IMG/VR virus record: IMGVR_UViG_3300026543_000167
Location: 1 to 58,420 of that record
Length of the DNA: 58,420 nt
Reading direction: 5' to 3' (one strand)
Source of the DNA: a virus
Taxonomy: Duplodnaviria; Caudoviricetes
Part shown: positions 1-58,420 of the stretch, in pieces
How positions within the stretch are numbered: the stretch's first letter is position 1
How the letters are laid out: each line of letters starts with the position of its first letter
The notes under the pieces: generated by a model
What the model saw: the letters and a program-made list of their open reading frames with translations, nothing else
The model's database searches: none
Told to the model about the DNA's origin: nothing
Made by a program: the position numbers and the translations under genes

Positions 1-811
1 ACGTAATTTCAGAGAGATCAGTTGCCTCGTCATAGTTCAGATTAAGCTGCTCTACGCCGGAACTATTTTGAATACGGAATAATGGATTACCACTTGCCCC
101 ATCTGATTGAATCGAAAAGATCTGTCCAGTACTATCAATCGTTACTTCCGTATTGAATGTGACGGTGCCGGAGAATACCTCCAAATCCCCTTGCCCATTC
201 ACCTCAAACAAGGTTCCGAAGGCGCTATCCTGAAGTCTAAAAGCCGTCGCGCTGGTTTGAGAGCCTAAGCGCACACGCACGATTTCTGTAGCATCGGTGC
301 AAACAAGATCGATGCCCCCGACCCCGGCGGTGATATTTATACCCCCGGTCCCGCTGTTGTTGATGTTCACACCCGATGACCCATCCAATTCGAGCAACGT
401 GGTCGCTTCTACGAGCAACCCAAATGTGGATTGGATATTGAGTTGACCGGTGATACTGGTGATGAAACTATTCGTGCCGTTGTGGTCAATGGATAAGTCA
501 GCGCCATCACCAAAGGTGGCAAAAGAAGTATCGGTAAACGTTATATTATCACCCGCACTTACTGCTATATCTGTACCACCAGTAGTGTTACCAATAGCTA
601 ATATTTCGGCCAGGGTATCCGTCGAACTAATTGAGGTTATCCAATCCGAATTCGTCAACGCTTCCGCAATGTAAAAAATATTATTGGTGGAATCCCAAAA
701 CATTTCACCAATGATCCCCGCCGTTACAACTCCATTAGGATCAGCGGTTCCCACCTGGGTCCGGCCGATATGGAGTTCATCTCCGACTAAATCTTTATGA
801 AAAGTTCCCAT
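1..811 (-). CDS. Partial virion tail-fibre/adhesin-like protein (runs off the left edge)
   Basis: ATG at 811 overlaps the TAA of the upstream gene. The frame is open to base 1 (MGTFHKDLVGDELHIG...TLAEILAIGNTTGGTDI...) and is T/S/G/D-rich. It is absent from the ORF track because it has no stop. Confidence 0.65.
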   Translation of the reverse strand, partial: MGTFHKDLVGDELHIGRTQVGTADPNGVVTAGIIGEMFWDSTNNIFYIAEALTNSDWITSISSTDTLAEILAIGNTTGGTDIAVSAGDNITFTDTSFATFGDGADLSIDHNGTNSFITSITGQLNIQSTFGLLVEATTLLELDGSSGVNINNSGTGGINITAGVGGIDLVCTDATEIVRVRLGSQTSATAFRLQDSAFGTLFEVNGQGDLEVFSGTVTFNTEVTIDSTGQIFSIQSDGASGNPLFRIQNSSGVEQLNLNYDEATDLSEIT

Positions 812-1887
812 TAAAATTGGGCCGCATAAACGGGGTTGAGGTTGTTGTCCAGGACGTGCTCCAGATTATTGTCCCAGGTTGCGTTTTCAGTAATCATGTT
901 CAATTCGGCAAGTTCCTGAGCATTTAAATCCGTGATCAAATCTCCTCCGGAGTCCACGGCCAGACTGAGGTTGGAGGTACTGGTGATCTCGGTAAAAATA
1001 TCCTGGCTTGCTTCGATACCCAGGCCATAATCGAAATCAAGAACCCAAACAAAAAGAAAAGTCCCAACCGTTTCTGAAGATCCAAATGAGATCGAACTGA
1101 TCTCAAAATAGGTGGAACCATCGGTGGCAGTTATTTCAGCCGTCGTGTTGTAATCCGTATTGGTTACAAACCCATCGATTTCCACTGAGGCACCTACCAC
1201 GGGGACCACACTCACCGAGAAATTGAACCGTGCAACGCCTCCGGAATCGGTGACACTATCTATTGAGGATGCGGAAAGGGAGTCATTTGCAACAAAGATT
1301 GAAAAAGGAGCAATGACATCGCTGATCAGGAATCCCGTGTTATCGGATCCCAAATAAATTGAATGCCGAACTTCAGCGGAGGCCGCTGTGGTTCCAAGTT
1401 GATGAACGATCGTTTTAATTATCCTGCGGAATCCAATATTAAATCCCTGGTCAATCAGGGTAGAGGTTTCCTCGGCGGTGGCCGTGGTGAAAATGGGAAA
1501 ATTTGTTAAGATTTTAGTAACCGGGGTGTGGACCTGGAAGTTTCCATCAGTCCCGTTGTCATCGAACTCGATGTGTGGAATAAGGGTTTTATCCTCAGTC
1601 GCAGCGCCGGATGGTGAACTGGTTTCTATATAGGTAAAACCAGCCGAAAGGAATAGGTCACGGCCAAGTTCAAGGGTCTTTGGAGAGGTTCTGAGGCCGG
1701 AATCATTCCAAACCCCGGAGGCCCGTTGTTCCAAATGGATTACATCCTCTCCAACGGTGACCGCAATCCGAAAGGACCCGTCGGTGGTTTCATTGGCCCT
1801 GAAAGTCCCATCACTCAGATAAATGTATTGTCGTGGGTTTGAGCGGCTTGGATCGTTTGCTGTTGGACGCTGAACGGATATGGTCAT
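811..1887 (-). CDS. Putative virion structural protein (358 aa)
   Basis: T/S/G-rich. Shares a domain (SVTDS.GVARFNF...GF.TNTDYN) with the protein at 56980-58420. Confidence 0.6.
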   Translation of the reverse strand: MTISVQRPTANDPSRSNPRQYIYLSDGTFRANETTDGSFRIAVTVGEDVIHLEQRASGVWNDSGLRTSPKTLELGRDLFLSAGFTYIETSSPSGAATEDKTLIPHIEFDDNGTDGNFQVHTPVTKILTNFPIFTTATAEETSTLIDQGFNIGFRRIIKTIVHQLGTTAASAEVRHSIYLGSDNTGFLISDVIAPFSIFVANDSLSASSIDSVTDSGGVARFNFSVSVVPVVGASVEIDGFVTNTDYNTTAEITATDGSTYFEISSISFGSSETVGTFLFVWVLDFDYGLGIEASQDIFTEITSTSNLSLAVDSGGDLITDLNAQELAELNMITENATWDNNLEHVLDNNLNPVYAAQF

Positions 1888-1889
1888 AA

Positions 1890-2276
1890 TTAATCAACGA
1901 AAGTTACATTTTGCGGTTTATATTGATCTACATCGACGTGGATAAAACTTGTGTAAATACCAATTCTCAGGAATTTAGAATCGAGAATGCGGAGGATTTG
2001 CTTTCTGTAGGTATCGTTGGGGATTGTAATGTCGGCGGCTTTCCCCGTTAAATGAGCAGAGTTAATTATTCCGCCAACTGTTTCGTTATGTGGGGTGCAC
2101 CGGAATCCGGAATTAATGACAACTGCTTGATTAAGTTCATCGCGCACCTCCTGTAATTTTTCGACAAGTAGGTTGTCAATTACAAATGTGCTGTGGTTAG
2201 ATTCTATGCAAGGTTTGCAACGGCACTCAAATTCGGATTGAACGAAATTTTTACTGATTCGCACCGGGTTCTCCAA
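1890..2276 (-). CDS. Peptidase M15-family endolysin
   Basis: Motifs EFECRC, SGFRC..HN..VGG..NSAHLTGKAADI and FIHVD. Confidence 0.9.
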   Translation of the reverse strand: MENPVRISKNFVQSEFECRCKPCIESNHSTFVIDNLLVEKLQEVRDELNQAVVINSGFRCTPHNETVGGIINSAHLTGKAADITIPNDTYRKQILRILDSKFLRIGIYTSFIHVDVDQYKPQNVTFVD

Positions 2277-2348
2277 ATAAAATAAACAAATTCTATTTGG
2301 ATTTTACTTAAATTGTTTCAGGTGGAACAGACGCAAGGACAGACGCAA

Positions 2349-2558
2349 CTATCGTACGATAAGCTTACAATCACGATCAAGAGCAGGGGCGCTCAATCTT
2401 TTATAGGAAGGAACATCAAGTTTTGAACCGCCAGCCTTTTTGGAGATGAAAATAACCACATCAATGCCAAATTGGTCAGCAACTTCTCGCCAGATATTGG
2501 GTTCTCCGGCACGGTTCTTACGATTGATATCTTCGGGGATAATTTCAAGATGAATCAT
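2349..2558 (-). CDS. Short Mor-like transcriptional activator
   Basis: EVADQFGID...KKAGGSKLDVP resembles the Mor/C N-terminal region. Confidence 0.45.
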   Translation of the reverse strand: MIHLEIIPEDINRKNRAGEPNIWREVADQFGIDVVIFISKKAGGSKLDVPSYKRLSAPALDRDCKLIVR

Positions 2559-2580
2559 AATGAAATTGACTCTTTGTCTT

Positions 2581-2862
2581 TTACTGCATAGAAATCAGTT
2601 GCATTCTTTTAAGCAACCCCAAAAGTTTTGATCGATCTAACTTTAAAAGGTCTTTTTCTTCTTTAAATAAATGATTTAATTGTTCATATAATTCCATCTG
2701 AGTTTTCTGCTTTTCCAAGACCTTGACAGCAACATCGCAGGCACCCAATGCGTCTTCGTTGAACATGTCTTGATGGTGATTTTGGACTAAATAATCGAAT
2801 AGTTTAAGGATCTGAGATTTTAATTTGAACTCAATTTCATTTGTCTGCGCCATATTGATCAT
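2581..2862 (-). CDS. Hypothetical protein
   Basis: ORF in the minus-strand operon, overlapping its neighbour. Confidence 0.55.
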   Translation of the reverse strand: MINMAQTNEIEFKLKSQILKLFDYLVQNHHQDMFNEDALGACDVAVKVLEKQKTQMELYEQLNHLFKEEKDLLKLDRSKLLGLLKRMQLISMQ

Positions 2863-3241
2863 TCCCTCCAGAATTTTTTGGAATTATTTCATGTAGTTTT
2901 TTTAAATCCTTATCCCATTTATCAAGGTTTTTCTTCACTTGCATCACCATATCCGCGTGACCCTTCTCAGCTTCATCCCAGGTGCAATAACGATTCATAC
3001 TTTCATTGAGCGAACCACCAAAGATCATTGTTTCAAAGAGAACAGGAATGTGATTCGGTTCCATACTGAAACTGTGATCTATCCCAAGGAACACCGTTGA
3101 AACAGAAACCAAGCCATCAAGGAATTCAGTTCTGTCAACGAAACGATCAGAAAATGTATTAAAAAAATTTCCCCATTCTAATAGTCCGCATTCAACAGGT
3201 ATTTTATCTTTTAGAATGTAATATTTTAATCCGCTTTCCAT
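2837..3241 (-). CDS. Conserved phage hypothetical protein
   Basis: VSTVFLGIDH...PVLFETMIFGG...RYCTWDEAEKGH is a motif typical of a widespread phage family. Confidence 0.75.
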   Translation of the reverse strand: MESGLKYYILKDKIPVECGLLEWGNFFNTFSDRFVDRTEFLDGLVSVSTVFLGIDHSFSMEPNHIPVLFETMIFGGSLNESMNRYCTWDEAEKGHADMVMQVKKNLDKWDKDLKKLHEIIPKNSGGNDQYGADK

Positions 3242-3269
3242 AAAACCCTGGCGAAAGGATTAATGAATT

Positions 3270-3449
3270 TTATTTATTTTTGGGGTTTTTTCTTTTTTTA
3301 ATGGTGGTTTTTTTCCTAGAGGTATTTTTACTTTTCCTTGCAGTGTCCAATGCTATGGCCACTGCCTGCTTTTGGGGACGGCCAGAGTCCACCAACTCAC
3401 TGATATTCTTAGATATTGTTTTTTGAGACTTGCCTTTTTTGAGTGGCAT
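3270..3449 (-). CDS. Small basic conserved phage protein (59 aa), missing from the ORF track
   Basis: Manual translation [39 protein letters not shown]... matches a recurrent phage family. Confidence 0.75.
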
Positions 3450-3596
3450 TTTTTTTCTCTTGTTTTAAAAGCCAATTTTTCAATTTGGCTCTTAATTTAA
3501 TACAATGCTTGCAGGTCACTTCTTTGGGGGTTGTCGCCGTTAAGTTTCCAAAGTTGTATTTTTTCCTGCAAGGATGCCAATGATCATGGATTTTAT

Positions 3597-3950
3597 TCAC
3601 CAATCACCATCTTTCAAATTAGCTATTTCATTTTTTAATACTGCATTTTCCTGGATAAGTTTTGTCCACATATCCACTAAGTTTTTTTCCTTAACGCCTT
3701 TGCCGTCGACATCTTCATAAGCCAATCTGATGGGATTTTTATAGCCTCTTTTTATTGCTTCACGCTTCCAGGCTAAAACTTGGTTGCAAAGTTCATTGAT
3801 GATTCCATAATCGCCCTCAACTGTCTCTTTATGTGCGCTTTTCCTGCAATCAATACACATTTGAGCCATTTCAAATCTGCAGGGGATCATCAAGGTTATT
3901 GAACTGCAATAACAACACCGGGTTGTTCTTAAATTTTCTGTTAGATTCAC
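3597..3950 (-). CDS. Hypothetical Cys-rich protein
   Basis: CxxC pairs; lies in the minus-strand operon. Confidence 0.5.
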   Translation of the reverse strand: MNLTENLRTTRCCYCSSITLMIPCRFEMAQMCIDCRKSAHKETVEGDYGIINELCNQVLAWKREAIKRGYKNPIRLAYEDVDGKGVKEKNLVDMWTKLIQENAVLKNEIANLKDGDW

Positions 3951-4114
3951 TCTTCGGCATTCTCTAAAGATTCTGGCATTTCCGCATTTTGTTCGAAAAT
4001 TTCGTGTATTTCTTCAATGTCCACTGAATTTATATCTTCGAAAGGAATTCCCAATTCTCTTACTATTTTCTTAACGTGTTCAAATGAAAATTTACTGATC
4101 ATTCAACATTCTCC

Positions 4115-4348
4115 TTATTCAAGAATTTCAATCACTACTCGTTTTTTCAATTTCGATGCAATCGCATTAATAATCGTTCTGATAGCTCTTGCGGTGACTC
4201 CTTGCTTGCCAATAATCTTTCCCACATCTTCTTTATGTACAGAAATCTCAAAAAGACAAACTTGGCCGGTCGAATTAATTTCATTTACCTTTACAGAATC
4301 AGGCATATCAACTAAAGATTGGCAAATCGACAAGATCAATTCTCTCAT
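4115..4348 (-). CDS. khpA: KH-domain RNA-binding protein KhpA
   Basis: 77 aa with LVD.PD.V.V...EDVGKIIGKQG.TARAIRTII; KH GxxG loop present. Confidence 0.9.
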   Translation of the reverse strand: MRELILSICQSLVDMPDSVKVNEINSTGQVCLFEISVHKEDVGKIIGKQGVTARAIRTIINAIASKLKKRVVIEILE

Positions 4349-4590
4349 AGCATCCTCACTGGGTGAATTTTTATAACAAAAATAAATTCAATTGTGCGTT
4401 AATGATACCATAAATGACCAGAAAAGGCGGTAAAGCAATATCTGCGGGCCAAGGAGGAAAGCCATTCCCCAGGGGGAGATGCCACAAACACTGCGATACC
4501 GCCTAAAAACAAGACCCAAGGAGAAAGAGAAAATGAGCCAGGAACTTAATAAAGCATTCACTGGCCCACTTTCCCTTTAGAAACAAGAGT

Positions 4591-5076
4591 TTATTTACGC
4601 ATCTTGGAAAAAACGTACTGGGTATCCTTTTCCGATTCGTGACAATTAAAGCAGGATAATCCACCATCTTTTACGCCCCGTTTAATTGTACTATCACCTG
4701 GAAACACTTCAAAACCCCATCCCCCAGTTTTTGGGAATTTTTCGCTATTTCGTGACATAACGCCGATAAATTTGCGTTTGCCTTCTGTAACGTCGAACTC
4801 ACCTTTGATTGCATCAAGGAGATCAAACACAATGACAGAACCATCTTCGTAAAAGCCGGTGCGGTTTCCATCTTCGGCATAGCTGTTATAATAAATGTGA
4901 TGAATGCCTTCGAAAGGATCGGCAAGAGGATGGCCTTTGTTGATCACCATGGATTTTACATGAGTCCAATTGCGATAATCTTTTGGATAACTGATCTGGT
5001 CTGCAAAAGATATGCAGGTTAAAGTAAAAAAACTTATCACGAAAATAGCAAAAACCTTTTTCATTTTACACTCCAA
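4591..5076 (-). CDS. Cytochrome P460 / c'-beta family periplasmic heme protein
   Basis: Signal peptide; YP.DYR.W, GIHHIY, DGSVIVFD, TGGWGFE.F and a C-terminal CFNCH heme motif. Confidence 0.85.
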   Translation of the reverse strand: MECKMKKVFAIFVISFFTLTCISFADQISYPKDYRNWTHVKSMVINKGHPLADPFEGIHHIYYNSYAEDGNRTGFYEDGSVIVFDLLDAIKGEFDVTEGKRKFIGVMSRNSEKFPKTGGWGFEVFPGDSTIKRGVKDGGLSCFNCHESEKDTQYVFSKMRK

Positions 5077-5122
5077 ATAATAGTTTAAATTTATTTATCG
5101 AACATCCCATACAAATATAAAA

Positions 5123-5374
5123 CTAGACTTTTGCTAATGTCTTAACATCGTCCATTGAAGCACCAAAATTAATATGAAGAGGCATACCAGGACCAAAAAC
5201 AATAGCTGGAACAGATTTAATTCCAGCTCTTTCAGCCTCTGCAATACGCTTCGGGTTTTCAACCAAATGGACAGTTTCCACTTCAAATAAATCACTATTT
5301 ATTGAATCAATAAGTTCATTTTCAGCGTGTTTACAAATGGGGCAACCGGCGTGATAAAATATTGCTTTTTTCAT
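5123..5374 (-). CDS. Glutaredoxin/thioredoxin-like protein
   Basis: MKKAIFYHAGCPIC (CxxC) and the cis-Pro motif SVPA. Start trimmed to the internal ATG. Confidence 0.85.
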   Translation of the reverse strand: MKKAIFYHAGCPICKHAENELIDSINSDLFEVETVHLVENPKRIAEAERAGIKSVPAIVFGPGMPLHINFGASMDDVKTLAKV

Positions 5375-5507
5375 AATAACCCTTTCATAATTTGAGACTT
5401 TTGGGTCTCGGTGACCAGAGTGCAATAGGCACTCAGGATTTAGTTATTTTTCAACTCAGATTACACTGTTACTCCACTGTTAATGGGCTGATATTTATGG
5501 ACATTTT

Positions 5508-5744
5508 TTAATATTCCCACTTTTCAAGTTCAGGCCATGTCTTTTCGTTAAAATGTTTACGAGGATTCCCGCACATATAACAAGAACAGGGCTTTCTGGT
5601 ATTGAAACTTTGAGTCCTTAATTCAATCCATTCCAATTCTTTTTCACGGTTATTGAACCAATAAAATTTATTTAACAAGGATTTCCTAAAATTGTTCCTG
5701 ACCCTTGCACTCTGAGACCTGCGATATGCACTCGTTCGTTTCAT
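5508..5744 (-). CDS. Hypothetical Zn-finger phage protein
   Basis: PCSCYMCGNPRK motif. GGAGG RBS precedes the ATG at 5744. Confidence 0.65.
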   Translation of the reverse strand: MKRTSAYRRSQSARVRNNFRKSLLNKFYWFNNREKELEWIELRTQSFNTRKPCSCYMCGNPRKHFNEKTWPELEKWEY

Positions 5745-5787
5745 TGCTATTCCTCCATATTTCTCACTCCGTCTTTGGTCAATTTTC

Positions 5788-5900
5788 CCCGACTGTGGTT
5801 GGATTGCAATTACCCAGTCGCAAAGCGCCAAGGCCAACCACACCACTTTCTAGCGGCCCACACCGCGCAAGTAATCGTAGGTATGAAAGCGGTTGCCGGG
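5788..5900 (-). ncRNA. Candidate structured RNA, copy 1 of the CCCGGCAMCCGCTTTC family
   Basis: Starts just after the vWA stop. The 5' CCCGGC pairs with the 3' GTCGGG. Confidence 0.4.
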
Positions 5901-5903
5901 AAA

Positions 5904-6491
5904 TTATTTCGTCCGGGAACTTGCAACGTTGGTTGACATCCCTGCGTAGCCTCTACGAACCCCCGCAGAATCATGAGAAAAATTAGTCGAATTTGAAACG
6001 GGAATATTCATTGACGCACCTTCGGCAAAAGCATCCTGGTTGGCCGCAATGTAAAAGAATTCCCAGCCCCAATTTTCCGTCTGAGTTTTGATCATGTCCG
6101 CAATCTTTTCCTTGGTCTTAAATTCCACGCTGGAATTTTCCTGACCGTCCGTGATGATCGCCACCAATACTTTGGAGGGCTTCTCACTTTCCGGCAATGC
6201 CTCAAACCGGTTGCCCATGTCGGTGACAGTTTTTCCGATCGCATCAAAGAGGGCGGTTGCACCTCGTGGGCTGAAAGAACCCTCTTTAGCAACTTCAACT
6301 TGTCCGATCGGGACGCTATCGATGAGCCTTTCGTATTTATCATCGAATTGAACCAAGGTAAATTTCGCCTCCCCTGGGTGCGCCTGCTGATCTGTCAGGA
6401 ATGAATTGTAACCTCCGATTGTGTCCTTCTCCAGACCGTACATTGACCCTGATCGATCAACAATTACTGCGATTTCTGTGTAATTTTTCAC
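5904..6491 (-). CDS. von Willebrand factor A domain protein
   Basis: MIDAS motif DRSGSM, G.T.L.DAIG and IITDGQEN.S. Confidence 0.9.
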   Translation of the reverse strand: MKNYTEIAVIVDRSGSMYGLEKDTIGGYNSFLTDQQAHPGEAKFTLVQFDDKYERLIDSVPIGQVEVAKEGSFSPRGATALFDAIGKTVTDMGNRFEALPESEKPSKVLVAIITDGQENSSVEFKTKEKIADMIKTQTENWGWEFFYIAANQDAFAEGASMNIPVSNSTNFSHDSAGVRRGYAGMSTNVASSRTK

Positions 6492-6515
6492 TGTATTCTC
6501 CTTTAGTTTAAATCT

Positions 6516-6654
6516 CCCGGCAGGCTGGGTGCGCGTCCTTCAGTGACTTTCACACTCGCTTGGTCTTGTAAATTCTTAGGCCAACCCCCGCCGCCTCAAT
6601 CACCATGGCTGTTTTAATGGGCGTTCTTAACCCAATCGGAAAGCGGGTGCCGGG
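6516..6654 (-). ncRNA. Candidate structured RNA, copy 2 of the CCCGGCAMCCGCTTTC family
   Basis: Terminal 7-bp stem CCCGGCA/TGCCGGG. 28 bp are identical to 6911-6938. Confidence 0.45.
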
Positions 6655-6655
6655 T

Positions 6656-6862
6656 TTATTTCTCTACCGATTTAAAAAATTTTAAACTTTCCCAACTTAT
6701 TAATTCACCGCAAGTATCGCATTTCCCAACGTTTGCATTAAAAGTTGGACAAACCTTTCCAGAACATGCAATTGTGCCGCTTTGATCTTCGCGAACATCA
6801 AACATTGGACACGGCTTCGGTTTGTCATTATAATTTTTAAATGTGAAATCACTCATCTTCAA
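6656..6862 (-). CDS. Small Cys-rich hypothetical protein
   Basis: ORF flanked by 28-bp direct repeats. Confidence 0.45.
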   Translation of the reverse strand: MKMSDFTFKNYNDKPKPCPMFDVREDQSGTIACSGKVCPTFNANVGKCDTCGELISWESLKFFKSVEK

Positions 6863-6938
6863 TCACTATGGTTTTTGATTAAGGGATTCCTTCAAGGTTC
6901 CACAGTTATCACCCAATCGGAAAGCGGGTGCCGGGTTT

Positions 6939-7190
6939 TTAATTATTAAGGGCATCTCTGGCGATGAATTCCTTCATGGCCTTTATCATATCTTTTCGGG
7001 TGGAATTGCTGATGTAATTCATTCGATGAGTTCCGTCATCATCCCCTAACTGAAATACCAAAAGAGCGAATCCCCATTTACGCACTTTGGTTTTGTAATC
7101 TTTACCGTTAAATGTTTCATCAAGGACTTCACCCCAGCACTGCATTTGAGTCCTGATTTCGTTTTCTATGGGTTCGTCATTATCGGGCAT
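6939..7190 (-). CDS. Conserved phage hypothetical protein
   Basis: GFALLVF..G.....NYISN..R.DM..AMKE motif. Confidence 0.7.
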   Translation of the reverse strand: MPDNDEPIENEIRTQMQCWGEVLDETFNGKDYKTKVRKWGFALLVFQLGDDDGTHRMNYISNSTRKDMIKAMKEFIARDALNN

Positions 7191-7383
7191 GGACGTGTCC
7201 TTTGTTTTTTGATCTTTTTTGTTTGTGGCTTGGGCGCTTAGAATTGCGAAACAACCTTTTTAGGCGATTGGTAATGCGTCCATTGTCCTTGGTCAAAATG
7301 TCGGGACCTAAACTTCCCTGCAAAAATCCTGATGTTGCTTTTATTTGTTCATCACGAGCTTGCATAATTTTTTCCTTTAAAAA

Positions 7384-7453
7384 AGCCTATGGCGGGATTC
7401 GAACCCGCGACCACTGGGTTAGAGCCAGTTGCATTCCATTCTGCCACATAGGC
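7384..7453 (-). tRNA. tRNA with CUA anticodon (amber suppressor)
   Basis: Acceptor GCCTATG/CATAGGC; D-arm GCA-GAATGGAA-TGC; anticodon arm ACTGG-CTCTAAC-CCAGT; T-arm GCGGG-TTCGAAT-CCCGC; U73; no encoded CCA. Confidence 0.85.
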
Positions 7454-7461
7454 TTCCAAAT

Positions 7462-7755
7462 TTAAACCAATCGAAAACCTCGGAATCGGGGATCTTTGTC
7501 ATCGCCAAGCATGGCAACAGCTGTGATTTCACCTCTCATATCCGGTTCATAAAAAGCCACTGCCCCATTCATTTTATCGGACGTGTGAATCATTAATTCA
7601 GCCCATGTTGCTTTGAGATAGACCAGATCACCATTTTTCCAAGGCAATTCCTCTTTATTATATTGCTTGAGTAAAAACTCAGCCAGAGCATGACCCGCTT
7701 GCACCGCTTGCTGAGATTTTGACAGGCTCTTCAACACTAACACATACATTTTCAT
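7462..7755 (-). CDS. Peptidyl-tRNA hydrolase 2 (Pth2)-like protein
   Basis: KMYVLV..SLS.SQQAVQAGHA...FYEPD..GEITAVA matches phage Pth2-like proteins. Confidence 0.7.
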   Translation of the reverse strand: MKMYVLVLKSLSKSQQAVQAGHALAEFLLKQYNKEELPWKNGDLVYLKATWAELMIHTSDKMNGAVAFYEPDMRGEITAVAMLGDDKDPRFRGFRLV

Positions 7756-8068
7756 CCAAACAGCTCTCCATAATTATATTGACCAGTCTCATACTTGGCC
7801 GGATTCGAGATTCCAAGGCTTTTGGATTTTTTGGTAATCTTTCAATTTGTTCCATAGTTTTTCCACGCATCATAGACGCCGCTATATGATGATGACGAAA
7901 TTCCTCTTGCACAACATCCAACCAAACTCCGGGTGTTGGGACAAAATTAGGAAACTTTCTTGGGCGCACCGTCTTTCTCAGGTCTTTAAGACGAACGATG
8001 AGATTTGCGAAGATATGCAGTTGTTCTTTTAATTCCATTCTTTTTTTCCAGCTGTAAATCGTTTTCAT
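7679..8068 (-). CDS. Hypothetical protein
   Basis: FRHHHIA.S..RGKT.EQIE motif seen in phage hypotheticals; GGAG RBS. Confidence 0.6.
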   Translation of the reverse strand: MKTIYSWKKRMELKEQLHIFANLIVRLKDLRKTVRPRKFPNFVPTPGVWLDVVQEEFRHHHIAASMMRGKTMEQIERLPKNPKALESRIRPSMRLVNIIMESCLDENVCVSVEEPVKISASGASGSCSG

Positions 8069-8139
8069 TAATATTCTCCAGTATTAAAGTTAAAGGAATT
8101 ATGTCCTGGAGAATTTATCAAGGGGGTTTATTGAGCTAC

Positions 8140-8688
8140 GTCATCGCTGTCTCCTTTTGGGTTTCTCTTTCATGATGGCTCGCTATACTTCTCTGGTTTT
8201 CTTTGTTGGTTTGACACGCTTTCTTTTTTTGGGTTTCTTAGATATGATGACGCGCTCCGGATTTACGGGTTTCTCTATTGATGTGACTCGCTTATTTATC
8301 TTGGTTTTCTAGCTGGTATTGACACGCTCCTTTATTTTGGGTTTCTCCAAAAGAATGACTCGCTTACATTAGATGGGTTTCTAGCCTATTTTGACACGCT
8401 ATGGAAATTTGGGTTTCTTTTAAAATGTGACACGCTCCGGATTTACGGGTTTCTACTTGCCTTTGGCACGCTTCATAGCATTGGGTTTCTCAAATATATT
8501 GGCTCGCTTTACTCCTATGGTTTTCTAATCAATATTGACACGCTAGTGTTTTCTGGGTTTCTTGGAAGATATGGCTCGCTTTATTCTATTGGGTTTCTCG
8601 ATTCGCGTGACACGCTTACTTATCATGGGTTTCTATGATTTATTGACACGCTTATTTATCTTGGTTTTCTATATGTGAGTGACATACT
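8140..8688 (-). repeat. TIGR-type dual-spacer guide-RNA array 1 (orphan; 15 units of 36 nt)
   Basis: Plus strand reads TGRCWCGCT-N9-TGGKTTTCT-N9 with an exact 36-nt period. Edge repeats at 8140, 8176 ... 8680; spacers vary. Confidence 0.92.
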
Positions 8689-8692
8689 TAAA

Positions 8693-8767
8693 TACGCCTG
8701 GTGGGACTCGAACCCACAACCATACGGCTTAGAAGACCGTTAAGCTATCCAGTTGCTTTACAGGCGT
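8693..8767 (-). tRNA. tRNA-Arg(UCU)
   Basis: Acceptor ACGCCTG/CAGGCGT; anticodon loop CT-TCT-AA; T-arm GTGGG-TTCGAGT-CCCAC. Confidence 0.92.
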
Positions 8768-8975
8768 GTTTTTTTTAGCGGAAAACTTTTTACCGCACCA
8801 CGGGCAATATTTCATCGGAATAAAATGATCAGGACCAAAACTGAATCCTCTCCGAGTTTGTTGCAATGCGATAGGTCCATTTATTTTTTTCATTCCCGGC
8901 TCCCAATCAGGACAACCGCAATGTATGACTTTTTTGGTTTCCGTAGCCATTTTATTCCTCCCGTGGATTTTTTAA

Positions 8976-9156
8976 AAGGACGTGGCCGGATTCCCCACCC
9001 GGCTCCATTTCAACCTTGAGTTCCATTTCTGGCTTAGGTCTGGTTACGCCATTATGCGCACTCACATTTTCATCCATCTTCGAGGAACTACTTGAGATAT
9101 CCCTTGCAATCATGATGGAAGCAACTCACTCCGGCGTCTCATCGCCGCACGTCCTT
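8976..9156 (-). ncRNA. Candidate ~180-nt structured RNA with tRNA-like ends
   Basis: 9-bp terminal stem AAGGACGTG/CACGTCCTT abutting hairpins CGGCG-ATGAGA-CGCCG and GCCGG-GTGGGGAAT-CCGGC. Confidence 0.5.
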
Positions 9157-9175
9157 ATAATAATCCTTTAAAGTG

Positions 9176-9541
9176 TTATTTTCCAAAAAGAATTTCAATT
9201 GGGATGTCAAGACGTTCATTTAATGACCGTATTACCTTTTTTGATAAAGTGCGTTTCCCTGAAAAGAATTCGGAAACCCTACCACGACTGCCCATATAAG
9301 GTAACAAATCATTTCTTGTTAATCCTTGCTGATCCATTCTAAATTTAACGGCTTCAATGGGAGTGGGTTTTTCAAAAGGGAATTTTTCCTTTTCATATAT
9401 TTCCACCAAACAAGCCAATAATTCCAAGCGTTTTGAACCCAATGACCCAGGTTTGAAATCTACAACAATGAGCCTTTCAATCTCTTTTAAATATTTTTGG
9501 TGCTGTTTCTTCGATTTGATAACCCAAATTTTCATCCCCAT
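9176..9541 (-). CDS. higA: HigA-family antitoxin / HTH regulator (orphan)
   Basis: LELLA.LVE.YE...FP...P.PIEAVKFRMDQQGL...DL..Y.GSR.RVSE...GKR.LS. Confidence 0.85.
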   Translation of the reverse strand: MGMKIWVIKSKKQHQKYLKEIERLIVVDFKPGSLGSKRLELLACLVEIYEKEKFPFEKPTPIEAVKFRMDQQGLTRNDLLPYMGSRGRVSEFFSGKRTLSKKVIRSLNERLDIPIEILFGK

Positions 9542-9547
9542 CCCCTT

Positions 9548-9850
9548 TCATTCTTGTGCCCTTTTGTTCCAATTTTGTTTGCATTTTGGGCACATATCGT
9601 TTATGTGACCATTTGGTGATTTTCTAATTTTGATAGGCTTTCCACACCCGAGACAAATTTCCATGCCTCTTTTAATTATCCATGAAAACCAAAAAACCTG
9701 AGTCCTAAAGCATTCTATGGGAGTGTTGCCATCTTCAGGAATATGCCAGAAACTTGGCCAACCGGTTTTATTGCCGATTATATATTCTACAAAATCATCG
9801 GACGCATCCGGGATGTATTCTTTGACAATTTCTTGAAGCGTTTGTTTCAC
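9548..9850 (-). CDS. Hypothetical Zn-ribbon protein
   Basis: CLGC...CPKC; strong GGGGATGGG RBS. Confidence 0.55.
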   Translation of the reverse strand: MKQTLQEIVKEYIPDASDDFVEYIIGNKTGWPSFWHIPEDGNTPIECFRTQVFWFSWIIKRGMEICLGCGKPIKIRKSPNGHINDMCPKCKQNWNKRAQE

Positions 9851-9868
9851 CCCATCCCCCTTTCATTC

Positions 9869-10174
9869 TTGTGGCCAACTTGTGGCCACCTGTGAATTAC
9901 ACCCCCTATTATAACGTAAAATGGCGACTTGTGGACGGTTTGTGGCCACCTACAATTTGGCCATATTGAGAATTGGGTTGAAGCGAGGTTAGTTAAGCTA
10001 TTGAAAAATAAAGCATACTGGAAAGTATCGACGGCTCGTATTTTGATAATATGAGAAAGATGCTGGCGTGAGAGGCCAGCGTCCTTACCCCTAGACGATG
10101 GGGCCGCTTTAAAAATCAATAACTTAACAACTCGCTTCAACCCTCATTCTCGACTTGTGGCCGGTTTGTGGCCA
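9869..10174 (-). mobile_element. Putative attP: 5' half of tRNA-Glu(CUC) with IHF sites and integrase arm-type repeats
   Basis: 10061-10105 (minus) reads GGCCCCATCGTCTAGGGGTAAGGACGCTGGC-CTCTCAC-GCCAGCA. TTGTGGMC pairs lie at about 9869-9889, 9927-9950 and 10152-10174. AATCAATAACTTA at 10114-10126 fits the IHF consensus. Confidence 0.75.
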
Positions 10175-10217
10175 TCTAGAAATTGCTTTTATCCAGATCA
10201 TCCTTTTATTTTTATTT

Positions 10218-10709
10218 TTATTTTGTTATCAATTGAGTAACTTTATTTAATAATGACCCTTTCAATTTTATTTTTCGATCTCCATATGTAGTAGTTATTT
10301 TAATAAACACATGGTCTACTTTATTTACCGTAACTTGGGGAACTCGTCGCAATAAAGGGAAAACTATTTCATATTTTTCATAACCTTCTATTTCGAAAAA
10401 ATCTATTTTTTTTACTGCAAATTGACCTGTAATTTCAGAATCTATCTCATTATATACACTACCGTAATAAGATCCCAGAATTAGACGCGCATATCTTAAT
10501 TTAAATGGTAAATCTACTAAATTCTCAATTTCCAATTTTAAATATGGGTAATTGCCCTCATATTCATTTACAATAAGTTTATTAATATCAAATCGGCGCT
10601 TTTTCCTAAGAATTTGATGTAAAGCAAAATAGCAAACCCCAATTGTTCCTACCACTGTGCCGAACCTTAAAATTAGCGTTCCCCATTCCATCCAACTTGT
10701 GTCACACAT
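10218..10709 (-). CDS. Hypothetical membrane-anchored protein
   Basis: N-terminal hydrophobic helix; AT-rich, moron-like. Confidence 0.6.
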   Translation of the reverse strand: MCDTSWMEWGTLILRFGTVVGTIGVCYFALHQILRKKRRFDINKLIVNEYEGNYPYLKLEIENLVDLPFKLRYARLILGSYYGSVYNEIDSEITGQFAVKKIDFFEIEGYEKYEIVFPLLRRVPQVTVNKVDHVFIKITTTYGDRKIKLKGSLLNKVTQLITK

Positions 10710-10744
10710 CCCCCATCCCCCTTCATTTACTCATTTTTGGCCGG

Positions 10745-11101
10745 TTATTTGCATCTTTCCTGAATATATTTTTTGATTCCTTTTGAAGAGAATCGCAGTT
10801 GACGTGGACTTAATCGCCTGGTAAAGGGAAGTTTTTTTGAATGTCTGTATAACCAATCAGGATTACATCCAAGGCGTTCCGCCGCCTGTTCAACATTTAA
10901 AAGTTTATCTTCTTGAAACAATTCAGGCTTTCCATTAAAGGACAATATCCTACCCAATAAAAGAGTTTGGACGGAAGCCAGTATAATGAGCATGCTCAAG
11001 CATTTTTCCAACGAAAGGTCTTTAACCATTGATGGATCCGCTTTCAGATCCTCCAAGGAATTTCCTCTTTCTTGGTTTTCCATCATTCCATCCCCCTTCA
11101 T
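10745..11101 (-). CDS. Excisionase-like HTH DNA-binding protein
   Basis: LLNVEQAAERLG...WLY....LPF..RL..R.LRF. Confidence 0.8.
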   Translation of the reverse strand: MKGDGMMENQERGNSLEDLKADPSMVKDLSLEKCLSMLIILASVQTLLLGRILSFNGKPELFQEDKLLNVEQAAERLGCNPDWLYRHSKKLPFTRRLSPRQLRFSSKGIKKYIQERCK

Positions 11102-11113
11102 TTACTCATTTTA

Positions 11114-11368
11114 TTAAACAAGTGGATCATCATTATCAAACAAACCTTGTCCGTCCTCTTTGTGCTTTTTTATTATTTCACTAAATCTTTTAGGATCTTT
11201 TTTCTCATACTGTTCTTTTAATTGTTCCATTGTCTCCAAACTATCGATATATCTCTCATAAATTTTTCGAAAAATATCTAATTTTACCGATGTAGAGGGT
11301 AGTGTAACCCACTGATCATATCGGGACATCATCAGTTTTTTAGTTCTAGAATTCCTCCATAGCATCAA
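11114..11368 (-). CDS. Hypothetical protein
   Basis: ORF with RBS in the minus-strand operon. Confidence 0.45.
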   Translation of the reverse strand: MMLWRNSRTKKLMMSRYDQWVTLPSTSVKLDIFRKIYERYIDSLETMEQLKEQYEKKDPKRFSEIIKKHKEDGQGLFDNDDPLV

Positions 11369-11391
11369 TCCACCAATCCCCTTTTATTAAC

Positions 11392-11640
11392 TCAGTTTTG
11401 GCCGGTTATTTGCCATTTGTTTGCCTCATCCTGCCATTTTTTTATATCAGCCTCAAATTTTTTATCCATAGCTCTTCCCTCTTGCCACAATCTATAAACC
11501 TTTATGATTTCATTTCCCATAATAAAAAACATAAGGATATTATCATCTGGAATAATGAAATACCCCATTGTTACTATTCCCAACGACCGTATTAAATTTT
11601 TGCATGGCTCATCAAATTTTGGCCACATTTTATTTCTCAT
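11392..11640 (-). CDS. Hypothetical membrane protein
   Basis: Hydrophobic segments. Confidence 0.45.
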   Translation of the reverse strand: MRNKMWPKFDEPCKNLIRSLGIVTMGYFIIPDDNILMFFIMGNEIIKVYRLWQEGRAMDKKFEADIKKWQDEANKWQITGQN

Positions 11641-11688
11641 TTTTCATGCAAGAAATGGGGTCCCCGGAGGGACCCCACCCTTTATCCA

Positions 11689-12630
11689 TTATAAATTACA
11701 ATACCAACCACCATTCACCTCAACCGCTGGTGAACCGTCTTGGCAAGTTGGTATCCACGGTCCATAATTGTAAGTTGGTATCAAATTAAAGATATCATCT
11801 AAAATTTTAGTTTCGGCATTCGAACCAGGTTCCATATAAGTCTTATTAAAAATATGCCCTGTCAACTCAGGCCACCCGCTTGGAGCCACATTTGATTCAC
11901 GCGGCTCTGGGAGACCCAATGTCGATGCTATCGCCTTCAGCGCTAATATAACCAAATCGGTATGCAAGGTTGTATGAGGTCCGCCCCCAGCGGTAAAACT
12001 TGACGGAGTGGCCACGGATACGATTTTATGGTTGTATTGAGGAACTAAATCTAAGTTTGCATAAATCGTGTTAGAAAAAAGATTCCCCTGAGAATGGGAA
12101 ACGGCAATGACCCTATAATCATAATCTGGGGAAAATGAATTGTATTTCGCAATATGAGCTTGAGTTTCTGCCGGATCAGCCACAATTGCTTCATCAAAAG
12201 CGGATTGAAATTCCAAAATTTTATCCCTAAAAGCATCGGGCATAATATCCAAACCAAATTTCAACAGCCAGATCCTGGTGGTATCCTCGATAATAATCTG
12301 GGTCAACGCCTCAAACAAATCCAAACTGAGCCCTGAAGTCTGGTGATATTGCCTTTCAAATGTGAGGGCATCACAATCCGCCCCCATTTGGCTACCATCA
12401 ATCTCTATATTGGCGGCATTAAAATCCAAATTAATATTATCGGCTTGAAGTTTCTCTATGGTTAATTTTTTTATTAATTCCACGGTATCTAGTGCTTGCG
12501 ACCGGGTTGTATCAACCCCATTGGCAAAGACAACGTTTGTTTCCTTGTAAACACAAAACCCCGCCCAGGCTGTCCCATTCCCAAAATAAAATAAGGTAAA
12601 AAGAACGAGCAAAATTTTTATTGGTTTCAT
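11689..12630 (-). CDS. Secreted alpha/beta-hydrolase (lipase-like) protein
   Basis: Signal peptide; F.NGV.T, nucleophile elbow SHSQGN, VATP and H.F...Y. Confidence 0.7.
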   Translation of the reverse strand: MKPIKILLVLFTLFYFGNGTAWAGFCVYKETNVVFANGVDTTRSQALDTVELIKKLTIEKLQADNINLDFNAANIEIDGSQMGADCDALTFERQYHQTSGLSLDLFEALTQIIIEDTTRIWLLKFGLDIMPDAFRDKILEFQSAFDEAIVADPAETQAHIAKYNSFSPDYDYRVIAVSHSQGNLFSNTIYANLDLVPQYNHKIVSVATPSSFTAGGGPHTTLHTDLVILALKAIASTLGLPEPRESNVAPSGWPELTGHIFNKTYMEPGSNAETKILDDIFNLIPTYNYGPWIPTCQDGSPAVEVNGGWYCNL

Positions 12631-12673
12631 TATCGGCCTTTCTTGAAATTTATAATCAGGTTGATGAGTAATT

Positions 12674-13507
12674 TTAATTAGCTAGAAGATCAGGATCAAA
12701 ATCACAATATTGTTTGAGCGGTGTTTTATCGTACCTCGCTGGCTCAGGATCTACAAAAGATTGGCCGTTTAAATGTAACTCATGGCGGAGCCATGCAAGG
12801 CTTCTTTCTTTAGTATTCAGGACCTGGGCAAGCAATACTGAAACTGGGAATTTTCCCCTCCCTTGAAAAGAATGAATCGTAACCGAATCAAGATATTCCT
12901 TACAAGCTCTATCAAGGGTGGATTTATGTGCAAGGGCAATAGATGCCGCGGGATCATCAGCCGCAATCAAGGAATCTTGCATGTTTTTAGCCTCTATTGT
13001 CATATAGGCTCTGAACTTCTCGGAATCAACATGGGTCAAAGCAATGTAACGCTGAAGATCATCGCGCACGCCATCATTATCGGAATCGATCCCCGTAAGG
13101 GTGGCTTTCCCAGCTTCTCCTGGATCAGCGGGGAGACCAATATTTTCCCCTTCCAAAAGGCCAATTAACCTCTGGGCCTCGGCAATGATTAGGTCACTGG
13201 CGGGTCCAGAAATATGTTCGGGTGTATGCTTATTGGTGATCCGGATGAATTTGTTGAGATTTTTAACGGCTTTTGAAACCTTTCCTCTGACATTTTGCAT
13301 ATTTGCTTTGAATATTTTTCGGCAAAGTCGTTTCACAGGAGGTTTCTGTGTATTGTCGATTACCAATTGACCTAATGGCGTAAAAAATTCGGACAAGTCC
13401 TGACAATATTCCGCGCGGTTTTCATGATGGTCCTCATGTTCATCTTCGTCCGCAAATGTCAAAGTATGAGAGAGCAAAACGATGATAAATGATAAAAATA
13501 GTTTCAT
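12674..13507 (-). CDS. Secreted protein with acidic Ca-binding-like motif
   Basis: Signal peptide; LPADPGEAGKATLTGIDSDNDGVRDDLQR. Confidence 0.65.
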   Translation of the reverse strand: MKLFLSFIIVLLSHTLTFADEDEHEDHHENRAEYCQDLSEFFTPLGQLVIDNTQKPPVKRLCRKIFKANMQNVRGKVSKAVKNLNKFIRITNKHTPEHISGPASDLIIAEAQRLIGLLEGENIGLPADPGEAGKATLTGIDSDNDGVRDDLQRYIALTHVDSEKFRAYMTIEAKNMQDSLIAADDPAASIALAHKSTLDRACKEYLDSVTIHSFQGRGKFPVSVLLAQVLNTKERSLAWLRHELHLNGQSFVDPEPARYDKTPLKQYCDFDPDLLAN

Positions 13508-13538
13508 TTGTATGGCCTTTCTTTTTTATAAGAGGATT

Positions 13539-13721
13539 TTATTTACAATACAAGCCTTTTCCATCTGGGCCAGGTATAGCCGGTGATCCATCTTGGCAGG
13601 TTGGGGAAAATGGGTTTGGAACTCCAGGAGGATACCCATTTGCATAGATCGCAGTGCATGATAACAAAACGAAGAGCAACGATAAAACGAGCTTTAATGA
13701 AATAAATCGTTTAGAAAACAT
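13539..13721 (-). CDS. Small secreted peptide (60 aa)
   Basis: Signal peptide then PTCQDGSPA...YC, the same motif as the C-terminus of 11689-12630. Confidence 0.55.
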   Translation of the reverse strand: MFSKRFISLKLVLSLLFVLLSCTAIYANGYPPGVPNPFSPTCQDGSPAIPGPDGKGLYCK

Positions 13722-13773
13722 AGTTGGTTTCCTTATTTTAAATATTAATAATGGGATTAGTATATTTGCCCTT

Positions 13774-15660
13774 TTATTGGTGGGTACACCCAAAACCACA
13801 TATTGTTTCAAAACCTTCCCCTGGATTAAAACTTTCCAGAGATCCAAGCCTCTCTATATCAAATATAGATGGAAGGAAAGGAGGCCAGAAATCAGGACTT
13901 CCAAATCTGGTATCCCAGCCCCATTGTCTCACTGGAGGTTCATAACAATCTCCATGTTGACACCAATCAGCCGTGGCTTGTTGGCTCACCCATAGGCCGA
14001 TCATGCTTCCCTTAAAATCAGAATTTACATTGCTCCAATCTTCGTGAAACCGCATGTAATTATGAAGGCCACCGCCATACGTCCCTCCAGGACTTGTTGT
14101 CGGAGTGTAACCTCCAAACAATGCAGCGCGGATAGTGCTTTTAGTGTCCCCAAAATTACCAGCATTAGGCAATCCACCACCACAAGTTTTCGAATCGTTC
14201 CAATTATTGCCAAGTAAATTAATTGCATCCCCAATGATCGCCGCTCCCTGGGTGTTGATGGTATTGAAATCCCCGTCAATATAAATAGGATTGTCAGAAG
14301 CGAATGTGGTTTTATTTAAAAGTTGCGATTGAGACATCGGTTTATTAATCTGCATCAGTCTGATGGCTTGCATGGGATTTTCTGAGTTGGTAAATGTAGA
14401 ATCAGGTGAGCGCGATGCATAAACCAAAAATCCCGCATCCCCTAAAGCTCTTGGGCCATTGGCTGGATCTGCTAAATATTCTTGATACCAAAGCTCCAAG
14501 GCATAAAGATCAATGTCTGTTGTATCGACCACTCTGTCTTCCCGGCAGTCGTTAAGGAGTCCCAGGGTCTCCCTGATAATGGGCATGGGTCCAGAATATG
14601 GATTTCCAGATGATTTTTCACCCAAACGAATCAACCTTGTAACGTCTGTATTTGGAAGAGGACTGGAAATAAAAACCGTGGTTCCTGATTCAAGCGCACC
14701 CTGGCCAAGGATCTGTATGCCATCCACATCTAATCGTTTTGGGTCAGCAGATCTGGCCTCATAAAATCCGCCACGTTGAAACTGAGATTTTCCGGGAGCT
14801 ATTAGAACCGGTTCATTTACAAAAACAAAATTATTGAATGCCGCTTCCTGGGTATCATCATCCATAATAAAATTGATCGGCAAATTGTCTTCCCAAATAA
14901 GACTCGCATTTGTTGTTTTAATCTGCGGAGAAGTACAGGCTTCCCTATTAACTCCTTTATGCCAATTGCGAATGCTTCCACCCGCAGTGATGGAATGAGG
15001 AGCTGAAATCGGGGTCCCTCCATTGGGATCAAAGTTCTGAAAACGGAGGCTTCCAGAACAACCGGCCCGGAGCCAGATATCTCCGTTGGAATGCACCCGC
15101 CCCCAACTTATCATCCCAGGCCCTGGAGTTATTTCCAGGTCAGAATCATTTCCTCCATCGCCACCATAAAAAGCGAACCATTGAACAAGAGGTGTTTCGA
15201 GAACACGGATTTTTTCCAGGACAGATTCTTTAGTTTTATCACTCAGTGAGTTTGAGTGAGATTCAATTCCATACGTATAGGCATAATGACTGAGGAGACT
15301 ATTTCCTTTTACCGTTTGATAAAAGAATCTGGATTCTGGGTTGATGATTTTATATTTAATCTCATAACCCCGATAATCGTTTTCAGTGATAAATCCCTCA
15401 GCATCGCCACCATTTTGGGATGAGGTTGTATAAGGTGCCAGATCATCAAAACTTTTTAGAATCGTATTGACTGCCAATTCCAGTCCAACTTCAGCGGAAT
15501 AATAAGCCTTTTTACCCTTGAGGAGAGCATTGGAAGTTTCAAAATTTAGTGATGTTATAAGAATGGCCCCCGAAGAGAGAGCCACCAGCATAGCCATTAT
15601 GAACATAAATATGATGAGCGTAACGCCCTTTTCATTTTTTAAAAAAGAAAAGCTTTTCAT
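13774..15660 (-). CDS. PilX-like type IV pilus minor pilin/adhesin (628 aa)
   Basis: Prepilin-type NEKG|VTLII leader, KAYYSAEVGLE, GRVHSNGDI and a C-terminal PP.R.W..D.RF...PP. Confidence 0.75.
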   Translation of the reverse strand: MKSFSFLKNEKGVTLIIFMFIMAMLVALSSGAILITSLNFETSNALLKGKKAYYSAEVGLELAVNTILKSFDDLAPYTTSSQNGGDAEGFITENDYRGYEIKYKIINPESRFFYQTVKGNSLLSHYAYTYGIESHSNSLSDKTKESVLEKIRVLETPLVQWFAFYGGDGGNDSDLEITPGPGMISWGRVHSNGDIWLRAGCSGSLRFQNFDPNGGTPISAPHSITAGGSIRNWHKGVNREACTSPQIKTTNASLIWEDNLPINFIMDDDTQEAAFNNFVFVNEPVLIAPGKSQFQRGGFYEARSADPKRLDVDGIQILGQGALESGTTVFISSPLPNTDVTRLIRLGEKSSGNPYSGPMPIIRETLGLLNDCREDRVVDTTDIDLYALELWYQEYLADPANGPRALGDAGFLVYASRSPDSTFTNSENPMQAIRLMQINKPMSQSQLLNKTTFASDNPIYIDGDFNTINTQGAAIIGDAINLLGNNWNDSKTCGGGLPNAGNFGDTKSTIRAALFGGYTPTTSPGGTYGGGLHNYMRFHEDWSNVNSDFKGSMIGLWVSQQATADWCQHGDCYEPPVRQWGWDTRFGSPDFWPPFLPSIFDIERLGSLESFNPGEGFETICGFGCTHQ

Positions 15661-15774
15661 GCCACCTCCTTCTCCATCAATTGAGTGATATTCTTATTAT
15701 ACCAAGAGATTAGCCCAATCTGGCATTCAAAACATTAATTCTTCTTAACCGTCGGTTCTGTAACCCGTTTGTTT

Positions 15775-16023
15775 TTATTTACATTCAGGACACAACCACC
15801 CCTTTGAGGTCTTTTTCCATTTGCCTTGGGTAGGGTTGCCATGCACAGCGTTTATTCTTATTCCTTCTTTAAAGGATTCGATGGCTTCACCCTTACTTTT
15901 CTTTGAGAAATCCTTAACGTTCCTATGGGTACTTTTATGACCGCCACTGGGGTTCATGCAATCCTCTGTAATACAAAAAATTTTCAGCCGACAAACCTCA
16001 ATTTCGTAAAGTCTCATTGCCAT
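15775..16023 (-). CDS. Hypothetical Zn-ribbon protein
   Basis: GW.CPEC. Confidence 0.5.
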   Translation of the reverse strand: MAMRLYEIEVCRLKIFCITEDCMNPSGGHKSTHRNVKDFSKKSKGEAIESFKEGIRINAVHGNPTQGKWKKTSKGWLCPECK

Positions 16024-16207
16024 CCCCCTTCATTTAGTTATTCTGTGCTCGATTTTTCGAACGTATTTGTTCATTTTACGCCGCCAAAACAATCGCAAAA
16101 AGAATACGCGATACCAGCCCCATCTTAGAAATAAGAGCCACTTTAAATGTATAACGATGGTTTTAACCATACGAATCTACTTTCATTTTACATTTCTGGC
16201 CGATTGA

Positions 16208-16501
16208 TCAATCAGTCGAACGCCGGGAATATCCCTTCCACAATACACAACCAAAATTTTCTGGTGATGCTACCACCGGGCAATCGTCATGATTACAGTG
16301 ACGATATTTCCCCTTTAATTGTTCTTTTGCCTCATCAGGAAGTTCCGTAGGCATAAAAAATTCACCACCCCAAAATTTACACTTTCTGCAATAGTCGACC
16401 ATGATTTTGCCAACGGTCTTTGTAGTTTCATGCTTCATAATTTTAATTGGCAGACTGTCATCGTTTAAAATGTTTCTATGGTTATCTTTTGTCGATTTCA
16501 T
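16208..16501 (-). CDS. Hypothetical Cys-rich protein
   Basis: CRKCKFW...FGCV.W. Confidence 0.55.
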   Translation of the reverse strand: MKSTKDNHRNILNDDSLPIKIMKHETTKTVGKIMVDYCRKCKFWGGEFFMPTELPDEAKEQLKGKYRHCNHDDCPVVASPENFGCVLWKGYSRRSTD

Positions 16502-16752
16502 TTAACCCTCACTCAGATTCAATGGCCGCTTTGCGACCATTATCATTTTCAATTTTCTCAATTCTTGCATGGATTAGTTTAAGATCCCTGCAGACAGAAT
16601 TTAAAATAGCGATATTATAAAGAAAAAAAATACCAAAAATTATGTAGGTAAACATCAAGCCTTTCCTATCACCATAAAAAATAAACCAATAGTAATTAAA
16701 ACTACAATTTGGACTATATAGGACCAAAAATTTAAAAACTTTTTCAATATCT

Positions 16753-17109
16753 TTATCTGCATCTGGTTGTAAATCCACCCATATGATCTGGAATTATCAT
16801 GCATCTGGATGTTTTAGATTTAAAGCTATTCCCGGCGTCCCTGAATGCATTGCCCATAATTTCACCACGCCTTTGATTTGCTATTTTTTCCTGGTTCATG
16901 GTATTCATCACACAATTAGATAATTCAGGCGTTTCCTGCTTAAAACCATACGATTTACATTGATTTTCGGCATCCATGATTGTAAATGGTTTTTGATGTG
17001 CACAACCCATTGAAATTGCAATAATTAATATAATTATTAATTTCCTCATAGCCATCCCCTTTTGACTTTTATTTTTTAGCTTCTTTAATGATACCATATG
17101 TGATATCAT
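16753..17109 (-). CDS. Putative lipoprotein
   Basis: Lipobox SMGC after a hydrophobic stretch. The true start is probably the internal MRKLII. Confidence 0.6.
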   Translation of the reverse strand: MISHMVSLKKLKNKSQKGMAMRKLIIILIIAISMGCAHQKPFTIMDAENQCKSYGFKQETPELSNCVMNTMNQEKIANQRRGEIMGNAFRDAGNSFKSKTSRCMIIPDHMGGFTTRCR

Positions 17110-17115
17110 TTGTAA

Positions 17116-17496
17116 ATGAATAAAAATAAAGAAACCCTACAGAGAAATAAAGAGACTTCGAAATATCCTTTTGAGGTGAGTATATTGCCGGAGGATGCGG
17201 CTGGTGGGGGTTATTTTATAACATATCCGGATTTGCCAGGTTGTATGTCCGATGGGAAGACACTGGAAAAGGTGCTTCAAAACGGCCAGGACGCGGTGTG
17301 GTACTGGCTGAAAACTGCTAGGAAGCTTAATCAGGAAATACCAAAACCAGGGCGACCTCACAGCGGGCAGTATGTTCAACGATTGCCAAAATCACTTCAT
17401 GCTAGATTGGTGGCCATGGCAAAAGCTGAAGGCGTAAGTCTAAATAAATTAGCTTTATCTTTTATTGCCGCAGGAATCGGCAAAGGGTTCAAATAG
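17116..17496 (+). CDS. hicB: HicB-family antitoxin (orphan)
   Basis: GGYFITYPDLPGCMSDG.T.E plus the RHH domain SG....RLPKSLH.RL...A..EGVSLN. Confidence 0.9.
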   Translation: MNKNKETLQRNKETSKYPFEVSILPEDAAGGGYFITYPDLPGCMSDGKTLEKVLQNGQDAVWYWLKTARKLNQEIPKPGRPHSGQYVQRLPKSLHARLVAMAKAEGVSLNKLALSFIAAGIGKGFK

Positions 17497-17661
17497 GTCA
17501 TCAAAAACCCATAAACTCCTTTTTTTTTGGCCGATTTCTGCAGGCTATTTCTTCGTACAGAAATTAACGACAAATAAAATAAACCCGATAATAAGTACAA
17601 ACGTAAAAACATGCATCAGGTTTTTGTAAACCATTTCGACAAAAGCCATCCCCATCCCCTT

Positions 17662-17862
17662 TTATTTTCTCTGTTGAGAATCTATCCAAGCAAAGTATCT
17701 TTCTTCATCAATCAGAACGCGCCTTCCCACCCGAACAATTGCTCTAGCCATTTCCAGGCCATTATTCTTTGCATTGAATATCTGATAACGGAGGCCACCA
17801 TTGGAAATAAAGCCATGTTTTATACTGAATTGAGAAATTGTAAGTAATGTAGGAATTCTCAT
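17662..17862 (-). CDS. Excisionase-like DNA-binding protein
   Basis: GLR..IFNA..NGL..AIVRVGRRVLIDE..YF.W. Confidence 0.7.
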   Translation of the reverse strand: MRIPTLLTISQFSIKHGFISNGGLRYQIFNAKNNGLEMARAIVRVGRRVLIDEERYFAWIDSQQRK

Positions 17863-17881
17863 TTTTCATTTCTGGCCCATT

Positions 17882-18114
17882 TCAACTATAAAATCCCCCT
17901 TTGACTTCGGATAAAAAATGAATTCCAAATGTAAACGAAAAGTCATAAGCTGATTCCTTCGTATTTTTAACGAATCGATATCCTGGCAAAGTGAATTTTG
18001 GGTTAAAGCAAAATATAATTCTGTTGTCATAAACATCAAAAACTTTGAAATTCTTTATTTTGGCAATGTCACCCTTAATTCCTAATGATATAATTTTTGC
18101 TCTATTCAAAACCA

Positions 18115-18136
<22 letters not shown>
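17882..18136 (-). CDS. Hypothetical protein
   Basis: Starts within the 49-bp repeat that carries its RBS. Confidence 0.45.
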
Positions 18137-18322
<186 letters not shown>

Positions 18323-18347
18323 ATCCCCAAACAAATAGGGAAGTTTA

Positions 18348-18605
18348 TCAAACCATATCGACGGTTTGGACAGGATGCCTACCGAAATACTCTTCCAATT
18401 CCGAAATTTTATAATAGACAATATTATTTGTTTTATAATAACGCGGGCCGATTTTTAGGTAACGCCAATTGGCCCATGTCTGTCGGGATATCCCAATTAT
18501 TACTTTATCGATGGCACGAGCAGCAACAAATAAAGGTTGGAATTCGCCCTTTGGAAATTCAATGACATGGATTTTTGCAGACTTAGAAGTTTTTTTCATC
18601 CCCAT
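18348..18605 (-). CDS. Excisionase-like HTH protein
   Basis: GISRQTWANWR...GPRYYK....VYY.I.EL. Confidence 0.7.
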   Translation of the reverse strand: MGMKKTSKSAKIHVIEFPKGEFQPLFVAARAIDKVIIGISRQTWANWRYLKIGPRYYKTNNIVYYKISELEEYFGRHPVQTVDMV

Positions 18606-18878
18606 CCCAAATAATTTTTATAGATCATTTCATAAGACGTGCGCCGTGTTACGTCACTTAACGTAGTCCTTTACCACGGTGCGACGGTCTGTATCAAACC
18701 ACCGGTACTCATTCTCTAAATTTTCCCATTAGAGAATAAGCCGCACATCTTAATTTATCGACATAAATTGTCATTTTAATTAATTTCTGACCACATTTTA
18801 TTTAAAACAACAAAAAAAAATCCAGGGAAACATATTGTAAAATTGGATGATTTGTATATTCGCATAGGCTTTTGTTAT

Positions 18879-18895
18879 TCGGCATGTGATTTGCA
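18879..18895 (+). promoter_or_regulatory. Putative sigma54 (-24/-12) promoter of the pilin gene
   Basis: tcGGCAtgtgatTTGCa has GG-N10-GC spacing. GACA-N5-TGTC at 18760-18772 is a candidate enhancer. Confidence 0.6.
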
Positions 18896-18941
18896 CACGA
18901 TGTAAATATACAATTTATAGAAATCAAAAAGGAGCCAATCG

Positions 18942-19361
18942 ATGTTATCCAAATTGAAAGTACAGAAAAATCAAAAGGGTTTCACCCTGATCGAATTGCT
19001 TATCGTAGTAGCGATCATCGGTATTTTGGCCGCTGTAGCCATACCTCAGTTCGCTCAGTATCGGGCCAGAGCGAATGCCGCCCAAGTCACTTCAGATCTA
19101 CATAATGTTTATTTGTCTTGTAAAGCTTTTTGGGGCACCGGGACCAACACCTCAATAACCCCTTGTACTCTTGGTGATATTGGGGGAAATCTCTATGGTT
19201 GGATTCAAACCCTTGGAACAGATACACCTGTAATTGTTGATGGACTAGAACGAACTTTTGAAGCAACCGGTGGCCATCCCAACGTTCAAGATGATGCGGG
19301 TGCAACGGTTGTATTTACTGTTAACGATGCTGGTGCCATTACTAACCCGGACGGCTTCTAA
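18942..19361 (+). CDS. pilA: Type IV major pilin-like protein
   Basis: QKG|[23 protein letters not shown]-methylation leader. Confidence 0.9.
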
Positions 19362-19412
19362 TAAAGTTTAAAAGGCGCGGCGTTTTCTTGCCGGTTTACG
19401 CTTGCTTAACAA

Positions 19413-19457
19413 GCGAGGGGGATCAAAATTCTGCATTGATCCCCCTCGTGCCTTTTT
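19413..19457 (+). terminator. Intrinsic terminator after the pilin gene
   Basis: CGAGGGGGATCAA...TTGATCCCCCTCG hairpin followed by a T run. Confidence 0.7.
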
Positions 19458-19475
19458 AAATCATCCTCATCCCCA

Positions 19476-19691
19476 TCATGATTGTTCTTTGAATCGGACT
19501 CTTGATTCCAACCATTCTTCAATTTCATCTTCAAACCATCCAACCCGTTTTTCAGTAAGCAAAACCCTTTGAGGGAACCGTCCAGCCTTTTCTTCGCGCC
19601 AAATTGTGGTGTAACTCAAACCACATTTTTTGATAACTTCTTTTTTTGTGAGAATATTACGCATATTAATTACCCATTTTTTTTGATTCAT
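19476..19691 (-). CDS. AlpA-family regulator/excisionase
   Basis: EVIKKCGLSYTTIWR.EKAG.FP.RV.L...RVGW.E.EIEEW. Confidence 0.9.
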   Translation of the reverse strand: MNQKKWVINMRNILTKKEVIKKCGLSYTTIWREEKAGRFPQRVLLTEKRVGWFEDEIEEWLESRVRFKEQS

Positions 19692-19955
19692 TTAATCATT
19701 TGGTCTTGGAATCTCAACCAACAGGCCAAACATCAATTTTCCAAAAAAAGTAAACGCCTCATTAGGCTCATGGGATAACATATCGTCTTCATAACCAAAT
19801 ACTTTAAATTCATAATCGTCGATCATCACTATTTGGTTTAAATCCTTTAATTTTTTCATTTCCTGGAAAGTTATTAGTCCATTAGGAATAACAATTTTCA
19901 TCATCATACCAGGTTGCTTCGTTTTGCGTTCTTCTACCAAAAAGAATTTTAACAT
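19692..19955 (-). CDS. Hypothetical protein
   Basis: Abuts the AlpA-family gene. Confidence 0.45.
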   Translation of the reverse strand: MLKFFLVEERKTKQPGMMMKIVIPNGLITFQEMKKLKDLNQIVMIDDYEFKVFGYEDDMLSHEPNEAFTFFGKLMFGLLVEIPRPND

Positions 19956-19992
19956 TGGAATTACCTTTTATTTAAACGCTATAAATTTGTGA

Positions 19993-20511
19993 CTATTTCA
20001 CAATTATTTCCTTGGTAAACATTTTATAAATAAGAGACGCAAATAAGGTGACCCCAGCTAGAAAAAATGAAGCACCCGATACCTGGGCAATAAGGCTCAC
20101 CGCTTCCTTTGCTTGGTGCGTGCCGCCCATTGCTGGAGCAAGTAATCCCGCCAACAACCAGAAAGCTCCATAACCTAAACTTCCGAGTCCACTCAATAGG
20201 GAAACGCCATTTTGAATTTTGGGATGGGAATTGAAAAAGACAATCAATAGGGAAAAGGCAATGGCGATGACGCCCATGGTTTGTGAATGCAGATGAGCAC
20301 GTTTAAGGTAGACCCAGGATTTACTGATAACTTTATCCATTTTTTCCTGTACACCGCCATATTTTTCCTGGGCAACAGAATCGGCCTGTGTTTTCAGAAA
20401 CCCTTTTATATCATCTTCACAACAACCGAACGAAAGCCCCATCGATCCGCCAAACAAAATAGCGACCACGGCGAGGAGAATTCCATATTTAACGTGAGTG
20501 AACTGAATCAT
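19993..20511 (-). CDS. Multi-pass membrane protein
   Basis: About 4 TM helices and the RAHLHS motif. Start trimmed to MIQF. Confidence 0.65.
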   Translation of the reverse strand: MIQFTHVKYGILLAVVAILFGGSMGLSFGCCEDDIKGFLKTQADSVAQEKYGGVQEKMDKVISKSWVYLKRAHLHSQTMGVIAIAFSLLIVFFNSHPKIQNGVSLLSGLGSLGYGAFWLLAGLLAPAMGGTHQAKEAVSLIAQVSGASFFLAGVTLFASLIYKMFTKEIIVK

Positions 20512-20528
20512 AATAGAGTCCTTTTTAA

Positions 20529-21581
20529 TTATTTTACATCCCAGACCTTCATGTGTTCTTTCAAGGTTTCCCTTTTTAACCTGGCATATACCAACGTCGA
20601 CCGGATATCCGCATGGCCGAGAATCTTCTGAACCACTTCGAGGGGAACACCAGCGTTGATCATAAAACACGCCGAAAAATGCCTAAAATGATGAAAACTG
20701 GCCCATTGGAATCCGGCGCGTCTGAAAGATCGTAGAACCTGATTTGTCATAGCCTTTGCTTTGATCCCAGGGAAAAACAAATCTTCGTCGCCCAGAGGCC
20801 AGACCTTGATTTGCTTAAAGACATTGCGTAATTTTGCATTAATAGGAATGCTGACCGGGCGTCCGGTTTTGGTTTGGTGGACTTCGATCCACCCAGCCAT
20901 AAGGTTGACATTCTTTTTCTTAAGGTTGACAACGTTGCCCATGCGCAAGGAAGAATAGGCGGCAACCAAACAAGGTAGTCTGTAGACTCCACAAACAAAG
21001 TTGTGGATAACATTCAGCACATCGGACTCCTCTAGGATCTGAGTTTCATCAAACCGTTCCCCTTTATTCTCGAATTTCAGCTTGGGTAGCTGAAAATTAC
21101 GATTTCCCAGACAAACTATTTTTTTCAGGCAACGGAATTCCTTTTTAAGAGTACTTTCCGGTTTATGCTTATTGGCTTCATGGTATTTAAAAACTTCATA
21201 TTCATTGATTTCCCCGATCTTAAAATCGGAAAAATACGGAACCAGGTGGCAACGGATAAGGATCTCTTCCCTTACCGTGGCATTTGGAAGGAATTCATGA
21301 ACCGCCTCCATGAAATCTCTTTTAAATGAATTATATTCCCCTCTTTCTACAGCAAGCTCTAATTCAGCGAATTTTTTGCGAGCCAACCGTTCGTCTGTGG
21401 TGCCCAGGCAATCCCGGATTCTCAGCCCGTTGATGCGTTTCTGGGCATACCATATCTTGTTAACTCCTCTCTGTACCATATATTCGGCCATCGGTTCCTC
21501 CCTTTCGGAATACCGAGGCCATCGACCTTTCCAGTGGGTTGCACTATATACCACACTTTTTCTTTTGATGGAATTGGTCAT
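20529..21581 (-). CDS. int: Tyrosine integrase
   Basis: Catalytic residues R (SLRMG), K (QTKTG), HxxR (FHHFRH), LGH and Y (LVYA). Confidence 0.93.
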   Translation of the reverse strand: MTNSIKRKSVVYSATHWKGRWPRYSEREEPMAEYMVQRGVNKIWYAQKRINGLRIRDCLGTTDERLARKKFAELELAVERGEYNSFKRDFMEAVHEFLPNATVREEILIRCHLVPYFSDFKIGEINEYEVFKYHEANKHKPESTLKKEFRCLKKIVCLGNRNFQLPKLKFENKGERFDETQILEESDVLNVIHNFVCGVYRLPCLVAAYSSLRMGNVVNLKKKNVNLMAGWIEVHQTKTGRPVSIPINAKLRNVFKQIKVWPLGDEDLFFPGIKAKAMTNQVLRSFRRAGFQWASFHHFRHFSACFMINAGVPLEVVQKILGHADIRSTLVYARLKRETLKEHMKVWDVK

Positions 21582-21767
21582 TGATTTTATATGGACATTA
21601 ATTTCTGTAACGTTTCTTTGGGGATTAATTCTTTAATGGACGTTTTCAAGGATATATTGTCTCTTTTGTGCTTTTCTTTGGGAAATTGATTGACCTTCTC
21701 AGAATTGTAAAGCCGCTTTTTTTTCAGCTTTTTCCTTTCTTTCCAAGCTTTTTCTAAATCAGTCATT

Positions 21768-21998
21768 TCAGTTATTCGTTGAAAATAAACGTGTGTGAAA
21801 ATCCTTTATTTTCATCGGAGTTATCTTTTTTTTAAGACGGAGAATTTCCACTTCTTGCTCTATAGTGATTTTAGTCATCGTTAAAGTCAGTTTTATAGAT
21901 TCAACGCGACCTTTCTCGAAACCCAGTTTGTACCAAAACCAAATATTAAAGGCCCAAGCTACAATAAAAATTAGCAGCCATAAAGATCCCATTATCAC
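21768..21998 (-). CDS. Hypothetical membrane protein
   Basis: N-terminal TM helix. Confidence 0.5.
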   Translation of the reverse strand: MIMGSLWLLIFIVAWAFNIWFWYKLGFEKGRVESIKLTLTMTKITIEQEVEILRLKKKITPMKIKDFHTRLFSTNN

Positions 21999-22381
21999 TC
22001 CTCCATTTTTACACTTGCCACATTCTTTCTTTTAGTGGGATTCCGATTCCTGTTAACCGTAAAACCGTTTTTAATAAGTTTTCGTCTTTTTTTAAAATAG
22101 TCATTTAAATATTGTCTGGTGCATTTAGGTGAGCAGTTTTTCACTTTGGAGTGAGTGGGATCAAAATATTTTTTGCACCAAACGCAAGGTTTAGGGAAAT
22201 GTTTTTTTGCGCGGCTTTTCTTTGTTTTACTTTTCTGCCATCCTTCGCGGAATTTATTGGAAGTCTGGCTTCCCAGTGGATCAGGGTTGAATTGATCCCA
22301 GAATCTTTTTTTTAGAGAAGTTTGGCTATGTATTGTCTCCAATTCACCATTTGGCTTATATACTTTACATTCATAGATCAT
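21995..22381 (-). CDS. Zn-finger hypothetical protein directly downstream of array 2
   Basis: CVWC...F.P......CSPKC. Confidence 0.6.
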   Translation of the reverse strand: MIYECKVYKPNGELETIHSQTSLKKRFWDQFNPDPLGSQTSNKFREGWQKSKTKKSRAKKHFPKPCVWCKKYFDPTHSKVKNCSPKCTRQYLNDYFKKRRKLIKNGFTVNRNRNPTKRKNVASVKMEE

Positions 22382-22399
22382 TTACTGATTCCTTTAGAA

Positions 22400-23445
22400 T
22401 GAAACGCTCAGCACTGGTGGTTTTCTTGTTCCCGTTGGCTCGCTTGATCTTCATGGGTTTCTTTGACAAAATGGCACGCTAAATTAGTATGGGTTTCTTC
22501 ATTTTCGTGACCCGCTTTGGGATAGTGGGTTTCTTTGAGAATCTGGCACGCTCCGTTTTCATGGGTTTCTATATTTCATTGACACGCTAGTTTAGAATGG
22601 GTTTCTTTATTTTCGTGACCCGCTCTGTGGGTTGGGTTTTCTTCGGACTTTTGGCTCGCTTGCATCTTATGGGTTTCTTTTAGGATTTGACTCGCTACTT
22701 TGTTTTGGATTGCTCGTCGGAATTGACACGCTCCTTCATTTGGTTTTCTTCTTATGATTGACACGCTAATCTAATGTGGGTTACTTTTCTCCTATGACAC
22801 GCTAATCTCCTCTGGTTTTCTTCAAACGGTTGACACGCTTCAAAGATTTGGTTTTCTCTCTCTCATGACTCGCTAATACTTTTGGTTTTCTGAATAGAAT
22901 TGGCACGCTTTATTTTTCTGGTTTTCTTAATCGTAGTGACACGCTTTCTCATCATGGGTTTCTAAAATTGGATGGCTCGCTAGATAACCATGGTTTTCTT
23001 CGATTCCGTGACGCGCTTAAGAGTTATGGTTTACTAAATCTGTATGACTCGCTTACTCTTTTTGGGTTTCTTAGATGTGATGACTCGCTTTCTTTTTTTG
23101 GGTTTCTTAGATATGATGACGCGCTCCTTTCTTGTGGGTTCCTAGTCAACATTGACACGCTTAAAGCTCGTGGTTTTCTCGCCCAACATGGCACGCTTTC
23201 GTTTTTTGGATTTCTTCACTTAAATGGCACGCTTAACAACAATGGTTTACTCATGGAGTATGACTCGCTCGCAGGTATTGGGTTTCTGAAATGATGTGAC
23301 TCGCTAGGGACCAGTGGTTTTCTTTCTCATGTTGACTCGCTTTCAGAGAGTGGTTTTCTCCCTCGATATGACTCGCTTTCTGTTTCTGGTTTTCTTTGCT
23401 AATTTGGCTCGCTCTATGATATTGGATTTCTTTGTTCGTTTGACT
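22400..23445 (-). repeat. TIGR-type dual-spacer guide-RNA array 2 (29 units, 36-nt period)
   Basis: RNA-strand unit WGYCA-N9-AGAAAMCCA-N9-AGCG. The first AGTCA overlaps the TAG of the upstream Nop-domain gene. Three spacers are 8 nt. Confidence 0.93.
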
Positions 23446-24505
23446 ATCCGGCCTTATGAACCTTTCCTAGCTTGCCCTCAGAATAACTGGTTGAAACAGG
23501 CAATCCTTCAATCGCTCGCCAGTTTTTATGCAAGTCGATTAAAAATTGTTTGATCATATATCGCATGGACATGTTATGGCGGTGTCCTTTGGTCTTTTCG
23601 ATATGGTCAGGATGATTTTCTATCCGGTTTTTATAGTCTCGATAAATAGTGCTATACGGGTTTTCCCCAGCCCGTAAAAAAGAGGAAGCAAGCACACCAA
23701 TCAATTTGGTCTTTAACCAGGGGTTAAAAGTGATCCCCATTTTAAAAGCTACATTTTCATGCTTATCGATATACTCTGTTTGGACCAAATGTTCCTTTTT
23801 CTTGGAACGTCCTTTTTGATCACCAGCCCAAACATAAATTAATTTAGCCTGTAGATTTTCTTCTTTATAAAAAATATGCAATTCATTTGGCGCACCTTCC
23901 TTCTCGAAGTGCGTAAAGTTGAACCTATCTTTAAAAGTCCAAAAAGGTTTTTTCGTAGGGAAATCGTAAGCAATTTTATTAGGATTAATAAGGTTTTCGA
24001 TTCTATCCAATTCCCATTCTGCAACAACATCGAGTCCTGCATATTTCCACAAGCTGGATGGATATTTGCATCGATAAATATCAATTTCCGATATCAACAA
24101 GCCTGCCATCGCCGGACCAATTCCCTTAACGTTTGACAAATAATCAGAATAGATTGGATATTCGTTCAACATCGAACCCAGTCTTTTAAAATGACTGATT
24201 TCCTGGGTTTCTAGGCTGATATACTGGGCGACTAAACAAAGCTCAGTAAACGTGCTGATAATCTGATCGCCTTCAAAACTTGATTGCCGTGGAAAAGTTT
24301 TTACATTGTCCGTAATTTTTTTATAACTTTGCCTGATTTGTATTAGCAATTCTTTCCCCTTTTCATCAAGAGTGTCTTCACTTTCACTAGGCTTTTGGCC
24401 CAGTCGCGCCTTGAAATTGGCAACGATACGATTCCCCATTTGAATACGTAATTTTTGCAAGTCATAAGCACCGCGTACAAATATCTTCAAATTTTCAGTT
24501 TCCAT
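23444..24505 (-). CDS. TIGR-associated (Tas) Nop-domain RNA-guided protein, TasA-like with an internal insertion
   Basis: N-terminal coiled coil (YDLQKLRIQMGNR); IS110/Nop-like L..VKGIGP..AG.LISEI...SSLWKYAGL; FNP.LKTKL...Y..YK.R...H...A/SMR.MIK.FL.DL. No N-terminal DEDD/RuvC domain. Abuts the array. Confidence 0.85.
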   Translation of the reverse strand: METENLKIFVRGAYDLQKLRIQMGNRIVANFKARLGQKPSESEDTLDEKGKELLIQIRQSYKKITDNVKTFPRQSSFEGDQIISTFTELCLVAQYISLETQEISHFKRLGSMLNEYPIYSDYLSNVKGIGPAMAGLLISEIDIYRCKYPSSLWKYAGLDVVAEWELDRIENLINPNKIAYDFPTKKPFWTFKDRFNFTHFEKEGAPNELHIFYKEENLQAKLIYVWAGDQKGRSKKKEHLVQTEYIDKHENVAFKMGITFNPWLKTKLIGVLASSFLRAGENPYSTIYRDYKNRIENHPDHIEKTKGHRHNMSMRYMIKQFLIDLHKNWRAIEGLPVSTSYSEGKLGKVHKAG

Positions 24506-24567
24506 ATTTTCACAACCCCTTTATTGTGTTTTTATTGCAATTAACTTCATTTAAATAAATACAGACA

Positions 24568-24915
24568 TCATCCAACTACCCGCTCAAACTTGGTGATCTC
24601 ACCCTTTTTAACGTCCAGATGCTCCATAGGCAAGGAATGCTTACTCAATCGAATTTCAACCCCGTTTATTAGGTCTTTTAATTCCTCTTTATCATGCGCT
24701 ATTTTTTTTTCCCTGGTAGGTCCTCTTAAATGCAATTCATTAACATGAATACGCCAAGATGTGATTGTGTAAACGCAATCCGGACACCACTGGTGCTCGT
24801 TGCCTACCACAATGATGGTCATTATTTTTGGGGTTTTGCCTGCATTAACTACCTCGTCGTTTCCACAATGTCCGCATTTATAGTGATCTTTTTTAACTGG
24901 ATTCATAAGATTCAA
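24568..24915 (-). CDS. Hypothetical Zn-ribbon protein
   Basis: CGHC...WCPDC. Confidence 0.5.
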   Translation of the reverse strand: MNLMNPVKKDHYKCGHCGNDEVVNAGKTPKIMTIIVVGNEHQWCPDCVYTITSWRIHVNELHLRGPTREKKIAHDKEELKDLINGVEIRLSKHSLPMEHLDVKKGEITKFERVVG

Positions 24916-25250
24916 AGCCTCCGGTATTTTTTTAGAAAGTCATCGATATCCTTCACAATTAGTGACGGTCCCCCAGCACGTTCCCAAATAAACCGATCTT
25001 CTTTTTGATCTGGCTTTTCAGTATCTCCGGGGCGCTTAACCTCGATCCTTGTGGTGATTCCATTTTCCATCACATAAACATCAGCCATGCCTGCCATCTT
25101 CGGATTTTTCCGCCACCCCACAAGCAACCATAATTTGCCGAACTTCTTTTTCATCGGAACGGGCAGGACATGAATTTTTCGAGCCCACCCTCCGCGTTTG
25201 CGGATGTAATCAATAATAGCATTTTCAACTTGAGCAGCTGTTACTTTCAT
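24912..25250 (-). CDS. VRR-NUC / PD-(D/E)xK nuclease
   Basis: GMADV...IEVKRPG...Q......GG. Confidence 0.8.
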   Translation of the reverse strand: MKVTAAQVENAIIDYIRKRGGWARKIHVLPVPMKKKFGKLWLLVGWRKNPKMAGMADVYVMENGITTRIEVKRPGDTEKPDQKEDRFIWERAGGPSLIVKDIDDFLKKYRRL

Positions 25251-25993
25251 AATTTCAAGAGTCTTTTATAAATCGGAGGCAGTTGTTTCTTCTCAAAAAA
25301 AAACTCATGGTCTTTATATCCTGTATCAAAAAAAATAAAGCCTGGGGCATAGGACCGACGGATTCCTTTAGCAATTGCGTTTTGCTGAGTTCGGATCTCA
25401 CTACCCACAGCAAATACCAGTTCCTTAAAATATTTCATCCCTTTGGTGCGGATGTGATAAATGAAACGCTCTTGCGCTTTGGCTTTGCCTCTTTTGTGCG
25501 GATATAATTTCCAAACCCTTTCAAACCGCTTTATAAATTGGGAATATTCATCAGAATTTAAAATGTTCCGGGTTAGGTTAGGTTCTTCTTTATTCTTTAT
25601 TCTTTTTTCTTTATTCTTAGTGACGACATTATCGGGAGTGTGTCGGGATCTTTCTGAATACTCATCCCTTTTTTTCAGAAGGTTAGGGCATTCGATTCTA
25701 AGTTTGTTACCTTTTCTTTTTACATTTGTTTTGAGTTCCTTTTGGATTACTTGCAGAAAACAACTCAATTTCTTTCGTTTTGTTTTAAGAATCTCACACC
25801 ATTTCCCCTCGGTGTATACCACATGACAACGGTCAGAACCGCGCTCCATTTTTTTAGCGATAGTTTCAAGCAACCGAAACCATCTTCCGTAACCTTCTAA
25901 TCCAAATTTGTCTATTAACACGTTCAGTCCCTCCGAATCCTCGGCATCGGTATCATGCTTAAACCACTTCATTTTCTTTCCCAATAACGACAA
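25247..25993 (-). CDS. Phage replication initiator-like protein
   Basis: MKWFKHD...LI..FGLEGYG.WF.LLE.IA N-terminus and FE..W..YP...GKAKA C-terminal domain. Confidence 0.7.
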   Translation of the reverse strand: MSLLGKKMKWFKHDTDAEDSEGLNVLIDKFGLEGYGRWFRLLETIAKKMERGSDRCHVVYTEGKWCEILKTKRKKLSCFLQVIQKELKTNVKRKGNKLRIECPNLLKKRDEYSERSRHTPDNVVTKNKEKRIKNKEEPNLTRNILNSDEYSQFIKRFERVWKLYPHKRGKAKAQERFIYHIRTKGMKYFKELVFAVGSEIRTQQNAIAKGIRRSYAPGFIFFDTGYKDHEFFFEKKQLPPIYKRLLKL

Positions 25994-26274
25994 GCTGGAG
26001 AGCGCAATTTAATATCGGTGGCCAGGTGACCCTCGGTTTTGCAAAGGGCGCATTTGTACCAAGATTTTTTCCCTGTTGTATGCCGCCTTTTGTGATCACA
26101 TGACCTGCATGTTTCACACTCAGGGCCACTACCGGGCCGGGCTGGATAACCGGTTTTTAGTTTCCGACCCTTTAAGGGACTGTCTTTGATCCCAGGTAAA
26201 TTGTCTGTCACTTCATTGCCAAATAGGTCTTTCATCTCATTATTTTTAAGCCAGGATCGTATCCCGTTTTTCAA
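25969..26274 (-). CDS. Cys-rich hypothetical protein
   Basis: GY.A.PGSGP..ETC.SC.H...YKC.L...DI...SPAC. Confidence 0.6.
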   Translation of the reverse strand: MKNGIRSWLKNNEMKDLFGNEVTDNLPGIKDSPLKGRKLKTGYPARPGSGPECETCRSCDHKRRHTTGKKSWYKCALCKTEGHLATDIKLRSPACRYWERK

Positions 26275-26647
26275 TTTCTCGTATCCAGGAAGGTTTTATC
26301 CTGCCTTTGAAAATATGCCAATTTTGGCTGTCTTCATGATAATCAAAATCTTTAAAAAAATATTGTCCAAATACCAATTTTATGCTTTTCCAATCCAATA
26401 ATAAATCGTAATGTTTTTTGGGAATATTTATGGTGAGGCGATTTCTTCTTCGATCATAGGGTAGGGTGGAATATTCAGGGTTATGCCATGGCTGTTCATA
26501 GCTCGGATTGATTGTCAACCATTGGCAATCTTTAACAAAGACTAGCTTATTTTTCATGAGAAGGGGGATAACCCCTTGGGTGAGACCTTCATTTCTAATT
26601 CCGTATAAAAATTGATCAGCTGTAAAATGATAAAGCTCCATTATCAT
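26246..26647 (-). CDS. Hypothetical protein, possible ADP-ribosyltransferase-like fold
   Basis: LYHFT.....I..EGL..G...WLT pattern. Confidence 0.45.
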   Translation of the reverse strand: MIMELYHFTADQFLYGIRNEGLTQGVIPLLMKNKLVFVKDCQWLTINPSYEQPWHNPEYSTLPYDRRRNRLTINIPKKHYDLLLDWKSIKLVFGQYFFKDFDYHEDSQNWHIFKGRIKPSWIREIEKRDTILA

Positions 26648-26825
26648 ACCTCTTTTAAATCATCCGTTTTGTCATTCCACCAATCGCCCTGCATAGTGTC
26701 GGCTTCTCCAAAGTGACAAGGGCCGCATAATCCAGACATAGGAACCACTGGGGTTTCTTCACAATTATCGCATTTGCCTTTCCAATCGGGCCGTAATTTA
26801 TTTTTTTCTTTATTTGAAAGACCCA

Positions 26826-27491
26826 TCATTCCGCCCTCCGGATGCCCGTGTCAATCTCCTTGAATTCAACGCCTGGTATTTTGCATTGGCCTTTCGTATT
26901 GCGAATCTGCCGCATGATTTTAGCATTATCTACCAATAGATATTCATGCGGAACATCCGCAACAGTAGGCTCGTTGGTAATTTTCCAATCCTTTTTGAAT
27001 TTTGTTTTGCTCATCAATTGCATAGTGGTGACTTGTTGGGTGACCGGCGGTTCATCCTTCATTTCCCGTAGGGCCTTGGCGACCTCTTGGTTGCCATTAG
27101 TTTCCGCATCTTTAGCCTCCTTTTCGCAGGCGGCGTCATGATCTTTCTTAGCCTTTTCATCGAGCAGGCGTTGTTCTTCTGCTCTCTCAGCATCCCTTTG
27201 CTGTTTATAATTACCCATTTTTACCGTTAATAACTTGGATGCCTCATCGGGCGGCTCGTACAAATTCTTACGAAGATTCGTTGCGGCCTTGTGCGCCTTA
27301 TTTGTGAGATCACAAACAGGGTCGTGATGAAATTTTATAACCTTCATCAAATTTTTACATTCCACCACCTTGTGATCCGCCATTTGATATTCTTGGTCAT
27401 CTGTGATTTCCATCACCTTTGCCCATTCAAATATTGAATGTGACCTCTCTTGGAGCTTGTCGTTAGTTTGTGTTGGTATTAATTGATTCAT
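26826..27491 (-). CDS. Coiled-coil recombination-module protein
   Basis: VP.EYL.VD...I...IPGV C-terminus; adjacent to ERF. Confidence 0.6.
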   Translation of the reverse strand: MNQLIPTQTNDKLQERSHSIFEWAKVMEITDDQEYQMADHKVVECKNLMKVIKFHHDPVCDLTNKAHKAATNLRKNLYEPPDEASKLLTVKMGNYKQQRDAERAEEQRLLDEKAKKDHDAACEKEAKDAETNGNQEVAKALREMKDEPPVTQQVTTMQLMSKTKFKKDWKITNEPTVADVPHEYLLVDNAKIMRQIRNTKGQCKIPGVEFKEIDTGIRRAE

Positions 27492-28240
27492 GTTTTCACC
27501 CCGTTCTTCGCTTCATTAGCGAGAAATTCAAGTTCTTTAAATCGAGCATCGTATTGATCCGCTGGGATTTTCTCGGGCATTGAAATGTCATGCTCATTAA
27601 GTTCGGCCTTCATTTTCTTCGTGGCTATTTTCAATCGGATACATTCTTTTCGATATGCGGTGGCCTGGTCTGAAGTTATAAAATTGTCGTGTATGATTGG
27701 AGTTACTGGGTCCAGCGGGATATCGTCTTGGTCTTTTGGCGGGATCTCTTTAGAAAGTGCGGCTTTTTCTTTGTCGGTGAGGATTTTGTTCGTGGTTTCG
27801 TTATGGCCGTTTCCATTATCACCATTGTCTACCGGTTCCCCATCACTGTCGCCCGGAGCAATGCCCACCATTGCCATAAGCCCATAACGCCTAGCATAGG
27901 TCATGGTGATCCCGTAAGTTTGCGGGTCGGTGGCATCCACCCAACCGCTTCCTTTTTTGCGGGTTTGTAATTTCATTCTTATGGAACCTTTAATCCACTG
28001 ACCAGAAGAATGGAGGAGGAGGGTAATGAGGTTTAAAAATCCGTGATCGGATTGGCCGGGGTATTGAACTACGGATAGTTCATTTTTACTTAAAGCTGTT
28101 CGACATGCATCCCAACAACTTGCTAAATCTGCGTAATTGGACTCATGAAATTTATTCCAAGTTTCCTTGTGCGCTAGTGATATTTCACCTTGAGCTTTTG
28201 CCAAGGCAATCGCTAGATCTTTAATTTCTTCAGTTTGCAT
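27488..28240 (-). CDS. erf: ERF-family ssDNA-annealing protein
   Basis: ALAKAQ...YADL...LLHSSGQWI...PQ..G...TYARRY.L.AMVGIA..D.DG. Confidence 0.92.
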   Translation of the reverse strand: MQTEEIKDLAIALAKAQGEISLAHKETWNKFHESNYADLASCWDACRTALSKNELSVVQYPGQSDHGFLNLITLLLHSSGQWIKGSIRMKLQTRKKGSGWVDATDPQTYGITMTYARRYGLMAMVGIAPGDSDGEPVDNGDNGNGHNETTNKILTDKEKAALSKEIPPKDQDDIPLDPVTPIIHDNFITSDQATAYRKECIRLKIATKKMKAELNEHDISMPEKIPADQYDARFKELEFLANEAKNGVKT

Positions 28241-28380
28241 TTTTCCATCCCCATGAAAAAAAGTTTATAATTCTCCCCAAGCCCGACACGCCTTCCAATC
28301 GAACGTGCCGGACCGGGGATGGAAACCGCCTTAAAGGGAAGGCGGCTTCAGCTTCAACTAAAACGGGTCACACGACCCAT

Positions 28381-28713
28381 TCATTTGCACTCAACGAAAT
28401 CCGAGGTCTTTACGCCGTTATCGGCGGGATCAAAAGTATCGGCTTCAATCTCGTCATTTAATTCTTCGATTTCCTTTTCATGGCAATCAATCGCGTACTC
28501 AATCCCATCTGGGAATTGTTTGTCAAAGTGAGCCGCTTCTTTCTTTGCCTGTATTAAGAAAAATTTAGTTTTGTTGTGGTCAAGGCCATTCTGGGCAGCG
28601 TCTAAATTGGCATACATTTTAGTAATCATCTGATGCATGCCCAAAACCTTGCCCATTAAGGTCCAATACTCATTTTGCAATTTGTCTGATTTCTCTAATT
28701 CGTTGTCAGTCAT
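28381..28713 (-). CDS. Hypothetical protein, first gene of the leftward early operon
   Basis: GGAG RBS; divergent from the repressor. Confidence 0.6.
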   Translation of the reverse strand: MTDNELEKSDKLQNEYWTLMGKVLGMHQMITKMYANLDAAQNGLDHNKTKFFLIQAKKEAAHFDKQFPDGIEYAIDCHEKEIEELNDEIEADTFDPADNGVKTSDFVECK

Positions 28714-29013
28714 GTTTGTATTCTCCGTTCAATTTCAGCAAACTATCTAGTTGACTTGTTAAGTTCATTTAATTAATATCTAGCTCTCAAACCTAGACGC
28801 GACTACTAAGTAACTAAAATATTAGCTTTTATGCTATAATGTGAATGCCCCCTTGGGCACAAGTAATGACGGATTCTTGGCAGAAGTACCGAGACGGTTG
28901 TATCCGCAGGGGCAAATTTGTTTGTTTTTGGGTTTTGTTCATCAGCCAAGAATCCTTTGTTGAACGATATTATTCATTCACTGTAGTGAATAGCTTACTC
29001 ACCGGGAGTACAG

Positions 29014-29451
29014 ATGTCAACCAAAAAGACTAATATACCTGAAAAAGATTCACTGGGCGAACGATTTTGCTTAGTTAGGTCAGAATCTGGCCTTACTATG
29101 AGCAAATTCGGGGATTCTATTAAGGTATCTGGTGGTTATATAAATGATATCGAGAAGGGGATAAAAACAAACGTAGGAACTGGTGTGATTCTTTTGGTAT
29201 GTAAAATTTATGATTTAAACTTTCCTTGGCTATTGACAGGACACGGGAATAAACGCTATCCTTCTAAAATCCAAAACATACATGGGGATGATAAAGAAAC
29301 AAAATCTTCAGGGGAGGATAATTTTATGTTATTTAAGGTGATTCAAGAACTTGGATACCTGCAACAGGAACTAGTGAATGTCAAGCGAAGACTTGAAAAA
29401 CTAGAATCCTTAATGCCGGGTCAGCAAAAAAAAAATCAGCCAAATAATTGA
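29014..29451 (+). CDS. XRE/CI-like repressor
   Basis: LGER...VR...GLT..KFG..I.VS...I..IEKG...WLLTG.G. Confidence 0.85.
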   Translation: MSTKKTNIPEKDSLGERFCLVRSESGLTMSKFGDSIKVSGGYINDIEKGIKTNVGTGVILLVCKIYDLNFPWLLTGHGNKRYPSKIQNIHGDDKETKSSGEDNFMLFKVIQELGYLQQELVNVKRRLEKLESLMPGQQKKNQPNN

Positions 29452-29602
29452 AAGTAATTCACACAATATTCGTTGTATAAATAGCCTAAATTCCAATGGA
29501 ACTTGTATGCAAGGCAAATGTAAAGGCAATCCGAGCCTTTGTAAATTCAGCAAGGTCGGTGAAGGATATAATGTGGAAAGAGGAAAACCTTGATCTAGCG
29601 TA

Positions 29603-30049
29603 GTGGGGGAGGGGCCATGCGTTATAGTTCATATCCATTGTTGCTTTATAAAAGGAGCCCTGTTTATGTCATTTAAAAATGTTCTAATTACATTAAAAAA
29701 TGAGCGAGAAGAAGCAAATCAGAAACATGATGATTTTATTCAACAACTCGATCTCATTATCAACAATGTTGAATCAATGTTCAATCCAGCGGTTAAGGAA
29801 ATAAATAAAAACCTCCCGCAAACGAACGGTAATCATAAAAAAGTTCAATTTGATGAGATTGAAAAAATCATTCGGACTGCTAAAAAGACTATTCATATAG
29901 ATGAAATCTGTGAAATAATTGGAAGCCAGAGGGGCTCAGAAGTTTCAAGGATTTCGATATCGATGCTTATTTCACATCATTTTAGGAAATTTAAACGTAA
30001 ATCAGCAATAACGGAAACAGAAAAGCACCATTACCGAATAAAAAAATAA
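29603..30049 (+). CDS. Coiled-coil plus winged-HTH-like protein
   Basis: Likely start at MSFK (RBS AGGAG). Confidence 0.5.
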   Translation: MGEGPCVIVHIHCCFIKGALFMSFKNVLITLKNEREEANQKHDDFIQQLDLIINNVESMFNPAVKEINKNLPQTNGNHKKVQFDEIEKIIRTAKKTIHIDEICEIIGSQRGSEVSRISISMLISHHFRKFKRKSAITETEKHHYRIKK

Positions 30050-30109
30050 AATCTGGTTTTCCTATATTTTGGTAGACAAATATCGGAATCTCTACTATTC
30101 TTGTTAATA

Positions 30110-30204
30110 GCGTGAGATCTTCGAGAATTAAATTATAGTTTCAAAATGCCCGATCAAGTTTGTTAGGTCTCGAAGCCTTCACGCCTTGGTCGGGCATTTT
30201 TTTT
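30110..30204 (+). promoter_or_regulatory. Attenuator-like leader upstream of the outer-membrane protein gene
   Basis: Terminator stem 30143-30158/30185-30200 plus T run. The loop is complementary to 30110-30126. Confidence 0.55.
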
Positions 30205-30227
30205 GATTTTTAACTGGAGGAGATTTT

Positions 30228-30860
30228 ATGAAAAAGTTTATCAATGTTTTATTCGTGGTCGTGGTATTGCTTTTTGCAACCAATTCATTTGCAGGTAATG
30301 TTTATTTTTCAGGTTCGGGTGGTGTGAATTTTTTAACGGATGCGACTTTGGAAAATGAAATTCCCAGTCCAGACGAAGAAGTTTCTTACGATACAGGATT
30401 TAATGTCGGCGGAGCTATTGGTTATGATTTCGGTCAGTTTCGTACAGAATTTGAAATTGCTTATCGACAGAATGATTTAGATAAGAATACCGTTGGGATT
30501 GTTAGCCTTGAGTTGGATGGCAATGTTTCCGCAACCAGTTATTTATTTAACGCGTTTTATGATATCGAAAATAACAGTTCAATCACACCGTATATTGGTG
30601 GAGGCATTGGGATCGCAACAGTTAGCATAAATGATGGTGGTTTTTTAGGTTTCCCGGTCACTATTGATGACTCAGCGACGGTTTTTGCCTGGAAATTTGG
30701 TGTCGGCGCAGCCTATGAGGTTATTCCCAAAATGTCCTTTACTGCTGGCTATGAACTTTTCGGAACAGCTGATCCTGGGTTTGAGAATCTTCTTGGTGAA
30801 AAGTTTGATGCTGAATATTTGAGTCACAACATAAATCTGGGTCTCAGATATGCGTTTTAA
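30228..30860 (+). CDS. Outer-membrane beta-barrel protein (Opa/OmpA-like)
   Basis: Signal peptide, GYDFG.FR.E.E, TPYIGGGIG and C-terminal GLRYAF. Confidence 0.9.
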   Translation: MKKFINVLFVVVVLLFATNSFAGNVYFSGSGGVNFLTDATLENEIPSPDEEVSYDTGFNVGGAIGYDFGQFRTEFEIAYRQNDLDKNTVGIVSLELDGNVSATSYLFNAFYDIENNSSITPYIGGGIGIATVSINDGGFLGFPVTIDDSATVFAWKFGVGAAYEVIPKMSFTAGYELFGTADPGFENLLGEKFDAEYLSHNINLGLRYAF

Positions 30861-31030
30861 ACGCAAACTCAATTTTTAATACCCTCCAAGGGGGTGATGG
30901 AATTGTTATTTGATAGTCATTCCTTGATTATCTATGATTCTATTCACCCCTTTGGTTTTCTTCTGACCTTTTCAATTTTTCTGATTTAATCTGGGTTTGT
31001 ATTTAGCGATTAACTTTTTGAGGTAGGAAT

Positions 31031-31252
31031 ATGAATAAGACTATCGAAGTAGTTGTTTTCCCAGATGGCCGTATGGATGTTCCGAATGCGGCGGATTATT
31101 TAGGGTTGAAACAAAAAACGTTGGCAATGATGAGGTGTCAGGGGACAGGCCCACAATTCATCAAACGTGGAAGGGTTTTCTATTTTAAAGAAGATTTGGA
31201 CGAATGGATCATGCGGGAAGGTAAACGCACCAGCACTGCCAAGGGAGCTTAG
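31031..31252 (+). CDS. Excisionase-like HTH protein
   Basis: AADYLGL..KTLA..R..G.GP.FIK.GRVFY...DLDEW. Confidence 0.85.
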   Translation: MNKTIEVVVFPDGRMDVPNAADYLGLKQKTLAMMRCQGTGPQFIKRGRVFYFKEDLDEWIMREGKRTSTAKGA

Positions 31253-31301
31253 TCTAACTCTAGGCTCGTATTCAATTGGATTTTTATAAAAGGAGAGTTC
31301 A

Positions 31302-31649
31302 ATGGTAACAAAGAAAGTGACCAAGAAAATATCCAAGCAAACAACCAAGAAAAAGACCGCTCATAGTAATGAATTAAATCTAAATGGTGCTGTTCCTGAT
31401 TTTGTTAAAGCCATCAAAATCATGAAGAATATAATGCCTCCTACAAATAGGTGGGGTGGAGGGAAATGGGATCATTTGATTGTTAGACTGGAAGAAGGGG
31501 ATTGTATCGAATTGGAAACGAAACAAGCGGCTGCATTTGGCAATCGTGCTCGTCATTTAGGGTATGTCGTTGTGTTGAGAAAACACACTAAAGATTCAAC
31601 TCGTGTTTGGTTTGAAGGTTTAGACCCGCATTTTAAACCAAAAAAGTAG
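31302..31649 (+). CDS. Hypothetical basic DNA-binding-like protein
   Basis: AGGAG RBS; K-rich N-terminus. Confidence 0.55.
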   Translation: MVTKKVTKKISKQTTKKKTAHSNELNLNGAVPDFVKAIKIMKNIMPPTNRWGGGKWDHLIVRLEEGDCIELETKQAAAFGNRARHLGYVVVLRKHTKDSTRVWFEGLDPHFKPKK

Positions 31650-31677
31650 GCATCTGGGTGAAATAAAGGGGGATGAG

Positions 31678-31926
31678 TTGGGAGAACGAATAGCTTTTAT
31701 ATATAATTTTTCAAGTGGTGAAATTGTAGAGGGCGATTGTGTTTTTGCGAAAAAGGAGACGGACAAGTGTGCTAAATTTACATTTAAGAAAAAAATGACA
31801 AATCCATTTTTTGTTCAAGTTGAGTCTCCGAAATGCCAGGAATATTGCATATCCTTCAATGACGGGAATTTTGGGATAGAATTCGTCGATAAGCCGGACG
31901 AGGTATTGTTCTTAGTTGAATATTGA
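31678..31926 (+). CDS. Hypothetical protein
   Basis: RBS GGGGATGAG. Confidence 0.45.
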   Translation: MGERIAFIYNFSSGEIVEGDCVFAKKETDKCAKFTFKKKMTNPFFVQVESPKCQEYCISFNDGNFGIEFVDKPDEVLFLVEY

Positions 31927-31973
31927 AAATCCATAAGAATAGCTATCCACAACTGGGTCATCGGTTATTTTCA

Positions 31974-32258
31974 TTATTTACTTGTTAAAAATTCCCACGA
32001 TTTCCAAAAAAGAGCGGTAGCTCCAGTTCCGGCAACTACCCATAGATAATTAATCTTTTTTATCATCCCAGAGGTTCGATCTCTCCCCCGCAGTATATCT
32101 TCATGTTCTGCGACAGTTTCCCCTAAATGACTGCATTCCGTTTGTAATTGATTAAATATCAGTTTTTGGCGTTTTTCATTTTCATCAAATTTTTCTTCGA
32201 TACGAGCGAGTATACGATTTTCAGTTTGATTTAAATCATCTTTGGTAATTTCGCCCAT
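31974..32258 (-). CDS. Coiled-coil protein with C-terminal TM (possible holin-like)
   Basis: Last gene of the late operon. Confidence 0.45.
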   Translation of the reverse strand: MGEITKDDLNQTENRILARIEEKFDENEKRQKLIFNQLQTECSHLGETVAEHEDILRGRDRTSGMIKKINYLWVVAGTGATALFWKSWEFLTSK

Positions 32259-32278
32259 TTTATATTCCTAGTGAAATA

Positions 32279-34075
32279 TTATATTCGGAGTTTATTCGTC
32301 ATTTTAGCTGAACAAACTATTACCCCTTTTGGAGCGCCTCTTTGCAACTCTGTATTATCTATCCTGATATAACCGTTGTGAAATAAGTCCAAAGCAGAAT
32401 CTCCGAAATTTTTCATTCTTTCCAAATTCTCAACAATCTTAGACATAGGATCAATTAAAACTATAATGTCATTTGACAAATCATTCCCCTGAAAGGGATG
32501 AGGTATTAAATCCATATCAGAATTCTTAAAACTATTTGTTATTTCTATTGATTGGGTTTCAAAAGGATTATCGTCTTCAAGAGAAGCTCCTTTTTTAAAC
32601 CTTCCAATTGATCGATATCTTTTACCATTTTTATAAATAAAATTTGGCGCAATATTTGTTGGCCCATTGTTTGCCCATGGAGGGTCAGGTGATAGGTATA
32701 AATTTATTATTAATCCAGTCACTTTTTGGATTCTTGCAAAAAGAAAACTATGCACATCACCATCACCTAAATCATAAGGGGGAGAAGCTTGAACAAATCT
32801 TTGAACCCCAGTGGTTGTTTTACTTGAGGAATTTCCATTGCCATCTATAGTCAATAATATAACAGTCGCAAACGTTGAACTGACAACAGCATCATCTGGG
32901 CCTGTCCACCCACCCGTAGAAGCGGAAACTACAACATGTTTAATTTGCGGAAAAAATCCATACTGTCCGCCGGGAAGAGTTACCAATGAAGTTGCTCGCA
33001 CTGTTGAGCTTGATATGAACGAAACTTCTCCAGTAGTAGTATTCAAATCCCCCTGGGAAATAGATACGGATCCCCATTTTAATCCTGTCGTTTCTGCAGA
33101 ATCGGCTATCAAAACTTGATCATTGGAACCAACAGGGAATCTGACATCACTTGTATCAAAAGTGTATAAATCACCTTTCGTTGTCAAGGGTGAAGTAAAG
33201 GCTATAGTGGTGCCATCAGCTTTGGCTATATTTGTATTGATGACTGTTGAAGAGGTTAGCTGATAGAATTCCAAAACATCACCGGCAGCAGCCGTGAAAT
33301 CAGCAGCACCACGCATTACAAGACTGGCAGAATTGGTGAATGTAGGAGTACTGTCCATCTGGAATGTATAAAACGTTCCAACTATTCCGTTGATTGTGGC
33401 AATGGGTCCGGTCGATCCGGTAATGTCAAAATAATTGCCATCATTATCAGGGACAGTGATTGAAGAGGCGGAAGCAATGTCAGTACCTTTTGTCTGACGT
33501 TTGGTTTTTACATTTGCATTTATCCACTGGAAATTATCAGAAGTCGAATTGTAAATAACAATAAGGCTCTGGTTTGCTGTAATATCTCCAGGATCTAACG
33601 CCTGATCAAAATTCTTAAAAATTGATTTTGCACCAACCGTATCGACATCCAGAGTCACGCCTGTGGAAGTATTTGTACCTGCCGCATTGAAAACAAAAAT
33701 TTGTTTATCAACATAACTTGCAATTACATCACTTGTGGAAGCAGTGATTGCATTCGCTCCAGAAACGCTTATTAATTCTAAAAATTCTGATACAGCAGCA
33801 GACCCAAGATCCAGATCCAAGGTATGCTGAACCCCAAGGACATTTTCAACCCGCAAACTATATATTCCAGGTATCCATATTTTATTGGCAGCAATTCCAT
33901 CTGACCCTAACGTCTGAGGGTTGGTTAAAGAGATTGTAAGATCCCGATCAGAAAAAATAGACAATGGGTTGCCCACTGGCTCCAGGCCATTAATCCCTAT
34001 ATAAACTTTACCTCCAACAAGAGGAAGTCCAGCTTCATCAAAGTAAGCTATGTTTTCAAGAAGTTGAGCAGCCAT
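32279..34075 (-). CDS. Tail fibre/spike protein 2
   Basis: P22 head-binding-like N-terminus (GLPLVGGKVYIG..G.EP...NPQTL..DG); paralog of 34622-35878. Confidence 0.8.
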   Translation of the reverse strand: MAAQLLENIAYFDEAGLPLVGGKVYIGINGLEPVGNPLSIFSDRDLTISLTNPQTLGSDGIAANKIWIPGIYSLRVENVLGVQHTLDLDLGSAAVSEFLELISVSGANAITASTSDVIASYVDKQIFVFNAAGTNTSTGVTLDVDTVGAKSIFKNFDQALDPGDITANQSLIVIYNSTSDNFQWINANVKTKRQTKGTDIASASSITVPDNDGNYFDITGSTGPIATINGIVGTFYTFQMDSTPTFTNSASLVMRGAADFTAAAGDVLEFYQLTSSTVINTNIAKADGTTIAFTSPLTTKGDLYTFDTSDVRFPVGSNDQVLIADSAETTGLKWGSVSISQGDLNTTTGEVSFISSSTVRATSLVTLPGGQYGFFPQIKHVVVSASTGGWTGPDDAVVSSTFATVILLTIDGNGNSSSKTTTGVQRFVQASPPYDLGDGDVHSFLFARIQKVTGLIINLYLSPDPPWANNGPTNIAPNFIYKNGKRYRSIGRFKKGASLEDDNPFETQSIEITNSFKNSDMDLIPHPFQGNDLSNDIIVLIDPMSKIVENLERMKNFGDSALDLFHNGYIRIDNTELQRGAPKGVIVCSAKMTNKLRI

Positions 34076-34101
34076 GGTTCATTTCTTTTATCCAAGGTAA
34101 T

Positions 34102-34166
34102 AAAAAAAAGGCTAACCGGACGGGGAGTTCCCGTTCGATCAGCCTTGAGTTTTTGCTCGGTAGACT
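34102..34166 (-). terminator. Conserved late-operon leader/terminator element, copy 1 of 4
   Basis: AGTCTACCGAGCA.A.ACTCAAGG followed by a GC stem and U-tract. Confidence 0.7.
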
Positions 34167-34193
34167 TTTATTTTTCCTGCTTTATTTACTCAG

Positions 34194-34622
34194 TTAATCA
34201 TTTAATTGTTCGGGCCATGCATTTTTTAATTGATCAGGAGTTGCATATTGTTCAAGATCAAAAACCTGCGGAATATCTCTAAGGGCCTGCCTCTTACCTC
34301 TTAATGACAGAATATCTTCACCATTATCTTCTGACCTTTTTATTTCCAAATCCATTGCATCAAGTTTTTCATTGCGTTTGGCTCTGATTCTATCCATGTG
34401 AATTTTACGAGCCTTTGACATACCTACATCGACCCATTCACCTGTAGCGTCCCATGCGTTTCGAAAAGTCCGGTCAGACGGTATTGCTGAATCATCGACA
34501 ATCGTGCAAGCTTTCCCTGCTGGGACAGAATTGGCCGCAATTTCATCAATGGTTAACCCAGAATTCTTGCCATAAAATATAAACGACAACCCACCTTCGT
34601 CATTTTTATAAATTATTTTCAT
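34194..34622 (-). CDS. Tail fibre assembly/chaperone protein
   Basis: VPAG...IVD...IPSDRTFRNAW...R.KR..L..D....RQALRD.P. Confidence 0.75.
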   Translation of the reverse strand: MKIIYKNDEGGLSFIFYGKNSGLTIDEIAANSVPAGKACTIVDDSAIPSDRTFRNAWDATGEWVDVGMSKARKIHMDRIRAKRNEKLDAMDLEIKRSEDNGEDILSLRGKRQALRDIPQVFDLEQYATPDQLKNAWPEQLND

Positions 34623-35878
34623 TATTGATCCCCGAAAAAAGCAACGTTAATTGTACTTAAAGGGTCGATAAGTGCTTGAGTATCGGTTCTTGTTAATATA
34701 AGTTGACATGCAGATGTCGTTTTGGTTGCTCCCTCATTAAGAACAGCTGTCGGGCTTGTATCATCAGTCATACCGATAACAATATAAGAAGAACTTGAAA
34801 AGTTGGTTGTAAAGTTTACCGTCCAATCCCCTGTTCCATTGTCTGTGACCGAGGTAACATTAAAATCTGCGCCAATAGTCCCGGACAAGTTAAATTCAAC
34901 CCATGCCTTCGCTGCCGATAAATGAAATTGCTGTCTTCCTGGTGTAACAGGAACCGTTAGGCTGGAGCCAGTTTCTTGTTCTGCCTGAGTCGCCGCTGTA
35001 AACATGGCGGTGGGTTTTCCATCGCCTCTGGAAATAGCATAAAGCCTGCAGGTTGAACTGGTGAGCATGAAAACTTTAAAGATATCACCAGCGGCAGCCG
35101 TGTAATCGACGCCTCCCTCGATGACAATGCTGGCAGAATCAGTGAAGGTAGGAGTGCTATCTGTTTGGAAGGTATATTCAGTATCGGCGATGCCATTGAT
35201 CTGAGTTACCGGACCGGTGGACCCGGTAATATCAAAAACATTTCCGTCATTATTGGGAACGGTGATCGATGAAGCCGAGGCGATGTCCGTCCCTTTAGTT
35301 TGGCGCTTGGTTTTGACACTGGCATCCACCCATGCAAAATTATCGGAAGCAGAATTATAGGCAACCCGGATGACCTGGTTGAGGGTAAAATCGCCGGGAT
35401 CAAGTGATTGATTGAAATTCTTAACAACTGCTATTGCGCCTACACCGTCAATGTTTAATGTGACGCTTGTGGTATTCGTTATTACTACTGTAAATGTATA
35501 AAGCTCCTTATCAACATAAAAACTTATCCCTAAAGCTGTATTTGCAGTTATTGCATTTGAACCTGTTACATTTGTTAAAGTGGTTGTCCCTGTTTCTACA
35601 GCAGCCCCAAGATCCAAATCTAAAGTGTGTTGAACCCCAAGGACACTTTCAACTCTTAGGCTATATGTCCCTGGGATCCATATTTTATTGGCAGCAATGC
35701 CATCTGTCCCTAATGTCTGAGGGTTGGTTAAGGTGGTGGTTTGATCTCGATCAGCATATATGGTGATTGGATTGCCAACAGGTTCCAGGCCATTTTCGCC
35801 AATATAGACCTTACCTCCGACCAGCGGAAGACCGTCATCGCCGAAATATTGGAGGTTTTCGAGTAATTGGGCGGACAT
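34622..35878 (-). CDS. Tail fibre/spike protein 1
   Basis: Head-binding-like N-terminus; C-terminal AKAWV.F...NV.SVTDNGTGD.TVNF domain. Confidence 0.8.
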   Translation of the reverse strand: MSAQLLENLQYFGDDGLPLVGGKVYIGENGLEPVGNPITIYADRDQTTTLTNPQTLGTDGIAANKIWIPGTYSLRVESVLGVQHTLDLDLGAAVETGTTTLTNVTGSNAITANTALGISFYVDKELYTFTVVITNTTSVTLNIDGVGAIAVVKNFNQSLDPGDFTLNQVIRVAYNSASDNFAWVDASVKTKRQTKGTDIASASSITVPNNDGNVFDITGSTGPVTQINGIADTEYTFQTDSTPTFTDSASIVIEGGVDYTAAAGDIFKVFMLTSSTCRLYAISRGDGKPTAMFTAATQAEQETGSSLTVPVTPGRQQFHLSAAKAWVEFNLSGTIGADFNVTSVTDNGTGDWTVNFTTNFSSSSYIVIGMTDDTSPTAVLNEGATKTTSACQLILTRTDTQALIDPLSTINVAFFGDQ

Positions 35879-35969
35879 AGATTTATCCTTTACTTTGCTC
35901 GAAAATCAGGTATAATTGAAACACTATGAAACATCCTGACCTGGAAAATCTCAATTTGGAGCACCTGAA

Positions 35970-36182
35970 ATGATTATGAAATTGTCTGTTGCGGTTAATG
36001 TTTTTCTGAACGCTGTCGTTTATCTTATTTTTCTCGTTGCAGCGGGTGCAAATTTCTATTTCAATGCTTTGATTTTAGGTGTAGTTGGTTTATTCGTTCT
36101 CTATCTTCTTTTGGCATGGATTCTTGGCCTTTTGGATGATATGTTCGGGAATTGGGAAAAAAGCCATAACTCACGGGTTTAA
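35970..36182 (+). CDS. Small membrane protein (moron, opposite strand)
   Basis: Two hydrophobic helices; TATAAT at about 35911. Confidence 0.5.
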   Translation: MIMKLSVAVNVFLNAVVYLIFLVAAGANFYFNALILGVVGLFVLYLLLAWILGLLDDMFGNWEKSHNSRV

Positions 36183-38363
36183 TCCCGCCTCACCGGCCAC
36201 GCCGCCTCTTATAACCAATTCTTCTACCGATTTTAGCGCCCCAGTTTCTGTCAATTGGGGCACTGGCAAAGCCTCCGTCAATTCTTTGATACTTCTGCCG
36301 GTCAAAACCTTTGCAAGGGCTTCTCCTTGTGTTTCAGGAATCAAAACCTTATCTTTTGCTCCCCCGACAATATCTTTTATTCCACGGGCCGCACGTCCAA
36401 GGTCTCCGGAAGTCAGATCCCGCAATCCTTGCATTATTCTCCCAGGGTCGACAGCCGCATCCGCTAAAGCGGCCCCTCTTTCTGCGGTCTGCGACCCTCC
36501 CAAAACATCAGTCACCGCCCGGAACAGTTCTTTTTCCTGGGTCATGAACTTTGTATAATTGCGGAATAATGTTTCATCACCAAAAGCCGCAGAGATTTTT
36601 CCCTCCAACGCCTGAATATCAATGAGTTTTTTTGAAGCATCCGCTCTGGAAACGATTTCACTCAATCTTGATTTTAAGCCCTGGGCAGCTCCCACTCGAA
36701 ATAAATGCCTGGCTTCAGGACTCATATCTTCCAAAGCCGCCCCGATTTCCCGTGGGCTGGAAAATTGCCCTTTTGACATAAACTCCGCACCTTTTTCCAA
36801 TGCTTCCTGATTGGCAAGTTTGTCACCGGCCAATAATCGGGCTTTGGCATAATCTCCACCTTTGACGCCTGGAGCAGTTGCATCAACGTTATCCAATTCG
36901 TCGATCAAATCGCGCCTCAAATTGGTTATTGATCGTGATCGTTCAGTGGGTCTACCAAATTTGTCGGTTGCCTTTTGTTCTAAATCAAACAATTCCCTTT
37001 TAACCTGATCGAGAAATTTTAGTTTTAATCCTCTGCCGACACCTTTACCGGTGGCTCTTTCCCCGGTTTCTTTCAAAAGTTCTGTCAAGTCAGGGTCTAC
37101 CTTGCTCAAATTCTCCCGGTTATTATTCAAGGTGCGACGTGCATTTTTGAACGCCACCTGACCATCGGGAGTTTTAAGCAATCGATCGATGGTTCGAGAT
37201 TCAATATTTTGATTGGCGGCAAACGCATTGTCATACAATTTTGAGGCGTTATTGATATTCGCCAATTGCTGCCTTTGGGAAAAGAAATCGCCGGGAATCA
37301 GTTCATCGATACTATTTTGGATTCGTTGAACTTGGCCGCCTTTGATTTGACCGGTCGTAGGATCCCTAACCCCTTCCTGCCTTTCACTAATAAATTTCTC
37401 AATTCTTTTCTTTCCGGCCCCAGGCTGGCCTTTGACCGTGAATCCTAAAGCTCGGGCATTCGGTCCTGCATCAAGTAAAGCTGCATCCGGACCCAATTCA
37501 TCGAGCCTTTTTAGGGCCTGGCTCGGTGTAAAACCGTCCCGTTCGAGTGCCTCGGTTATCTTTCTAACAGCGGCTGTCCCTTGAACTTTGTTAGAAGTTC
37601 GGGCCAATGTATTTACAATCCCATTGAACCCGGATCTTAAAGCCTGACCTACTGCTGGAATGAATCCACCAAATGCCGCCCCGATAGCCGTCGCTTGCTG
37701 AATATCGCTTGCTTTCTGCGGAATATCTGTTTCTCGACCAGCAGCCACATCCCGAATGGTTTCGCTGGTTGCTTCCCCGCCCGCCTGCGCTCCGGACAAA
37801 ACAGAACCACCTGCGGCACCACGAGCAACTCTTTCGAGAACATTTCGACCACCGGCAATCAAAGGGCCTGCCGCTTTACTGACAGGATTCAAAAATCCTC
37901 CCACAATGGATGCCGCAATCGCCGTTTTTGGATTGTCTTCCTGAAATTTCTTCCTGCTTTCGGCTGGTTCCTGGAAAGCTGCTTGCGGGTCGACACCCCC
38001 GTCGACCAAACGGCCAATGGTTACCGCTTGAAGAGCAGAAATCGCTCCCTTGATCGTGTCAGATGCGCCGAATGTCGCTGTATTCAGGATCACATCATTA
38101 AAGTTTTTAATACTGGTGCTGACTTCATCGAGAAAGCTAACTGGCTCCGGTTCAGCCTGAGCAGTTGTGCTGGTTGCAGACGCGGGAGCCGTCGTCTGTT
38201 GAGACAGATCAACCGGGGATGGTTTGGCTCCCGCATCTGCAGGGATTGTTTGTTGAGCACGTATTTCCGCAACACGGTCTTTTAATTGCTGGGAATTAGC
38301 ATCAACATCATCAGGAATGTTCCGAATAGTGATTCCATCTTTGGTTGTGATTTGAAATGGCAT
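36171..38363 (-). CDS. DNA ejection / internal virion protein (gp16-like position)
   Basis: 730 aa, A/G-rich and helical; synteny with P22-like phages. Confidence 0.7.
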   Translation of the reverse strand: MPFQITTKDGITIRNIPDDVDANSQQLKDRVAEIRAQQTIPADAGAKPSPVDLSQQTTAPASATSTTAQAEPEPVSFLDEVSTSIKNFNDVILNTATFGASDTIKGAISALQAVTIGRLVDGGVDPQAAFQEPAESRKKFQEDNPKTAIAASIVGGFLNPVSKAAGPLIAGGRNVLERVARGAAGGSVLSGAQAGGEATSETIRDVAAGRETDIPQKASDIQQATAIGAAFGGFIPAVGQALRSGFNGIVNTLARTSNKVQGTAAVRKITEALERDGFTPSQALKRLDELGPDAALLDAGPNARALGFTVKGQPGAGKKRIEKFISERQEGVRDPTTGQIKGGQVQRIQNSIDELIPGDFFSQRQQLANINNASKLYDNAFAANQNIESRTIDRLLKTPDGQVAFKNARRTLNNNRENLSKVDPDLTELLKETGERATGKGVGRGLKLKFLDQVKRELFDLEQKATDKFGRPTERSRSITNLRRDLIDELDNVDATAPGVKGGDYAKARLLAGDKLANQEALEKGAEFMSKGQFSSPREIGAALEDMSPEARHLFRVGAAQGLKSRLSEIVSRADASKKLIDIQALEGKISAAFGDETLFRNYTKFMTQEKELFRAVTDVLGGSQTAERGAALADAAVDPGRIMQGLRDLTSGDLGRAARGIKDIVGGAKDKVLIPETQGEALAKVLTGRSIKELTEALPVPQLTETGALKSVEELVIRGGVAGEAGLNP

Positions 38364-40132
38364 CAGAAGTCCACCGTTACATTACGCTGAGTCTGTTCCG
38401 TTGCAGGTGCCGTTCCTTGAGTTTGAGTTGTTGGTGCGGCTCCCTCCGGATCAGGGGCTAAACTTAAAGACAACAAATCCTGAATTTCCAGGATGGCTTC
38501 TTTATCACCAGCTCCCTTTGCTGATCTTAATCCCCGATTCACGTCGATCATTAAAAATTTGATGGTTTGATTGAGAAGGCGAATATTGCCAGCGGTAGAT
38601 TTCCCAAAATTCGCTTCAATTCTGCCAAGCAAATCACCCTCCTGTTTGGTGAAAGCCGCACCAAAAGTTTTCTTAAGTTGACTGACTATTGATTTTTGTA
38701 AATTAAAAAACAATTCCGCTTCGTCTGCAGATTCGATTCCCAATAACTGTTTGCCTCTCAATTTAGCGGCTGCGAATCCTCCCGTTTTAACAATTTGCAT
38801 TAATTCAAGACTTCGATTTATAACTGGTATCAACGCGGCCCGTTCGAGTCCTGTATTGATATTACTTTGAACTCTTTTAGCCGCACCTCTGGCCTGAACC
38901 TCTCGTTTTGCTATTTCTGCAACGGCCTCGGTTTGTGCCCCGAGTTTGACAATTTCACTTTGCTGGACCGTATCGACTTTACGTTTTTGGAAAGCTTCCG
39001 CTGTTTCACCAAATTTTTTATCGATAATATCCCCAGGGACACTGACCAAATTTAATTTTGATTCTCCAGTTCCTTTATCGGTGACAGGAACACCAATCGA
39101 AATACTCCCGTCAGGATTTTCAATGGTCACAGTCGGGCTGGTGGCAAAACGATCTCCTCCGGCTGACACTGGTTTCAATTGCGCCGTGGTGACTCCAGCA
39201 GGTTGGAACGCTCCGATGGTTCCGGATATCAAATTCGGCAACCGTAAGGTTCTTTGTGGGTGGCTCACAATTCTTTCAAGAGGGCGGGCATCCAAACCCT
39301 CGGCTTTCAAATCAGCTACTCCTTGCTCCAGCATTTGCACCTGGATATTGGGATCGGTCTGGTTTTGGACAGTTGTCAAAACGCCCAATACCGCATCTCT
39401 TCCACGTTTTGTTTCAGAAATATCAAGAGCTTTCCCTTCAGCCCTGACTTTATTGTGTTCGATCAATAAGTCCTTCGTTGATTGATTCTCCGAAATGACT
39501 CTACCCAATCTCAATTTTCTATTTTCAAAATCTGGATCGTTTTGAATTCTCAATAATTGTTCTCTTTGGGGTTTAGATAAATTGGGTTTGGTTTCTATGA
39601 TATTTTTAATCATGAAATCCATTTGATCTTTATTCTTTGCCCTTGATAACAATGTCCCCATTTGCAAATTTTGTTCTGTGGTCTTTGCGGTCGCAGCCAA
39701 TTTTTGATTGTCCGCTGTTTTTAGAAAACTGATCAAACCAGAAAATGCCTGGGGATTTTGGGCCAAGATTTTGGCAAAAGGTTTTGCCATCCCAGGTGTA
39801 AAACCTATCCCTGCGATCACTTGAGGTTTTCCGGTTTGGGTGACCTGGTTAACTTTTGTAGGTTCATCAGTTTCATCCAGTGCTTCGGTAGTGACAGGAG
39901 TTTCTGTTTGATTTGTTGGCATTCCAAGTTTTTGGCGAATTACCTGTTCAACATTCCCAGCTAAACGTTTCTGATCCTCAAGCTTTTGGGTCCGCTCTAA
40001 AGCCGCCGCATCAATAATAGCCTGTCTGCGGGAAGATTCTTGTTCCTGCAATCTTTGCCTTTGGCCTGCTCGTGCAAACCCGGCACCGATACTTTGACCG
40101 GCTCTTAGAATTCCTTGTCCGATTGTCGCCAT
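38363..40132 (-). CDS. DNA ejection protein (gp20-like position)
   Basis: Q/A-rich; TFGAAFT..EG..L..IEA motif; synteny. Confidence 0.7.
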   Translation of the reverse strand: MATIGQGILRAGQSIGAGFARAGQRQRLQEQESSRRQAIIDAAALERTQKLEDQKRLAGNVEQVIRQKLGMPTNQTETPVTTEALDETDEPTKVNQVTQTGKPQVIAGIGFTPGMAKPFAKILAQNPQAFSGLISFLKTADNQKLAATAKTTEQNLQMGTLLSRAKNKDQMDFMIKNIIETKPNLSKPQREQLLRIQNDPDFENRKLRLGRVISENQSTKDLLIEHNKVRAEGKALDISETKRGRDAVLGVLTTVQNQTDPNIQVQMLEQGVADLKAEGLDARPLERIVSHPQRTLRLPNLISGTIGAFQPAGVTTAQLKPVSAGGDRFATSPTVTIENPDGSISIGVPVTDKGTGESKLNLVSVPGDIIDKKFGETAEAFQKRKVDTVQQSEIVKLGAQTEAVAEIAKREVQARGAAKRVQSNINTGLERAALIPVINRSLELMQIVKTGGFAAAKLRGKQLLGIESADEAELFFNLQKSIVSQLKKTFGAAFTKQEGDLLGRIEANFGKSTAGNIRLLNQTIKFLMIDVNRGLRSAKGAGDKEAILEIQDLLSLSLAPDPEGAAPTTQTQGTAPATEQTQRNVTVDF

Positions 40133-40143
40133 TTTATTTTCCC

Positions 40144-41010
40144 TTACGCGGCCAATAATTCATTTTCACGTTCAATATGATTCAACAAATTAGAATAATG
40201 AACGGCATCAAAGCCATGAAGAGACTTGACAAATTGTGGGTAAAGTTTTTTCACTTCGTCCGCCATGAAACCTATAGTTGGGAATTTTCCGATAAATGTA
40301 TTGGCAATTTCTGGAATCCAATCCCATTGATATAAATTTAATTCACCAATTTTCCCGATTATTTCTCTATTTTCTTTCAACCATGGATCGGAATTAAAAA
40401 ATCCGCTACTTGCCAAACCACCAAGAACCGAACCGCCAGCACCAATAAGTCCTCCAAACAAATCTGAGCTTCTAGCTGCTTCATTCTGTCCGGCCTGAAA
40501 ACTCCTTTGAGCCTGGCCGCCTGCGACTCCAGCTTGTGCCGATGCACCTTGAATACCTAAACCGCCTAAATCTAAGGTAGCCCCAAGGCCCGTCTTAAAT
40601 AAATCGGTTTGCCTTCCAGATATTAATTGCTCGATAAATAAACCAATATCTTGTGGAACTGCAGAAAGTTCTTTTATTGCTGCACCTGATCTAGTTAATC
40701 CACCAGCTGACAACGCTCCCTCAACACCACGTGTTCTTTCTTCGACAAGATTCTTGAAAATATCTGTGTTAAAGATTTCTCCAAGTATTTCGTCAAGCCC
40801 CCCGACTGAGGCTGCACGTTCCACTCCTGGAATTTGCCTTTGTCCTAATTCAATAGCAGGCGTGACGCCTTCCTGGACAAGTCCAAACTGTTTTTTTAAT
40901 TCCTCAATAGCATTCGCACTTAAAGCGGCGCTTTCATCACCACCACCACCGCCGTCACCACCCAATAAACTACCTATTGCACCTGCTGCCAACCCACCAA
41001 TCACACCCAT
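40144..41010 (-). CDS. DNA ejection/pilot protein (gp7-like) with C-terminal peptidase S74-like chaperone domain
   Basis: G/A-rich body; SDPWLKEN...LYQWDW...GFMADEV...P..V...G...V.Y. Confidence 0.7.
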   Translation of the reverse strand: MGVIGGLAAGAIGSLLGGDGGGGGDESAALSANAIEELKKQFGLVQEGVTPAIELGQRQIPGVERAASVGGLDEILGEIFNTDIFKNLVEERTRGVEGALSAGGLTRSGAAIKELSAVPQDIGLFIEQLISGRQTDLFKTGLGATLDLGGLGIQGASAQAGVAGGQAQRSFQAGQNEAARSSDLFGGLIGAGGSVLGGLASSGFFNSDPWLKENREIIGKIGELNLYQWDWIPEIANTFIGKFPTIGFMADEVKKLYPQFVKSLHGFDAVHYSNLLNHIERENELLAA

Positions 41011-41366
41011 CTTGTTACCTCGAACAATCGATCATTGTCTTGATAATTAATAAATTTCATACCGCTCATTGAAGCAACCAGACACGCAGCACGATTCTTC
41101 TTTGGGATAATGGCATAAATAATATCTTTTTTAGTATTGTTAAAAATCCATCTGAATGCATCTTTTGCGCTTTCAATAGCTTTCTTTCCCCTAAGTTTTT
41201 CACCCATATTGGCATGAACTCGAAATCCATTTTTATAAGAATGAAATGTCCACATACCTTTGTCAGAATCCAATAGATAAAAAAATTTACTAGATATTAT
41301 TGGCCCCTGTTCTTCCTTTGGCCAAAAATTTTTCACCTTCCTATAATCAAAAGTACGCTCAATCAC
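41001..41366 (-). CDS. GNAT-like protein (P22 gp14-like)
   Basis: H......RGK.A.......WIF.....IYAIIP..NRAA. Confidence 0.65.
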   Translation of the reverse strand: MIERTFDYRKVKNFWPKEEQGPIISSKFFYLLDSDKGMWTFHSYKNGFRVHANMGEKLRGKKAIESAKDAFRWIFNNTKKDIIYAIIPKKNRAACLVASMSGMKFINYQDNDRLFEVTRWV

Positions 41367-41386
41367 GGTCTCTATTTGTCGCCACC

Positions 41387-41686
41387 TTATGAAATTATCG
41401 CCCTATCTGTAACCCTTAGCCAATTTGTCCCATCACTGAAAGCAGGTATTGCCCCACCAGTTTCATCAGAGACTCCTATGAAACCCATAACTGGAAGAGC
41501 AGGAACAACAGGCAAGGTGGTCACTGTAAAAACCGGCAATTGTAAAAAATCGCCAACCGAAAGATTAATAGCAAATTCAAGATCATCAAAATAGGATTGG
41601 TAATCGTCTGAAACTACGACAACTCCATCTTGATTATTGCCAATTGGCTGACTATGATGTGGTCTACTTCCTACTATTTCACTCAT
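41387..41686 (-). CDS. Small virion protein
   Basis: LP.FTV.TLP...VSDE.GGA.PAFSDGTNW.RVTD. Confidence 0.6.
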   Translation of the reverse strand: MSEIVGSRPHHSQPIGNNQDGVVVVSDDYQSYFDDLEFAINLSVGDFLQLPVFTVTTLPVVPALPVMGFIGVSDETGGAIPAFSDGTNWLRVTDRAIIS

Positions 41687-43071
41687 GCGAGTTGTAAGGG
41701 TCCATTTGCATCTACGATTAAATGATCGGCAGAAAATTTTATATCTTCGGTTGTGAAAATTTTAACTGCCATAAAACCTTTGTAAACACCCATGCCTCCA
41801 GGGTAATTCCACTCTAATAAATCCGAATATTTCCCTAATATTCCAACGTCACGATAAAAAAGTTCAGAAAAAAGAACATTATCTCGGCTCACCTGAATAG
41901 CAACGCCCAGAGAAGTTGATATTAAAGGATTGAATCCTTGACTGATTCCAAGTGCCGCACTTTGAACTGTAAACCACTGACCGTCAGGTTGTCTGATTCC
42001 GAATTGAATTTCTCGGGGCAATCTTATTCCATAATCTGTGTTGACTTCATCAAGGACCCCAATCTTGTCTTCGAATGCAGAAAAATAACTTCCTTCAAAT
42101 TGCGCTATGAAACCCCCACCCCATGGGATAAAATCTCTTTCTCCCAATTTAGATAATCGGAACCAATTTCCATTAAAAAAACCAAAAGCATCTCTTCTGA
42201 AAGTAAAAGTGGCGATATCATCTCCTCGCCACTTAAATCTAGCGGACCTTACTTCTCCTAATTCCTCAAGAGTGTAAGTCTCCAATATCGTATCGATTGC
42301 CCGATTGCTAATTTTTGGAGCCACCCCGGACCCGATCGCATAAATCCCAAAATCTTGATCTTTATCTCTCCCAACAAATAGAAAAGTATTGCCGTATTCC
42401 AAAAGTCCGCCGATAAAACCAACGTCAATAGCTGCATTTCTAGTTGAATAAGGGATAGGTGATGTGCCCCTATTTACAAATGATTCCGCTGAATTAGTTC
42501 CCATGATGTAAAGGAAATTTTTTAGAGTAAAAACCTGATTATTTCTGTCTGGTAATTGTTCAGCATCGAAAAAACTCAATACATTCACAGTTCCTGCATC
42601 ACCAACATCTGAAAAAAACACCGGGTCTCCACTGGAGGGGCAATAAATGAATCTATTACCTTGAGCGGTTACGCTCACACAAGGAACAAAATTGGTATTA
42701 CCACTGATAAGCGTCAATACATCAGTTTTGCTTAACGTGTATATAGAACCACCAGGGTCCAAAATCACCGCATCAACAAAACCAATGGCAACTTGGATAT
42801 CTCCAGCACCTGATATTGTTCCTACGTTTGTAAATGCTCCTGTAGTTAAATCAGTAATTTTCCTTAAGGTATTGGTAAAGAGCATGTAAAGTGAATCATT
42901 GAAAACAAATACCCCTCTAGCAACAGTGGCGGTGAGAGTGTTTAACAAAGATACTCCGGGGCGAATTTCAATCCACCCTTCCTTCGTCTTATAACAATTT
43001 ACCAGGGACTTTTTTGTCTTTGGTAAATCGTCAGATCCCTCAAGACCATTCGGAAATTGTAATTCAGCCAT
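41683..43071 (-). CDS. Packaged-DNA stabilisation protein (P22 gp10-like tail hub)
   Basis: F.DAE..PD, GT.S.E.F...G....P and synteny. Confidence 0.8.
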   Translation of the reverse strand: MAELQFPNGLEGSDDLPKTKKSLVNCYKTKEGWIEIRPGVSLLNTLTATVARGVFVFNDSLYMLFTNTLRKITDLTTGAFTNVGTISGAGDIQVAIGFVDAVILDPGGSIYTLSKTDVLTLISGNTNFVPCVSVTAQGNRFIYCPSSGDPVFFSDVGDAGTVNVLSFFDAEQLPDRNNQVFTLKNFLYIMGTNSAESFVNRGTSPIPYSTRNAAIDVGFIGGLLEYGNTFLFVGRDKDQDFGIYAIGSGVAPKISNRAIDTILETYTLEELGEVRSARFKWRGDDIATFTFRRDAFGFFNGNWFRLSKLGERDFIPWGGGFIAQFEGSYFSAFEDKIGVLDEVNTDYGIRLPREIQFGIRQPDGQWFTVQSAALGISQGFNPLISTSLGVAIQVSRDNVLFSELFYRDVGILGKYSDLLEWNYPGGMGVYKGFMAVKIFTTEDIKFSADHLIVDANGPLQLA

Positions 43072-43076
43072 ATCCT

Positions 43077-43529
43077 TTACTCGCCTTTTGGCCTACCTGT
43101 TCCCCAAAAAACCCGCTTATTAAATAACCCGTCCACATTTCCTTGACCAGTTGGGGTGGTGCTAGATAATGTAAAATTTGGAATGGCCTGACATCGATAG
43201 GCTCTTTTCAAATCGTTGAAGCCTATTCTGGCATTTGTTCTTAACTCCGGAGAAACCACGCTTAAACTTCCGCTACTATAATTTGAGGACAATTGAATCG
43301 CCAAATTATCAATAATGGCTTCAGTAGCATCTACAGGTTCGGCCAATTGACCACCTGGGACATCTAAGTTTACAAATGGAAGATCTATAAATTTTGTACG
43401 CCATCGATCCAGCATGCCGTTTAAAGCTTCCATTCCCTCAACAATGGCTTCGTCTGGTGGAGTGTTGAAAACGGTATACGTTCCAGTCCGTTTATAAGCT
43501 TTTGTGATTATGTCGGTTCCTATTGACAT
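43077..43529 (-). CDS. Head-to-tail adaptor (P22 gp4-like)
   Basis: DII..A....G...LNGML..W...AI..NLA..L...P.G.GN. Confidence 0.75.
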   Translation of the reverse strand: MSIGTDIITKAYKRTGTYTVFNTPPDEAIVEGMEALNGMLDRWRTKFIDLPFVNLDVPGGQLAEPVDATEAIIDNLAIQLSSNYSSGSLSVVSPELRTNARIGFNDLKRAYRCQAIPNFTLSSTTPTGQGNVDGLFNKRVFWGTGRPKGE

Positions 43530-43537
43530 GTTATGAC

Positions 43538-43723
43538 CTATCGATTGCTTTCATTTGGGGTATCAGTGACAGCACCTGATGCACTTGCGTCGGATTTATT
43601 TTCCTTTGGCTTTCTGCCATTGCTCTTTTTCCAACCCAGAGATTCACAATATTCAACCGTCTCATCCTTGTCGTTGGTTTCAATTTTCAATCCACTGGGC
43701 TTTACCCATTTGATCATTCCCAT
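43538..43723 (-). CDS. Small hypothetical protein
   Basis: AGGAG RBS; W.KPSG..IE.N......GW. Confidence 0.55.
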   Translation of the reverse strand: MGMIKWVKPSGLKIETNDKDETVEYCESLGWKKSNGRKPKENKSDASASGAVTDTPNESNR

Positions 43724-43803
43724 TTTTTCTCCTTAAAGGTGATTAAATGCGGGGCGAATCAACGCCCCACATCATCAAAACAAATTGAAAATCATTTACT
43801 AAT

Positions 43804-45090
43804 TTACGCCCAACCCTGTCCGGCAAAGAACGGATTCAAAGCCGCAAAAGCAGGTCGAATGTCTATTCTGACTTTCTGGATATTGGTCACACCGTCGGCA
43901 AATTTGCTGACACGCAACTTCAATCCATCTTCGGTTTGTCCCAAGGTGTCTGTAGAAAACAATTTCAAAATATTTACAGCTCCAATAGAAAATGCCTGTT
44001 TGTGCCAGAAAAGATTTGGCATGAAAGTGAGATCATCAGTGCCCAAAAGGGTAATGACATCACCGTCAGCAAGTGCCACATCTACCGTGTTGTAAGATCC
44101 CGCTCCTGCAGTAGCAACTTCAAAAATTGCAGGACCGGACACAATAAATGTACCGGCACCAGAGGTGAGCACCGCATCAGCGGTCAAAACACCGCTGTAT
44201 AAAATGTTGGCACCAGCTGCGTCCAAAATCACTTCACGGGTGGAAAGATTCAACCGGTTCACTCCCGTAACTTGCACAACAGTACCTGCAGGGATGGTTC
44301 CTGTAAAAGTTCCAAACCCGTCCACTGGTATGCTCTGGGTCATCGTGTCTTTAGCTCCGACATAAGTCGCTACTGGTGTACCGTTAATAGCTCCGGCACG
44401 ATCACCCGTTGTTGGCTGAGTATGGCTTGCCAGGGTAACTGCGGACATAACGTTCATATTTGCGAAATCAGAAGTAATTGTCGCCCGCTCATGAGCGGTT
44501 TTAATCAGCTCACCGGAAGTTCCACCGGACCCCAAAGACCTCTGGTTACTGGCCAAAGCTGTTTGAGTAAATGGATTAATGGAAACATTCCATGTACTAT
44601 CCAGCGGAACACCATGGGATTGCATTACAGCACCAAAATTAGCTACATGATCCCAAGTCGTCACCGGAGTTCCATACGTACCCGCCAAAAGACCGGAGTT
44701 TGCCATCATGAAACGTGCAAAATTTAGCTCCATTTGTGTGACAACACGAGTTGCCATAGGTGCCAGAAGTTCATCTATCTGGCCCATTTTAAGAGCCTGA
44801 TCCGCTTCGGTAAAATTCACAAAAGCGGTGATATAATTCTGAACAACACCGGATGCTTTGCCAGAAACGATATCACTGGCAGTAACACCGGTCAGATCAC
44901 CAGTGGGGTTCTCAAAAGCTACGAAATCCGTAGGTCGTTTGAATGAAACAACATCACCGCTGTTTGGGTCATAAACATTCGCCAAAAGCTGTGTGTTGAC
45001 ATTCTTAGACAGTACCCGTGCGGATTCGAATTTCTCCAAAAATATCCGCATGAGTTTTTCAGTAAAATTACTGTCAAAATTGTTTGCCAT
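43804..45090 (-). CDS. Major capsid protein (P22 gp5 coat family)
   Basis: MANNF.SN...F...FES.RV.SK.VNTQ...KRP.D...PNLFWHK.AF...R.D..PA.A.LNP.FAGQG. Confidence 0.92.
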   Translation of the reverse strand: MANNFDSNFTEKLMRIFLEKFESARVLSKNVNTQLLANVYDPNSGDVVSFKRPTDFVAFENPTGDLTGVTASDIVSGKASGVVQNYITAFVNFTEADQALKMGQIDELLAPMATRVVTQMELNFARFMMANSGLLAGTYGTPVTTWDHVANFGAVMQSHGVPLDSTWNVSINPFTQTALASNQRSLGSGGTSGELIKTAHERATITSDFANMNVMSAVTLASHTQPTTGDRAGAINGTPVATYVGAKDTMTQSIPVDGFGTFTGTIPAGTVVQVTGVNRLNLSTREVILDAAGANILYSGVLTADAVLTSGAGTFIVSGPAIFEVATAGAGSYNTVDVALADGDVITLLGTDDLTFMPNLFWHKQAFSIGAVNILKLFSTDTLGQTEDGLKLRVSKFADGVTNIQKVRIDIRPAFAALNPFFAGQGWA

Positions 45091-45101
45091 TTTTTAATTC
45101 C

Positions 45102-46067
45102 TTATGAATATGTCGCTCCCTTAGGCCCTCTCAGTTTTTTAGGCGAAGCGGGCCTTCCCCCCTCCAATTCCTCGTCAGGGTTCCGGACATTTTTTGTTAT
45201 TTTATTGAGTTTTAGTTTCGTACCTAAAACTGCTATGTCATTAATGCCGGTGACAGGATCAGCTTTTAAAGATTCAGCGATTTGATCGGCCTTTTTCGGA
45301 TTTTTGCCGAGATAATAAAGGATGGTATGTGCGTTAGGAATGCTCTTAATAATGGTATTGACCGCTGGTTTTCCTAATACGGAGATAACCTTGTCCTCCG
45401 TATCGTAATAATCAGTGGCTCCCATTTGAGCCGCTCTTTCATAGTGAATTTCCTGCTTTTGTTCCAGAGCGTAATCCGTTGCATTTTGCACCTGCTTTAC
45501 ACGAGCAGAGCTTTCTACCTCCTCGACCTTTTTGTTAAATCGCTCATCCATGCGAGCATCTTGGCGAGCATCGTGATATGCGTTTAGTTGTTTCCTGAAT
45601 TCCGGGTCATATTCACCAGCATCGAAATTTTCCGGGTCAGGTGGACCATTGGGATCCTTTGAATTGTCTTTTTTTTCTAAGGCAAGTCTTTGAATCTTTA
45701 CCTGATCCTCCAAATCAGCATTGCGAGCTTTTTGCTTTTCCAATTCTTCATTGGCTTTCTGCTCGCCTTGCTCCGCAACATCAACCTTCTCGTTCATCTT
45801 CTGAATACGCTTGCCGAAATTTTTCCTTGGTTGTTTTTCGGAAGCTTCTTCAGTTGATTCCAATACAACCTCAACCCCTAAATTCTCTTCTTCTTCAGTT
45901 TTTGTCTCACCTGATTGGTCTTCTTCTTCCTGGGCTTGACCATCATCCTGTTCTGAATTTTGATCGTCGTTTTGCTCCAGGTTTTGACCATCATCTTGAT
46001 CAGACTTTTCATCTTCTTCCAGGGTCACTACGGTTGTTTGCTCGTCCTGATTCTGTTTCGGATCCAT
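45102..46067 (-). CDS. Scaffolding protein
   Basis: Acidic N-terminus, coiled coil and I.YYLGKNP; lies between portal and coat. Confidence 0.8.
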   Translation of the reverse strand: MDPKQNQDEQTTVVTLEEDEKSDQDDGQNLEQNDDQNSEQDDGQAQEEEDQSGETKTEEEENLGVEVVLESTEEASEKQPRKNFGKRIQKMNEKVDVAEQGEQKANEELEKQKARNADLEDQVKIQRLALEKKDNSKDPNGPPDPENFDAGEYDPEFRKQLNAYHDARQDARMDERFNKKVEEVESSARVKQVQNATDYALEQKQEIHYERAAQMGATDYYDTEDKVISVLGKPAVNTIIKSIPNAHTILYYLGKNPKKADQIAESLKADPVTGINDIAVLGTKLKLNKITKNVRNPDEELEGGRPASPKKLRGPKGATYS

Positions 46068-46115
46068 GTTTTTTCTCCGGTATGGAATTTAGAGAGTGTC
46101 ATCAATAATGATGAC

Positions 46116-46187
46116 CAATGGTTTTACGTTCCATGAAACGGCACGGTTTACGTCCGTGAACGGCGTGGTTTTTCGTTCCACGAATCG
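46116..46187 (-). promoter_or_regulatory. Three tandem hairpins in the scaffold 5' leader
   Basis: CGTGG-AACGAAAAA-CCACG, CACGG-ACGTAAA-CCGTG and CATGG-AACGTAAAA-CCATTG. Confidence 0.6.
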
Positions 46188-46227
46188 ACTCAGGCTTCGC
46201 GTTGCTTGAGAAATTTTTTAATCAAAC

Positions 46228-46375
46228 AAAAAAAGACCAACCTGGCGGGAAAATCCCGCTGGGTCAGCCTTGAGTGTGTGCTCGGTAGACTTCTATTAAA
46301 TTTTACTTCAGACAAAAAAAGGCCAACCGAGCAGAAAAATCCGCTGGGTTGGCCTTGAGTGTGTGCTCGGTAGAC
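46228..46375 (-). terminator. Conserved late-operon leader/terminator element, tandem copies 2 and 3
   Basis: 46228-46291 and 46314-46375 carry the same motif as 34102-34166. Confidence 0.7.
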
Positions 46376-46482
46376 CTAAGCTATATAAGTGTTATATAGT
46401 AAAATTTTTAATGTATCAGAATGTGCTTTTTCTGATACGGTTACTTTACAATATATAATACTCCAAACGAGTTATTTATCAA

Positions 46483-46689
46483 TCAAATACCTAATTGCTC
46501 TTGGATCTTCCTGCGTTTGGTGAAAAGTTTATCGCTCACTTCAAACCTTTTTTCCAAAGACTTTTCCCTATTAGCTATTTCCTTGTTCACAATTTTCAAT
46601 TCTTTGACCTTTTTCAATATATTCTTATTGCCGGTCACTTGCTTCATTTTTTTGGGCTCTCTAAATCGAACCAATCCGTCTCTTGCCAT
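46483..46689 (-). CDS. Small basic hypothetical protein
   Basis: AGGAG RBS after the portal gene. Confidence 0.5.
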   Translation of the reverse strand: MARDGLVRFREPKKMKQVTGNKNILKKVKELKIVNKEIANREKSLEKRFEVSDKLFTKRRKIQEQLGI

Positions 46690-46701
46690 TACGTTCTCCT
46701 G

Positions 46702-48876
46702 TTAAATTGGCAACGCTTCAATTTGTTGTAAAATTTCCTTATCAATATCGGCACGTTCCTTTGCGATTTTCGATTCATTGACGCGGATGTCTGATGCCGT
46801 TTTTGCCTTATCCAATGAAAGCTCTACGATATTCTTGACCGCCTGAGTTTTCTTCAATTCAGCACTTGCGAGATTATCAAATGATTTGGAATCAAGATTT
46901 TTGGCTTCAGAAACAAACTTGATAGCCTCGCCTTCCGCCTGTTTCGCAGAAGCTTTCAAAAATTCTTCCTGCGAATTTGGTTGCTGTTGCTGTTGAGCTT
47001 GCTGGAACATTTGAATTTCTTCATCGGTTTCAGGTTCCATAACACCCATTAAAATTAAGTTTCGTCGACCGATCTTTCTCTTTGCTTCTGACCCTGGACC
47101 CGTGGAGTTTATAAACATATTGGATAGGGTGACCATGGCGAATTGTTCGGACCCTGGGATATTTTGCATGGCAGCCAGCATCGCTTTGTCTTCTTCGACT
47201 TCCTGTTCACGCAAGGTCTCGTATTGAGGTCCAACATCCGAATAAACCCTGAAATCCTGATCTTTAATATTATTGGTTTGTATGACCTCACCGCTCTTAG
47301 GGTCAAATACATTTTTCATCAACTCAACAGAGGTTTCCGTACCATCCTCACCGATAATTCTCATCATTCGATTCGTGGTATATGTTTCTACGGCTTTTGA
47401 AAAATATATAACCCCCATCCATTGAATGGCTGTTGCAAAATTTTCCATAATGGGCTGCGTTGCCAGATCCTGAACTTTCTTAATCGCGGCAATAGCTTTG
47501 CCAGAAGTATTCGCATCAAAAGTTTCTTGAGGAGCACCTCCCATCAATTTATCCAATATCTGTGGAATGAGTTGTAAAAGCATTCCGGAACTTGGGTCTA
47601 TTTGCCTCGCTTTGAGGTATCCAACGGGACCGGTCTGCACAATTTTACCGTCATCGTCGGTAACGTTATCCAAAAGTAAATAAGATTGGGCGCTGGGGTT
47701 TGCCCATTGTGCCGACGCCACTTCATTTTCCATTTGCTCAGGAGTAAAAATGGGAATATCGGAGTTGCTGGAAGACGCCGTCTCCATGAGTTGAGACATT
47801 AATGAGTTGAATACTCGACCAGAATCTTTCAACGGTCGAACCACTCCACGATACCATTCCTCGCCATCGACATATCCCCGGTGAGCATAGACAGGGACTA
47901 TAGGAATTCTCATTCCTGTGATTAATTTGGGCTCCATGAAAATTGCATCGCCACTGAAAATGGATTTCTCAATTCCCTGTTTTTCAATCACTCGTTCCCT
48001 GATAAATTTTAAATGCGGGGCTTTTCTCAATTCTGATTTTATTTCTTCATGTTCCTTTTCTGAATAAAATTCTTTTTCTTCCTTTACGCTATTAAAATAA
48101 ACAAAGACTTTTTCTTTTATTTTTTTTATATTATATCTAGTGGCAATATAAATTCCTGGTTCAGCTTCGTTAAACCGGTTGCTGCCACTATTACCACGGT
48201 GATAATTTTCTGGATCATAGGCAGATGATGGGATTTCATTGGGGAATTTTTCTTTAAAGGAATCCAATGTGTAACGCGTCAAGACATTGACATGTCTGGC
48301 ATCACTTTTATCCATTTCCTGCGAAGCATTGTCCCAGATAACTGTATTGTAAGCGTTGAAAATGGACCTGATCTCTATATCCAATAATTCATTTTCGGGG
48401 TCTGCCTTATCGACAAATGCTTCAGCCAATTTCAATGCGCCAAAACCGCAAGTGATCGCTTCTAAAACAGCATTATCGAGAGCCTTTTTACCTCGTCCGA
48501 AAGAATTGAAATCCCGGCGAAAAATTCCATTCATTAACTTTGCATCTTTATCTGTGGTTTCTGGATTATCACCGGGCTTAAAATCAACTCCCATACGGTT
48601 TTTATTCCATTCCCCCAAAAGACGTGTCACAAAATTTGTGATCAATGGAAATTCAAGCCGAACTCGATCAGACGTTTCATCGTCAAAGAAACCTTCCCAA
48701 GATCCACCGACGATATACACATATCGCATATCTTCACTGGCTTGTTCCCTTTGAATAATAGTTACGTCTGCATCCGTATTGAGATCTTTTTTGAAATCAT
48801 TCAATAATGATTGGAGATCATCATTGTCTCTTTCTGCAAACGGGATATCGTCTAAATCCAATTCTTGTACAGGCAT
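46702..48876 (-). CDS. Portal protein (P22 gp1-like)
   Basis: 724 aa; A...A...GFGA..L, IP.VPVY..R.YVDG.E...G.VR..KD..R..N and DVGP.Y.T.R. Confidence 0.9.
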   Translation of the reverse strand: MPVQELDLDDIPFAERDNDDLQSLLNDFKKDLNTDADVTIIQREQASEDMRYVYIVGGSWEGFFDDETSDRVRLEFPLITNFVTRLLGEWNKNRMGVDFKPGDNPETTDKDAKLMNGIFRRDFNSFGRGKKALDNAVLEAITCGFGALKLAEAFVDKADPENELLDIEIRSIFNAYNTVIWDNASQEMDKSDARHVNVLTRYTLDSFKEKFPNEIPSSAYDPENYHRGNSGSNRFNEAEPGIYIATRYNIKKIKEKVFVYFNSVKEEKEFYSEKEHEEIKSELRKAPHLKFIRERVIEKQGIEKSIFSGDAIFMEPKLITGMRIPIVPVYAHRGYVDGEEWYRGVVRPLKDSGRVFNSLMSQLMETASSSNSDIPIFTPEQMENEVASAQWANPSAQSYLLLDNVTDDDGKIVQTGPVGYLKARQIDPSSGMLLQLIPQILDKLMGGAPQETFDANTSGKAIAAIKKVQDLATQPIMENFATAIQWMGVIYFSKAVETYTTNRMMRIIGEDGTETSVELMKNVFDPKSGEVIQTNNIKDQDFRVYSDVGPQYETLREQEVEEDKAMLAAMQNIPGSEQFAMVTLSNMFINSTGPGSEAKRKIGRRNLILMGVMEPETDEEIQMFQQAQQQQQPNSQEEFLKASAKQAEGEAIKFVSEAKNLDSKSFDNLASAELKKTQAVKNIVELSLDKAKTASDIRVNESKIAKERADIDKEILQQIEALPI

Positions 48877-48896
48877 ATCAATTCCTTTAATAAAAA

Positions 48897-49163
48897 CTAA
48901 TTAAGAATGGCCTTTCGGTCACTTAACGGATTGCATGGACATGGTGCTCCTGCTCCACCGCAACATTCACACTCCCCCCAATCCCATGGTGTTGTTTCGT
49001 GGTTTTCACAAACCCAACCCTGTCCTTCGCAATTCTGACATCCAACGTCCGCGTGGTCTAAATCATGGATATCTTTATGATCTTTGCTCATATCGATTCC
49101 TTTAATTTCTTCCGGTATGGCCAAAACGTTTGACCTTTGGAATATTTCGATAAATTTCATCAT
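48897..49163 (-). CDS. Small Cys-rich hypothetical protein
   Basis: C..C.G.GWVCENH...PW....C.C.GAG.PC.CN. Confidence 0.55.
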   Translation of the reverse strand: MMKFIEIFQRSNVLAIPEEIKGIDMSKDHKDIHDLDHADVGCQNCEGQGWVCENHETTPWDWGECECCGGAGAPCPCNPLSDRKAILN

Positions 49164-50502
49164 GGTTTTTCTTTTTTGGTTTAGTCAACCCAGGGAATAA
49201 TTCATAAATCCCCCATACAAACCAATCCGCTCTATTGGGAGATTTGCTTCCGGTGTATCCGGTTGTGGTGAAGGATGTCAATTCATCCTCCATTTCATCG
49301 AACCGTCCAACAAATTTTATTTTTCCGGTCTCATGCAATGCACTGACTGGTTCCGCTCTGATGGCCTTCCCTTTGGAAGCCCTTACAGATTTGTAAGAAA
49401 TAAGGGGTTTTGCCGTTCTAACAACGTACTGGACCATGGCACCACCAAAATTTTCCTCTCCAACAACCCGATCGGCCTCATGCCGGTCATAAGCGGATGC
49501 GACCACTTTCCCCCATTCTGCAGGCCCAACATGCAAGGTCAGATCTTCTAAAACATAGGCTATTCCATCTGATCCTAATGAAATCACTCCGATACCGATA
49601 TCATCATTGTGCTCTTCGGGATTGTCGCTTGCACCGGATGGGTCCACGGCAACCACGGTGCGCACGATATGTACATTTTCTGGAATAGAGTCGACACGAT
49701 TGTCATTGAGAATTTTATCGGTCCAAAGCGCGTTTTCATTGTCATCCCCGAAAATTCCGAGGTAATAACGATCGCGCCGCCGCTTGGGCAGGTTGTCAAG
49801 CGACTTTAAATACATTTCAGAAAGATTATCCCGGTTATCCACTGGGTTCATCTTGAAACTTGTATAATTTTCCGGATCTTTTAATGCCAGTTTTTCTTCG
49901 GGCTCAATTTTATCTATGAAAAGTTTATGGCTCCAATGGCTTTTGAAAGGTGGGTTCTCATCGCAAAACATTTTTAGGCGCAATTCTTTGATTTCGTCAT
50001 CAACGTCATAAAAACATTGTTGCGCCAAACGAGTGACCAGGGTCAGATAACTTCCGTAAGATATCTGAGAAACTTCATTTAGAAAAATGGTGGCGTATTC
50101 ATTGCCAAGGATTTTTTCAGTCCTTTCTTTATCATCCAGACCTCCAAACCAAATACGTGAGCCATTCCTAAATTCAACGAACCAATCAACGTTATTTGAT
50201 TTGCACCGGACAGTTGGGAAACACAATTCCATGACTTTGGGAAAAGTATCGTAAACGATGGAAGCCTTAACATGGTTGAACCGGAAACGTGCTATCAAAT
50301 GGCGGGATTTTGGAACGGCTAAGGCACGAATCAAGATCGACCGAACGAAAGTGAAAGTTTTTGTCGACCGTGCACCTCCATAAAACAATATATTGGTCGC
50401 CGGTGAACTGATAATATCGACGGCATCACTTTGTTTTGAGGTTAATACAAAATCTTTTTTTTGAATTAATCCATCAGAGGTTGCCAGCATCTTTATCTCC
50501 AA
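49102..50502 (-). CDS. terL: Terminase large subunit
   Basis: Walker A GGARSTKT, Walker B IFLNE and nuclease motifs VAVDP...E.NFGG...SPNRAD. Confidence 0.93.
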   Translation of the reverse strand: MEIKMLATSDGLIQKKDFVLTSKQSDAVDIISSPATNILFYGGARSTKTFTFVRSILIRALAVPKSRHLIARFRFNHVKASIVYDTFPKVMELCFPTVRCKSNNVDWFVEFRNGSRIWFGGLDDKERTEKILGNEYATIFLNEVSQISYGSYLTLVTRLAQQCFYDVDDEIKELRLKMFCDENPPFKSHWSHKLFIDKIEPEEKLALKDPENYTSFKMNPVDNRDNLSEMYLKSLDNLPKRRRDRYYLGIFGDDNENALWTDKILNDNRVDSIPENVHIVRTVVAVDPSGASDNPEEHNDDIGIGVISLGSDGIAYVLEDLTLHVGPAEWGKVVASAYDRHEADRVVGEENFGGAMVQYVVRTAKPLISYKSVRASKGKAIRAEPVSALHETGKIKFVGRFDEMEDELTSFTTTGYTGSKSPNRADWFVWGIYELFPGLTKPKKKNHDEIYRNIPKVKRFGHTGRN

Positions 50503-50904
50503 TATTGACTATCATATCGCCGGTTAAATTTATTTCTTTTGGCATCGGTGACTCGGTTTGTTCGAAAATCAACTTAATGGCCTGAATATCTCCTTTTACC
50601 GCTGCTCTAGTCAGAGCGTAGGTAATAATTTCGGCATAATCTTTATCTTTTAGTTTGATGCCCTTTTCTTTGAATTTATCAAGAATATCCTTAGCGCCCT
50701 TGGTCTCCACCCACCGATTCAGGCGTGCTCTCAGCCCTGTCTTTGCACCCATGGGCCGACCGTTGGGGTTTCCGGATTCACCAGGTTTAAAGGGTTTTAA
50801 ATTCGGATATTTTTCCTCTTCTTCTTTGGTATTGATAAAACCTCCAATTCATAGGCCCCGCATTTCTTGCAGATCCTCTCCCTTTGATTTTTATTTCGTG
50901 TCAT
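50474..50904 (-). CDS. terS: Terminase small subunit, split by an apparent frameshift near 50812
   Basis: NLKPFKPGESGNPNGRP lies upstream of the listed ATG in the same frame. A 35-aa ORF (50797-50904) coupled to the MTase stop supplies the likely N-terminus. Confidence 0.65.
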
Positions 50905-52082
50905 CCAATCTGTCCAATGGTGGAACCATCCCCAATGGCATCTTTCTTCTCCCCAGATAATTGGCATATTTCTTTTTCGGGAAACAAATTCCCGTATCGT
51001 TCGACAATCACATCGCAGTAAGCAGGGTCAATCTCCATCATGTAGCACCGGCGCTTCATTTTTTCGCAGGCGATCATGGTCGATCCTGAACCGCCGAATG
51101 GATCGTAAATTATTGGTCCTTCAATCCTATATGCAGCCCTTTCCATGCACCATTCAACCAAAGAAACTGGTTTCTGCGTGGGATGAACGCGATTCGTTTT
51201 TTCTGAAGCCTGGGTAAATTGTCTTGTAACTCCATTTAAATTTGTCCAGGCCAACTCGCAATCCATCTGATCACTTCCGCCGTTGTTTTTATCCCAAACA
51301 AACCAACAAGATCTATTCGGAAGGGCATTTGCATAATAATTTGCACCCCACCAAACCATCGGAATATCGACATCCATGCTCCTGAAAACTTTTATAGCAA
51401 CGTCCACCGAGTCATCATTTTGAATGGGGCGATATTTATTTTTTAATACCCCTGAATGTTCGACCGCCCTGATTCCATAAGGAGGGTCAGTGAAGACTAA
51501 ATCAGCCTTTTGGCCGTTCATTAGGCGATCGACCGAAATTCGAACCGTTGAATCGCCGCACAAAAGGAAATGATCACCCAGTTGATACATATCTCCCAGT
51601 TTGGTTTTTGGTTCCTCCGGAGGCTCAGGGGTCTCGTCTTCGCCTTCCAACTCTCCAGCACCAGATTTATCACCAAACATTTCGGCCAATTCATCTTCGC
51701 CAAAGATATTTTCAAATATATCCTCGTGTTCGTCATCCAATAGGCCAAGATTCTCTATGTCCCATTCGGCAAGTTCGGCTGTCCGGTTGTCATAGAGAGC
51801 CAGTTTCGCTTTCTCTTTTTTAGTCAATCCTTTCCGCCTCACAACGACCCACTCATTGCCATCGGCTTCGACAACTTTAACCTTTTCAATTCCTGCTTCC
51901 GACAGTGCTTCGAAAGTTCCATTTCCGGCTAAAATATTTCCATCTTCGTCGATGACACCTGACCTGGCAGCGCCAATTTCACGTAAGGCATCGGCTATCA
52001 TGCCAATATTCCTGGGGTTATGCTTCCGAGCGTTTTTTATGTCCGGTTTCAAATCTTTGAGTGTCTTTATCATTTTATCCAC
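50901..52082 (-). CDS. ParB-like N-terminus fused to N6/N4 DNA methyltransferase
   Basis: NARKH...ILAGNG...DNRTAELAEW; DPPY; HPTQKP; DPFGGSGST. Confidence 0.92.
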   Translation of the reverse strand: MDKMIKTLKDLKPDIKNARKHNPRNIGMIADALREIGAARSGVIDEDGNILAGNGTFEALSEAGIEKVKVVEADGNEWVVVRRKGLTKKEKAKLALYDNRTAELAEWDIENLGLLDDEHEDIFENIFGEDELAEMFGDKSGAGELEGEDETPEPPEEPKTKLGDMYQLGDHFLLCGDSTVRISVDRLMNGQKADLVFTDPPYGIRAVEHSGVLKNKYRPIQNDDSVDVAIKVFRSMDVDIPMVWWGANYYANALPNRSCWFVWDKNNGGSDQMDCELAWTNLNGVTRQFTQASEKTNRVHPTQKPVSLVEWCMERAAYRIEGPIIYDPFGGSGSTMIACEKMKRRCYMMEIDPAYCDVIVERYGNLFPEKEICQLSGEKKDAIGDGSTIGQIG

Positions 52083-52089
52083 TGATAAT

Positions 52090-52395
52090 TTAAGTCGACC
52101 ATTGAGCTTCCACTTGAAAACGTTTTATTTTCTCCTGACCTTCCAATGTCGAGGAATTTTGTATATTTGCTATGAGTTCATACCTCCCAACAGCAAGAGC
52201 TCCTATTTCGGAAGTGGTCAGAAAACCAGACCACAGTTCATCAGTTGGTTCGATCTCTCTGGGCGTGATTTGATCAGTGCCTGTTGGTCGTGGCTTCACG
52301 CTAATAGTGCAGATGAAACCACCGAGAGGCAATCCGTCCAAATCAAATTGAAAAGGAAGATTTCCGGCTTTTGTGGTGTAAGGAATTTGGCTCAT
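52090..52395 (-). CDS. Hypothetical virion-associated protein
   Basis: In the contiguous late operon. Confidence 0.55.
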   Translation of the reverse strand: MSQIPYTTKAGNLPFQFDLDGLPLGGFICTISVKPRPTGTDQITPREIEPTDELWSGFLTTSEIGALAVGRYELIANIQNSSTLEGQEKIKRFQVEAQWST

Positions 52396-52845
52396 TTAAA
52401 ATATACCTCCGCGTGGCCTTTTTGGTGCTGTTAATGATGCTTTACCGCCTCTTACAGTAATGACGCCTCTGGCCGTCTTCCTCGGAATATTTCCTCTTGC
52501 ATTTTTACCTCCTCCACCGAATGGTTGTAATACAGGAACAAGTTCAATCTCAATTTCATCGGCAATATTAATTTGCTCCTGAATGTCTTTATTTATATTT
52601 TTACCAAGGGCATCCGTTAAAGTGATAGTCTCCGATAATTCCTTACTTACATCCTTAGCAAAAGAATCAGTTGTAGTAATTGTTTCCGAAAATTCTTTAC
52701 TGGTGATAAATGATATAGAATCAGTTATAGTTATGCTTTCAACAAACTGTACAGACTTTGGGATTACTGTAGGTTTCTTAAAAGCATGAACTGCATAATT
52801 GAACGGCCTACGATAGACAGTCGTTACAAAACTGTAGGGAATCAT
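52396..52845 (-). CDS. Hypothetical protein with (S)E(S/T)IT.TD repeats
   Basis: About 17-aa repeats: ESITITDS / ETITTTDS / ETITLTDA. Confidence 0.55.
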   Translation of the reverse strand: MIPYSFVTTVYRRPFNYAVHAFKKPTVIPKSVQFVESITITDSISFITSKEFSETITTTDSFAKDVSKELSETITLTDALGKNINKDIQEQINIADEIEIELVPVLQPFGGGGKNARGNIPRKTARGVITVRGGKASLTAPKRPRGGIF

Positions 52846-53304
52846 TTAAAATTCCTGAAAATACATAGCCGCCCTGAAAGTTGCAGAGGCAGGAGCAATA
52901 GGAAATTTAAAAGCTATAATCCCGCCAGCATCGACCTTGATTCTTTCTTCAGGAGTTGGAAGCCATACCCAACCATTGAGAATATTGAATCCATCATCGA
53001 CAAGAATATCGCCATCTGTTCCTTCTGCTGTCCCTGTAATCCCTGTTGCTGCTGTACCTCCCACTGCTCCTGCTGCTTGTGATTCTGGATCTAATAATAA
53101 AGGCGTAGCAGAAGTAACAGTTGCCGCAACTGATTTTCTTAAAATCTGCACTTGTTCTTGAGTAGAAGATTCACTCAAACCCTGAGAAATAACAACTCGC
53201 AACAATTCTAATGGATTACTTGCTCCTGCCTTGATTTGAACAATTGTTATGGCAGTTGCTATGATCACACCGCCATTTTTAACCACATAAACTTGCCCAC
53301 TCAT
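52846..53304 (-). CDS. Putative virion structural protein
   Basis: FN.LNG..W.PTPEER motif. Confidence 0.6.
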   Translation of the reverse strand: MSGQVYVVKNGGVIIATAITIVQIKAGASNPLELLRVVISQGLSESSTQEQVQILRKSVAATVTSATPLLLDPESQAAGAVGGTAATGITGTAEGTDGDILVDDGFNILNGWVWLPTPEERIKVDAGGIIAFKFPIAPASATFRAAMYFQEF

Positions 53305-53307
53305 TTT

Positions 53308-54426
53308 TTACATCCTCAATAAAGTATTTTGAAAACTTCCTTCTAATGGGACCGGGATAACTGGCAATGCTTTAAATTGAACAACTTCAAAGCTAACAAT
53401 GTCATCTGTTCTAGTTGTTGTTCTTTTTCGATAACGTACTAATGCATCGGTTGAGAAATCAGCCGCCGATTGAATATCATCAATCTCTGCATCCGAAGTA
53501 GAAGGATTCCTTCCAACTGAAACAGGATGGCCTGTATGATCTAAACAATTTATAAATGATCTACTTTGGTCAATTGCTGTTATGGAAGACGTGACAGAGG
53601 TTGATGATAGGGTTAAGGTTGCATTTCTTTGAACATCCCATTCATTGTTTTGACACTCAACCACTGCAATTTTCACAACAATATTTGCAAAAGGAGCTGC
53701 TGATCTCTGCGATCTAACAGTTGTGGTATTTTGCAAATCCGTTTGAGGGCAACCAGCAGCCATAGTACTTCCTGGACTCATTACATAAGACTGAATGAGA
53801 AATGTATCAGCCAAAACAGTTGATGATATTCCTACCGTTATCGATGACTGAAAAACACCTATGGGAATCGACACATGTTGCACGGTAAATTCGCCTGCTC
53901 CAGCCTCTACAACGTACAAAGTCCCGTTGACCGTCCCAACTGTCGTGCCTCTTGAGAAACTTACCGAAGTTGTAGAGGCTCCATTATAAGTTGCATGAAC
54001 AGTACAATCAGTGAGAGCCGACGAAGACGATGCCGTAAATTGGTATGAATAAATTAAAAATGCATTTGCTTGTGAGGTAACGTCTGTGATTGTCTGATTT
54101 AAACTTGATCCTGTGAATCCTGTCACCGATATTTGCTGGACGGTTATTGACGAATCCCACTCAACTACAAATACCTGGAATACAGATGCATCATTATCTG
54201 TTCTTGCGCTTGCGCTGACCCTTACAGCAGGAGTCCCGGAATTATCAAGAAATGTCACCTCCGCCATTCTGTCTTGATTTGCATTCGTTAAAGCACCTGT
54301 GTTCCTGTCAGTGAAAAAAGGCGTACATTGGGTTGGATCTTGCCCTTTAGTTAAATTCACCGTCACAGGGTCAGTATCAGCTGTGAGTGTAACTTCAACA
54401 TATTCAACTGTTTTAAAAACTGCCAT
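53308..54426 (-). CDS. Putative virion structural protein with three internal repeats
   Basis: Repeated VVEW/VVEA/VVEC...VQ units; T/S-rich. Confidence 0.6.
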   Translation of the reverse strand: MAVFKTVEYVEVTLTADTDPVTVNLTKGQDPTQCTPFFTDRNTGALTNANQDRMAEVTFLDNSGTPAVRVSASARTDNDASVFQVFVVEWDSSITVQQISVTGFTGSSLNQTITDVTSQANAFLIYSYQFTASSSSALTDCTVHATYNGASTTSVSFSRGTTVGTVNGTLYVVEAGAGEFTVQHVSIPIGVFQSSITVGISSTVLADTFLIQSYVMSPGSTMAAGCPQTDLQNTTTVRSQRSAAPFANIVVKIAVVECQNNEWDVQRNATLTLSSTSVTSSITAIDQSRSFINCLDHTGHPVSVGRNPSTSDAEIDDIQSAADFSTDALVRYRKRTTTRTDDIVSFEVVQFKALPVIPVPLEGSFQNTLLRM

Positions 54427-54450
54427 TATAAAACGCCGGTGAAATAATAT

Positions 54451-54948
54451 TTACGCTAAAGTAAAAGTGAAAGTAGCAGTGATAGTGTCTCCACCTAATT
54501 TATTGACAACTGGGAATATCAAGCGGTTCAGCATAATGCCCAAGGTCAAGGCATTAAAAACTCCAGCTTCAGTCCATGCCCCCGTTGATTCTCCGCCAGC
54601 AAATGTAGAAGCCAAAGTGAACACTGTGTCACTTACACCAATAAAGGTCGCCGGGTTCCTAACATCCAATATTGTTTCAAGATCAGTATCACCAACTGCC
54701 GCCGCCGTAGTCCCAGAGCCAACAGCGATATGATTCATTATCGAAGGTTGAGTTGGGTTGGCTATGACATCACCAATAAAGTTAAACCCAGTATCAACAA
54801 TCAAATTTTTATATTCATGAATTTCAGTTGTGCCATCTTCCTTCTTATGCTCCAGCGTCAATTGCCCAGTGATCTTTAAAGATTCTTTTAAATTACCTTC
54901 AAGAACATTTTTATCTTTTCCATCTTTCCTAATATTTTTCTCTTCCAT
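54451..54948 (-). CDS. Tail-associated structural protein
   Basis: NLIVD.G...IAVG.GTTAA..GDT.L..E...TEAG.FNA...G.ML.R..F..VNK...DT. Confidence 0.7.
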   Translation of the reverse strand: MEEKNIRKDGKDKNVLEGNLKESLKITGQLTLEHKKEDGTTEIHEYKNLIVDTGFNFIGDVIANPTQPSIMNHIAVGSGTTAAAVGDTDLETILDVRNPATFIGVSDTVFTLASTFAGGESTGAWTEAGVFNALTLGIMLNRLIFPVVNKLGGDTITATFTFTLA

Positions 54949-55137
54949 CCTTTGAGTCCTCTTTGGCTACTTCTGGCATTTTTATAACAAAATACTGTTC
55001 TTCCATTGCCGCGACACAATTTCTACTCCGCGTGATTTTTCCACGATAGGTTCCAAGTCCTACCACAAAAACATTGGCGCCTTTGACCACTCCCCAGTGA
55101 AGCGGCATTAATTGAAACATTTCGATCCCTTAATAAT

Positions 55138-55201
55138 AAAAAAAGGCCAACCGTACGGGGAAATCCCGTTCGATCAGCCTTGAGTGTTTGCTCGGTAGAC
55201 T
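55138..55201 (-). terminator. Conserved late-operon leader/terminator element, copy 4
   Basis: AGTCTACCGAGCAAACACTCAAGGCTGATCG...CGGTTGGCC followed by U7. Confidence 0.7.
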
Positions 55202-55372
55202 AAAATTATTCGTGAATCATTTTTTCGACAATAATTTCTGCGGCTTCCTCATGTTTGAGAGTTAAATGTTTTTCAATTTTTACTTCGCGCTCTGGCGATA
55301 TATGTAAAGTAACACAAAAACCTTTGCCTTTGTCCGCCATTAAACGTATTGCTTTTAGTGCAGTTTCGAGTT

Positions 55373-55585
55373 TCATCGCTTTTTCACTGTCCGGGTACGA
55401 CGTTTTCTGGATTCGGATATTGCTTCCTTGTTTTTAAATTTTGGGATGGACCCTTTCCCTGGGACATTTAGAACTTTTCTCAAAGGTTCCCCTTTTGATT
55501 TTGACAATTCCCGATCTTTTCGCTCAATACGGAGCAAACTACGTTTTTTGGGGAGTTTTTTTAAAACATCTTTTAGTCTGGCCAT
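55373..55585 (-). CDS. Small highly basic protein
   Basis: K/R-rich. Confidence 0.45.
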   Translation of the reverse strand: MARLKDVLKKLPKKRSLLRIERKDRELSKSKGEPLRKVLNVPGKGSIPKFKNKEAISESRKRRTRTVKKR

Positions 55586-55747
55586 AGTCGTTTTTGTATC
55601 CGATTAAATTATTTTCCCTTTGGTTTTCTGGGTTTTCTTGTTCCTGGTTTATGAACCACTTGTTGCACACGATTAAATGACATGATTATTCTCCAATTAC
55701 GAAATTTATAATATTCAATTTAATTCCTAACTTTTTTATATCAATAA

Positions 55748-56206
55748 TTAATTTTCAATTGTTCGAATCGTCACATTTTCAGTGAGTAAACTTCCAGAAA
55801 TGGTTTTTGATAAAACAGGAATCGTTGTATCCTTTTTGTTAATTACAAGAGTCTGGCTGGTTTCAATATGATCACCTTCCAGGATATCCAATACCGTTTC
55901 CGAACTACCAAGCGGAGCGTCAATAAAAACCTGCATATCCTGCCATTCACTCCCAGCCGCATCCTTCCCAAAGATCAGAATTTTGTCTGCCGTCATCTCT
56001 GTGGAGGAAAGAACAATTTTAACGCTGGTTGATCCTGCCGGAGTGACAACGGGTAATGTGGCAAGATTTGCAAAAGCTCCGAAGTCTTTTGATATTGTGA
56101 AATCTCCCGCTGCTATGGTAGGATTCTCCTGGAATCCCGACCCAAAAACTGAATCCAGGCCGACGGGAAACTCGTATTCCACTCCCCTTACTGGCTCTGC
56201 CATCAC
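55748..56206 (-). CDS. Putative virion structural protein
   Basis: NPTIAAGDF.ISKD.GAFANL.TLP.V.PAG...V...LS..EM.AD. Confidence 0.65.
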   Translation of the reverse strand: MMAEPVRGVEYEFPVGLDSVFGSGFQENPTIAAGDFTISKDFGAFANLATLPVVTPAGSTSVKIVLSSTEMTADKILIFGKDAAGSEWQDMQVFIDAPLGSSETVLDILEGDHIETSQTLVINKKDTTIPVLSKTISGSLLTENVTIRTIEN

Positions 56207-56413
56207 TCAACATCCTAGTTAGAATTTTTTTCGCTACCTTCGCGAGGTTTATTTTTGTCCACCAATTCCCTTAGAACGTCCGCCGCTTCTAAAATTTCTT
56301 TTCTCTTTGATCTCTGAATATTGATCATGAATACAACACATGTATTTTCAAGTAGGTCCAGCGCTTCTTTTGGGCTCATAATTGTCCTTTTTTTATGGTC
56401 ATAATGTATACAT

Positions 56414-56977
56414 CTATTCCAGTTCCAAAGCTGTCACGACGCTTTGCCAGTTAATAGTGGTTGATGCTGCGCCCTGAACCCGCACCAGGACATTACTGCC
56501 TGATACGCTGAGTGTTGCGCCTGTCCATGAGGCTGCGGTTTCTTTCACGAAAACATTATCGGTCGAGCCTATCTGTGTTGCACTCCCTGCGCCGGTTCGG
56601 TAAAACACGCCGAGTACGCGATACGCTGCACGGTTACTATCATCGGACTCGATACCCAATACGGTCGCTTCGACTACATATACAGCCTCATCATCAAGCA
56701 GGATAGTATCTATAGTCGTGACGGTGTTGTCGGTTGTCTGAACCGTACCGAAGTTATTCCGCAACGGAAATTCACTAACAAAACCGACCACGTCTTCTCG
56801 AATATTTTTATACGCATCGCCCACGTCCAGTTTGGTCGCTGTCGCCACCAGGGCGCTACCACCATCCTCAAAGTCTACTTGCGTCAGCGATCCTACGGTG
56901 GTTTCATTAAACGTATGATCGGGGAACCTGATTAATAAATCCGCTTCATAAATCTCCTTGAGTGTGAGTGTTGTCAT
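56414..56977 (-). CDS. Putative virion structural protein
   Basis: T-rich; V.V.GAA.TTINW C-terminus. Confidence 0.6.
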   Translation of the reverse strand: MTTLTLKEIYEADLLIRFPDHTFNETTVGSLTQVDFEDGGSALVATATKLDVGDAYKNIREDVVGFVSEFPLRNNFGTVQTTDNTVTTIDTILLDDEAVYVVEATVLGIESDDSNRAAYRVLGVFYRTGAGSATQIGSTDNVFVKETAASWTGATLSVSGSNVLVRVQGAASTTINWQSVVTALELE

Positions 56978-56979
56978 GG

Positions 56980-58420
56980 TTATTGCGTCGCGTAGATAGT
57001 TGCGTATTGGGTAGTGATACCGCTTGATCCTGAATTGCGTGTGATCTGTGGCTTGATCTGATCGCCAACAACGGCCTCAAGCGGGAATGTTTTTGTGACA
57101 CTTTGGGAAGCTGATGCGACCGCGACCAGCGATTCAACATTGTCCGGCAAATCAACAAATCCGGCACCAACGTCATGTTCCCATTTGAAACGGAAATCCA
57201 CCGTTCCGCCCGAGCTCTCCACTGTGAAATCGAAGGTGATATAGCCGTCGAATGGTTCCGCGCCGAAATATTCAAAGGTGCCGGTCACCTCATCGATTAG
57301 TTTCCAGCGCTCGATTGTAGTACCGGGAACAAGCGCCGTTCCAACCGTACCGAATACCAGATCGGTAAACGTATTGTTGACAATGGCACCGTTCGCGGTC
57401 GAGTTATCATTAACGAAGCCTGTTGCGATGTATTTGCTGTCTGCATTGCCGGGATTATCACTACTGAGCACTCGCGGATCGGTCTGATCGATGCCAGACG
57501 TATCCCATGTCGCTGTTGTGTCAATCGTGAACGTGCGGTTAATTTCAAATGTGTTTGTCTGGGTGTTGAAGATGGTAGCGCCACCATCATAGTCAGTCGC
57601 CAGGTCAGTATCTATAACAAGGGTCTGGCCGTCGCTCAAACCGTGGCTGGCATCAAAAAGACTCACAATATTGGACAGGAAGCTGCCAGTCTCCGTTGTC
57701 CCGAAGGCGATGAAATCGATCTCGAAAAAGCCCGCGCCAACAGTGGTAAGTATAAACGTGCCGTTGTAGTCGGTGTTCGTGGTAAACCCACTGATCACCA
57801 CCTCCTGATGAACGAACATGGTGGGACCGACAGTGAAGTTGAACCGGGCCACACCGGATGAGTCGGTTACACTCGTGATGGCGGTCGCGGAGATAGCGGC
57901 GTCGGTAAAGTCAACAATGCTACCGGTCGTTCCCACTGTGTCGAACAGAGTCCCAGAAATCCCGGAGTTGGTAATGACAAACCGAGACGCTATATTCAAT
58001 GCTGGGTCAACCCTGACAAGTGACTCAGATGCACCAAGCGATCCCGATATCGAGTTGAGAGTATAAGTGGCGTCCGCGAATACATTGTTGATCTCGATCA
58101 GCGGCACGCTGACGCCGGCAAACGGGAAGATATCGACATCGAGCATCAGGAGGTTGGACACCTCAGTCAGTGTCAGGGTGTCCTGGAAGTCGCCAAGCGC
58201 GATGCTGGTAATGAAAATAAGCGGCCCTGCCGAATTCGTAGATGAGCGGCCGATCGATCCCATGCTCCAGCTGGTCAGCGATATCTGATCGCAGGCAACA
58301 ATATTGAACGGTCCCGCTAAGACGTTAAACAGAGTGCCTGTACTGGATGCGGTTAAAGGTGCTTGAATAATTACCGTAGAATCTAATGCGGTGATAAATG
58401 TGCCAGTGCCGCTGTAAGTC
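56980..58420 (-). CDS. Partial large tail-fibre/adhesin-like protein (open to the right edge)
   Basis: The frame stays open upstream of 58263 to the window end; T/S/D/G-rich; visibly richer in GC. Confidence 0.65.
   Translation of the reverse strand, partial: TYSGTGTFITALDSTVIIQAPLTASSTGTLFNVLAGPFNIVACDQISLTSWSMGSIGRSSTNSAGPLIFITSIALGDFQDTLTLTEVSNLLMLDVDIFPFAGVSVPLIEINNVFADATYTLNSISGSLGASESLVRVDPALNIASRFVITNSGISGTLFDTVGTTGSIVDFTDAAISATAITSVTDSSGVARFNFTVGPTMFVHQEVVISGFTTNTDYNGTFILTTVGAGFFEIDFIAFGTTETGSFLSNIVSLFDASHGLSDGQTLVIDTDLATDYDGGATIFNTQTNTFEINRTFTIDTTATWDTSGIDQTDPRVLSSDNPGNADSKYIATGFVNDNSTANGAIVNNTFTDLVFGTVGTALVPGTTIERWKLIDEVTGTFEYFGAEPFDGYITFDFTVESSGGTVDFRFKWEHDVGAGFVDLPDNVESLVAVASASQSVTKTFPLEAVVGDQIKPQITRNSGSSGITTQYATIYATQ

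What the first reader, a model, noticed from the sequence alone, without database searches (positions are those of the whole stretch)
7384..7755. Amber-suppressor tRNA (CUA) next to a Pth2-like gene in a genome that is not recoded
Seen: a full cloverleaf with loop CT-CTA-AC, G1:C72, C2:G71, U73 and a 4-nt variable loop (Gly/Cys-like features), 9 nt downstream of the Pth2-like gene. Long ORFs are intact under code 11. TAG ends only a minority of genes, including the tas gene, the glutaredoxin-like gene and the Mor-like gene. Inference: targeted read-through, interference with host UAG termination, or an early step toward recoding.
Basis: partly seen in the sequence, partly recalled or inferred. 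Interest (0 to 1): 0.7.

Follow-up and report, generated by a model that had tools for sequence, protein, structure and literature searches.

The report
Amber tRNA in conserved phage cassette
A real stop-codon-reading tRNA in a standard-code phage turns out to be one part of a three-gene cassette, with a small peptidyl-tRNA-hydrolase-like enzyme and an unknown partner protein, that recurs in many uncultured phages.

Summary
7384-7453 (-) is a high-scoring tRNA (Rfam 67.8 bits) with anticodon CUA, about 8 nt after a 97-aa ORF with a Pth2 fold (AlphaFold pLDDT 95; best 13 PDB matches all Pth2/Bit1). The 58-kb temperate P22-like phage uses code 11. TAG ends 5 of 76 ORFs of 80 aa or more, read-through tails are 3-19 aa, and no conserved gene holds an in-frame TAG.

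The new result is the context. The tRNA belongs to a cassette: X (7679-8068, unknown helical-hairpin protein), then mini-Pth2 (7462-7755), then tRNA(CUA). I collected loci by the hydrolase alone: 129 loci, 113 non-redundant.
- 61 of 73 with enough downstream DNA carry a same-strand tRNA(CUA).
- 86 of 100 with enough upstream DNA carry X, fused in frame to the hydrolase in some.
- 37 of 41 single-tRNA loci hold CUA.
- All 8 cassette contigs read whole are code 11, yet 25 of 113 hydrolase genes carry one in-frame TAG, most often where relatives have Lys.
- Acceptor stems and discriminators vary; the anticodon loop CU-CUA-AA does not.

So the Gly/Cys identity is unsupported. I read it as a working amber suppressor with a dedicated hydrolase accessory. 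Its benefit is unresolved, and seven literature searches found no description of the cassette.

The parts
7384..7453 (-). tRNA with anticodon CUA (amber-suppressor type), class I, U73, no encoded CCA
   Evidence: ARAGORN and Rfam at 67.8 bits. Compared with the relative L001, 11 of 70 positions differ: 1 of 42 stem nucleotides against 10 of 28 others, Fisher p 2.6e-4. Anticodon, acceptor stem and U73 are identical.
7379..7383 (-). Run of T directly 3' of the discriminator. It may be a terminator or processing context; the CCA end must be added by the host.
   Evidence: Sequence. It is conserved in L001 while the further flank is not. The simple terminator scan reported no site on this strand, so the role is inferred.
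7462..7755 (-). Mini-Pth2: a 97-aa peptidyl-tRNA-hydrolase-2-fold protein
   Evidence: phrog_3668 'hydrolase' at 4.3e-8. 20 of 82 homologues carry PF01981. A family profile matches PDB 2zv3 Pth2 at E 5e-5 over the full length. AF2 gives pLDDT 95.2. The best 13 Foldseek hits (all those with E <= 0.001) are Pth2/Bit1, best TM 0.75. Pfam itself does not hit this protein at E 0.01.
7679..8068 (-). X: a 129-aa protein of unknown family, with a basic helical hairpin and the conserved motif (Y/F)RHxHIAY..RG(R/K)(T/S)xEQIE. It overlaps the mini-Pth2 start by 77 nt; the mini-Pth2 frame is X+1.
   Evidence: X lies upstream of mini-Pth2 in 86 of 100 non-redundant loci with enough flank. It is fused in frame in some loci. 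There is no Pfam, PHROG or PDB sequence match. AF2 gives pLDDT 85 with a long helical hairpin. 1069 cluster representatives match at E <= 1e-10.

Best explanation
The feature is a genuine amber-suppressor-type tRNA gene. It is the RNA member of a three-part cassette on the minus strand: X (7679-8068), then mini-Pth2 (7462-7755), then tRNA(CUA) (7384-7453). The cassette is widespread in uncultured phages of very different sizes and types. This phage reads its own genes by the standard code, so the tRNA is not needed to decode phage ORFs. Most likely it is transcribed with X and mini-Pth2, receives its CCA end and its amino acid from host enzymes, and competes with RF1 to give partial UAG read-through in the infected cell. 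Charging probably goes through the anticodon (U35); Lys is the most likely residue and Gln the second. X and mini-Pth2 have overlapping, probably translationally coupled genes and are one polypeptide in some phages. I take them to form a tRNA-directed hydrolase that either clears peptidyl- or N-blocked aminoacyl-tRNA made as a by-product of read-through (drop-off, ribosomes run into 3' ends) or tunes the suppressor pool. Shown here: the tRNA and its conservation, the Pth2 fold, the cassette, and the standard code. Inferred: expression, charging, the inserted residue, the hydrolase's substrate, and the benefit to the phage.
For: tRNA. Substitutions against the 62-kb relative avoid the stems (1 of 42 against 10 of 28, p 2.6e-4), and the tRNA is that complete relative's only tRNA.

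Cassette: loci were collected by the hydrolase alone and pooled to 113 non-redundant loci. 61 of 73 with at least 1 kb downstream have a same-strand tRNA(CUA), 56 within 1 kb and 36 within 100 nt. 86 of 100 with at least 400 nt upstream have X. 47 of 67 with both flanks have all three parts. No tRNA(CUA) lies on the opposite strand. 86 of the 255 tRNAs in these loci are CUA, with 0 UCA and 0 UUA. 37 of 41 single-tRNA loci hold CUA.

Decoding: the anticodon loop is CUCUAAA in 64 of 86 and UUCUAAA in 14. 25 of 113 mini-Pth2 genes carry an in-frame TAG that must be read through to give a full enzyme. The nearest TAG-free homologue has Lys at 12 of 26 such sites, mostly as AAA, Gly at 5 and Gln at 1.

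Hydrolase. H22, E70 and T78 are invariant and P71 and D72 nearly so, in stretches that the profile alignment lays on Pth2 motifs of 2zv3.

X-hydrolase link: the two are in the same reading frame in 12 of 93 loci, of which about 8 are true in-frame fusions. The mini-Pth2 frame is X+1 with overlap in 74 of 93. 8 of 137 further X representatives are fused.

Standard code: for this phage. 8 of 8 cassette contigs read whole show no gain from TAG read-through.
Against: There is no evidence of expression or charging. Tails after TAG stops are not shortened in cassette-bearing phages (median 14 codons against 10, one-sided Mann-Whitney p 0.88), and TAG stops are not purged (75 of 611), so nothing shows selection caused by read-through. 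Acceptor stems and discriminators are heterogeneous, so no synthetase can be named. The Lys signal rests on 26 sites that are not independent events and that lie in variable surface positions. Pfam PF01981 does not reach this protein at E 0.01. The W/G001 clade has lost the R and D of the family's N-terminal VRxDL motif. The hydrolase's substrate is pure inference, and an ordinary host Pth should already clear free peptidyl-tRNA. 16 of 67 well-flanked loci lack a tRNA(CUA) within 1 kb. Loci were found through one peptide pattern (QAVQAGH/A), so the family's edges were not sampled.
Confidence: 0.55

Rival explanations
1. Evolutionary intermediate or relic. The cassette is a portable code-change kit, and in this phage it has no present role: either it was acquired before in-frame TAGs arose, or it was left over after they were lost.
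For: The Borges et al. preprint (passages read) proposes suppressor acquisition by standard-code relatives as a step toward recoding. The same hydrolase family carries in-frame TAGs in 25 of 113 loci. In GenBank phages it is found only in the TAG-recoded Lak megaphages, 15 records. TAG is the rarest stop here, 5 of 76.
Against: The tRNA is under structural constraint between two phages whose hydrolase-region DNA is only about 73% identical. It is the sole tRNA kept by the complete relative and by the partial (about 25-40% complete) contigs G002 and G008. 8 of 8 cassette contigs read whole are code 11, which is too many for a transient state.
Confidence: 0.15
2. Host-directed or counter-defence use. 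The suppressor makes translation in the infected cell independent of RF1, or keeps UAG A-sites occupied. It thereby protects the phage against loss, inhibition or toxin attack at UAG, or perturbs host proteins that end in UAG. The hydrolase rescues the resulting stalled peptidyl-tRNA.
For: The cassette spreads across unrelated phage types from T7-like to contigs of over 300 kb, as accessory and counter-defence genes do. It is kept where phage genes do not need it. Iyer et al. (passages read) already propose that phage PTH2 serves ribosome rescue after tRNA damage. Pth is named as the detoxifier of a tRNA-acetylating toxin in the title and abstract start of PMC9241777 (search listing only).
Against: No defence that acts on RF1 or on UAG is known to me. 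The host is unidentified; two scans of bacterial genomes found nothing. Nothing in the neighbourhood is a recognised anti-defence gene.
Confidence: 0.17
3. Programmed read-through of particular phage genes that end in TAG, which would make functional C-terminally extended isoforms.
For: Several TAG stops are conserved between this phage and G001: the HicB-like gene, a membrane protein at about 19993-20670, and a small Zn-ribbon-like ORF near 48885-49091. In G001 a 168-aa ORF ends in TAG in frame with the following 619 codons of the head-closure gene.
Against: In this phage the tails are 3-19 aa and mostly end at TAA or TGA. None joins a downstream ORF. The G001 in-frame arrangement is absent here, where a stop lies two codons upstream of the TAG. 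There is no tail-length signal in 75 TAG-ended ORFs.
Confidence: 0.05
4. Not a decoder. The tRNA(CUA) would be the guide or substrate of the X-mini-Pth2 enzyme, a ribonucleoprotein that deals with ribosomes at UAG. Alternatively it is a pseudogene, or a pyrrolysine tRNA as ARAGORN labels it.
For: The body of the tRNA is free to vary while the anticodon loop is fixed. The protein partners are conserved and sometimes fused.
Against: In-frame TAGs in 25 of 113 hydrolase genes require true read-through. The cloverleaf is canonical, with a 5-bp anticodon stem, G18G19 and a standard T loop, unlike tRNA-Pyl as I recall it. No class IId synthetase gene (PF01409) is present. A pseudogene is contradicted by the stem conservation.
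Confidence: 0.06

Closest known systems
Suppressor tRNAs of stop-codon-recoded phages (crAss-like, Lak and others; Borges et al. preprint 10.1101/2021.08.26.457843, passages read)
   Same: A phage-encoded tRNA with anticodon CUA, predicted to be charged by a host synthetase. Suppressor acquisition by standard-code relatives of recoded phages is reported there (for TGA).
   Different: This genome and 7 other cassette contigs read whole are code 11. The words hydrolase, peptidyl and Pth do not occur in that preprint's text. The residue suggested here by alignment is Lys rather than the Gln of code 15.
'Code change module' of Jade phages: suppressor tRNA + tRNA synthetase + release factor (same preprint)
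   Same: A suppressor tRNA clustered with protein genes of the translation apparatus.
   Different: The partners here are a Pth2-fold hydrolase and an unknown protein X. No RF-1 domain and no class IId synthetase is found in this genome. The codon is TAG, not TGA.
Jumbo phage XacN1, which has two tRNA(CUA) genes and a peptidyl-tRNA hydrolase (PMC5852040, passages read)
   Same: A standard-code phage with amber suppressor tRNAs. In-silico read-through of its 18 amber stops found no target. A Pth gene lies in the same genome.
   Different: There the tRNAs lie in the terminal repeats and the hydrolase is ORF295, and no linkage is described. tblastn with this mini-Pth2 against 50,697 phage records hit only Lak phages, so XacN1's enzyme is not a close relative.
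Archaeal/eukaryotic peptidyl-tRNA hydrolase 2 (MJ0051 2zv3, S. solfataricus 1xty, human Bit1 1q7s) and the PTH2 of jumbo phages (Iyer et al., PMC7824862, passages read)
   Same: The fold (Foldseek probability 1.00, TM 0.75) and the aligned conserved motifs GHA and T-A.
   Different: It is about 15-20 residues shorter with trimmed loops. It has a dedicated partner, X. It is tied to a tRNA(CUA). Pfam's model does not reach it.
Laboratory amber suppressors of E. coli (recalled, no call)
   Same: An elongator tRNA with a CUA anticodon that competes with RF1. As I recall, arbitrary tRNA bodies given CUA tend to be charged with Lys or Gln through U35.
   Different: It is natural, phage-borne and conserved together with two protein genes.

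Membership tests
tRNA (Rfam RF00005) | Cloverleaf that scores above the gathering threshold | tested here: met
   67.8 bits against 29, over the full model. ARAGORN agrees.
Amber suppressor tRNA | Anticodon CUA in a 7-nt loop with U33 and a purine at 37 | tested here: met
   The loop is CU-CUA-AC. It is kept in the relative as UU-CUA-AA.
Amber suppressor tRNA | Is expressed, aminoacylated and inserts a residue at UAG | not testable with these tools
   There is no direct test. Indirect only: in-frame TAGs in 25 of 113 cassette hydrolase genes of other phages.
tRNA-Pyl (ARAGORN's label) | Atypical tRNA body (6-bp anticodon stem, tiny D loop without G18G19, 3-nt variable loop; features recalled) together with a PylS synthetase | tested here: not met
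   The anticodon stem has 5 bp, G18G19 is present and the variable loop has 4 nt. There is no PF01409 match in the record, which is 84% complete.
   U73, G1:C72 and C2:G71 are present, but pair 3:70 is C:G and the anticodon determinants are absent. Across 86 cassette tRNAs the discriminator is A39/U27/G17/C3 and the acceptor stems are unrelated.
Pth2 (PF01981) | Significant match to the family model | tested here: inconclusive
   There is no Pfam hit for this protein at E 0.01. 20 of 82 homologues carry PF01981. The family profile hits PDB Pth2 2zv3 at E 5e-5.
Pth2 (PF01981) | Pth2 fold | tested here: met
   The AF2 model has pLDDT 95.2. The best 13 Foldseek PDB matches (all those with E <= 0.001) are Pth2/Bit1 proteins, with E down to 5e-6 and TM 0.75.
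Pth2 (PF01981) | Catalytic residues and hydrolase activity | not testable with these tools
   H22, E70 and T78 are invariant and P71 and D72 nearly so, in stretches aligned to Pth2 motifs of 2zv3. Which residues are catalytic is recalled, not tested.
Alternative-code (TAG-recoded, code 15) phage | In-frame TAG inside conserved genes, and higher coding density when TAG is read as sense | tested here: not met
   Density is 0.900 against 0.917, no better than the TGA or TAA controls. No TAG lies inside a best-frame alignment with G001, apart from one doubtful ORF whose amino-acid identity is below its nucleotide identity.
Phage 'code change module' (suppressor tRNA + aaRS + RF) | A release factor and/or a synthetase gene next to the suppressor | tested here: not met
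   PF00472 and PF01409 are absent from the record. The neighbours are X and mini-Pth2.

The most novel reading that the evidence does not exclude
X-mini-Pth2-tRNA(CUA) is a self-contained, RF1-independent way of handling UAG. The tRNA decodes the stop codon. The dedicated tRNA-binding hydrolase then strips the nascent chain from that tRNA after drop-off or ribosome splitting. UAG would thus still act as a stop that adds one residue, or stalls caused by read-through would be cleared in proportion to suppression. The in-frame TAG found in a fifth of the hydrolase genes would act as a feed-forward sensor of suppressor activity.
Probability: 0.12. Interest if true: 0.9.

Novelty: new variant of a known kind. 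Interest (0 to 1): 0.74.

Why it matters
Suppressor tRNAs in phages that do not use an alternative code have been noted repeatedly without explanation. One example is XacN1, where no target was found. Surveys of recoded phages report that synthetases and release factors are rarely found next to suppressors. A conserved cassette that ties the suppressor to a Pth2-fold hydrolase and a large unannotated protein family gives a concrete, testable set of accessory factors for natural amber suppression. The X family has 1069 representatives at 50% identity with E <= 1e-10. The cassette could explain how phages tolerate or exploit UAG read-through. It bears on how genetic-code change begins. It may also offer compact parts for engineered amber suppression. 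The hint that TAG stands for Lys rather than Gln in these phages would, if confirmed, also change how such genomes are annotated.

Tried and rejected
- Exact-pattern scans for relatives of this tRNA with any anticodon: none in viral contigs. The 3'-half pattern found only G001's contig and nothing in 185,579 species genomes. A portal-profile scan of the same genomes also found nothing. The host and the tRNA's sense-codon ancestor therefore stay unknown.
- blastn of the tRNA against GenBank phages matched only T-arm halves of Lys, Met, Glu and His tRNAs. This says nothing about identity.
- Complex prediction for X with mini-Pth2 returned no verdict (score 0.02). It is evidence neither way.
- The look-up of sequencing runs listed no RNA holder, and one DNA run with a 0.05 share that I did not lay.
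- X has no Pfam family beyond single-member chance hits, no PHROG, no PDB sequence match and no Foldseek match. VIA-align's best Z is 7.2, among generic helical hairpins that include the ValRS and FemA coiled coils at Z 6.3-6.6. That is a common arrangement only. The protein atlas gave unnamed clusters below 0.9.
- Idea: the two 36-nt arrays are TAG-containing ORFs decoded by the suppressor. One frame of array 1 has 9 TAG against 3 TAA+TGA. I rejected it because TAA and TGA still break that frame, 35-nt units shift the frame in array 2, both strands are open in G001, and the TAGs arise from a variable base before a fixed motif.
- Idea: a programmed +1 frameshift joins X to mini-Pth2 (X+1 in 74 of 93 loci). 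I rejected it as unsupported, because X's stop simply falls in the hydrolase's conserved CGTAAR codons. Ordinary overlap and translational coupling suffices.
- Selection for short read-through tails was not found.
- A conserved fourth gene between hydrolase and tRNA was not found.
- An Rfam E-value scan of 6900-8900 found only the two tRNAs and one chance hit, and no ribozyme next to the tRNA.
- Seven full-text literature searches found no paper that links a Pth2-like gene to suppressor tRNAs.
Full report
**What is there.** The window is the whole of a 58,420-bp virus record, classed as linear and about 84% complete. ARAGORN finds three tRNAs, all on the minus strand: anticodon cta at 7383-7454, Arg-tct at 8693-8767 and Pro-tgg at 18183-18259. 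Rfam places the first at 7384-7453 with 67.8 bits against a gathering score of 29, the best of the three. Its sequence gives a canonical class I cloverleaf. It has acceptor pairs G1:C72, C2:G71 and C3:G70, U73, a 4-bp D stem with a G13-A22 mismatch, G18G19, the anticodon loop CU-CUA-AC, a 4-nt variable loop and a standard T arm. No CCA is encoded, and a run of T follows. The ORF 7462-7755 ends 8 nt upstream of it.

**The phage.** It has a P22-like portal at about 30% identity to cultured phages. It also has a large terminase, major head, scaffold, head-closure and ejection proteins, and an integrase, an ERF recombinase, an outer-membrane beta-barrel protein and a cytochrome P460. It is therefore a temperate podovirus-like phage of a Gram-negative host. 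No close relative is in GenBank, and two scans of bacterial genomes found none. One close relative exists in IMG/VR. This is G001, 62,005 bp, with terminal repeats and rated complete. Its portal is 80% identical and its Pth2-like protein 71% identical.

**Genetic code.**
- Greedy ORF coverage is 0.900 under code 11. It is 0.917 with TAG read through, no better than the TGA (0.906) or TAA (0.918) controls.
- TAG ends 11 of 105 ORFs of 50 aa or more, and 5 of 76 ORFs of 80 aa or more.
- Ten of the 11 read-through tails are 3-19 aa. The eleventh belongs to a 52-aa plus-strand ORF that is probably spurious.
- I compared TAG-read-through ORFs of this phage and G001 in all frames. After I set aside two repeat arrays and kept only the best-scoring frame at each place, 15 alignments still held a TAG. 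In 14 the TAG is a stop at a gene end, lies upstream of a start, or lies in an antisense frame.
- The exception is the ORF 9847-10140. There the nucleotide identity (91%) exceeds the amino-acid identity (79%), so it is probably not coding.
- No read-through ORF of this phage joins two ORFs. The genome is standard-coded.

**Conservation of the tRNA.** G001 has a tRNA(CUA) at the same place, and it is G001's only tRNA. Of 70 positions, 11 differ between the two tRNAs: 1 of 42 stem nucleotides against 10 of 28 others (Fisher p 2.6e-4). Anticodon, acceptor stem and U73 are identical. The surrounding region is about 73% identical. This rules out a sequencing error or a pseudogene.

**The Pth2-like gene.**
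- Pfam does not reach the 97-aa protein at E 0.01. PHROGs gives phrog_3668 'hydrolase' at 4.3e-8.
- Of 82 homologues, 20 carry a precomputed PF01981 hit and two are named peptidyl-tRNA hydrolase by their source.
- A profile of 48 family members matches PDB Pth2 MJ0051 (2zv3) over its whole length at E 5e-5.
- The AlphaFold model has pLDDT 95.2. Its best 13 PDB matches (all those with E <= 0.001) are Pth2/Bit1 proteins, with probability 1.00 and TM up to 0.75.
- The family is about 97 aa long, shorter than canonical Pth2. V18, Q19, G21, H22, A23, E70 and T78 are invariant, and P71 and D72 nearly so.
- 'Pth2-like' is thus supported at the level of fold. Activity is untested.

**The cassette.** I collected loci by the hydrolase alone, so the tRNA played no part in how they were found. 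There were 47 viral loci and 80 metagenome loci. With the window and L001 this makes 129 loci, or 113 after merging proteins at least 95% identical.
- In the first set, 37 of 48 loci had a tRNA with anticodon CUA, always on the hydrolase's strand.
- Pooled and non-redundant, 61 of 73 loci with at least 1 kb downstream have a same-strand tRNA(CUA). It lies within 1 kb in 56 and within 100 nt in 36.
- The median gap over 83 loci is 14 nt. No tRNA(CUA) lies on the opposite strand.
- 86 of the 255 tRNAs in these loci are CUA, and none is UCA or UUA.
- 37 of 41 loci with a single tRNA hold CUA.
- An all-against-all comparison of neighbouring ORFs revealed a third member, X, the ORF just upstream. 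Here it is 7679-8068, 129 aa.
- X is present in 86 of 100 loci with at least 400 nt upstream.
- Of 67 loci with both flanks, 47 have all three parts. Four have hydrolase and tRNA only. Eight have X but no tRNA(CUA) within 1 kb; five of these have one further off. Eight have neither.
- The hydrolase's frame is X+1, with overlap, in 74 of 93 loci. It is the same frame in 12, of which about 8 are true in-frame fusions. It is X+2 in 7.
- 8 of 137 further X representatives carry a fused mini-Pth2 domain.
- No fourth gene is conserved between hydrolase and tRNA.

**What X is.** X has a basic N-terminal helix and the motif (Y/F)RHxHIAY..RG(R/K)(T/S)xEQIE, with K14, R58 and H61 invariant. It matches no Pfam family beyond single chance hits, no PHROG and no PDB sequence. 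AlphaFold gives a long helical hairpin at pLDDT 85. Foldseek finds nothing. VIA-align gives only generic hairpins, best Z 7.2, including tRNA-binding coiled coils of ValRS and FemA at Z 6.3-6.6. That is a common arrangement and is not evidence of function. The family is large and unannotated. A word-index search found 169 proteins. A full scan found 1671 cluster representatives at E <= 0.001, of which 1069 are at E <= 1e-10.

**What the tRNAs share.** All 86 non-redundant cassette tRNA(CUA) genes are class I. The anticodon loop is CUCUAAA in 64 and UUCUAAA in 14. The discriminator is A in 39, U in 27, G in 17 and C in 3, and the acceptor stems are unrelated. Even hydrolases about 50% identical to this one sit beside tRNAs with different acceptor stems: L060, L061 and L062. 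The body is therefore free, or often replaced, while the decoding loop is fixed. This argues for selection on decoding of UAG, and against a single acceptor-based identity such as Gly or Cys.

**Evidence that UAG is read.** 25 of 113 mini-Pth2 genes carry an in-frame TAG inside the profile-matched span (7 of the first 48). Only 1 of 93 X genes has one in its core; five others have one only in the overlapping tail. The TAGs lie in variable loop positions. At 12 of the 26 sites the nearest TAG-free homologue has Lys, mostly coded AAA, so this is not a one-step mutational neighbour. Gly stands at 5 sites and Gln at 1. The sites are not independent; one column accounts for five of them. Lys is therefore a lead and not a result. 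It fits my recollection that E. coli LysRS and GlnRS charge many CUA-anticodon tRNAs through U35.

**Is the cassette a marker of recoding?** All eight cassette contigs that I read whole show high code-11 density (0.90-0.98) and no specific gain from TAG read-through. They are this phage, G001, G002, G003, G006, G007, G008 and G009. In G002 and G008 the tRNA(CUA) is the only tRNA found. In 611 ORFs of 80 aa or more from cassette-bearing sequences, TAG ends 75. Tails after TAG are not shorter than tails after TAA or TGA (median 14 against 10 codons). On the other hand, the only GenBank phages with this hydrolase are 15 Lak megaphage records, which the literature describes as TAG-recoded. In two of them a tRNA with anticodon UUA lies about 700 nt upstream on the same strand. 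The cassette thus travels with stop-codon-reading tRNAs in both standard-code and recoded phages.

**Interpretation.** The tRNA, the fold, the cassette and the code are shown. The rest is inferred. I infer that the tRNA is expressed with X and mini-Pth2, is charged by a host enzyme and competes with RF1. I also infer that X-mini-Pth2 is a tRNA-directed hydrolase that clears by-products of read-through or tunes the suppressor. The in-frame TAG in a fifth of the hydrolase genes would then couple hydrolase synthesis to suppressor activity. The benefit to a standard-code phage is open among four readings:
- insurance against amber mutations, or a first step toward recoding as in the Borges model;
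- independence from RF1;
- counter-defence;
- manipulation of the host.

**Literature.** Suppressor tRNAs in standard-code phages are known from the Borges preprint (passages), XacN1 (passages) and Atu_ph07, which has an opal suppressor and two Pth genes (passages). PTH2 in jumbo phages is known and was read as ribosome rescue (PMC7824862, passages). A 2026 jumbo-phage survey discusses suppressor tRNAs and does not use the word peptidyl (passages). None of the seven searches returned a paper that links a Pth2-like gene or X to suppressor tRNAs. Supplements were closed and could hold such tables.

**Verdict.** The finding is real. The value lies in the conserved X-mini-Pth2-tRNA(CUA) cassette, which I rate as a new variant of a known kind.

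Noticed in passing
window 8144-8693 and 22394-23445 (minus strand): Two tandem arrays with a strict 36-nt period: 14 units at exactly 36-nt spacing, and about 26 units with three 35-nt steps. Each unit holds two fixed motifs, AGCGTGTCA-like and AGAAACC-like, separated by variable spacers. 40 of the 41 occurrences of the first motif in the genome lie in the arrays, all on one strand. Both arrays are conserved in G001, and array 1 lies directly upstream of the X-mini-Pth2-tRNA cassette in both phages. They are probably non-coding binding-site or iteron arrays; their function is unknown.
   Followed up: partly
window 4591-5076 (-): A phage-borne cytochrome P460 (PF16694, E 2e-25) with a signal-peptide-like N-terminus. 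It looks like an auxiliary metabolic gene, and it hints at a host linked to nitrogen-oxide or hydroxylamine chemistry.
   Followed up: no
window 9852-10174: The most conserved DNA between this phage and G001 (91% identity, against 65-80% elsewhere). The ORF that spans it is less conserved as protein (79%), and the G001 copy has a TAG where this phage has Tyr. It is more likely a non-coding RNA or a regulatory element than a gene.
   Followed up: partly
G001 16788-17294 and onward (relative; corresponds to window about 41683-43110): In the relative, a 168-aa ORF ends in TAG in frame with the following 619 codons, which include the head-closure gene. Amber read-through there would give a fusion protein. 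In this window a TAA or TGA stop two codons upstream of the equivalent TAG prevents that.
   Followed up: partly
window 17116-17496 (+): A HicB-like antitoxin ORF (PF15919, PF05534) ends in TAG, and the TAG stop is conserved in G001. I did not look for a HicA partner.
   Followed up: no
window 8693-8767 and 18183-18259 (-): tRNA-Arg(UCU) and tRNA-Pro(UGG) are present here but absent from the complete relative G001, which keeps only the tRNA(CUA). tRNA-Pro lies about 2.3 kb from the integrase gene (20529-21581) and could relate to the attachment site.
   Followed up: no
L140 3234-3306 and L141 3341-3413 (Prevotella Lak megaphages A2 and B5): A tRNA with anticodon UUA (ochre/amber-reading type) lies about 700 nt upstream, on the same strand, of the Lak homologue of the mini-Pth2 gene. 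No X-like ORF was seen in between.
   Followed up: partly
window 50901-52082 (-): A ParB-like N-terminal domain fused to a DNA methyltransferase (phrog_498 at 8.5e-83, plus ParB-like phrogs), next to the terminase gene.
   Followed up: no

Follow-up and report, generated by a model that had tools for sequence, protein, structure and literature searches.

A guide unit shared by the two arrays of a phage-encoded dual-repeat TIGR-TasA system

The phage and its TIGR-TasA locus

Our analysis covered a whole virus record of 58,420 bp, a complete phage record that is called the window throughout. Its minus strand carries the majority of the genes, and the features that concern us are collected in Table 1. 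The phage encodes a dual-repeat TIGR-TasA system, which is of a known kind and has two arrays. The nearest relative found was G001, an IMG/VR record of 62,005 bp whose Tas protein is 82% identical. G001 is collinear with the window at a nucleotide identity of about 65-90%, and its two arrays occupy positions orthologous to those of the window. The search for closer relatives returned at best a 5% match to Ralstonia phage RSL1 among GenBank phages, and at best 62% Tas identity among metagenome contigs. Since Tas relatives were found in MAGs from many phyla, the host is not assignable.

Table 1. Positions of the arrays, their copied units and neighbouring genes in the window
Feature	Position	Strand	Remarks
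tRNA, anticodon CTA	7383-7454	-	tRNA-Pyl by ARAGORN; just downstream of array 1
TIGR array 1	8149-8688	-	15 units; 14.7 kb from tasA; 4 nt after tRNA-Arg
Duplicated tract, copy 1	8217-8258	-	unit A1.13 = 8221-8256
Half-unit copy in A1.12	8257-8274	-	rare loop variant AGAAACCCG + spacer B; identical to 8437-8454 in A1.07
Half-unit copy in A1.11	8293-8310	-	loop + spacer B; identical to 8653-8670 in A1.01
tRNA-Arg(tct)	8693-8767	-	directly upstream of array 1, same strand; 4 nt between its end and the first (degenerate) edge of the array (region 8689-8767)
Tyrosine integrase	20529-21581	-	PF00589, E 3.4e-20; downstream of array 2 by about 0.8 kb; a single small ORF between
TIGR array 2	22400-23449	-	29 units + terminal edge
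Half-unit near-copy in A2.26	22499-22516	-	rare edge AGCGGGTCA + spacer A; 1 mismatch vs 22607-22624 in A2.23
Units with an 8-nt spacer	22733-22909	-	A2.15, A2.16, A2.19; 35-nt units
Unit A2.10	23054-23089	-	diverged tandem copy of A2.09; mismatches: 1 in spacer A, 2 in spacer B, 1 in the edge
Duplicated tract, copy 2	23086-23127	-	unit A2.09 = 23090-23125
tasA	23444-24505	-	P0001, 353 aa; NCBIfam NF052498; PDB and Foldseek matches to TasR, TasH
TasA insertion	23822-24019	-	66 aa, residues about 163-228
Portal protein gene	46702-48876		
Large terminase gene	49102-50502		

The assignment of the TasA protein rests on several matches. It scored 118.1 bits against the NCBIfam model ('TIGR-Tas system RNA-guided endonuclease'; cut-off 100), and its sequence matches in the PDB were TasR (9mty) and TasH. 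Its AlphaFold2 model, with a mean pLDDT of 81, had the same two proteins as its sole strong Foldseek matches (E about 1e-6), the IS621 and ISCro4 recombinases ranking below them. Matches to the IS110 family in profile searches were weak. Against Pfam, the Nop model gave no match and Transposase_20 gave a weak one, below its cut-off. The protein starts with a coiled coil that aligns to TasR 9mty from residue 123 onward, and neither a nuclease match in Pfam nor an HNH or RuvC domain was found in it. Because it starts at the coiled coil, with no N-terminal nuclease part and no nuclease Pfam match, we place it in the nuclease-lacking TasA type, with the caveat that a 66-aa insertion is modelled at a pLDDT of only 54-68 and has no assigned fold. 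This insertion, which is beta-rich and follows the conserved GLDV motif, sets the protein apart from other Tas proteins: among 38 that were aligned, it is restricted to the window and G001. For comparison, the Tas homologues in related loci (n=77) are 155-377 aa long.

Across the same alignment of 38 proteins Y341 does not vary, and the conservation of H350 is 90% or more. The Tyr/His loop that is reported to process pre-tigRNA in dual-repeat systems (Xu 2026 preprint, 10.64898/2026.09.09.750476) is one that these two residues would fit. No second tas gene was found elsewhere in the window, and the single TasA presumably serves both arrays.

On the minus strand, each unit of the two arrays reads edge (AGCGNGYCA), spacer A, loop (AGAAAYCCA), spacer B, in 36 nt. 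This strand was assigned because in related loci arrays share the strand of tas, in 99/99 array-tas pairs. The 44 units that the sequence-only reading had counted are there (15 in array 1 and 29 in array 2), and the 'guide units' of that reading can now be named as the tigRNA units of a TIGR-TasA system, given the NF052498 match and the TasR/TasH fold. All their spacers are 9 nt long save three of 8 nt. In dual-repeat arrays, box D (UG) is expected at the start of both repeats and box C (CCA) at their end, with covariation between edge and loop. Here both repeats end in CCA or YCA and begin with AG, not UG; box motifs may diverge while covarying (Faure 2025, PMC12045711). At the array ends, the first edges and the last edge are degenerate, and the degenerate first edge of array 2 overlaps the tasA stop codon. 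Array 1 is an orphan, with no tas gene of its own. Note also that the spacers of the 44 units are A-rich on the transcribed strand, A making up 45% of the bases of spacer B and 37% of those of spacer A.

In most respects the locus resembles the dual-repeat TIGR-TasA systems already described. These have a Nop-domain Tas protein without a nuclease and are phage-borne (Faure 2025, PMC12045711; Xu 2026, 10.64898/2026.09.09.750476), and their 36-nt unit is made of two alternating 9-nt repeats with 9-nt spacers (Faure 2025, PMC12045711). As occurs in those systems, array 2 directly follows tas on the same strand, with a degenerate first edge, and the C-terminal Tyr/His pair is conserved. Besides the insertion in TasA, some differences were noted, as far as the covered parts of these papers go. 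The repeats of TasR arrays start with UG and those of the window with AG. The window carries a second, orphan array 14.7 kb away, behind a tRNA gene. Finally, no terminator-like site was found on the minus strand at either array end, the counts of our promoter and terminator scans being at shuffle level; in dual-repeat TIGR loci, a rho-independent terminator is expected after the truncated edges at the array ends. A wider likeness is that to box C/D snoRNA clusters and IS110 bridge RNAs, with which the system has in common a Nop-type RNA-binding fold and a tandem-guide architecture; it differs from them in that it has no DEDD/RuvC transposase domain, no fibrillarin partner and regular 36-nt arrays.

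From family membership and the conserved Tyr/His pair, we suggest that both arrays would be transcribed on the tas strand and cut to 36-nt guides. These guides would direct a TasA dimer to 18-bp sites, leading to binding and repression and not to cutting. That TasA would bind rather than cut is suggested because it has no nuclease domain and because repression by TasA has been published (Xu 2026, 10.64898/2026.09.09.750476).

The genes around the arrays deserve a short comment. Array 1 may be co-transcribed with tRNA-Arg and released via tRNA processing; no tRNA-Arg(tct) was found by ARAGORN in G001. The tRNA with the CTA anticodon is a potential amber suppressor and is conserved in G001 (C1:55657-55728), which prompted a check for TAG recoding. 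TAG terminates just 11 of the 103 stop-to-stop frames of at least 100 codons, read-through adds little frame length, and there is no clear sign of recoding. Concerning integrases such as the one near array 2, it has been speculated that those of phages might get help from TasA (Faure 2025, PMC12045711).

The duplicated unit and other copies in the window

The sequence-only reading had pointed to a 38-mer present in both arrays. This proved exact, with two occurrences in the window (8221-8258 and 23090-23127), and no further match at up to 3 mismatches was found in the window or in 100 shuffles. The identity extends to a maximal tract of 42 nt, which stops at one end before the 5th base of the next edge, a variable position, and at the other before the third-from-last base of spacer B in the preceding unit. 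The tract thus holds two bases of the preceding spacer, the edge variant, spacer A, the loop, spacer B and the leading AGCG of the next edge, which is invariant. The edge variant within it (plus TGACGCGCT, minus AGCGCGTCA) is indeed rare, as had been stated: it is found in 3/44 units, and two of these are the duplicates. Given the composition of the spacers, the probability that at least one of the 946 unit pairs would agree by chance at 18 spacer bases is about 2.6e-7. The unit next to the array 2 copy had been described as a near-copy, and is one, with three spacer mismatches and one edge mismatch over 23054-23089.

The all-vs-all comparison of units that had been proposed was also run. Among the units of the window, same-type spacer pairs at no more than 1 mismatch numbered 5/903 for spacer A and 5/862 for spacer B. 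The controls gave 1/1,808 in cross-type pairs and 0 in three reverse-complement comparisons. Besides the full-unit duplicate and its diverged neighbour, the window has copies of half a unit, that is, one repeat with the spacer next to it (Table 1).

The sequence-only reading had further suggested that the duplicated spacer pair might mark an important target, and no target came to light. For the 44 units, no self-target was found in the window at up to 2 mismatches in either geometry, and the counts at 3-4 mismatches equalled those of mis-paired controls. Likewise, 1,670 units searched against 1.16 Mb of related loci gave 0 exact matches in either geometry. In viral contigs, the predicted 18-mer of the duplicated unit had exact matches in 29 stretches for the 3'-overhang geometry, compared to 12 for the letter-reversed control and 44 for the other geometry. 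These 29 matches were judged to be at chance level and were rejected as targets; they lie in unrelated AT-rich contexts of 21-38% GC.

Copied units in related contigs and in the sister phage

Viral contigs were scanned for the pattern edge-N9-loop-N9-edge, which was present in at least 119 stretches, and 114 contigs, including the window and G001, were parsed. Among the matches listed, 107 contigs had arrays of three or more units, with 1,811 units. Note that the array parser misses terminal units; its recovery in the window was 42/44.

Exact full-unit duplicates occurred in 10/107 contigs among the matches listed; three of these (L042, L091 and L143) are near-identical to one another. The duplicate pairs were 12 within arrays and 2 between arrays, again among the matches listed. 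Duplicates between arrays are therefore rare, being present in 2/28 of the multi-array contigs among these matches, namely the window and L069. Arrays 0 and 1 of L069 have four consecutive units in common, with 0-3 changes per unit; because this contig has two tas genes, the block has the look of a segmental duplication that took in tas as well as the array.

At the level of single spacers, exact same-type matches within contigs numbered 43 for spacer A and 43 for spacer B in 23,133 unit pairs (among the matches listed). The same unit pairs gave 2 cross-type matches and 0 reverse-complement matches as controls, and copies thus keep their type and orientation. When chained, the matches listed formed 25 tracts with spacer A only, 26 with spacer B only, 11 AB tracts in phase, 3 BA tracts out of phase, 1 ABA and 1 ABAB. 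The repeats next to the copied spacers tended to be the same variants too. Among the matches listed, a copied spacer A had its upstream variant in common in 20/25 cases and its downstream variant in 16/25, and a copied spacer B did so in 24/26 and 20/26 cases, respectively. The background for such sharing is 0.44 for edges and 0.25 for loops. Moreover, where one spacer of a unit was identical, its partner lay within 3 mismatches in 12/27 and 8/29 cases among the matches listed, the background being about 3%.

Diverged copies were also present. There were 25 non-redundant near-duplicate unit pairs, 1-3 bases apart, among the matches listed, of which 5 were adjacent and 4 between arrays. Their changes were 34 transitions vs 22 transversions and fell at all spacer positions.

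Comparison of non-identical arrays from close relatives revealed 1 to 21 whole-unit gaps per comparison, at internal positions, together with 0 to 4 substitutions; no half-unit or replaced-unit aligned pairs were found in these comparisons. One such group (L039, L105, L096 and L114, all from IMG/VR) has many identical units in common, in the same order, with whole-unit blocks that differ internally and with one unit that is placed differently in different relatives. Their arrays look mosaic rather than polarised.

In the 106 other contigs, the units of the window had 1 exact half-unit match vs 4 in the cross-type control, among the matches listed. The arrays of G001 have 26 and 38 units. Its distal array carries 4 exact full-unit duplicates and several half-unit copies, and one spacer A and one spacer B are common to its two arrays. 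In this distal array of 38 units (C1:53580-54945; L058, L010, L029), there is also a triplicated spacer A family, and one 9-mer occurs as spacer A as well as spacer B. Comparison of the units of the window with those of G001 gave 1, 3 and 11 pairs at 4, 5 and 6 mismatches, vs 0.4, 2.3 and 8.4 expected from mis-paired controls. Because the similarity of units between the two phages is at the level of the controls, we conclude that the turnover of spacers is much faster than the divergence of the genes around the arrays. Duplication with point mutation cannot explain the absence of shared units, and another source of spacers must therefore exist.

The origin of the identical pair

The identity of the tract with its bounds, the repeat variant inherited along with it and the recurrence of such copies in relatives are direct observations. 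From them, we consider it highly probable that one unit was recently copied between the arrays as DNA and in register, giving the identical pair, and that the neighbour A2.10 stems from an older tandem duplication and has since diverged through point mutation. One 36-bp tigRNA-coding unit would have been copied at the DNA level, in register and in either direction, by insertion or by conversion. In array 2, the unit family would have been duplicated in tandem earlier, one of the copies then diverging by point mutation. The 9-bp edge repeats would have served as anchors, and the likely route would be non-reciprocal recombination, gene conversion or template switching. A reciprocal crossover between direct repeats 14.7 kb apart would delete the interval, including the integrase gene, and for this reason non-reciprocal conversion or template switching seems more likely. 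The sequence-only reading had proposed that units are copied between distant arrays by recombination or gene conversion and then diverge. Copying followed by divergence fits the rare edge carried along with the spacers, the diverged tandem neighbour and the recurrence in G001 and related contigs; the route named is one that we, too, can only infer.

Several points count against a DNA copy. The homology available for recombination is just 9 bp per repeat, and the copied tract is a single unit whose downstream edge differs at its 5th base. Exact duplicates between arrays are rare among the matches listed, and the spacers of the window and G001 call for a source other than duplication. The excess of in-phase over out-of-phase duplicates (11 vs 3) could be due to selection on functional units rather than to the mechanism of copying.

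Other explanations of the pair have to be considered. The same target could have been captured twice, once per array, with selection for an important target keeping the copies identical. That some spacer-gaining route operates is indicated by the window and G001 arrays, which have no units in common beyond chance despite their collinear genomes, and the route of spacer gain, like the origin and expansion of TIGR arrays, is called unknown in the covered parts of Faure 2025 (PMC12045711) and Xu 2026 (10.64898/2026.09.09.750476). However, the rare edge variant present in 3/44 units was copied along with the spacers. In the 107 contigs, repeat variants accompany the copied spacers far above background among the matches listed, and DNA copying is therefore favoured over repeated capture of one sequence. 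Most of the changes between near-duplicates are transitions, and the target searches gave none that would motivate selection, all of which makes two independent captures improbable. The copying could instead have passed through RNA, a processed 36-nt tigRNA being reverse-transcribed, or used as template, and inserted in the other array. The informative part of the tract, from base 5 of the upstream edge to base 4 of the downstream edge, is 36 nt and has the length of a mature tigRNA, which starts and ends mid-edge (Faure 2025, PMC12045711). This boundary is uninformative, however, given that AGCG is invariant in every edge. Moreover, the complete downstream edge is also common to 10/11 full-unit duplicates among the matches listed, and the out-of-phase tracts (3 BA, 1 ABA) and the 51 single-spacer tracts among these matches are better explained by breakpoints in any repeat. 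Both flanking edges are complete in most duplicates and some tracts are out of phase, for which reasons the RNA-templated route is not favoured, and we regard it as very improbable.

A short-read misassembly in the repetitive array might also have created the second copy, as the record is a metagenome-derived viral contig. Against this, unique units stand on either side of each copy, the 42-nt tract is shorter than an ordinary read, and G001, which was assembled independently, has a collinear order of genes across both arrays. With like duplicates present in 9 other contigs among the matches listed, an artefact is the least probable of these explanations.

Returning to copying at the DNA level, whole units, and sometimes patches of repeat-spacer-repeat, would be recurrently duplicated, moved and lost. 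We propose, as a tentative generalisation, that dual-repeat TIGR arrays may be cassette arrays in which the main change is in-register recombination of 36-bp units rather than leader-polarised capture. Units would be duplicated in tandem or at a distance, converted between the arrays of one genome, and exchanged or lost among related phages. New specificities would then arise largely by duplicating and mutating units, and the copy between the arrays of the window would be a fresh instance.

CRISPR arrays offer a parallel. There, recombination between repeats can duplicate, delete and shuffle units, and TIGR arrays, being repeat-spacer arrays too, are likewise open to recombination between repeats. 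The resemblance has limits: TIGR systems lack Cas1-Cas2 and leader-polarised addition, and the differences between close relatives are internal; TIGR repeats are just 9 nt long, and a unit is two spacers copied together. Spacer loss through recombination is cited in Faure 2025 (PMC12045711), where duplication is mentioned for CRISPR repeats. Duplication of units within or between TIGR arrays is not described in the parts of Faure 2025, Xu 2026 and Guan 2026 that were covered; their supplements or TIGRSafari may list this locus or its duplicates.

The suggestion in the sequence-only reading that the pair bears on spacer gain holds for one part of the question, the expansion of arrays by copying; the origin of new spacers is not explained by duplication. 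What emerges is a partial and testable model of array expansion, in which recombination at 9-bp repeats would multiply whole units that then mutate. Its limit is that duplication on its own leaves the complete turnover of spacers between sister phages unexplained. For the engineering and annotation of TIGR systems, the window indicates that natural arrays tolerate repeated units, and that orphan arrays far from tas are tolerated as well.

Follow-up and report, generated by a model that had tools for sequence, protein, structure and literature searches.

How does one 9-nt half-spacer come to stand beside different partners in the same guide array? The question is raised by an IMG/VR virus record of 58,420 bases, analyzed here in its entirety and referred to as the window, in which an initial annotation had listed three recurrent half-spacers in two arrays and had ascribed them to crossover inside the inner repeat. 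The locus is a member of the TIGR-Tas family. In the available parts of the description of these systems (Faure et al., Science 2025, PMC12045711), no obvious covariation is seen between the two spacers of a unit, A and B, and how arrays emerge, are maintained and expand is called an enigma; in the available part of the TIGRFinder preprint of 2026 from the same laboratory (10.64898/2026.09.09.750476), the way in which arrays gain spacers is given as unknown. For TIGRFinder itself, 6,685 arrays are reported. The origin, growth and spacer gain of TIGR arrays are named as an open problem in both texts. Full-text and in-paper term searches of the available TIGR literature, supplements aside, found no description of recurrent or re-paired half-spacers, and the array dynamics reported below are undescribed as far as we have searched.

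Arrays and Neighboring Genes of the Window

The window is classed as linear, with a completeness estimate of 84%, and represents a tailed, probably temperate phage: its PHROGs matches include a portal protein, large terminase, major head protein, head closure protein, tail fibre and integrase. Two dual-repeat TIGR arrays with a 36-nt period, comprising 44 units in total, are separated by 14 kb, with the single tas gene adjoining array 2 (Table 1). In the register of the + strand, a unit consists of the edge repeat TGRCNCGCT, a 9-nt spacer S1, the loop repeat TGGKTTTCT and a 9-nt spacer S2. A scan with the unit pattern gave 42 matches where 0.05 were expected, and 85 of the 88 half-spacers in the 15 + 29 parsed units are 9 nt long. 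Array 1 ends in GTCATCGCT and TGACATACT, array 2 in TGAAACGCT and TGACTATCC, each of them partial or degenerate relative to TGRCNCGCT. Since both arrays end in partial edge repeats, TGRCNCGCT is the edge and TGGKTTTCT the loop, in the terms used in the available parts of Faure et al. (PMC12045711); the earlier identification of GGGTTTCT as the loop repeat, and of the arrays as TIGR-type, is supported.

The genes around array 2 lie on the minus strand, the tas stop codon coinciding with the array start. A simple scan found no minus-strand rho-independent terminator downstream of either array; according to the part of the original description available, such a terminator is typical of TIGR arrays but not universal (PMC12045711).

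Table 1. Positions of the arrays, neighboring genes and repeated blocks in the window.
Feature	Coordinates	Strand	Remarks
TIGR array 1	8140..8688	-	15 units, perfect 36-nt register; edge repeats degenerate/truncated at both ends
42-nt exact block, array-1 copy	8217..8258	-	unit TTCTTTTTT/TAGATATGA + next rare edge variant TGACGCGCT
22-nt exact block, copy 1	8253..8274	-	CGCT-CCGGATTTA-CGGGTTTCT; partner CTATTGATG
23-nt exact block, copy 1	8289..8311	-	CGCT-TATTTATCT-TGGTTTTCT-A; partner AGCTGGTAT
22-nt exact block, copy 2	8433..8454	-	CGCT-CCGGATTTA-CGGGTTTCT; partner ACTTGCCTT
23-nt exact block, copy 2	8649..8671	-	CGCT-TATTTATCT-TGGTTTTCT-A; partner ATATGTGAG; unit adjoining tRNA-Arg
tRNA-Arg(TCT)	8693..8767	-	immediately upstream of array 1, which begins 5 nt beyond
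Tyrosine integrase	20529..21581	-	~0.8 kb downstream of array 2, same strand
TIGR array 2	22400..23449	-	29 units; three 8-nt spacers; several loop repeats decayed; begins at tas stop codon
Array-2 example, copy 1	22490..22516	-	loop, TCATTTTCG, edge variant TGACCCGCT
Array-2 example, copy 2	22598..22624	-	loop, TTATTTTCG, TGACCCGCT; three units from copy 1
42-nt exact block, array-2 copy	23086..23127	-	unit TTCTTTTTT/TAGATATGA
tas (P0003), 353 aa	23444..24505	-	Nop-type Tas; beta-rich extra insertion ~70 aa
Exonuclease gene	26826..27491	-	directly downstream of erf; 4-nt overlap with erf
Erf-like single-strand annealing protein	27488..28240	-	PF04404 E 1.1e-22; PHROG E 1.2e-31

The Tas protein, P0003, matches in sequence a TasR chain (9mty_A, E 8.9e-9) and TasH (21kl_A). 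When its AF2 (AlphaFold) model (mean pLDDT 83) was compared with the PDB in a fold search, TasH or TasR chains made up the whole of the best 10 hits (E 8e-7 to 4e-5), followed by IS110-family recombinases at ranks 12-14 (E 0.1-0.18). The model opens straight with the helical Nop part and carries a beta-rich insertion at approximately residues 163-257. There are 1,971 relatives at E <= 1e-5, and most of the 120 listed are ~285 aa long, against the 353 aa of P0003, which thus has an extra insertion. Over the whole length of the protein no nuclease family was recognized in Pfam or PHROGs, and its sole Pfam hit, Transposase_20, falls below the cut-off of that family. Judged from its sequence, P0003 appears to be TasA-like, i.e., a Nop-domain protein without a recognized nuclease domain. 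A tas match was found at eight of nine related loci examined, with the array directly downstream on the same strand in all eight; the exception, which lacks tas, is the distal array of the relative G001 described below.

Recurrent Half-Spacers in the Window

Among the 85 half-spacers of 9 nt, four exact pairs are present, while 0.06 are expected when the columns are shuffled and 0.15 when letters are shuffled within spacers; four pairs were reached in 0 of 2000 shuffles. Pairs with one mismatch number seven (~1.5 expected; seven reached in 1 of 2000 shuffles). The recurrences are therefore far commoner than expected, and chance as their source is rejected both here and by the census below (0 of 1000 shuffles).

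All three recurrences listed in the initial annotation are present in the sequence, and for two of them the reported pairing with different partners is confirmed. The units at 8248 and 8428 both carry the half-spacer CCGGATTTA with the loop variant CGGGTTTCT; its partners there, CTATTGATG and ACTTGCCTT, differ at seven of nine positions. Likewise, TATTTATCT with TGGTTTTCT is common to the units at 8284 and 8644, beside the unrelated AGCTGGTAT and ATATGTGAG. The exact blocks extend over 22 and 23 nt, respectively. A loop variant beginning with C is found in two of the 44 loops, exactly those beside CCGGATTTA; by simple counting, the odds that one given pair of loops holds both are 1 in 946. Read on the minus strand, array 1 has the second copy of the 23-nt block in its first unit.

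The remaining two exact pairs are the halves of a single whole unit, TTCTTTTTT/TAGATATGA, common to array 1 and array 2. The unit at 23045, next to the array-2 copy, is a diverged tandem copy, TACTCTTTT/TAGATGTGA. This 42-nt inter-array copy is absent from the initial annotation. Three maximal exact repeats of at least 19 nt exist inside the window arrays (42, 22 and 23 nt), and all of them run into repeats.

The third recurrence, T[C/T]ATTTTCG followed by the edge variant TGACCCGCT, is found at 22499 and 22607, and TGACCCGCT occurs only these two times. Its partners, AAATTAGTA and AGTTTAGAA, agree at six of nine positions, the copies lie within a diverged 108-nt (three-unit) repeat (73% matches by TRF), and the next spacers, compared by eye, are also alike if an indel is allowed. 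While the recurrence itself stands, the reassortment read into it does not: this example fits a diverged duplication of several units better than re-pairing.

Spacer Turnover and Re-Pairing in the Relative G001

The sole close relative found, G001, is a complete phage record of 62,005 bp with terminal repeats, whose Tas is 82% identical to P0003; among the protein relatives listed, the next Tas is 70% identical. Among isolated phages, only Ralstonia phage phiRSL1 has a Tas-like relative (36% identical). G001 is syntenic with the window and carries its arrays at the same two places. Aligned stretches are 66-91% identical, most flanking alignments falling at 66-82% and two at 88-91%. No colinear spacer similarity was found between the corresponding arrays of the window and G001: the best diagonals average 5.2-5.8 differences per 9 nt, and the average over all diagonals is 5.9-6.2. 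It follows that the spacer content of these syntenic arrays has turned over completely and that, beside copying, a source of new spacers must exist.

In the distal array of G001 (38 units), re-pairing is much more strongly developed than in the window. Four exact whole-unit duplicates are present, and three half-spacers, TTACCACTA, TACTTTATG and TTATTATAT, stand beside different partners. Blocks running from loop to loop are also seen: TCGTAATAT-edge-TTACCACTA occurs twice, as does [G/T]CGGACGTT-edge-TACTTTATG (one exact, one with one mismatch). The 9-mer TTGTGATTT is found in both position types in G001.

Census of Related Arrays

An IMG/VR scan for the repeat pattern gave at least 118 stretches, which we treat as a sample. 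Altogether 120 sources were parsed, and arrays with at least eight half-spacers were present in 67. The window's own pieces (L002-L009) and duplicates of G001 (L001, L080, L128 and L129) were left out before parsing, and L098 and L108, with arrays near-identical to those of L047 and L079, afterwards. The final census holds 65 sources with 1,883 half-spacers, every array coming from a metagenome assembly.

Within sources, 49 exact pairs of the same position type were found where 0.54 were expected, a number reached in none of 1000 shuffles; without the window and G001, the count is 31 against 0.30. At least one exact repeat is present in 17 of the 65 sources and none in 48. The pattern first noticed in the window is general among sources with these repeats. 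The copied blocks comprise 16 S1-only, 15 S2-only, 8 whole units and 1 loop-to-loop block. Position type is kept: 49 of 16,953 same-type comparisons are identical, as opposed to 2 of 17,755 cross-type comparisons, and there are no reverse-complement matches.

The partner across the loop is comparable in 43 of the 49 pairs and not comparable in six. In 16 the two partners are the same (eight units, each entering once per half), in 8 they have 1-3 differences, and in 19, nearly half of the comparable pairs, they are unrelated (at least 4 differences); the background share of random partners with three or fewer differences is about 3%. The neighbor across the edge, comparable in 47 pairs, is identical in two and differs at 1-3 positions in three. 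Since the partner is often kept and the edge neighbor rarely, the tigRNA unit is the main quantum of copying. No distance within an array is favored, as would be expected of short-patch gene conversion or template switching and not of slippage between neighbors. A three-unit (108-nt) periodicity was considered and rejected, copies three units apart being no commoner than at other spacings.

Between sources, 42 exact same-type matches were found against 6.4 under the null. In 24 of them the partner is identical, and these are whole units in otherwise unrelated contexts; in 9 it differs at 1-3 positions, in 3 it is not comparable, and in 6 it is unrelated. Sharing of a half alone between genomes is thus at chance level (the null of 6.4 refers to all same-type matches). 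It follows that the sharing of halves is a within-genome phenomenon, which counts against convergent capture of half-sites.

Three pairs of closely related arrays illustrate the changes. In L027/L045 the units stand in permuted order. L071 and L091 share seven half-spacers exactly, with 63 nt of neighboring spacers identical, and one half differs at three of nine positions; a single-half difference is likewise seen in L027/L045, for AGGCTGATA. In both informative pairs (L063/L096 and L071/L091, where L091 is a truncated 1-kb contig), the tas-distal units are common and the tas-proximal units different.

Boundaries of the Copied Blocks

The ends of the copied blocks were analyzed with one pair per spacer family, each pair having one exact half and an unrelated partner (16 families). 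The loop variant is the same in 13 of the 16 families (5.4 expected, P = 2e-5), and so is the variant of the near edge (8.6 expected, P = 0.011). The far edge, beyond the partner, carries the same variant in 10 of 16 (8.4 expected, P = 0.26), a comparison of low power (16-19 pairs). With the loop and near edge linked and the far edge not, the copied block usually takes in the half-spacer together with the near edge and the loop, stopping before the far edge. This favors a boundary at or in the loop repeat, with which such a pattern is expected, over duplication of the whole unit followed by replacement of one half in place, with which it is not. Next to a shared 9-mer the loop variant differs in 3 of the 16 spacer families (4 of 19 pairs; L020, L067 and L047); these could be independent captures or later mutations.

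Units in which both halves recur in different units number 1 of 816. In this case, L105, the array holds TTTCTTCCA/CGAACGATA as well as two adjacent units, TTTCTTCCA/AAATGTCAG and GTGATACTG/CGAACGATA, and exactly one 36-nt indel, placed in the loop register, separates the chimera from these two parents. L105 is the single case of direct proof of re-pairing between two existing units. A simple unequal crossover would duplicate everything in between. Among the 33 other units with one half in common with another unit, no partner half recurs, so that non-reciprocal copying of short patches fits better. The crossover proposed in the initial annotation is thus supported as to place, since the partner-side boundary lies at or in the loop repeat, and not as to route, simple reciprocal exchange with both parents present being the exception.

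Origin of the Recurrent Half-Spacers

The copies are real, lie far above chance, keep their position type and inherit the flanking repeat variants along with the spacer. We conclude, with a probability of about 0.6, that the recurrent half-spacers are in-register copies made at the DNA level, as short patches bounded by the 9-nt repeats, within and between the arrays of a TasA-like temperate phage. A patch would hold one 9-nt half-spacer with the loop repeat on one side and a portion of the near edge repeat on the other, and would end within the 9-nt repeats; an end in the loop repeat would join the half-guide to a different partner. Whole units, from edge to edge, would be copied more often than halves and loop-to-loop blocks more rarely, and copies could land anywhere in the same array or in the other one. 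We infer the molecular route, and likewise the processing of re-paired units into tigRNAs. Repeats of 9 nt are short for homologous recombination, and a homology-driven route would have to use very short homology. The events are few in number, and the arrays are known from metagenome assemblies alone. Since the spacers of the syntenic window and G001 arrays are completely turned over, copying is not the sole process at work.

An Erf-like protein is encoded in the window, as the initial annotation had noted in naming ERF as the candidate mediator. ERF as a necessary mediator is rejected: G001, which is complete and richest in copies, has no ERF match. A match is present in one of four other array-rich records (40-82% complete). 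ERF may contribute in the window phage.

Whole units might instead be duplicated from edge to edge and one half then replaced or heavily mutated in place, perhaps by whatever process gives rise to new spacers, so that the loop repeat would need no breakpoint. Of the blocks, whole-unit copies are commonest, with eight exact unit pairs within genomes; the array-2 example lies within a diverged three-unit duplication; and single-half changes are visible in L071/L091 and L027/L045. New spacers must arise in any case, given that the window and G001 arrays share none in colinear order. Partners differing at only 1-3 of nine positions make up 8 of 43 pairs against the ~3% background, so that some of the pattern stems from whole units that were duplicated and then altered in one half. 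A duplicated unit should, however, retain its far edge, which is the same in hardly more families than expected (10 against 8.4 of 16). The loop-to-loop blocks of G001 and the loop-register indel of L105 need boundaries in the loop repeat, and 19 of the 43 partners differ as much as random pairs do. As an account of the pattern as a whole, duplication followed by replacement is in our estimation unlikely.

Even less probable is repeated, independent capture of one and the same target half-site, the shared 9-mers then mirroring targets and not intra-array copying. The three families with differing loop variants would agree with this, as would the presence of TTGTGATTT in both position types in G001. 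In addition, in the available parts of the TIGR-Tas description, swapped spacers work, and TasR, given a target with a full match to one spacer and a 6/9 match to the other, cut one of its strands (PMC12045711), so that half-sites could be semi-autonomous. Repeated capture does not account for the co-inheritance of flanking repeat variants, for the excess of same-type over cross-type and reverse-complement matches (49 against 2 and 0) or for the chance level of half-only sharing between genomes, and it would need targets that repeat a 9-10-mer beside unrelated sequence. Finally, although all analyzed arrays lie on assembled metagenome contigs, we consider it very improbable that the pairings are assembly artefacts (strain chimeras or mis-resolved repeats), since a short read can be reasoned to span either a half-spacer with loop and partner (27 nt) or a unit with both edges (45 nt), type retention and variant linkage hold in 17 of 65 sources from different samples, and the longest exact repeat in the window arrays, 42 nt, is exceeded by typical final assembly k-mers.

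Targets and Function of Re-Paired Guides

As a check, the initial annotation had suggested testing whether the recombinant pairs have 18-nt targets. The target form was assumed to be the reverse complement of S1 followed by S2, as we deduced from the 3' overhangs given in the available parts of the TIGR-Tas description (PMC12045711). The 18-nt search covered two strands, both orders and gaps of 0-2 nt, with arrays masked, for three guide/genome combinations. Window guides gave 0/0/3/28 hits on the window at 0/1/2/3 mismatches, and re-paired controls 0/0.15/2.2/30.7; the control level was likewise not exceeded when G001 was searched with window guides, or the window or G001 with G001 guides. 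In IMG/VR, the two CCGGATTTA guides had one exact hit each, on unrelated contigs dissimilar to each other and to the window, and a re-paired control guide had none; the hits are not distinguishable from chance. No target thus rose above the control level in the window or G001 or, for the two CCGGATTTA guides, in IMG/VR. Combinatorial specificity, which the initial annotation attributed to re-pairing, is not supported, no target having been assigned. A metagenome scan for the half-spacer with its loop variant gave 14 hits, none in a TIGR array, and hence no population variants. As this plain 18-mer has 14 unrelated hits, searches of this length are noisy.

In view of the one-strand cutting at a 6/9 match, and of the stepwise formation of the heteroduplex described in the available part of a further preprint (10.64898/2026.08.11.744272), it is plausible that a re-paired guide keeps some activity. 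A more tentative proposal, which we think doubtful at present, is that the 9-nt half-guide rather than the 18-nt pair is the heritable module: halves and units would be copied and re-paired at the loop repeat and, together with tas-proximal turnover, would make new two-part specificities without Cas1/Cas2-like machinery. If so, a proven anchor half could, for example, be kept while the second half is altered to track target variants. Re-pairing may be useful or may be a mere by-product.

These results provide a testable regularity: units and half-units recur within a genome ~90x above chance, in register with the flanking repeat variants, and the loop repeat is able to act as a boundary at which half-guides are re-paired. 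Should re-paired units be active guides, this would bear on the prediction of natural targets and on the stability of engineered multi-guide TIGR arrays.

Comparison with Known Systems

The locus shares with the dual-repeat TIGR-Tas systems, as described in the available parts of Faure et al. (PMC12045711), the 36-nt unit of edge, 9-nt spacer, loop and 9-nt spacer, the truncated edge repeats at array ends, the Nop-domain tas gene directly upstream and the phage host. It differs in having two arrays 14 kb apart with a single tas gene and in the Tas insertion of ~70 aa.

CRISPR arrays likewise undergo repeat-bounded, in-register rearrangement of cassettes, spacers being lost or duplicated by recombination between repeats. 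In CRISPR-Cas arrays one kind of repeat, 25-36 nt long, alternates with spacers of about that size, whereas here 9-nt repeats of two types alternate with 9-nt spacers, and a breakpoint in the inner repeat re-pairs the halves of one guide, for which CRISPR has no equivalent. Adaptation genes resembling cas1 or cas2 are not known for TIGR according to the available parts of the two descriptions (PMC12045711; 10.64898/2026.09.09.750476). The two related array pairs that differ at the effector-proximal end recall the turnover at the leader end of CRISPR arrays.

Box C/D RNAs direct RNA methylation, not DNA binding, and their genes are mostly dispersed rather than set in regular 36-nt arrays. These guide RNAs of the archaeal and eukaryotic Nop5 and Nop56/58 RNPs nevertheless resemble the present system in the related Nop-domain protein and in the two short guides per RNA with an internal motif between them, as set out in the available parts of the TIGR-Tas description (PMC12045711). 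The recombinases of IS110/IS621, which use a bridge RNA, come next after the Tas structures in the fold search with P0003. Their bridge RNA is bispecific, with two independently programmable parts, and there is one such RNA per element. P0003, in contrast, has no recognized recombinase catalytic domain, and its guides are arrayed units.

Comparison of the Arrays with Those of a Related Phage

We compared the two TIGR arrays of the window with the syntenic arrays L130 and L131 of G001, a complete relative phage. The spacer turnover between them is complete, while the flanking stretches are mostly still 66-82% identical. Two pairs of spacers, TGGAAGATA with TTATTCTAT and CGTCGGAAT with CCTTCATT, sit on either side of an edge repeat in the window and inside one unit in G001.

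The window region encoding an exonuclease and Erf (26826-28240) sits between two blocks that are conserved in G001, where they are only ~0.3 kb apart. Gain or loss of this module took place after the two phages diverged.

Genes, tRNAs and Repeats in the Window

Family searches returned no match for either P0001 or P0002, small proteins encoded directly after array 1 and after array 2, respectively. The P0001 region shows 73% nucleotide identity to the sequence beside the distal array of G001. The genes around array 2 lie on the same (minus) strand in the order tas, array 2, P0002, a small ORF and then a tyrosine integrase, with the part following array 2 spanning 20529-22381. The authors of PMC12045711 speculate that TasA may help phage integrases.

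Features identified in the window
Feature	Position	Strand	Description
P0001	7679-8068	-	129 aa; directly after array 1
P0002	within 20529-22381	-	128 aa; basic, cysteine pairs; after array 2
tRNA, anticodon CTA	7383-7454	-	labelled Pyl by ARAGORN
tRNA-Pro(TGG)	18183-18259		
49-nt exact direct repeat	18115-18163, 18274-18322		one copy on either side of tRNA-Pro(TGG)
Motif CCATCCCCCTTCATTTACTCATTTT, 4 copies	10712-10752, 11087-11127, 11373-11413, 16019-16059	+	intergenic, between minus-strand genes; + is the strand on which CCATCCCCCTTCATTTACTCATTTT is written

The tRNA with the CTA anticodon, which adjoins the ORF downstream of array 1, would be an amber suppressor. Amber recoding is not obvious in the window, since its large structural ORFs are unbroken under table 11. 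The repeat around tRNA-Pro(TGG) may have arisen by duplication or may be of the attachment type, and the intergenic motif probably acts as a common promoter or ribosome-binding region.

Match to a Predicted Target and Sharing of Units among IMG/VR Arrays

On the minus strand of L151 (1114-1131), an unrelated phage contig with 35% GC, there is an ungapped perfect 18-nt match to the target predicted for the array-1 unit at 8248. The match is located 17 nt downstream of an ATG preceded by a Shine-Dalgarno-like AAGGAG, and is indistinguishable from chance.

Single whole units with both halves identical are shared within each of the IMG/VR sets L011/L032, L027/L088/L071 and L088/L117, which are otherwise unrelated arrays on different contigs with unrelated neighbouring units. 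Such sharing points to cassette exchange or else to guides that converged on the same target. The close array pairs L063/L096 and L071/L091 have tas-distal units in common and differ at the tas-proximal end. This tas-proximal difference, seen in only two pairs, hints at a polar turnover resembling leader-end acquisition in CRISPR.
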